From positions 1-37,761 of the forward strand of contig ADNK01002864.1 in assembly GCA_000320545.1 (NCBI GenBank): a DNA stretch of 37,761 nt, given 5' to 3'. The notes under the pieces were generated by a model. That model was not told the DNA's origin. It saw only the letters and a list, made by a program, of their open reading frames with translations, and searched no databases. Position 1 is the first letter of the stretch; each line of letters starts with the position of its first letter. Shown here one piece after another: positions 1 to 37,761 of this stretch. The position numbers and the translations under genes were made by a program. The DNA comes from Bigelowiella natans CCMP2755. Taxonomy: Eukaryota; Protista; Cercozoa.

Positions 1-3
1 CAG

Positions 4-6
<3 letters not shown>

Positions 7-41
<35 letters not shown>

Positions 42-863
42 GCAGACATATACATACATATCCTCATATATACGAGCATTGTGTACGATACCATTCAAAC
101 AAAAACAAAAAGCGCTAATCCCCCCCCCCCTCCCGCCCCTTCTTCCTCACCTGGAAAGGCCCCGTGCTGCGTGATCGCTCAACGAGCATTTGCCACGACG
201 CAGCGATCTCCTCCAAGCCCCTAGCCTCCCCCGAGGCTGACCGCAAATCCGAATTCAAAACCTAAGAGAAGAGGCAATAGATGAGACTTGCCCATCCTTT
301 TCCATCTCCACGCTCGTCATCGAGTGATGAATGGATATAAGATCGCGAAAACAGCGTATTCGTCTCGGTGGGCTGGATTCTTGCTAGACTTCTTGTGTTG
401 CGACAGTCGCGATTCTCTCTCTTCAAGGTCTGGCGAGAAGTAGTAGGGGGGGGGGGATAGAGAATGGAGTACCTTTATCTCTTTTGTTGTTATTTCATCG
501 TATATGTCCTCCAGATATTTGGCCGGGAAATTCTTTCCTGGTTACAGAGAAGACCAAAACATGTATATCAACGTCATGTTACGCAGTATCAATTAGAATC
601 TATGCATAGTTGTAGGTCGCAGATCTTCCGATGAAGGCGCTGTTCTCCAACCCCCCCCCCCCCCCTCCCTTTTCCCTTCATTTGGTTGGGATCGTAAATA
701 TCATGCTCTGTATTGCCTTTGTTTGTGCCGCGCAGCGTCGATACAAACCTACATTGGCATGGTGATTTAATGCTTAACGATAACAAGAAGAAGAATTACA
801 CATTTAATGTTTTCTCTCTCTCTCTCTCTCCCTCTCTCTCTCTCTCTGTGAGTAAGTGAGTGA

Positions 864-900
<37 letters not shown>

Positions 901-2862
901 TGTTAGCCTGTGCTTGTATATTTGCATGAAATCGATATCTGAGAGTTCCTTTCTGTGAGAGATCAGGTCCTTTTACTAACTACAAGCGTCGCAGCTATTC
1001 ACTTACTTCGCGCACTTCATCTTCTTGGCCACCTGATGAGCACGAAAATGAGACTGTTGTCGACTAGCACCGATGGTTTCTCTATGGCGCTTAACTTCGT
1101 TCGCTTTCACCGCACTAGAGAAGGCAGACTAATTACCCTTGGATTGTGTGCATCGGTGTGCAGCATCATCACTGCGTATGTGAGTACATAACAAGCTTCC
1201 TCCTCCCTTATCGGTCCTTTTCGATGCAGTAAACAACGCAAAAGATTAGGCGCTGAATCAACGTGCGCGCCCAACCCCCCCCTCCCGCATCGCACGTTGC
1301 AAAGCACAGTCTCTACACAACATTTTGCATGCACGGAGACGGGCTAGGATGACCTGGCGAATGACGGTAAAACGCGGCCGAGAATTCTTCCAATATCCGT
1401 GCGATTTGCTGTGCCTGCACGCATCGATTCACGAAGAATTAGAATATGGATATCAGCGATCACAGTGCCTCCTCCTCCTCCTCCTCCTCCTCCTCCTTCT
1501 TGTCGCGGAAGGAAAGCATTCGCCCTTTTTCCAAACTACAAAATTGAACATATCACCGCTCAGTTATCATTAGCCTATTGCTACCTCTCCGGAGAGATGG
1601 AATGTCTCGAGAATGGCGCGAAGTCCTCGATCCACCTGTAGCAAGCATTGCACAGGCACATATCGTAAAAGCAACACGATTTGGTTGTTGGGAAAGGGCA
1701 GGACAACCGAAGAAAGCTCTCATATCTGCCTTTAAGAGCACTAGTGTCTTCTTCTTCTTCTTCTTCATCATCATCATCAAAAAAATTCTCATCGCACTCG
1801 CTTCTCAAAAATTTCTCCAACTATCGATTGTTCTCTACTATTTCCGCTATTTTGAGGGCCTGGATGGGCTCTCACCCGTCCTGTTTTCCACACGCCGTCG
1901 CTATTGAAGTGCGTTCTCCTCCGCTCCTCCGGTCTCCCCCCTGAGGGGCTTATCCCGCCCTTGGCGTCGGAGGGAGACCGCTGGGGAGGGGACATCGATG
2001 GACGGCCAGCATCTTCCCGGCTCGAGTTGTCTTTGCCACTTCCCTCTTCTCTTTGGTTACTACTGTTCTCCCCATCACTTTGGTGACACCGCCCGGCCTC
2101 CGGGGCGCCGTTTTCCTTAGCAGGAGGAGGGGGGGACGCAACATCGTCGTCTACATCGTCATCGCCGCTGTAGTATGGCTCCGTCTTGGGGAACGGAAAG
2201 TTAAACGTGGAGATGAACTCCTTCATCACTTTCTGGTGAAACTCCTTCGAGCCCCCGAGCAGCTCTCCGACCTTTCCCGGGCGCAGAGATCAGCCGCAAG
2301 AGAGGTAAAATTATGACAGATAAGGGCGGAGGGGGGAGGGGGGAGGGGAGGAAGAAGTACAGAACAAAAATTTTCATCAGAAAATGCAATGAAATCGCGA
2401 CAGCGACGTTATGTCAGTCGTTCGGTGCGCACCCCCTTCTTATCCAGGCCGGGAGAATTCCTTAGAAACTTGACGACCTCCTTTGGATCGTTGGCATCGG
2501 ATAGAAGGCCGAGGCTCTGATGAGGGGAAGGTATTGGGTGAGTTGGGACGAGAATGAGAGTGGGGAATGCGTGAGAGTGACTCCTTTTCCAATGCCATAT
2601 AACATCCATTACATTATTTTGAATTGACAAATGCGCTTCCATTCATCCGGGCCCCGCTCCCCCCCCCGTGTGCGCCCTTGCACATCCAACCGTCGCTGTC
2701 ACAATTGAATGCTGCCATCATCGTACCTCTATATACTTGAAGGCCTTGTAACCTGCCCACCACAACACAAACAGGAATGCGTAGCAATATCGACTCAATA
2801 ATCACTTCTTGCTACATCATTTTGTTAATATGTACTCTCCCATGCTCTGTTCATTTTTGAAT

Positions 2863-2902
<40 letters not shown>

Positions 2903-3517
2903 GTGTGTGTGTGTGTGTGTGTGTGTAATGGCCTTCTGAACCTATTTACCTTGAGGGTTAAAGTGCTTTGCTGCACACATGAGATCTTGTTTGCGGCGAC
3001 GGTTGCTCATCATTCTCTTGCCTTTTTGAGCGAGAATTCGCAAAACATCTCGATTTGCTTCATGACATATTAATATTTTATATATGGTTTATGTTCAATA
3101 TACTGCCTACCCCCTTCCCCCCCCCCCGCCCCCCCTCGGTGTATGAACAAAACCAAACAAAGATTCTCCGACTTTCCTCAGACGTCGCTATGCCTCCTTG
3201 CATGTTCTCCACACTGGATTCCAAAAGAGGAAATAGAGGGAAGGGGAGAGGGGGGGAGGGGGGTGGCCAAAAAGGTGCAGGTCAGGATATCTTTCTGTTA
3301 TTGCATAATGAATATAATGTAAAACACAAGAAGAAATAATGGCCAAGATTTAAATCGTGGCGCGTTGTACTAGGAAGAAACAATAGAGAATGGGGGGATA
3401 AGGCGGGGGGGGGGGAGGGGGGATTATCAGTTACAGTCCATCATTGTCTTCGGCATCGTCGCTCGTTCCACTTGAGCTGCTATTCGAGCCGAATCTATCA
3501 CATGTAAGTGTATAATA

Positions 3518-3561
<44 letters not shown>

Positions 3562-4267
3562 CACAAAACCCAGCTAACAACCCAACACAAAACATTGGAA
3601 AGAGAGCATATTTGCAAGCCGAGCAGGTTAGTATATGACACCTTCGAGAGAGAGAGTGTAGCATTCCCAGCACGCCTGTAGTTCCACGTAGGAAGAGAGG
3701 TTATAACATCAAGGAGTCAATCACAAAAACACATTCACGTTTGCCTCGTTATTCCGAAATTCTTCATCTAGACTCTCCAATCATGCTAAATGCCATCACA
3801 CACACTCTCTCTCTCTATCTAGCCCCCACCTTCTAAAGATAAGACGTGCAGTCGCTCCAACGTTCTCCTTTTCCCATCGCCCCCCCCCGCCTCCGCAATG
3901 GCGGAAGAAGAAGAGGGGCCGCCCGAAGACGACGATGACGACCCGCTGTTGTGAGCCCTATTGTCAGAAACATCGAAGGAATATCTTAGTATTTTTGTTT
4001 AAATGAAGAAGGAAAAAAAATAAAGAAAAAGCTTTTGAAGAAAATAATAGTCGCATCGCATGAGCATTTTCTCTCGATTTTTCGAGTCCAAACTACGCAG
4101 TCGCTGTCTCCCCGTTCTTGTGGAAATCGAGCGAGCTGAAACAGCGCGGCGTGGCAAAGCCATGGCGGTAGAGAGAGTCGCTCACTACAAAGGCTCATTA
4201 TTTTTAACAAACTGGTGTTCTTTGGTTATTTTCTTCTTTGTTTTGAGCACTGGCCGTTTGTTGTTAC

Positions 4268-4316
<49 letters not shown>

Positions 4317-4504
4317 ATACATATAAATATATTTTCCTACCGTTGTTCCTTCAAACCCAACGGCATGGCGATCTCAGCGAGGAACTTGCACAAATCCTCA
4401 AACAGATTCGTGGACGAAACCTACAGGAGGGTTTTTGGGGTAGCGGACATTGCACGAAGTGGAGAAGTAAACGCGGGGTTTTTCCCTCTGTTGTCAACTA
4501 CGGA

Positions 4505-4544
<40 letters not shown>

Positions 4545-4883
4545 ATAATATAATATGCACATGCAAGAATGCCCTCCTCACCTCGCAGTCGTAGTTTCGA
4601 TATAAACCGACGATTAGGCTCTCATCGCTGCAGAACTCAACCTAACCATTGTCCCGTGCAAAGTAACTCAAATCAACGGTTCATCCTTGCAAACTTTTAT
4701 AATGGTACACTGCCGCAAGCATGCGATGGCAGCGTATCAATGTTAATGTGGTTGGAGGAGACAACCAGCGACTCTAAGACGAGCTCTTTCTCCCCATACG
4801 TCGAGCTATTATAGGATATAATATCAAGTGAGAATCGAATATCTGATTAGTGCTCAAGTTAGTTCTGGAGATCGATAAAGGTA

Positions 4884-4918
<35 letters not shown>

Positions 4919-4963
4919 AACGTTTTCGCGTGAATCGAAATTGCAGTAGTTTTTGGAAAAATG

Positions 4964-4997
<34 letters not shown>

Positions 4998-6435
4998 CAG
5001 GATGATGATGATAATGGTGAAGATTTTGAAGAAGATGATGATAACTATAATCACGATGATGATGATGATGATGATTATTATTATTATTGTTGTCATTATG
5101 GCGATGAAGATGCTAGCCAGACCTGTCGCTTTCTCCAATTCGCATGTGAATGCTGGTGAAGAACACCTTTGTTTGGAAAAAAAAAACAAAGGAAAATGCT
5201 ACTTAGATAGATGCGAGTCATAGCACACGATGTTAAACGATGTAGCACAATAGAAGTGATAAGTTTAGAAAAAGAAATTCCTTGTGTCTGTCTGTCTCTC
5301 TCTCTGTGTGTGTGTGTGTGTGTGCGTGCTTGTAAGCATCAACCTCCAGCTGAACTTTAAGGTGCTGCTTCACAGCGTTGAAGAGGTCGTACACAATTCT
5401 AATCGATTGGGGGATGGGCAGAAGGGAAAATGCACAAAGATATGAAGAATTTTAAGAAAGAGAGAGAACGAGAAAGAAGAGAGAAGGAGAGAGTAACAAA
5501 CCGTAAAGTGAGAGATAGAACTTGGAGATTCTTCGTTTGCGAGTTCTGTAACAGCCTCTTGCACAACTCATCTTGGATGACCTTGGGATATGGTCGTCGT
5601 AGGAGAAGGGGAGGGGGGCGGGGGTGATACTCGATATGGGAAATGAAAGCATTGCTTTCGATTCGTCAGTGCATGTCAAATACTTATTTTTTGCTTTGAG
5701 CATCAGCTTTTTGCATTTGAGATAACTATTGGCGACTGACATGTTAATTTTTCTCCATTGTTGTTTTTGGTTGGAGAGAATCTATCACTACTACTACTAT
5801 TACTACAACTACTACTATCAGTACTATTACTACTACTACTACCTGGACCAGAGAAGGAAGCTGACCGATTCTATGAAGATTATGGTGGTGATGATTATGA
5901 TGAGGACGGTGATGACAATTTGGGTCAGGTGATGAGATAAGGAGGAGGAGGAGGAGGAGGAGGAGGAGGAGAAGGCTATTTGTATGTGCGTGTTTATGTG
6001 TTTGTGTGTGTGTGTGTATCATCACCTTGAACCTGCAGTCTCAAAGGCTGTTCTAACGAGTCTTTATATAACAAAAACACATTTATATGTATAATATATA
6101 TATATATTATATTTGTATTTCAATAAATCATCCTCCCCCCATCCCCCCCCCCCCCCCAACCTCTCACTCTTTCTGTGTATGTGTGTGTGTGTTTAGCTTT
6201 GTACTCACACGCGCACACACACGCATACATCGCTGAACATTATATACTACGTGTATATACTCAATACTATAGGAGATCGTACCTACAACCCAATTCCAAC
6301 GTCTCAGTAGTAGACGCAGCTCTAACCAGCACATAACAAACACGCAACGAGGATGATGCTGATGACACCCAAAATCGTTATTCTCTAAATACCGAATCCC
6401 ACTTCGTTCTATAATATATATAAATATTATACATA

Positions 6436-6466
<31 letters not shown>

Positions 6467-6667
6467 GTAAGGTATTTCATCACATCATCATCATCATCAT
6501 CAACGTCGTCATCATCATCATCATCATCATCATCACCACCACCATCATCATCATCAAGTACCGAGTTCTATCCATGAGCTTTACCATAAACTTGAGCACT
6601 CGCTGCATGGTATTCACGCCATAGGGCATGAAATCGACGGAACTAAAGCCGCAGGTACAACATTGAG

Positions 6668-6703
<36 letters not shown>

Positions 6704-7350
6704 CCCCCAATCCTCCGCTCCCCCCCCACCCCCCCTTCCCCTTCCTTTCCTCCATACACACAAAAATCTATACTCATTCGCGCATGCTACCTTCTTGTCT
6801 CAGCCCTCTGCAATCGATGGCCTATGGGAGAAAACGCACTGCCAGTCGATGATTTCACATCAACAGCAGCACTCGTGTGCTGCTTCTGGATGAGGTCCCC
6901 CCCCCCTCCCATATTGCTCCGGGCAGGACGAGCTTCGTAGATTACATCCGCCCCCCCTGATCACAAGCGTGAAATTAAAGATTTCAGTTTTCGGGCTGAG
7001 GGAAGGGGGGGAGGGGAGGGGGGGTGGGCAATTATGAGAGAAACCTGTTTGCGTGTCGGGTGAAAGGCGAGCGAAGATTACAAGGACCTTTGAATGGAGG
7101 CGATTGTCGGGGTGAGGATAATGTATGGAGTCAGGACAGAGAAGGCGAGAGAAAGGAGAGAAAGAACAGCAGAAAGGAGGATTGATTGAACTAAGATTAC
7201 AACGTTTCTATTCCAATGCAGTACACAAAAAGATACTTGCGAAAATGGTTTGCTACGAATCATGCATGTATGAAAGTGATATGATAGGAATGGTAATATT
7301 AACAACATTAATAGCTATATCTGCATATAATATGTACATATTAAATTAAT

Positions 7351-7385
<35 letters not shown>

Positions 7386-7517
7386 TGTATTGATTATATT
7401 GTATTTGCATGGTATTTGCATCGTCCTGGCTACCATTTGAAGGAGAGAGTTATCTGCATGTCTTCGTAGTAGCCGAGAGATGTTAGGACGAGATCTGATG
7501 CGTCCAACAAAATCCAA

Positions 7518-7585
<68 letters not shown>

Positions 7586-7750
7586 CAGAAAGTCCGCATA
7601 CACACCTTTATCTCCCAACCAAGTCAAATAATGTGAAAGTTCCTTCCTAGTTTGGAAAACCTGCCTCTCCTCGCCCCCCACCCCCCCCTCCCCGTCTTCC
7701 CCCTCCCCACCCCTCTCCAGCTAGCAGCCTTGCTGCAGAGTCAAAATCAA

Positions 7751-7784
<34 letters not shown>

Positions 7785-7948
7785 TTATTGCTTTACGTGC
7801 TAATATCTACCTGACGGCGAAGCATTGTGTTACCTGAGCAGCAGCAGCAGCAAATGACGATGATGGTGAGGATGATGATGGTGACGATGATGATGGCATG
7901 GTGTAGAAGAATGAACATTTAATGCATGAATACGCGCGCGCGTGTGTT

Positions 7949-7993
<45 letters not shown>

Positions 7994-8035
7994 GTGTGTG
8001 TGTGTGTGTGTATATGTATGTTTTATGTGTTTTGT

Positions 8036-8077
<42 letters not shown>

Positions 8078-8545
8078 CTGCAGCACAGAGAGATAGAGGA
8101 TGTATAGAAATAAACACCAGATCGATAATGATTGATCGTTCAAAAATACTCGCTAAAAGCTACTACCATTGCACACACGGCATCATCGGTAAGAAGAGGG
8201 CCTGAAGAAGAAGAAGAAGAAGAAGAAGAAGAAGAAGAAGATATTTTCCAAAGATACAAACAAATAAGCAAATCATCGATGCTCTCTTTTTATTCATCGC
8301 TTTCATCATCATTTCTATGCCAGTCATATGCACGTAGTCTCTGCAGGTGATAGGATATTTTAGCTTTGTCTTTGCTGTATTGCAGTTGTGGTTTTGGTTG
8401 TGCTCATATTGCTGCATTCTGCTGGTAAGTCGGCAAAAGCTCTATATGACTTATACATCATTTTCGCCATTGCTTGCAGTCGTCGTCATTAGTAATCATG
8501 CGAGGTGTGCGTGTGTTTGTGTGTGTGCATGCGTGCGTGCGGAAG

Positions 8546-8607
<62 letters not shown>

Positions 8608-8748
8608 AGCGAGAAAGAATGTGCGAGTATAAGCAATTGAGGGGCTTAATGAAGCTTCCAACCTGCTGGACAACGCAAGCATTCGACTAGGACTTCAAGC
8701 GATTTCATGTACACGACCTCGGCCTCTCCCTCACTATGAGCACCATTG

Positions 8749-8790
<42 letters not shown>

Positions 8791-11700
8791 ATGTGTGCTG
8801 TTCTTCGCGTCATTGCCTACTAGAACCAGCAAGACATGATAGCTCGATAAAGACCGCAACTCTCTCTTACTCTCTCTCGTTCTCTCTCTCCCTCCCCCTC
8901 CCCCTCCTGCTTCCTTTGCGATCCTTCCGTCATCCCCCCACCTCCCCCCCCCCCTTCCCCCTCCCATTGTAACTACCATCGAGCATCATGCAGTAAATGT
9001 ATTCTCACCTCACAGCGTCAAACTTGCATTGAGCCACGCTATGACCGATATTGGACATGGCCTGCACACGCCATTGTTTAAATTCGTTAGAGCTCGTAGA
9101 GCGCTCGGAATGTGTGTTATCTCTGTTTCGGCAGTGCAATAGTGACCTGGGCGGCATTGAATGAGTGCTGATGCACGTGCCCATAGAGCTGTTGTGTTGA
9201 TTACAGAAAAGGGAGATTTCAAATTGCGAATCCTCGTCACCGGCGTCGTATTCGCCGGATACAGAAAAGAATGAATCATCGTCTGTGGCGTCATATTCAC
9301 CGAAAACAGGAAAGATTGCGCAAGGCATGCTGTGGGGGAGAGGCGTTTAATCAGCAGGTGTGCGATTTCTTGGAATTCTAGAAAGATATATCAACTACGA
9401 ATCTTCTATCCCTCCTGCAATACGCAACGCCAGAGACGTACGGAGTAGCAGCAGCAAAAACAACAATTACAACGACAACGACGAAGACAACATCGACGTC
9501 AACTAGATGCTGCTGGCGGGTTAGTCATACCATGAACTTGTGAATGGCTTGCAGCGCGGCGTCCGTAACGATAGCACTAGACATAACAAAACCAAGTGGA
9601 TGCTATGCTCAGAGTATAGCCAACGATGGCTCGTCCAAAACAACGACAAACTATAACGCGGCTCTCACGGCGGTGCTGCTGCATGCCTTCGTGTGTTGGT
9701 ATTTTTAATATTCTTTGAGAAGTTATCCTTTCATCTTCTCCTCAACTCACTTGGTGTTCTCGGCCACAACCACGCTGAGAAACGGCTCGAATACCTGCAC
9801 CGTATCTACACTCGCCCGGGAAATGAGGAGGGGGGGGGGGGGGGGGGGGGAGACCGTCAGAAAACACAAGATCGTCACGTAGATTCAACCTCTCATTCTA
9901 GAGACGTTCATTCTCACCTATGAGGCTGAGGTCATCAGTGTTCGTCAGCTGCTCATATAGGTCCTTCAGTTTGCGCACCCAGGGGTTCTCGAAACCGCCC
10001 CCATCGGAGACAGAGTAGGCGTCGTGGGCCGTCCGCGTTGGGTTGTGGATTCTCAATGCCGTCAGCACCGAGTGAATCTCGCCTTTCACGCAATTCACGC
10101 CCTGCATCCGCCTCCCTGCTGCTACTCAATGTAGGCTTTTTCTCCTCCCTCGCGAGCGATCAGTGTCTATCTGACGAAATTGAAGACGTGCCCACACACA
10201 CGGAGAGGGGGCGGTGACGTCAGGGGCCGGCTCTTCTACAGGGTCGGGTACCTTCAGCGCCGAGGACTTTTATTCGGTAGGAAATAATACTTAGATGTTC
10301 ATCCGATGACGCATATGAACTATATTAAATATTGGATATGTTGCACCAATTTTGATTTTTAGGGAAAAACTAAGGCGATAAATCTCTGTGGTACAACCAC
10401 GTTCGAATTGCAGGTGAGATTAGCTTATTTGTTCCCTGAATAGCATCCATCCAGTCAAAATTACGTCCCGAACTTCTCGTAAGCTCCGTTTGAATAATGT
10501 ATTAGAGGAATAAAATGGAAGATTTCTTGTCGTCACTTAAACATACGATGCGATACATCTTAAACTTCGAATCGATTCGGTCTGAGCTAATCTGAATCTG
10601 ATGAGTAGCTCAATCGATGAGCATTTGATCAGTTGGATAGCTATTGAGACATAAAAAAAATATAGATATTTTGCAAAAATAGACTCCATTTTAGTCATAT
10701 TCTAAAACTTCCTAAACTCAATCTGACGTTGGTAGGGCTCAGCGTCCCTCCCCTCCCAGAAGGTATTTATGGTTGCCACCTGCCTGCCTCGTGTGGTAAA
10801 AATTACGCGTTTCCAACGATGAGGATAAACCCGATGCATATACAGGGATATATGGCAGAGACGGCGGACCGTAGCCCTCAATACACGGACTCTAAAGAAG
10901 GTATGTTGGACTTCCGAACTGCATTTTCCAATGAGCAGCTGAAGCGCCTATCGCTTTTCTTCGCAGAAAATGAGGCTATGGGTTCATCGCGTCGCACACC
11001 TCACGGTTCAAGATACCGAGTGCATGGGAATCCCGCACATCCGACAGGGTATTACCAACGAGCAACCGACAGCTTGACTAATCAACGAGAGGCTAAATGA
11101 TTGTGATTTGTTGTATATTCGGTGTGCTATGGAATATATCTATCGTAGGACTGTGTCCCAGCAAAGTCTGGTAAGTCGAATCCGAAACACGTGTATATCT
11201 GATCTGAAATTATGCATTGCATCTCCAACCGAGCTTCGATACGCGTTCTTACTTTGGCCTCTCATGCCCTGTACGATAGGATGCCTTCAAAACGCAAAGC
11301 TCCGACCTCTCAAGAGTGTCCCTGATCACTCTGAAAAACGAAGGTCAGGCTGCTTACCCGCTTGTTTTGTGTTGAGAGCCCGCTCCATGAGACGAGCCTT
11401 TTGGAAGATACTTTGCAGATGCGACGATATACATCCTCGTCGCAGAGAAGAGGGCACCTGTATCTTTGCGTTTCGCTAATCGGAATCAACGATCTGAGGA
11501 TTCTATCCCCTTGAATGCCTCTCTTTTTCTTTTTTTTCAGAGGCGGGGAGCTCGCACACCTTAACTCGCAGCAAGCCGAAGGTGGTCAAATAGAGCTCTT
11601 TTCAACGTCTCCCTCTCTACCTGCGATTCGCTTTCGTCCTATGCATCCGCGAATACGCGCGCTGGCACGCAAACGCACAGAAAGAGAGAGAATTCCAAGC

Positions 11701-13080
11701 GCGTACATCGCATAATCATCCACATACGCACCTCAGCTATCCTCGGCGTCGTCTTCTACCAACAATCTCATCAAAGCCAACGTGAGCAACGTTATAGCAC
11801 GTGAAGAGGGCAGCGCCAAGGGCAAGGAAAACAGCCGTGCCAACAACGAGGACGATGGCAGCAGCGACCACACTGCCACTCCTAGGGTTGTGATTGTAGA
11901 GGAAGATGCGAAGGAGAGGCATAGCAATGAGCATCCGGGAGAAGCTGCTGCCGATGAAGCAAAGGCAGGGACATATGTAATGAAACTCGCGCATTACGAT
12001 AATAGAAACGAGCTTAGATTTAGCCTACCAAACATCCATCGCCCATCGCATTCCGATTTCCCTTTTCGCGCCCACACCGCCATTTCCCCACCCCCCTTGC
12101 TCCGCCAACAGGGGAAAAAGGAAGCTAACGGCGACGAAGACGATGAGGCCAAAGAGGAGATGGAGCAGGTGCTGTTCAAGGCTGATGATACAGCACGCCC
12201 TGTCCTGCGCTCGCAATCCGTCCCCCCCCTCTCCGCAGCAGATATCCGAGGTAGCGCTGGGGATGGGTAGGGTAGTGGCAAATACCAAGTGTGAAGCAAG
12301 ATTGGTAGGAACATAGTTAGCGGTGTGTTGGTGGCGAGAATTGCCTTTGACCTTCTATCGCGTGGCCTGGATCATCCTTGAGTCGTTTGTGGTGTTCTCT
12401 CTGCATCAAGGACGATGCTGTGCTGTCATGTGTCTGTACGATGCTGCTGTGTATTTTGGATGGGAAAGAGGTTGAGAGAGAGGAGTCACCATGAAATGCT
12501 CTTCATCTCGCGTCGTTTGCTATTTAGCCTTGGGCGAGATAAAGGAAGGGTCAGATGGTTATGCCCCAAAGTTCCCTACACCTGCGGTAATATCCTTCTT
12601 CATCATTGCCTCTCTCTCTCCCCCCCCCCCCCCCCCCCCCTCTCCCTCCCTGCCAGGCCTTGAAGAGAATATAGCGTGTTCTTGGTCTAGTTTTTGTTCT
12701 TTCTGATAGTCTGTGACTAGTACGTGTGTAAGTAGTGTTTGTGGGTTCGACGATCAGGTGTTACTGAAGTCGCAAAGCGTGGACACTAGATCGAAGAAAC
12801 ACAACCCCGCACTTCCTGGTAGGATCCTCTCGAAAATGATCAGCTTTTGCGGGTCTTTCCTTTCTTACACGTGCGTGTGTGTGCAGATGAGAGGTCGGAG
12901 GACTGGAAGGCGCTGCGAAAGCGCCTCATGGCCTTACACCAGTAAGGAGGAAAATTAAGAAGGGGGGCGGGGGAGAGGAAGCGAGTTTAAGATTTTCACT
13001 TTTACATTGATATACGCTTTTGTGTTTTTGTCTGTGCGTTTTTCTCTCTCTCTCTCTCTCTCTCTCCCTCCCTCTCTCTC
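7..13080. repeat. Numerous intronic microsatellites: (CA/TG)n, (TA)n, (GA/TC)n, (GAT)n, (GAA)n, (TAC)n, (GGA)n and poly-C/G runs
   Basis: Seen directly, e.g. (TA)n ~2866-2898, 3525-3556, 6441-6466; (GA)n ~7527-7582; (GAA)n 8204-8240; (TG)n 869-897. Confidence 0.95.
151..10107 (-). CDS. GBF1: Large Sec7-domain ARF guanine-nucleotide exchange factor of the GBF1/GNOM family; multi-exon (>20 small exons), 3' end lies beyond the left edge of the window
   Basis: Exons read by hand between GT..AG give family motifs in the right order: N-terminus MQGVNCVKGEIHSVLTALR (ATG 10107), DTVQVFEPFLSVV, AIVTDAALQAIHKF, EVVYMKSLEVL, PYGVNTMQRVLKF, IQDELCKRLLQ, KQHLKVQLE, HUS box NYDCE (4582-4596), NLFEDLCKFL. 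The Sec7 domain follows: KEVVKFLRNSPGLDKK, VGELLG, LRAILETFHLSGE/AQQIARILEEF, CYVLTYAVMMLHTDAHNP, YLEDIYDEI. Exact exon boundaries are not all resolved. Confidence 0.9.
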
Positions 13081-13715
13081 TGTATTTTTTTGTGTTGCAT
13101 ATCATACGCATCGTACTCCGACCCATCACTCACTTGTATCACGTGCTGCTCCTCTCTTCCTCCCCCCTCCCCCCACCTTTTCCCCACCTAGCAACCCTGG
13201 CAAAGGGTCCAGCGAGAAGATCATCCCTTCACCCGATAGAGCAAAGGCGGTATGGATCCAAACAAACCACATACATCATCGAATAAAGCCCCATTCCTTG
13301 GTTTTAAAGAGACCGAATCAGAGTGTTTCGGGGCGAGGTTATCGTCGATTCCTCTCGCACAACCCTGCGAACTACGTCCATGACGGCCGTGCAGCGAGGC
13401 GGCGAAATCATCGACGAATTTCCTATGCTGATAGAAGCTCCTTCTTTCGTTTTCCCCCCCGTCCCCAATCCTCTTGTGGTTTATAACACGGCACCCACTC
13501 GACGCATTATGTGCTACTTTACGCAGATGAGAAGACTACACAGGAAGGCTCAGAAGAAAGGGGGTCTACGAGGACGGGCCCTTTCCAGCCCCATCCCCGA
13601 GATGGACGCTACAGGCAAGGGGGGGCGGGTGAAGAAGAGCTTCTTTAGCTTTCTATGCTGTACATCGGAGAAGAACCTCCAGTATGATAGGAACAGCGAC
13701 CCTCCAAACAGATGA
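10730..13715 (+). CDS. Hypothetical multi-exon protein-coding gene, divergent from GBF1; function unknown, start uncertain
   Basis: Chain of short AG..GT-bounded open segments plus longer ORFs 11782-12270 (acidic, low complexity) and 13323-13715 (terminal exon ending ...FLCCTSEKNLQYDRNSDPPNR*). No domain recognised; could be two genes. Confidence 0.45.
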
Positions 13716-14696
13716 TAATAGTCGTCGTTTTTAATAACTATTGTAGGAAATATAGCGGTGGTAGTAGTCTTTTTTTAGTGGTATTCTTGTTAGTTTGCGG
13801 TGATGATGGTGTATAATCGGGTCTTAGTCAATAACTCATGCGTCTCCATCGTGAATGAGTATTATTATATTGTTTTCACGAGTTGGTGAAATATTGAATT
13901 TTGAGACCGAAGCGAAAAACCGAGAATGGTTCTTGCCTGCGACATGTGCGCAGATGCGTATATCACACCAACGAGTGTTACTTTCACTGTTGTCCAAAGT
14001 TAATATGAAAGCGGTATATTATTCACTGTCAGTCGTATCCTAAAAAAAATTTTCCACAATAATAAACTGTATTTTTATTGTTCAATTCATTGTCTTTGTA
14101 TATAGTTTGGGAATCCTCTTCGGAGTGTTTCCATCATCGTGTACAACCATGTGCTGCCGCATTGCATAGAACTACGTGTAGCAATCACGTCATTTGCAAG
14201 TGCATCGTGTGAAATCATGGCAAAATGCTCGAGGAGCCATCACAAACCATTGCATTTAGATGCGTCTCCAGTGTGCCAGCAGCAGACGTAGATCAGCAAA
14301 ATGCTCCACATCATCTAGCCACATGCAGCACGTCTAGTCGTGCATGCCTTCGATCTAGTCAGAAATGATCAGCAGGATTGATCTCGCGATTGATGAATCT
14401 CGTGCACTTCGCGCTACGTGCACTGCCGCGCATGCGTGCACGTTCGCCGAGCTAGCAAACAGCAAGGGACATGCCAGCATGCTGGGATGCCAGCTTCACT
14501 GGCTAGCTAGTGCAGGCCTGCTAGCTTGGCAGTCATCTTGTCATGCATGCTCTTGTGCACAGTGTCTCTGGGATCACATGGCTCATGCATCTTCAATCAT
14601 CAGTGTGACATGCATGCATCAGTTTCGATGATGGACCATGGACCATGACCAAAATCGGCCATTCCAGCACTTGTGGCAATTTTTGAACAAAGCAAA

Positions 14697-15112
14697 TGTC
14701 AGCGGTCTGGCCGCGCCACCCACGATCAAGGAGCTGTCGCAGCATGCGCACGTCCACTCGTGCTGCACGCTGCGCTGCGCACATGCGCATGGAAGTTCTC
14801 AGAACTTCGGGAATCTTCGAGAAGCTTCGAGAATCTTCCAGAAGCTTCGAGAACATTCCGGAAGATTCGAGAATCTTCCAGAATCTTCGAGAGCATTCCG
14901 GAAGCTTCGAGAATCTTCCAGAGAATTCGAGAGAGTTCTGGAAGATTCGAGAATCTTCGCGAATGCGCCGGAACCCAATGCGCACATGCATGCAGCGCAA
15001 GTCACAAGTCATCATCAGAATCCAAACGCACACAGGACCGCGTGTTGACACTTGGTGACATCAGCACAGTCCCGCGCACAAAAGCTAAGCAGCCACCGCA
15101 AGCCCGCTGAAA
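14697..15112 (+). repeat. 5' LTR (416 bp)
   Basis: Starts TGTCAGCGG; matches 20704-21119 except at 15086 and 15108-15109. Confidence 0.95.
14791..14963. promoter_or_regulatory. Array of heat-shock-element-like nGAAn/nTTCn units in the LTR (second copy 20798-20970)
   Basis: About 17 units with 10-bp period TTCnnGAAnn (ttcgagaa, ttccagaa, ttccggaa, ttctggaa), matching the HSF consensus of alternating nGAAn pentamers. Confidence 0.7.
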
Positions 15113-15123
15113 GGTCATGAGCC
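15113..15123 (+). promoter_or_regulatory. Primer-binding site, internal/half tRNA-iMet type
   Basis: GGTCATGAGCC directly after the 5' LTR resembles the GGTTATG(G/A)GCC PBS of Drosophila-copia-like elements, with one TA>CA change. Confidence 0.7.
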
Positions 15124-18100
15124 TCAAGAGGACTTGCCAGAGAACCAACTCAGAAAAGAACCAAGCACCCCCCCCACCCCCCTTCAGCTACATCCTTCCA
15201 GAAGAAGGAACTGAAAGCGACAACAGCATTCCCTCAGCCAATCTTCGGTCAAGCCTCCAAAGCACTGAAAAACAAAGAAAGTGGGAACGAAACAACGTGT
15301 CAGAAAAGCAGACAGACTCCCTTCCAAAAAACTTCACCCTCAAGTGCGATGGTAGCAACTGCAAGCCCCACATGTGCAAGCCAATGTCTGCCTTTGAAGC
15401 AGCGGATTTGGAATCATGCTTCAATGTCAACACAGAAACAGAAGGAAAGGTGACAGAAGTCAATGTGCGCACCGACCCCGCTCACCGACGAGAAGTACTC
15501 AAGCTGTCCCCGGAGCAATTCGATGTCCTCAATCCCAAACCTGAAGGAAGAGGATCACAAGAAAAGACAAACAAAAGAAAGAGAGGAAGATTCTTCCTCA
15601 CTGCCACCCTTCCTGATGAATTCTTCGATCTGCTCGAAGGAAAACCCAAAGACGTAGCAGTCACCTTAGCAGCCTTGCTGGAGAAGTGCGAGCCCACCAA
15701 TCCTGCAGCCGTCAGGAAACTTTGTTCGAAACTGAGTGATGTGAACATGGGTCAGCACAATGGAGACTTCACAAAGTGTCATTCTGACCTTGACTCGACG
15801 ATCAGAAGACTTCGGGCACAGCACGAAGGATGCTCCGACAACCAAGCGCTCACCACTCTGCTTCGAGGACTTGCACCTAGCGAAAAATGCGAGACTGTAG
15901 TTGCAGTCATCAACAACAAGAAAGATGTCACCTTCGACTCTGCAGTGGACATGATGCGTTCCCACATGAACTCCCGATCGCTCGATGACGGGCAGAGACC
16001 TTCAAAGAAACATGCAGGACACACCAGTGCAGAACACAAACACGTGAAGATGCACGATGGCTTGGAGAAAAGGCTGAACGAACTCACAGGTCAGCTGAAT
16101 GCCCACAAGAGGAAATTCAAAAAGGGAAAGAACAGACACAACAGCGAAGCACATCAAGACAATTCCAAGAAGCAAAAGAGAGAAGACCATTTCTTGAACT
16201 CAAAGAAAAGAACAAAATGCCATTGCTGTGGCAAGAAAGGACATTGGGAAAAGGAATGCAGAAACAAGATGAGAGATGAAGGCAAGCAGAACAAAGGAAA
16301 ACACTGTTCCTTCATTGATCATGGCTCCCCTTCCCAAAGACCCTCTTGCATTGACAAGATGGCACGCGACAATTCTCACCTGCAAACGCTGAAGTGCAAC
16401 CATGAGCCTTTGATCCTTCTCGACAGCGGAGCCAACAACCACTTCTTCTGCGACCGCGACTTCTTCAACGAGTTGAAACCCATTCAACCACGATGCATGG
16501 AAGTTGGCAAAGATGGGACAGGATTCTTTGTGAATCATGCAGGCGACGTCAAACTAACTGCTGAAAACAAGCAAGGAAAGATGCACAAAATTGTTCTGCA
16601 AGGAGCTTTGTGCTCTGAAGAAGCTGCAGGCAATGTGATCTCTCTGAACAGACTAGTTGAGAGTGGCAGCGAGCACAAAGGAACAAAACAAGGAATGAGC
16701 ATTGCCGCCAACGGAGAGGAATGCGCGTTCGGAGACTTTCAAGACGACGGCCTGTTTCATTTGAGATGCAAACAAATGAACAAAAGTGCAAAGACACAAA
16801 GATTTGAATCCTGCCCTGTGAAGCAGCCATCTCCAATCAAGCACGCACATGACATCCCAGGGCACATCGCAACGGATGAGACAAGAGACGCCTGTGCAGT
16901 TGCAGAAGGTTTGCCCTGTTCCAAGACGATGAAGATGCCAAAGAAGATCTTTTGCAAGGCCTGTGATGTGGCCAAAACAAAAAGATCTCCGATCTTTGAT
17001 CTGAGCGCCCAAGAAAGGATGAAACAGCATGGGAACAAAGCAAAGATTGAGAACGATGCTGTCAAAAAGAAACAAAAATTTGCACCTGTCATCCACAAGA
17101 AAAACCGGATGTGGAATGGAATTCACTCTGATGCAAAGACCATGCATGACAGCATGGATGGTTGCAAGCATTTCGTGATGTTCGCACATGAAGGAACAAG
17201 GTGGGTTGCCTTGGAGCTCTTGAGAAAGAAAAGCGAAGTTGCGCAGAAAACCACACAGTTCACAAAGCACATCAGAAAGCTTCCAGGTTGTGGAAGCATG
17301 GACGAATTCAGATCGGATGGTGGAGGTGAGTGTGTGAGCGCAAAGCCACACAGCTGGCTCACCTCCGAAGGAATGAAATGGGTTCCTAGCACCGCCCGAA
17401 CACCTGAGCAAAATGGAATGTCCGAGCGTCACATGCAGACTGTCATGGCGAAAACAAGAGCCATGTCAGAACATGCACGCTTGCCGGTCGGATGCTGGTC
17501 CTGCGCAGCTCAGACTGCAGCATGTCTCCACAACGTCACCTCACATCGCAGCACACCTGGCAGAAAAACGCCCAAAGAACTGCTGCACCATGAGCAACCA
17601 AATCTGAAGAATCCAACTACCTGGGGATGCATCGGAGCAAACCACATCGACAAGGAACTCCGACCTGCAGGTGGTGTGGGTGCTGGAGGTGAACACGTGC
17701 GCATGTTGGGATGTGACGATGGATTTGGCACTTTTCTCGTCGCCACGAAGACGCTGAAAATCAAAAGAGTCCGTGCAACTGAATGGTGCCACACAGTGTT
17801 CAAGTTTCCTTCGCTGAAGAGAAACAAAGTTGGTGATTCGGCTTTGGCGCACCTTCATCCAGAAGGTCCTGCCGACGCGGACGCCCCCGAACCATCCAGT
17901 GCAGCTGACGAGCCGCCAGAGGATGGTGGGCCTGAAACAAAAGCAAAAAGTGAGCCTCGAAGGTCGAATGGAGAAAACAGGGGAGTGCCTGGTGTTCGTT
18001 GCGGAATGCTTGGTAGCTGTCACGACCGCCTGATGAATGTGAAAGCTCCATCAGCACATGAGATCGAGGACCTTCCTGAGACGCATGACGATGCAATCAC

Positions 18101-19739
18101 AGGAGATGATGAGAAGCATTGGACACCTTCCACGGAAGAGGAACTGCACCAGCTTCGAAAACTTGGAACGTTTGCGCTGGCAGTGCGACCTGAGGATGCA
18201 AGTTCAGTTGCATCTGAATGGGCATTCAAGAAGAAAATGAATGCAGACCATGCCATTCGGTGTGAGTCAAGGCTGGTCGCGCGAGGGTTCACGCAGATCC
18301 CGGGAGAAGACTTCTTCTTCTCTTGTTCCCCGACGTTGTCCCTGAACAGTTTTCGGATGATGTCAGCCATGGCATCTGTCCTCAAGCTGAAACTGCACGG
18401 GATGGATGCACTTGCAGCTTTCCTGACTGGAAAGATGGACTGCAAAGTGCACATGGAAATGCCCAAAGGGTGGAAGCCGAAGACACCTGAAGAAATCCGG
18501 CCACACAACAGTGGCCTTCCACTAGCCCTGCTGGCAAATGAAAGCATTTGTGGGCTGACACAAGCAAGTGCAATGTTCAGCCTCACCTTGCTCGAGCATC
18601 TCAACGCCATTGGCTTCGTCCAGCTTTGCTCCGATCCTTGCCCAATGACAATGCACAGACAAGGAAGAATCATCACATTGTCATGTTTCGTGGATGACGT
18701 GTGCATGGCACATCAAGATGAGAAAGACCTGGACTTTGTCATGAAGCGAATGGGCGACAAGTTTGAGTTTCGCGATGAAGGCGAGCCAAAGAAAACACTG
18801 GGCATGAGAGTTGGCAGCGACAATGAGGGAAACTGTTGGATGTCGCAGGAAGATCACCTCACCAGACTCGCCCAGAAGTGTGACATCACGCCTACGAAAA
18901 GAGCAAAAACACCAATGATGACAGGATCAAAGTTGGACGAATGCGAGGAACGTGAAAAAGTGGATCAGAAGGCATGCAGATCCATCACAGGAGCAGCAAT
19001 GTGTGCAGCGGTGGCCACCAGGCCAGACATCTGCTGCACTCCATCTCGTCTAGCTTCCCACAGTCAAGATCCTGGAACTGTGCACTGCATCGCTGCAGTG
19101 CGCTCACTGCAACACCTGGTCAACACAAAGGACAAAAGAATCACCTTCAAAGCAGCGTCCAAACCTGAGCTTGAAGCCCACGTCGATGCTTCCTGGAAGA
19201 CCTGCAAGAAAACGGGTGAATCACACTCAGGACATTTCACATCGTCAAGCAACGCACCTGTTGTCTGGAAGAGCAACAAGCAAAAGGTCGTTGCCATGTC
19301 CAGTGGCGAGGCTGAGCACATGGCATCATCAGATGCATGCAGAGAGTCAGTGCATGTCACTCAGTTGCCACAGGAGTTCAAGATGAAAATGCCGAAACCT
19401 GCACCTGTGCATTGTGACTCTCAAGCAGCTGTCTCCATTGCAGCCAAGCCTGGATTCACACAGAAAGGCAAGAACACGAGGATGGAATGTCACAATGTTC
19501 GTGACAACCATCAAACCAAGCAGATCTGCACAAACAAAATGCCTGGGGAGGACAATCCCGCTGATGCACTTGCTGAGGCTCTGCCAGGACCTAGCAACAA
19601 GAAACACTGTGATTTCTTGTTCCCTGCATCACACAGAAAAAAACTGACCACAATGCTGCAAGGCACCAAAAAAAGAAAAATGACTGCAAAGGCTCTGCCT
19701 TGCAAGCTCCCTCGCCTTGTCGGCCCCACGTCCATCTAG
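15117..19739 (+). pseudogene. Copia Gag-Pol polyprotein ORF (1540 aa); frame open but saturated with missense changes, probably non-functional
   Basis: Zinc knuckle CHCCGKKGHWEKEC (16218-16259); protease LLDSGA (~16416); integrase HHCC, IHSD, RSDGGGE and TPEQNGMSER; RT SRLVARGFTQ and FVDD (18687); RNase H VDASW, SSGEAE, CDSQAA and NPADAL. Conserved Tyr positions read Cys or His throughout. Confidence 0.93.
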
Positions 19740-20694
19740 AAACCTGCAACACGTGAACACATGGGCTGCAAGGTTTCAATGGCACACATCTTCATGTGTG
19801 TGTGCCTTTCCTTGCGCATCTTGCTGTGGACCATGTGCACAGCTCCGATGGGGGCGAATGTGAATTGCGCCATGGATCATGCAATTGCACAGTGTCTGTC
19901 TTCCAGACACTGCACAATCATGGGGGCGAACATGGAACAAAGACAGGATGCCCACAAAACAAGAACAAGATGCAAGGCCACGTGCCACGAGACACCTGCG
20001 AAATTGAAAACAAGTGAGACAGAAAAAAACTGCCTTCCCTGTGTGGAGGCATGGAAGAACAATGTCGCTGTGACCAGAGTGTGATGCCTTCAGACCCACG
20101 AAGGCAGACTGCATTCTCTTCGGCATTCCTTCTCGATCTGGCATGGCTGCAACCCAGCCAGCCAACAGTGTTTGGAGCCCAGCCCGCAATTTCGTCTCTC
20201 AGGGAAGAGCTCTGTTGGGGGACGTGGACGTGCACGTAGCTCGCCTCATCACAAGAGGTGGGGCAAGGTGAAGAGTTGAAAGCACGATCGATCGAAGTTC
20301 CCAAACTTGGGGACCTGACCATGGGAAACCAGATCGGTGTTCCAGAATGTTCCAGAATGTTCCAGAATGTTTTCTGGAAGCACGTGAGGGATTCCAGATT
20401 TTTTTTTTTTCTCTGGAAGCACACTGGTGTCGTTTGAAAAAATCACTTTTTGGACAAGTCCCAGTTCGTGCCGAAATCATGGCACCTTGCCCAGTTGCAA
20501 GCCTGGGAATTTTGTGCCTCTGCACAGAGTTTCAGGCGTCTGGTGGTGCGATGTTTGGTCGGCAAAATTTTGCCAACCATTCGGACTCCGAAACCTTTGG
20601 GAATGGCGTCCATGTGCAGCACCGTGCAAAAGTTCTGTCACCATGGCAGAAATGGCACGTGCACATCAGCACTCTGATCGTGGTCACCACGTCC

Positions 20695-20703
20695 ATGGGG
20701 GCG
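20695..20703 (+). other. Polypurine-tract-like sequence
   Basis: ATGGGGGCG immediately 5' of the 3' LTR. Confidence 0.55.
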
Positions 20704-21119
20704 TGTCAGCGGTCTGGCCGCGCCACCCACGATCAAGGAGCTGTCGCAGCATGCGCACGTCCACTCGTGCTGCACGCTGCGCTGCGCACATGCGCATGGA
20801 AGTTCTCAGAACTTCGGGAATCTTCGAGAAGCTTCGAGAATCTTCCAGAAGCTTCGAGAACATTCCGGAAGATTCGAGAATCTTCCAGAATCTTCGAGAG
20901 CATTCCGGAAGCTTCGAGAATCTTCCAGAGAATTCGAGAGAGTTCTGGAAGATTCGAGAATCTTCGCGAATGCGCCGGAACCCAATGCGCACATGCATGC
21001 AGCGCAAGTCACAAGTCATCATCAGAATCCAAACGCACACAGGACCGCGTGTTGACACTTGGTGACATCAGCACAGTCCCGCGCACAAAAGCCAAGCAGC
21101 CACCGCAAGCCCGCCAAAA
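20704..21119 (+). repeat. 3' LTR (416 bp)
   Basis: Direct repeat of 14697-15112 at offset 6007, preceded by the G-rich tract ATGGGGGCG. Confidence 0.95.
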
Positions 21120-21959
21120 GCAAGTGCAGAAACACTTCATGCAAACACAAATGCAAACGTGCACTGGTGTCTTTTGCAAGCAAAAACATGAAAACAGACG
21201 AGATGGTGCACAGGTGAAAGACCCTGCGTGCAGAAGCTTTTGTTCGTCCCGCAGCAACGTGCAAGGCAATCGTCGTGCCACAAGTTTGCACAAGATTTGA
21301 CAAGTCATGCAATGCTGCACTCCAGACCAATGTTTTGTCCCTGGTTCATCCACACATCTGTCCACATGCGACGAAATCTTTGGTCTTCAGAGAAAGTGTC
21401 GCGAATCCGCACCATCAATCCAAACGTCACCTGTTTCCCGAAATGCAAATCAAATCACTCTCGTGGACGCTGATTTGGGGTCCGCGTGTGGTTTTCGTAG
21501 TCACCCGCAAGCAAATGAACCACACACACCTTGCAAATCGTTCAGTTTCATTTGACAGATCCCAACTTCACCCAAGTGCTTCACACGAAGAGAGTGCAAA
21601 CTGGCATCGTCTTCTGACACAATTCACAACGTTGAAGTCAAGCAGTTCAAGAGAAGGCACCTGAAACTGTTGGAAAGGGGCTTCTAGTTTCACTCTGTCA
21701 ATGATTGACTTCACGTAGTCGCTCCTCAAGGCCCGAATCAGCACTTGAAGGAGAGTGACTGGGCAGTCTGTTCGTCAGCAGTGGCCACGATTGAGCAAGA
21801 AACAATGAAACAATGATGAAAAACCACATTTCCAAAGTGCAGCAAGACACTTGCAGTGTGCAAAATGCAGTGCCTCGAACTGATTTCAGTGAGGACTGTG
21901 ACTAGCAGATCAACTGGCCAGGTTGCCAAAATGGCACGACTTGGTCATTGAACAAGTTT

Positions 21960-22330
21960 GAGAAGCAATGACACTGGTGACAAAATTCTGACGGCGCAAG
22001 ACGTCCACTCTGAGCAAAAACTTCCTGAAGGCCATGTCCACACGATGATCTACGATTGGATCATCTGAGGGTGCCCCCAGCAGAATTTTGGTTTTGGAGG
22101 AGTCTGGAGCGTCAAAGAATGAAGAGTGGAGGGAAGAAGCTGAACCCAGAACTGATCTCATGTGCGAGAGAAGCTTGCATCTCTCTGCATTCAAGTGAGT
22201 GCAATGATGGATGAGGTGGTTGACACTTTGAACAACTTCAGCATTGCAAAGAGGACACACCGAGAAAGAGGGGGGCAAGTTGCAAATTTTGGCCCTGTGC
22301 TCCTCAGTTTCGCAAGTCCCAGCACGGTGA
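21960..22330 (-). mobile_element. 5'-truncated non-LTR retrotransposon (LINE) fragment, ORF2 C-terminal CCHC region
   Basis: Translation RAGT...CPLCNAEVVQSVNHLIHHCTHLNAER...KILLG...FL fits the C-x2-C-x8-9-H-x4-C motif at the end of LINE ORF2. The fragment is also TpA-depleted. Confidence 0.7.
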
Positions 22331-22806
22331 GAGTTTTGACACGTGCTCATCATCAACCCACGAGGACAAAATTGGAGAAACGCATTCCATTTTTCAAGTT
22401 TCATGAACGAAAAAATCAAAAACAATGCAAAGCGAAGGGCAAACATCAATGCACAAGTGCCATTGAATGTCCCACTTCAGACCATCGAGATTTCTGGGAA
22501 AGTCGACTTTTCCTCTCGTTGAATCGATTAAAGGCAAAAGTCATGTCGCGCGTCCAAAATCCCATCTATTTTTACCTCAATGACACAGTTGGCTTTGGAG
22601 ATGGTAACCTCGCACGCTTTGGGAAAGGATTTTTTGCGTGTTTTTTTCGGATTTTACTTTGTTGTTGTTGTCGTAGGCCAAGAATTCCAGGGTTTTCGTC
22701 ATAGGGAAACCGTCAATCACAGAAAGGGCATAATCAAAACCGCCCCCCCTTGTGAAGAACTAGGCTCGGCACAGACTTCCAGACGCTCTCCGGACATTGA
22801 GACAGG

Positions 22807-24800
22807 ATGGAAAAGAAAATTTTCAAAAATTCCCGTTCTGGCGAACGCATGTTATTTGAATCCTCTTCAAGTAGTGACCAAAAGGATGTTTGCTGTAGAA
22901 TGGATGTCTGCATCTCAGAGACTCAAGCCCTCACATTGGCGACTAGCTCGCCGAGAATGACTGCTTCATGTCAAATTGATGCAAGGACGACAGGTGATGA
23001 TCGAGTCCCTGAAACGGCCGCCGTCGAATCACAGTGTGAAATTCAGCACATCGATCAAGGTCAGCACAAGGCATCTGAACAAAAGAGGGAAGCATATGAG
23101 CTGGATCAGAAGGAGACATACGTGCGTTCACAACATCTACCAAGCAATGAAACGACGATGCGTCGTTATGATGCTATCATGACACTCGATGCAAGCGAAT
23201 TTGAGGAAGTCAAGACCATGGGAACATTTCTCTTCCTAGAAGTTGAGAATCCACAAAACGAGGTTATAACATTGAACTCTGTAGAGGCAAACACTCTGCT
23301 TCGCGTATCTAAAAATAAAGACAAAAGCAAGAGAGATGGTTGTGGAAATTCTACTACGATACAAATGAGCAATAACGAAAAGACAATTCAGGCTAAGGTT
23401 GAAATATCAAAAAAAGGATCTGACAGCTTGGTACTTCGAAACAAAACCAAAGATAAACAAGACAAACCCAACGATAGCCAAAACAACTCCAAAACAACCC
23501 AAAAAAAACCAACTGTATACATCCACGGATGCGTACGTATGTCGGCGAGCAGTTTATCGGGGACTAAATTCAAAATTATCAAAGTGAATCTTTGGAGTAA
23601 ACATGGCATACCATGCGACGGCAAAATATACAGAAATCAACTATATCCTTCTCCCAAGGTACTTGAACTTATTCTCTTCTTAGATGTATTCTAAAGGCAT
23701 CTCAATATTTAATATTCATATTATACTATCTTTGTTTTAGATAAATAATTACGACGAAGGAAAGAAATTTCCGTCTTGCCAAACTAGTGGAGGAAAGCGA
23801 GAAAGAGGGAAGAAAATAAGAGGCGAGTCAACAGCATCATTCATCCGGCAGCCGATGAAGAAATGGTTAAGAAGAGAGAGGAAGAATAAAGTTTATGTAA
23901 AAATCGCTGCTTCAATTTCGAAAGATATGCTAGATGTATGCAAGCAAGGTCACATCTCAAGTATCGACCGTATGGATTACATAAAAACAAACATAAGCAC
24001 AATGCTGAAGGAAGAGATGAAATATACCGTTGAAGAAGTTTACACAAGCTTCCCAGATTCAATAAAAAATCAAAACGAAGGTGCGGTTGTATCGAGGGAT
24101 GCGGAATGGACAATATGTTTTAGATTCCCTATACCATATTACCACGATGATGGAACCCCGAACTTTGAGAACCATGCGAAGTGCTCTAGAATGTGCTTGG
24201 GTGCATTCCAAAACGTTTTTCATGAGGATGCTATATACATGGGTACAGAACCAGGGAGTATCATCGTACGCTTCAAAATCGAAGCCAAACAAGTCCTCAA
24301 ATTAATTCAAAAGCGGCTGGCCTTCCGAGCATTCTTCATCAAGAATAGCAAAATCAAGAAAAGCGACGGTACAAACTAAACTATACTAACATTACGATAT
24401 TCTCAAATCAATGTTTTACTTTCATGAACAGGGAAAGGACACGACGAGGGATTGGTGCCTACGATAAGCATATGGAATCAACGCACCGCATCTCTGCAGA
24501 CCAGAGAGAGCATTCCGAAAGATATTAAAATTCAACTTGCATGTTCAGATAAAACGACAGCGGATAATATCATCAGAAGCATCAAGGAGAACGAAGAAGT
24601 GTGGAGAAAATTCTCGATTAAGGCATTTCTATAGTACATATATATATATTATATCAGTTTTACGAAACCTCACATGACGATAATTTAATGTTGCGCATCC
24701 ACATAGGCTGTTTTCATCGAAGGAAATAAAAAGAATATCTCCAATAAAAGAGAAAATAGAGAAACGGTATGTTGATTATAAGTGTTTAAACTTATATATG

Positions 24801-24850
<50 letters not shown>

Positions 24851-27790
24851 TTCATGACTATATGAATATAAATATGAACATATATATTGATATACATACA
24901 TGTAATTAATATATATAATATTCACACACGTTCACATATAAAAATAAATATGTGTATATATGTGTTTAGAATCTACACACATATAAACGCATATATTACA
25001 TAAATGTAAGAATATATGTAAAATATAAATATATTATATATTATATATGTACAATGGCGAAGATAACGACTGTGATAGAGAAATATACCGGGGAAGAAAA
25101 AGAGAAATATTATAAGTTAAGGGCTCCTATTTTTTCCTGAGCTCAGACTCGATCGCAACCCACGATGTCGATTGCTTACACATGCTACCTTGATGTCGTT
25201 CGAAAATCATCATCTCATCATTGAGCTGTTTTGAATACGAAATGATATTGGTATACACTTGTGTGATATTATATTATGTGTTTTTGCATTACGCAGTTTC
25301 CTCTCCATGCTGCTGCAAAAAATGGGAATCTAGCCTTGCTATGCTCCCTCTTGGAAAAAAAAATCAGAATCGAGGAAAAGGACGACCAGGGTTGGACACC
25401 TCTCCACCATGCTGCAAGCAATGGCAATGTAGATATCGTACAGTTCCTCGTGGAAGAAATGAATGCAAATGTACTCGCCGAAGATCATTGTCAAAAGACG
25501 CCTTCAGATGTTGCCTTTGGCAAAGCCAAAAAATATCTGCTGTATGGAGAAACGGTACACAGCCGCCGCTATTGATATTATCTAGAAGTGCCTAGATCAA
25601 TCTATTGCTCGATTTATACATTTTGGTCTATGAGTAGCAGAATGTATTCTTACATGAATATGAGTAATGAACACGATCATTCATGTATTTCCATCGAAAA
25701 GTGACATTCTTATAGAATGAGGTTACTTTACATGTATCATGAGGGTTTGCGTTTGAATATTGTATTGTAGCCTCTACATATTGCTGCTGAGTATGGGAGG
25801 GTTGACGATTTGCGTCGTATCATTGAGAGTAAGGCTGATCTTGAGGCCAAGGAGTACAGAGGATGGACAGCGCTTCACTGTGCTGCTAATGGAAATCACA
25901 TGGATGCTGTGCGTTGTCTCGTCGAGAATGGAGCCGAAGTTTCGGCTGAAAGTAACTTCGGATCAACACCATTTGATCGCGCAACGGATGAGGACATTAT
26001 GAAGTATCTGGTAAAATAATTGAAAGCTGATATCTTGCAAACAGTGCGATGATTTGTTTCACTTCACACGGTTGATGTGATATTTTGAATCATCCTGTCA
26101 CTGTTTTAGTTCTCACCTTTATTCTATTGGTCGGGTTAGTCATAAGTATGCTTATTCATTTGTTGGAAACAATGCGTGAGGATAGTTGTCTACAAATTAA
26201 AGTGAATCGAGGGTTTTGAAAATTGAAGAGCTGCATTTTTTATAGGACAAAATGGATCCCCTAAAACCTGCCCTTAGATCCGAAAACATTGAAGAGGTCT
26301 TCAGTCTCGTCAAAGACAAGACCCTCCGCATATATTATAAGATGAGAGAACGAGCCCTTCACTTGGGGGTTGAAAAGGGGCATTTGGATTTGGTGAAATG
26401 TCTGATAGAGGCAAAGACAAGTGTAAACACAAAGAATATTGAGGGAAGTTCCGCCTTGCACGTTGCATGTTCAAATGGCAACATGGACATGTCAAGATAC
26501 CTCATAGAGGAGGCCAAAGCAAACGTAGACGGGGAGGATAAATATGGAAATACTGCTCTACTTCTTGCCTTTAAATATGGCCAGTATGAACTAGCTAAAT
26601 ACCTTGTGGAGGAGGGCAAAGCTAATGTAGATATAAAGGACAATTATGGAAATACAGCTTTGCATCTTGCCTTTAAACATGGCCAGTATGAACTAGCTAA
26701 ATACCTTATGGAGGAGGGCAAAGCTAATGTAGATATAAAGGACAATGATGGAAATACAGCTTTGCATCTTGCCTTTAAATATGGCCAGTATGAACTAGCA
26801 AAATACCTTGTGGAGGAGGGTAAAGCTAATGTGGAGGCAAAAAACAATCAAGGCAATACTGCCCTACATCTAGCTGGCAATCGTGATGTAGCTAAATACC
26901 TTGTGGAGGAGGTCAAAGCTAACGTGGAGGCAAAAAACGATCAAGGCAATACTGCCCTACACCAAGCTGGCAATCATGATGTAGCTAAATATCTAGTGGA
27001 GGAGGCCAAAGCTAACGTGGAGGCCAAAAACAAAGAAGCCAATACTGCCCTACACATAGCCTGTCGATATGACAATCCTTATGTAGCTAAATATCTAGTG
27101 AAGAAGGCCAAAGCTAATGTAGAGGCCAAAAACAATCAAGGCGATACTGCCCTACACCTAGTCTGTCGATGGTACACACATGATGCAGCTAAATATCTAG
27201 TGGAGGAGGGCAAAGCTAATGTAGAGGCCAAAAACAATGAAAGCAATACTGCCCTACACCTAGCCTGTCAATGTTACAAACATGATACAGCTAAGTATCT
27301 AGTGGAGGAGGCCAATGCTGATGTAGATATAAAGGACAATTATGGAAATACAGCTTTGCATCTTGCCTTTAAACATGGCCAGTATGAACTAGCTAAATAC
27401 CTTATGGAGGAGGTCGAAGCTAATGTAGATATAAAGGACAATGATGGAAATACAGCTTTGCATCTTGCCTTTAAACATAGCCAGTATGAACTAGCTAAAT
27501 ACCTTGTGGAGGAGGGCAAAGCTAATGTAGATATAAAGGACAATGATGGCAATACAGCTTTGCATCTTGTCTTTAAACATGGCCAGTATGAACTAGCAAA
27601 ATACCTTGTGGAGGAGGCCAAAGCTAATGTGGAGGCAAAAAACAATCAAGGCAATACTGCCCTACACCTAGCCTATCTATGTAATGAACCTGGTGCAGCT
27701 AAATATCTAGTGGAGGAGGCCAATGCTAATGTGGAGGCGAGAAACAATGAGGGAAAGAAACCTTTTGCCTCAGCATTGCATCGTATGATG
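22807..27790 (+). CDS. Multi-exon ankyrin-repeat protein (copy A) with an uncharacterised N-terminal region; 3' exon(s) not resolved
   Basis: Phase-compatible exons 22807-23658, 23741-24368, 24432-24622 (GC donor), 24707-24766, 25297-25554, 25771-26010, 26246-27790. The last three encode ankyrin repeats (GWTPLHHAA, GWTALHCAA, and about 14 GNTALHLA...LVEEGKANV units). Confidence 0.85.
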
Positions 27791-27972
27791 GTAAGTAATT
27801 TTGAATCTCGCTATTTTGCTTGTGGTTGCATATTGCGTCCCCATGCACGTATTTACCTGTTTCTCTTCATCGATTTGATACTCATGCTAATTGAAGACTG
27901 TGTCGTCGCCTGACTATATTTTGATCACTAATTCTATTAGTTATGCGATGAGTGTGTGTGTGTGTGTGTGTG

Positions 27973-28016
<44 letters not shown>

Positions 28017-28979
28017 ATATTAATGTAGAGGGAAGAGAAATGAAATTGTTGTAAATCTGATGTGGAAAATGGGAATTAGTAGAGACGGAAAGAGCTTTCT
28101 ACTAGAATGAAACTCGCAAATTATGAATAAAGCTCAAAAATGACTTGAGGCTCATCATGAAACGCCAACGCTCTTCCAACTTATCAGAATCCGACTTTAA
28201 AAAAACAATTGTAGCGCATTGTCCTGGCATAGTAGATGCGTTGGTGTTCGACATTGATTAAGAAATAAAATATTTATTAACAACAGGATAAACTAAAGAT
28301 GGTGAAGAAAGACCAACAGAGCTTGAAAACTGGAACTCCTCAAGAAACGAAATTGAAGGATGCACAGATTGAAACAACCAAAAAGGTCCGAGAATATTTT
28401 AGAGAAAATATTGTGCAAATAGACCACGTTATGGAAGATGTACCAATGGTGCAATTTGTCTATACAAGCAGGTAAACGCTGTTTCTATGAAGGAGACTTT
28501 AAACGAATTGGTCGAAGGAAGTCGTTCTCCTCAGATTCCTATCCAAGAGGTTACATCATTACCTTTTTATTTTTGATCAGCATAACTCCATACGAACGAA
28601 ACATATTTTTATCCAAAATAGGTTACATCAGCATCATTATGTTCTGTGCAATACCATGCGCACGAAGTGTGAAGATACACATGTGTATGAACAGCAAATA
28701 CGCATCTTCTATTAATTAGTTATTGTTTATTAACATTAGAATGGAACAAAATCGTTGGCGAAAGTCTCAAATACGCGTGATGAAGTCCCTCAATCTTCGA
28801 ACCGATGCAATTTAATGTGATGATCACAACAAAGGCTTCCACATGACAATGCACTGTAGCCGCTTCTTTGCATAGCTACATCAGGCTGACCATTGAACAA
28901 ATTTAACTTATTTATGACATCCGTCTCACATGACAACGTGCAGCTGTAGAACATGCATTCAACATTTTCTGATTAACCT

Positions 28980-30834
28980 AGCGCTAGAGCGAATGATTAC
29001 GCATGCTAATCCAATTGTTCGATTTTGTGTTGCTGCTAGCAGACAAATGTGAAATCAGCATGCCATTGCGTAGCTTCAAATTTGATCTTGATCAATGCTA
29101 ACTGCGCATGGCGCCAACGATGGGTGTAAATGTGCGAAATTTCACGCATTGCACATTGCTAGATTGAGGCTTAAACTTGAGATGTGCGCACAGCTCCGAT
29201 CGAGAGCCAGAGAGGCATTGGTGTCCACTCTCTAGACTCTGCGATGCCAGAATGTTCGCTACAGTTTGCGCGTCTGTTTGTCAAGACATCGAAATGCTGA
29301 ACATTTCTACTTCACTAGTTCACAGCTAGCTACTAGCTAGACATCATCATCTCTAGCTAGCTAGATCTAAGCGTGGGGTTTCGATTTGTCATCATCATCG
29401 CACTCGTGTGGATTGTGCAACAGCAACCACACTAGCATGTTGGCCTAGCATGTCTAGATGTGTTTCATCATCAAGAAATGTGGCGACACAAGTCGCTTGA
29501 CGCATGCATGTGCTAGTGTGGGTGCTTTGTGCCGCATTCTGATCTAGTGATCGCTGGATCTTGGCATGTGCATCTTCAAGCTTCAATGTTTGACAGCAGT
29601 CATGCTAGCATGGGTGCATGCTGTGAAGAAGAGCTTCTTTAGCTTTCTGTGCTGTGCATCGGAGAAGAACCTCCAGTATGATAGAAACAGCGGCCCTCCA
29701 AACAGATGATAATAGTCGTCGTTTTTAATAACTATTGTAGGAAGTATCGCGGTGGTAGTAGTTTTTTTTTAGTGGTATTCTTGTTAGTTTGCGGTGATGA
29801 TGGTGCATAATCGGGTCTTAGTCAACAATTGATGCATCTCAATCGTGGATATCGTGGATGAGTATTATTATATTATTTTCCCCAATTGGTGAAATGTTGA
29901 ATTTCGAGACCGAAGCGAAAAACCGAGAATGTTTCTTGACTGAGACATGTGCGCAGATGCGTACATCACACCGACGAGTTTTGCTTTCATTGTCATCCAA
30001 ATTTAATGGGAAATTGGCATAATTTTCACGGTCAATCGCATTCCAAAAGCCTTTGTTTTAAATTTTCTACAATTATAAACTTTATTTTTGTTGTTCAATT
30101 TTTTGTCTTTGTGTGTAGCTTGGGGGGGATGGAAATCCTCTTCGGAGTGTTTCTCATTCTATCATCAGTGCATGATCATGTCCTGCCGTACTTGCGTAGT
30201 CTAGTAGTGCATAGAACTACGTATAGTCTTTAGTTCAGACTTCGGAAATTGAAGTGAAAGCGGCAATAGAATGTGTCAAATGTGGTCAGACAACGCATGC
30301 ATTCATGCACACATGTATGCACGTGCCTGCAAACATCACATAATCAAATTGCATCTTTTGCATGAAGTGCATCGTGTGGAATTAGGCAAAATGATCAAGG
30401 AGTCATCACAAGCTAGCAAGCCATTCTAGCATTGCATTAAGATGCATCTCCAGCAACAGACGGATGATAGACATGCAATGTGTTGTGTGCTGATCAGCAA
30501 AATGCTCCACATCATCTAGTCATGTGTAGCGCGCGTCTAGCGTGCATCTTCGATCAAGTTAGACATGACCAACAGGATCAATCATGATTGATGAATCTCG
30601 TGTGCTTTGCGCCACACGGTCGCGCACACGCACGTTCGCCGAGCTAGTGAGCAGCAAGCTAGCAAGGGGGCATGCTAGGATTGCCAGCTTCACTAGCTAG
30701 CTAGTGTAGGCTCTAGGGCTTGCTAGCTTGGCAATCAACAAGTCATGCATGCTCTCGTGCGCGGTGTCTCTGGACTTATACATCTTCAATCATCAACATG
30801 CATGCATTAGTTTTCAATTAACCATGCTAGCATG
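28980..30834. other. Cluster of X-CTAG-X micro-insertions (CTAG between short direct repeats)
   Basis: 17 perfect cases found by eye (listed in findings); several are absent at the paralogous positions in 14240-14650. Confidence 0.85.
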
Positions 30835-31092
30835 AGTAAAGGCTATTTGTAATAATTTTTTAAACAAAGCAAATGTGGAAATATTTCATGCAAACACACA
30901 AATGCAAAAGTGCACAGGTGTCATTTGTCAGCACAAATGTAAAAACAGACGAGAGTGAAAGACCCTAGAAGCTTCGTCCCGCAGCAAGGCAATCGTCGTG
31001 CCACAAGATTTGTCATGTAATACAGCCGTCTATCATTAGACTAATGTTTTGTCCCTGGTGCATCCGCACACCTATCCATATCTAAGTGCAGA

Positions 31093-31506
31093 TCAATTAT
31101 TTTTCATGTCGCCATGGTTGTCGACGTCATCAGTGCATTGTTTGCTGTCCATCGTTTTAGGGTTGTAGTTGGATGTGAGCTGGTGGAGTCTGCCGGCTAG
31201 AATATTTGCCCTATTTGCGATGCCTTCACCCCAAATTAAGAGGTACAAGCATCTGAACCAGCGGCTTTGATTACTTTGACGCAATTCAAATTCACTCAAA
31301 AAGAGTTTGCTTTGTTCTACGGTTGGTTCAATGAGGTTCCTCTTAGCTTCCGGGATGTCCAAGCTTTGAACGGTTTGTGCAACGTTTCCTAGGTGAGCAA
31401 CAGAATCTTCGACACCCTCGTAGTTTTCACGTAGGTCGTTAATATTGCTCAAACAACTAACCGCGTTCCCAACAACGCCACAGATCTTCATTGCACACGA
31501 GTACAT
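31093..31506 (-). CDS. Small intronless hypothetical protein (~137 aa from ATG 31506), predicted amphipathic helical bundle
   Basis: Open frame with normal TpA and Tyr content. The heptad-like helices and ...SRWFRCLYLLIWGEGIANRANILAGRLHQL pattern loosely recall N-terminal four-helix-bundle domains. Confidence 0.5.
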   Translation of the reverse strand: MYSCAMKICGVVGNAVSCLSNINDLRENYEGVEDSVAHLGNVAQTVQSLDIPEAKRNLIEPTVEQSKLFLSEFELRQSNQSRWFRCLYLLIWGEGIANRANILAGRLHQLTSNYNPKTMDSKQCTDDVDNHGDMKNN

Positions 31507-31849
31507 TTTTGGTGTGGACGATGACTTATGAATAACAAGAAACAAAATGTAGTACAAAACCCCCTCCCCTAGACTTCGACTGTCGAAAGTCGACAACAGG
31601 GGATCGACTTCTCGTTTTCGGCCTGTAATCCATGCGACAATGATTCAGGGCTTGTCTCAGGAGCGAATACACTGGAAATTTAGATGACATTCTTGTCTTC
31701 GAAAATTGTTAGTAAGAGAAGAAAGTGGTGAGTTTGCATGTCGCTTTTCAAAAACATCATCTTTTTCTCTTTGCATTCACTTTTCGATGAATTTCGAATG
31801 ATTCTGGTTAGTACCGGGGATTATTTTCACAGCAGCACAACCTTGATGT

Positions 31850-32190
31850 CTTGTCAGTCTGGTCCGTTTTCTGAGTCTTGAGTGAAGTGGCCGTGACCAT
31901 CGTCGTCGCTTTCTTCATCTTGACCATCCAGCTTGCTGTGCGAGGAAAGGATGTTCGCATAGTTCTTTCAGCAGCCACCGGGTTAATGATTGCTGCTGTT
32001 GCTGTCCTTCTAGCCAATTCACCACACCTTGAACAGATTTCTGCAAGGCGAAGCAGCTTTCTCGCTAGAACTCGTGGCTTTCGAGGCCTCCCCTTGCATC
32101 GTGTGCTCTCCCACTGCTGTCACGACAACGAAGCCTTCCCCTAGGATGAGAGTACTTCCTTCAAACACGTTCTTTTCGTTTGTGTTCCAG
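31850..32190 (-). pseudogene. Fragment of a P-type (E1-E2) ATPase gene, end of the actuator domain and following segment
   Basis: KNVFEGSTLILGEGFVVVTAVGEHTMQG...EKAASP/LQK matches the N.vf.Gt.v..G.g..vV.avG..T..G...tPLq signature. Frameshifted, TpA-depleted, no other ATPase motifs nearby. Confidence 0.65.
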
Positions 32191-32812
32191 GCACGACGAT
32201 GCAAAAACGATTTTTCCCTGATCGTCTGGAAAGCACTCAATCGATTCTTTGGACTTGATTGCCTTGGAATTCGTGTGAGGCTTGAGGTTCTCGGGATCAA
32301 GTGCTGTTGATTTGGGAAAGTCTACTGCTCCTCACGTTTCAAATCATCAACCAATCAAGGCAAAAAATCATGTCGCGCGTCTAGATTCCCATCTAATTTT
32401 CCCCTCCATGAATTTTCTTGCACAGTCGGCTTTGGAGATGGGCAGTCGCACGCTCTGGGAAGGCATTGTTTTTGCATGTTTTTCCGGATTTCCCCCTGCT
32501 AAATGAGGAAAAAAGCGCATCAGCTCTTCTTTTCTTCTTCTCTCTTTCGCACAGGCAGAACAAAGAGACGTTGAACTCGCAAAAGCGTGCCATTCTAGTA
32601 CGCGTGCCATGACGTACATCAACACATGAGAAACATGAACGCTGTTGTCCCGATTTGATCTGTGCGAAACATTTTGGTTTCCGACACAGAGATGTCTTTG
32701 TCGCATGCAAAATGTTCCCGTGTTTGATGGAACTCTGTCTCATTTTTCAGCACAACAAGTGTCTTAAACTTGTTTGATTTTGGGCCTCGATGACACAACT
32801 CAACGCGCCCCC

Positions 32813-35800
32813 ATGACGATAGATCAAAGTGGAGAAACTGACTCCAATGGTTTTGCTGAAATTGGACATTTGGATCCACATCATAGACTCACTGAGCCCC
32901 TTCACTGCTTGATCAATTCTCATGAAGACCATTCCATTGGTGGGAGCTTCATGAATGGCAACTTGCAAGTACATGCACAGGATGATGAGGGGACGGGTGA
33001 ATCCAAGGCCCGACCAGAAGTAACTTACGACGCCAATCTGGCTAGTGACCAAAAGGAAATTGTTCACGGTGGAATGGATGTCTGCATCTCAGAGACTCAA
33101 GCCCTCACATTGGCGACTAGCTCGCCGAGAATGACTGCTTCATGTCAAATTGATGCAAGGACGACAGGTGATGATCGAGTCCCTGAAACGGCCGCCGTCG
33201 AATCACAGTGTGAAATTCAGCACATCGATCAAGGTCAGCACAAGGCATCTGAACAAAAGAGGGAAGCATATGAGCTAGATCAGAAGGAGACATATGGATA
33301 CGTGCGTTCACAACATCTGCCAAGCAATGAAACGACGATGTGTCGTTATGATGCTATCATGACACTCGATGAAAGTGAATTTGAGGAAGTCAAGACCATG
33401 GGAACATTTCTCTTACTAAAAGTTAAGAATTCACAGAACGAGGTTATAACATTGAGTTCTGTAGAGGCAAACACTCTGCTTCGCGTATCTGGAAATGAGG
33501 ACAAAAGCAAGAGATTTAGTTGTGGAAATTCTACTACGATACAAATGAGCGATGCCCAAAATACAATTAAGGTTGAGGTTAAAATATCAAAAATTAAAGG
33601 ATATAAAAGCTTGATATTCCTAAACAAAATCAAATATAACCAAGACAAATCCAACGATAGCCAAACCAACTCCAAAAAAACCCAAAAAAAACCAACTGTA
33701 TACATCCACGGATGCGTACGTATGTCGGCGAGCAGTTTATCGGGGACTAAATTCAAAATTATCAAAGTGAATCTTTGGAGTAAACATGGCATACCATGCG
33801 ACGGCAAAATGTACAGAAATCAACTACATCCTTCTCCCAAGGTACTTGAACTTATTCTGTTCTTTGATGTATTCTAAAGGTATCTCAACATTTGATGTTC
33901 ATATTGTACTATCTTTATTTTAGATAAATGATGACGATAGAGAACAGAGAAGGCCGCCTTGTCAAGCTATTGGAGAAAAACAAGAAAGAAGGAAGAAAAT
34001 AAGAGGCGAGTCAACAGCATCATTCATCCGCCAGCCGATGAAGAAATTGTCAACAAGTGGGAGGAAGAAAAATGTTTGTGTAAAAATCGAAGCTTCAATC
34101 TCAAGAGATATGCTACATGTATGCATGCAAGATCACATCTCAGGTATCGACCGTATGGATTACATCAAACAAAAAATAAACAAATTGTTGACGAAAAAGC
34201 TTGAAGAGATGAAATATACCGTTGATGATGTTTACACAAGCTTCCAAGAAATGGAATCTGTCTCTTCGATAAAAAATCAAAACGAAGGTGCGGTTGTATC
34301 GAGGGATGCGGAATGGACAATGCGTTTTAGATTCCCTATACCATATTACGACGATGATGGAATAACCCCGAAATTTAAGGACCATCTCTAGAATGTGCTT
34401 GGGTGCATTCCAAAACGTTTTTCATGAGCATGCTACATACAAGGGTACAGAACCAGGAAGTATCATCGTAAGCTTCAAAATCGAAGCCTATCAAGTCATC
34501 AATTTAATTCAAAAGCGGATGGCCTTCCGAGCATTCTTCATCGAGAATAGCGAAATCCAGAAAGAGCGCGGTACAAACTATGCTAACACTATGATATTCT
34601 CAAATCAATATTTTACTTTCATGAACAGGTAAAGAACACGACGAGGGATTGGTGCCTACGATAAGCATATGGAATCAACGGACCGCAACTTTGCAGACCA
34701 GAGAAAGCTTGCCAAAAGATATCAAAATTCAACTTACATGTCCAAATCAAAAGACAGCAAGCAGCATCATCAGAAGCATCAAGGAGAACGAAGGAGTGTG
34801 GAGCAACTTCTCGATAAAGGCATTTCTATAGTACATATATGTATATATATATATATATATATATACATATTATGTCAGTTTTACGAAATCTCACATAGCG
34901 ATGATTTAATATTGCTGATCCACATAGGCTGTTTTTATTGATGGAAATAAAAAGAATATCTCCAATAAAAGAGAAAACAGAGAAAGGGCATGTTGATTAT
35001 AAGTGTTTAAACTTATATATGTATGTATATATATACATATATATATATATATACACATATATCAGTTGATGACTACATGAATACAAATATGAACATGTAT
35101 ATTGATATACATACATGTAATTGATACATGTGTATATATATATATATATAATATTCACACACGTTCACATGTGAAAATAAATATGTGTACATATGTGTTT
35201 AGAATCTATACACATATAAACGCATATATTACACAAATGTAAGAATACATGTAAAATATAAATATATTACACATTGTATATGTACAATGGCGAAGATAAC
35301 GACTGTGATAGAGAAATATACCGGGGAAGAAAAAGAGAAATATTACAAGTCAAGGGCTCCTATTTTTTCCTGAGCTCAGACTCGATCGCAACCCACGACG
35401 TCGATTGCTTCCACATGCTACCTTGATGTCGTTAGAAAATCAGCATCTCATCGTTGAGCTGTTTTGAATACGAAATGATATTGGTGTACACTTGTGTGAA
35501 ATTCTATTATGCGTTTTTGCATTACGCAGTTTCCTCTCCATGCTGCTGCAAAAAATGGGAATCTAGCCTTGCTACGCTCCCTCTTGGAAAAAAAACTCAA
35601 CATCGAGGAAAAGGACGACCAGGGTTGGACACCTCTCCACCATGCTGCAAGCAATGGCAATGTAGACATCGTACAGTTTCTCGTGGAGGAAATGAATGCA
35701 AATGTACTCGCCGAAGATAATTGTCAAAAGACGCCTTCAGATGTTGCCTTTGGCAACGCCAAAAATTATCTGCTGCATGGAGAAACGGTACACAGCCGCC

Positions 35801-37761
35801 GCCATTGATGTCATCTAGAAGTGCCTAGATCAATCCATTGCTCGATTTATGCATTTGGATCTATGAGTAGCATGATGTATTCTCATATGAACATGAGTAA
35901 TGAACACGATCATTCATGCATTTCCATCGAAAAGTGACATTCTTGTAGAATGAGGTCACTTTACATGTGTCATGAGGGTTTGCGTTTAACATTGTATTGT
36001 AGCCTCTACACATTGCTGCTGAGCATGGGAGGGTTGACGAGATGCGTCGTCTCATTAAGACTAAGGCTGATCTTGAGGTCAAAGAGCACAGAGGATGGAC
36101 GGCGCTTCACTGTGCTGCTAGAGAAAGTCACATGGATGCTGTGCGTTGCCTCGTCGAGTGTGGAGCCGAAGTTTCGGCTAAAAGTAAACACGGATCAACA
36201 CCATTTGATGTCGCATACGATGAGGACATTGTGAAGTATCTGGTAAAATGACTAAAGCTGACATCTTGCAAGCAGAGCCATGATTTGTTCAATTTGACAC
36301 TGTTGACGTGACGTGATTTTTTGAAACATCCTGTCACTGTTTTAGTTCTCACCTTCATTGCATTGGTCGGGTTAGTCATAAGTCTGCTGATTCACTTTTT
36401 GGAAACAATGCGTGAAGATAGTTGTCCACAAATCAAAGTGAATCGAGGGTTTTGAAAATTGAAGAGCTGCATTTTTCATGGGACAAAATGGATCCCTTAA
36501 AATCTGCCCTTAAATCCGAAAACGTTGAAGAGCTCTTCAGTCTCGTCAAAGACAAGCCCCTCCGCATAGATTGTCAGAACAAAGAACGAGCCCTTCACTT
36601 GGGGGTTGAAAAGGGGCATTTGGATTTGGTGAAATGTTTGACAGAGGCAAAGACAAGCATGAACACAAAGAACATTGAGGGAAGTTGCGCCTTGCACGTT
36701 GCATGTTCAAATGGCAACATGGACATGTCAAGATACCTCATAGAGGAGGCCAAAGCAAACGTAGACGGGGAGGATAAACATGGAAATACTGCTCTACTTC
36801 TTGCCTTTAAACATCGCCAGTGTGAACTAGCTAAATGCCTTGCGGGGGGGGGCAAAGCTAATGTAGATGCAAAGTGCAATGAAGGCAATACAGCTTTGCA
36901 TCTTGCCGTCAAACATGGCCAGTGTGAACTAGCTAAATACCTTGTGGAGGAGGTCAAAGCTAATGTAGATGCAAAGGACGACAATTATGGAAACACAGTT
37001 TTGCATCTTGCTTGTCAAAATGGCCAGTGTGAACAAGCTAAATGCCTTGTGGAGGAGGCCAAAGCTAATGTAGATGTGAAGGACAATTGTGGAAATACAG
37101 CTTTGCATCTTGCCTTCAAACATGGCCAGTATGAACTAGCAAAATACCTTGTGGAGAAGGCCAAAGCTAATGTGGAGGCAAAAACCAAAGAAGACGATAC
37201 TGCTCTACACATAGCCTGTATATGTGGCAATATTGATGCAGCTAAACATCTAGTGGAGGAGGCCAAAGCTAACGTGGAGGCAAAAACCAAAGAAGGCAAT
37301 GCTGCCCTACACATAGCCTGTCGATATGACAATCGTGATGTAGTTAAACATCTAGTGAAGGAGGCCAAAGCTAACGTGGAGGCAAAAACCAAAGAAGGCA
37401 ATACTGCCCTACACATAGCCTGTCGATATGACAATCGTGATGTAGTTAAATGTCTAGTGAAGGAGGCCAAAGCTAACGTGGAGGCAAAAACCAAAGGAAG
37501 GCAATACTGCCCTACACATAGCCTGTCGATATGACAATCGTGATGAAGTTGAACATCTAGTGGAAGGAGGTCAAAGCTAATGGTGGAGGCAAAAACCAAA
37601 GAAGGGCAATACTGCCCTACACATAACTTGTCCCTATGACAATCTCGATGTACTCAAATGTCTAGTGTCTGATTCAATTTCTAATGTGGAGGCAAAAACC
37701 AAAGAAAGAAATACTACCCTACACATAGCCAGTCAATATGACAATCGTGATGTAGTTGAAT
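32813..37761 (+). pseudogene. Ankyrin-repeat gene copy B, pseudogene
   Basis: Collinear with copy A. Frame disruptions near 34060 and 34385-34392, acceptor TATAG>CATGG (36477-36481), donor GT>GC (34988), many Y>C/H changes, and further indels after 37495. Confidence 0.85.

Follow-up and report, generated by a model that had tools for sequence, protein, structure and literature searches.

A young copia retrotransposon and its flanks in Bigelowiella natans, very probably a saturated case of TpA-specific A:T>G:C hypermutation

The TpA-depleted island described here lies in a 37,761-nucleotide stretch of the Bigelowiella natans CCMP2755 genome (contig ADNK01002864.1; hereafter the window) and is very probably a saturated case of the TpA-specific A:T>G:C hypermutation already reported for this species. 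Mettrop et al. (bioRxiv 2026, 10.64898/2026.01.13.699255) described TpA>TpG/CpA hypermutation that appeared de novo in mutation-accumulation lines of B. natans, together with 124 TpA-depleted clusters, an enrichment of reverse-transcriptase domains in TpA-depleted coding sequences and a proposed cause, adenine deamination by the B. natans ADAT2 homologue; their direct evidence comes from two inserts that are only partly depleted, one derived from an NCLDV and the other from a virophage. An earlier note on this DNA, made from the sequence alone, had known of no described system with such a signature, a view that the preprint overturns. The phenomenon is not new and the credit for it belongs to the preprint; the locus adds mechanistic constraints. 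Proof of mutation after integration, spill-over into the flanks, sparing of CTAG and the existence of untouched sister copies are absent from the main text of the preprint, in which a word search found no mention of LTR elements, flanks or wider sequence context.

The island contains 34 TA dinucleotides against 499.8 expected (observed/expected ratio, o/e, 0.07), and the remainder of the window has a TA o/e of 0.78. In 1-kb windows between ~14.5 and 22 kb the ratio is 0.02–0.07 each, compared with 0.6–1.2 elsewhere, and the o/e of CA+TG rises to 1.4–1.9 in the depleted ones; the depletion noticed in the earlier note is thereby confirmed. The copia element within the island (14697–21119) holds 19 TA instead of 370. 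At the left edge TA is dense up to 14179, sparse at 14257–14522 and absent until 15086, while the right edge is abrupt. Further partial depletion occurs at 31.5–33 kb (o/e 0.2–0.3) and at 35.5–36.5 kb (o/e 0.46–0.48). The idea that nothing was mutated, because selection or codon bias had kept the lineage free of TA from the start or because the depletion is an artefact of assembly or sequencing, is contradicted by the data and has a negligible chance of being right. The LTRs of all family copies are indeed natively TA-poor (o/e 0.10–0.17), but sister copies carry TA at a normal level and 74 tyrosines, domain scores drop in the window copy, and the bases show 0 differences to Logan contigs of single-copy depth from two independent studies (2021 and 2025 runs); lack of support for the bases, which the earlier note had named as a refutation, is thus not what these runs show.

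Table 1. Features of the depleted island and of its paralogues in the window
Feature	Position	Strand	Remarks
TpA-depleted island	14180..22529	.	Graded left edge (14180–14522), sharp right edge; 34 TA versus ~500
Left flank, host DNA	14180..14696	.	Sole other genome copy is in-window paralogue B; TA lost relative to B
Target-site duplication, left copy (GCAAA)	14692..14696	+	
5' LTR, 416 nt, TGTCAG...AAAA	14697..15112	+	Three ancestral TA sites now TA, CA, TG
Hypermutated gag-pol frame, RVT_2 and Pol_BBD	15117..19739	+	Stop is TAG within CTAG
3' LTR	20704..21119	+	Same three ancestral TA sites are CA, CA, CA; otherwise identical to 5' LTR
Target-site duplication, right copy (GCAAG)	21120..21124	+	One A>G, at ApT
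Right flank	21125..22529	.	TA-depleted, 5 TA in 1.4 kb; holds ~530-bp high-copy repeat
Paralogue B of left flank, with empty insertion site	29623..30876	+	Keeps many TA lost by A; itself mildly depleted
Paralogue B of ankyrin unit 22872–27323	33043..37582	+	TG/CA at 100 sites where A has TA

The element belongs to the Ty1/copia type, with LTRs at both ends and a 5-bp target duplication. Its gag-pol frame is uninterrupted, and the ~17 TA and the single tyrosine in 1540 residues counted in the earlier note were both recovered (17 TA in the ORF region). Of 1471 codons compared with a normal copy, 228 differ: among the 74 tyrosines of the natural sister copy, 40 read cysteine and 33 histidine in the window copy, and all five examples of tyrosine loss that had been named are true against the sister (GGGEY>GGGEC, RYK>RCE, IYGL>ICGL, AYVDA>AHVDA and AEY>AEH). 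The claimed K>E changes, by loss of TA spanning codon boundaries, number 23. The RVT_2 score falls from 154 bits in the normal copy to 112 bits, and weak rve and gag matches are lost. The 1540-residue frame is open, as proposed, but its first ~70 codons are not common to the normal copies, because the stop that these carry at codon 8 became glutamine by TA>CA; in addition, 1-nt indels at 15167 and 15325 shift codons 17–70.

Aligned with the normal copy L003, the window copy shows 396 differences over 6394 nt, 316 of which (80%) are TA>TG (183) or TA>CA (133); 45 others are A>G or T>C changes outside TA, and G>A or C>T accounts for 14. Each further normal copy with a clean alignment over the whole element gave the same spectrum, so that the family alignment suggested in the earlier note yields a TpA-specific spectrum affecting both strands. 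Conversion reached 316 of the 341 TA sites of the element (93%), with only 3 changed to CG, since the target is palindromic and a site altered on one strand is no longer a target on the other. TG and CA outcomes are interspersed along the element (runs z=+1.9). A strand or transcription bias was considered and rejected, the TG:CA ratio of 183:133 (p=0.006) in the window copy being inconsistent with the 142:151 found in L002, the other stripped copy. Retention of TA depends on context: 71% in CTAG, 41% in GTAG, 25% in TTAG, 10% in CTAA and CTAC and 0–6% in the others. CTAG is thus largely spared, and GTAG and TTAG partly. No link between this sparing and the X-CTAG-X micro-insertions was found, the mutated copia having none of them with respect to a normal copy.

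Twelve full-length copies make up the family sample, the window copy being included in the TA counts alongside L002 and L003. The ORF region contains 287–294 TA in 10 of the 12 (o/e 0.85), 17 in the window copy and 28 in L002, and only these last two are stripped. The ten untouched sisters (91–94% identity) are equally young, with 0–1 LTR differences, and pairs of normal copies differ at 22–66 sites with a balanced spectrum and 97–99% of TA retained. The family is not natively devoid of TA and tyrosine, as the sisters are rich in both. Several of the untouched copies directly adjoin TA-depleted islands. The window copy and L002 resolved 40% of their common sites differently, without clustering, which indicates that they were mutated largely independently; the excess over 50% concordance may reflect some site-specific strand preference or slight common history. 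The context-based expectation for the concordance of these two copies was too noisy to set beside the 60% observed.

The element was mutated following integration. Its two LTRs differ by 3 nt, and these fall exclusively on two of the three TA sites that the normal copies carry there (TA versus CA, and TG versus CA), and this discordance at ancestral TA sites, together with the mutated unique left flank, proves that the change took place on integrated DNA and on both strands. A pre-integration origin, in which an ADAR, ADAT or APOBEC-like activity edits the RNA or cDNA of the element and reverse transcription fixes the result, would agree with the 5' U favoured by ADAR and tRNA deaminases and with the RNA stage of the retroelement cycle. 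The LTRs and the flanks already contradict it, and it is extremely improbable: the two LTRs, alike when the element integrated, reached different outcomes at their shared TA sites, the strands are about equally affected in both stripped copies, flank DNA outside the element is mutated, and mutations arise in situ in the mutation-accumulation lines (Mettrop et al., 10.64898/2026.01.13.699255). The rate measured in those lines corresponds to ~2.4e5 generations for the window copy, over which ~0.07 background differences would be expected in the LTR pair and 0 are seen. A search for older independent events in the LTRs gave one TG/CA-discordant dinucleotide between LTR subfamilies, not more than other double differences.

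As the earlier note had argued, the loss is a DNA-level, two-strand change of TpA to TpG or CpA that known editing systems do not fit. ADAR hyper-editing resembles it in producing A>G with a 5' U preference, but the substrate of ADAR is RNA, a 3' G is favoured and a 5' A is tolerated, whereas the process in the window acts on chromosomal DNA, nearly always requires a 5' T and disfavours a 3' G; the identical LTRs that one-strand RNA editing would leave are replaced by discordant ones, with both strands affected. APOBEC3 is likewise a deaminase-type hypermutation proposed as a retroelement defence. Its target is C in minus-strand cDNA that has not yet integrated, so that G>A appears on one strand and both LTRs are alike; the process in the window is A:T>G:C, affects both strands and acts after integration, and the APOBEC-type classes (G>A or C>T) amount to the 14 differences mentioned above.

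The mutated region extends beyond the element. Over 14200–14696, 15 TA sites are lost in the left flank (A) only, 5 are kept in both A and paralogue B, and 10 are lost in both with differing outcomes; the empty insertion site is kept in B at ~30866–30876. On the right, region 21325–22900 has 43–53% identity to paralogue B and is not alignable, and the high-copy repeat (21799–22327) is TA-poor in two other copies too. The earlier note had the depletion covering LTRs, flanks and a LINE fragment; element and flanks are depleted, but a LINE-type domain, looked for in the right flank, was not found there. The ankyrin paralogue B, which has TG/CA in place of the TA of A at 0 of 16 CTAG sites, is read as the same process, ~30% complete. 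The course of events is as follows. A copia element inserted here, as the 5-bp target duplication and the empty site surviving in the paralogue demonstrate, and afterwards a process acting on chromosomal DNA turned 93% of the TpA of the element into TpG or CpA. The bounded domain traced by the depletion spans ~8.3 kb, reaching ~0.5 kb into unique host DNA leftward and 1.4 kb rightward, with many independent events presumably building up across many generations.

Fungal RIP is similar in being DNA-level, regional and transition-only, in killing transposons and in leaking into neighbours. RIP, however, turns C into T, mainly as CpA>TpA, and so generates TA and stop codons, and its trigger is sequence duplication before meiosis. 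The process in the window destroys TA, with TA lost to CA/TG as polarised by the ten normal sisters, erases stops and spares equally repeated sisters, without the effect on all copies that a duplication trigger entails. The earlier note had nevertheless proposed an 'inverse RIP', in which mutation would follow the recognition of a sequence as a repeat. The targets here are transposable elements plus a segmental duplication, some TA is lost in both paralogues A and B, and depletion is not unrelated to repeats, since the other islands that can be annotated contain TE-type sequence, one of them with copia-type gag and pre-integrase domains. A homology trigger is nonetheless highly unlikely: 10 of 12 equally young copies are untouched, the left flank, present as only two diverged copies, is altered asymmetrically, and the main target of the preprint, of 186 kb, is single-copy (Mettrop et al., 10.64898/2026.01.13.699255). 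The locus represents a natural experiment in which intact sisters of the same age exclude a homology or age trigger, and we infer from them that it is a locus or chromatin domain that is targeted. In ChIP-seq data with 38-nt reads, coverage is 50–350x on the element, where sister reads pile up, versus 2–5x on the flanks, and the unique flank is without clear enrichment; the C>T/G>A 'variants' in these reads were rejected as variation, being the TA of the sister copies.

The following features of the B. natans system of Mettrop et al. recur at the locus: same species, A>G/T>C changes near-exclusively (316 TA conversions and 45 others among the 396), confinement to TpA with TpG or CpA by strand, and a regional action on integrated nuclear chromosomal DNA that leaves bounded, TpA-depleted and CpA/TpG-rich clusters. 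The copia is of foreign origin, as are the inserts of the preprint; the window differs from these in that its target is one young retrotransposon copy at 93% saturation, in which few convertible sites are left, and that the change also reaches unique flanking DNA of the host and an ankyrin paralogue of host type.

As to chemistry, the palindromic nature of TpA makes A>G after T indistinguishable from T>C before A. On balance, the step would most likely be enzymatic deamination of adenine to hypoxanthine at 5'-TA-3', on either strand. A profile search of the genome for deaminase folds found six CDA-type loci and one A_deamin, not the expansion that the earlier note had envisaged, and a dsRNA-binding domain is absent from the examined exon of the single A_deamin gene. 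Alternatively, the same regional process may mutate thymine, by a T modification or oxidation (5hmU/5fU-like) mispairing with G, or by error-prone repair where a nick is made specifically at TpA. A TA>TG change read on one strand is a T>C change of TA to CA on the other, and no expanded or unusual deaminase family was found, both of which suit this alternative; we consider it unlikely all the same. Profiles for OTT_1508, NAD1, DddA-like and Tet_JBP had zero matches in the genome, but the control genomes were equally silent, which leaves these negatives weak, that of Tet_JBP against a thymine route included. We know of no T-directed mutator with a TpA>TpG/CpA signature. Adenine deaminases that need a U or T directly 5' of the target do exist, the tRNA enzymes TadA and ADAT2-ADAT3, whose target adenine always follows U (U33-A34), and for a single animal enzyme, amphioxus ADAT2, activity on DNA is reported (PMC10354150).

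For adenine deamination, the role of the B. natans ADAT2 homologue is putative, the natural substrate of these enzymes being a tRNA loop. Anticodon loops of the UAG type are natural substrates of ADAT2/3, which therefore do not predict the sparing of CTAG and TAG, and this sparing offers a biochemical fingerprint by which candidate enzymes can be judged. Tentatively, and with low confidence, we raise a mutator aimed by position (a chromatin or small-RNA domain, its edges spilling into host DNA) and not by foreignness or repetition, which may be a natural TpA adenine-or-thymine editor other than the housekeeping ADAT2/3; in that case the sparing of CTAG would stem from a four-base enzyme footprint or a protective CTAG modification. 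To our knowledge, no natural TpA-specific A:T>G:C editor of chromosomal DNA has been described.

The locus illustrates a eukaryotic regional DNA mutator specific for TpA, opposite in direction to RIP, and its spill-over into unique DNA and the ankyrin paralogue puts host genes near targets at risk. On both strands of the island together, stop triplets number 5 TAA, 49 TAG and 366 TGA. Since stops are never made, and TAA and TAG are erased, the dead element resembles a long open gene, and long spurious ORFs appear on both strands of the islands, which probably inflate gene predictions in the B. natans genome.

In the window, which is contig C873 in the nuclear assembly of Bigelowiella natans, the observed/expected ratio (o/e) of TA in 1-kb windows falls to 0.02-0.07 across ~14.5 to 22 kb, where that of CA+TG reaches up to 1.4-1.9, and lies at 0.6-1.2 elsewhere in the window. 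The island so defined (14180-22529) contains 34 TA against ~500 expected, confirming the depletion described in the earlier note, and the remaining window has an o/e of 0.78. At the left edge, TA is dense through 14179, sparse at 14257-14522 and absent up to 15086; at the right edge its density is restored from 22529. Parts of the window are contained in 20 DNA runs from 15 studies, and contigs of single-copy depth from two of them, X1 (2025) and X13 (2021), show 0 differences from 13782-14724 and from ORF segments specific to this copy. Two runs that share the species label of these DNA runs, X23 and X24 (2026), consist of ChIP-seq raw reads. Counted on both strands, the stop-type trinucleotides of the island are TAA 5, TAG 49 and TGA 366, which accounts for its numerous long ORFs on both strands and makes gene predictions within TA-depleted islands suspect. 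Between 14593 and 22704 many long spurious ORFs (152-317 aa) without Pfam matches are found on both strands, TAA and TAG having been erased.

Features of the island, in window coordinates
Feature	Coordinates	Length	Remarks
5' LTR	14697-15112	416 nt	Ty1/copia element
gag-pol frame	15117-19739		matches RVT_2, Pol_BBD
3' LTR	20704-21119	416 nt	Ty1/copia element
Target duplication		5 bp	GCAAA (one side), GCAAG (other side)
Repeat	21799-22327	~530 bp	right flank; hundreds of genomic copies, 82-95% identity

Five intact sister copies bear out where the LTRs of the copia element end and that its target duplication is 5 bp long. Compared with a normal copy, the window copy differs at 228 of 1471 codons and has lost 73 of 74 tyrosines, to Cys (40) or His (33), together with 27 Ile>Met and 23 Lys>Glu changes. 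The RVT_2 score drops from 154 to 112 bits, and weak matches to rve (29.6 bits, slightly under the Pfam cut-off) and gag (28.4 bits) are found in the normal copy only. The frame is still open only because the loss of TA cannot create stops and erases TAA and TAG; its first ~70 codons are not common to the normal copies, in which codon 8, Gln here, is a stop.

The genome contains ~20 full-length copies at 91-94% identity, 12 of which were compared, pairwise only; these natural copies took the place of the family consensus and CA/TG back-mutation proposed in the earlier note. The ORF region has 287-294 TA (o/e 0.85) in ten of the 12, 17 in the window copy and 28 in a second hypermutated copy (L002, on contig C485). 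The window copy differs from an unmutated sister copy (L003) at 396 of 6394 aligned positions, and 316 of these differences are TA>TG (183) or TA>CA (133); of the 341 TA sites of L003, 18 are retained and three have become CG. The same counts were obtained with the other normal copies that align cleanly across the element. Between normal copies there are no more than 22-66 differences, their spectrum is balanced, and 97-99% of TA is retained. These alignments show mutation of individual copies, with its direction known. A>G and T>C account for 45 of the 80 residual differences from L003, and 18 of the 45 lie at ApT, which is a weak secondary target.

The LTR of normal copies has exactly three TA, all close to its 3' end. 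At these sites the window copy has TA, CA and TG in the 5' LTR and CA, CA and CA in the 3' LTR, and the three nucleotides by which the pair differs in total all lie within them. As the LTRs are identical at integration, their TA sites were resolved independently afterwards, without background divergence. The window also contains a diverged segmental duplication, in which 13629-14696 and 21117-21367 (paralogue A) match 29623-31081 (paralogue B) and, in a second block, 22872-27323 (also A) matches 33043-37582 (also B). The insertion site is still empty in the first block of paralogue B, which is the sole other genomic copy of the left flank. Over 14200-14696, 15 TA kept by paralogue B are lost, ten sites are lost in both paralogues with differing outcomes, and five are retained in both. 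The mutation therefore came after integration and acted on DNA, the latter as the earlier note had proposed; pre-integration editing of RNA or cDNA and descent from a natively TA-free lineage are both ruled out by the discordant LTRs and the losses in the host flank. A scarcity of TA is native to the LTRs of normal young copies (2-3 TA per 356-416 nt, o/e 0.10-0.17, against 0.85 for the ORFs; for example L005:1081-1496 in window orientation, L005 being reversed in its contig), with weak CA/TG enrichment and only one TG/CA discordance between subfamilies.

TG and CA outcomes are mixed along the window copy like those of a shuffled series (runs z=+1.9) and thus do not stem from one strand-processive event. 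The near-absence of TA>CG is expected if only an intact TpA can be hit and the hit also removes the target from the opposite strand. The window copy and L002 share the outcome at 168 of 281 common sites, without clustering; mutation of the two was largely independent and showed some strand preference specific to the site. In both copies pooled, TA retention is 71% in CTAG, 41% in GTAG, 25% in TTAG, 10% in CTAA and CTAC, and 0-6% in every other context. The gap between GTAG (9/22) and its reverse complement CTAC (7/70; p=0.002) implies that retention is asymmetric between the strands with respect to the orientation of the element.

In the ankyrin unit, which is the second block of the duplication, paralogue B has TG or CA where A has TA at 100 sites, and the reverse holds at 22. 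The loss in B varies regionally from ~10% to 50%, and 0 of 16 CTAG sites of the unit are affected in B; this looks like the same TpA process, ~30% complete, in a host-type gene. A stretch of 200 bp at 22925-23125 is 99% identical between the paralogues, which are otherwise at 86-93%, and may be a gene-conversion tract. Relative to 13629-14696, the segment 29623-30875 of paralogue B carries short insertions missing from A, several of the form X-CTAG-X (for example the 8-bp GGCTCTAG beside GGCT), as well as 16-bp double events; such insertions are absent from the hypermutated copia when it is set against a normal copy.

Contrary to the earlier note, the process is already known; a full-text search yielded one paper on it. 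Lines of B. natans kept for mutation accumulation gave 302 new point mutations, 231 of them in an integrated NCLDV region and a virophage region; with one exception these 231 were A>G or T>C, invariably at TpA, at ~6e-7 per site per generation and in some lines only (Mettrop et al., bioRxiv 2026, 10.64898/2026.01.13.699255). The same preprint reports 124 TpA-depleted clusters and 324 TpA-poor CDS in which reverse transcriptase and DDE domains are over-represented, and proposes that an ADAT2 homologue deaminates adenine; by word search, its main text does not mention LTR, copia, retrotransposon, flank, CTAG or trinucleotide (10.64898/2026.01.13.699255). Like those viral inserts, the window copy shows TpA>TpG/CpA, both from A>G or T>C, and the locus adds mechanistic constraints to the known process. 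The preprint's numbers give 1.1e-5 per TpA per generation, at which 93% conversion would take ~2.4e5 generations, with 0.07 background changes expected in the LTR pair; this timescale is consistent with the window data. Six-frame profile searches of the genome found six CDA-fold loci (two profiles gave an identical set) and a single A_deamin gene, without a dsRNA-binding domain in the exon examined, so that the expansion of deaminases envisaged earlier is not visible. Profiles for Tet_JBP, OTT_1508, NAD1 and DddA-like proteins had no genome matches, their controls being uninformative. We regard adenine deamination, with moderate confidence, as the likeliest chemistry; a thymine-directed chemistry may instead act at TpA, since this dinucleotide is palindromic and the sequence alone is compatible with either base as the target.

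Regarding the choice of target, the repeat-induced process put forward in the earlier note does not hold: the normal copies, also with 0-1 LTR substitutions, are equally young and nevertheless intact, which means that neither age nor repetition in itself determines the target. Several of them directly adjoin TA-depleted islands. In 200 kb around other copies, a sample biased toward TE neighbourhoods, the TA o/e of 500-bp windows has a bimodal distribution, 12-14% of these windows lie below 0.15-0.25, and islands are 1.5 kb to >7 kb long. The island around L002 spans at least 16 kb (L002 plus L013:3000-10000, which is G000 C485:22000-29000) and includes a different copia-like element with gag, zinc knuckle and pre-integrase domains, equally TA-free. 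The repeat in the right flank, for which a protein-domain match was not found, is TA-poor also in two further copies (L031, L018). Within another TA-depleted island, of 5.5 kb, an open frame (L024:4016-4984, minus strand) has a sub-threshold match (21 bits, cut-off 29.1) to DndB, a DNA-sulfur-modification-associated protein, and could be the decayed remnant of a bacterial- or viral-type gene.
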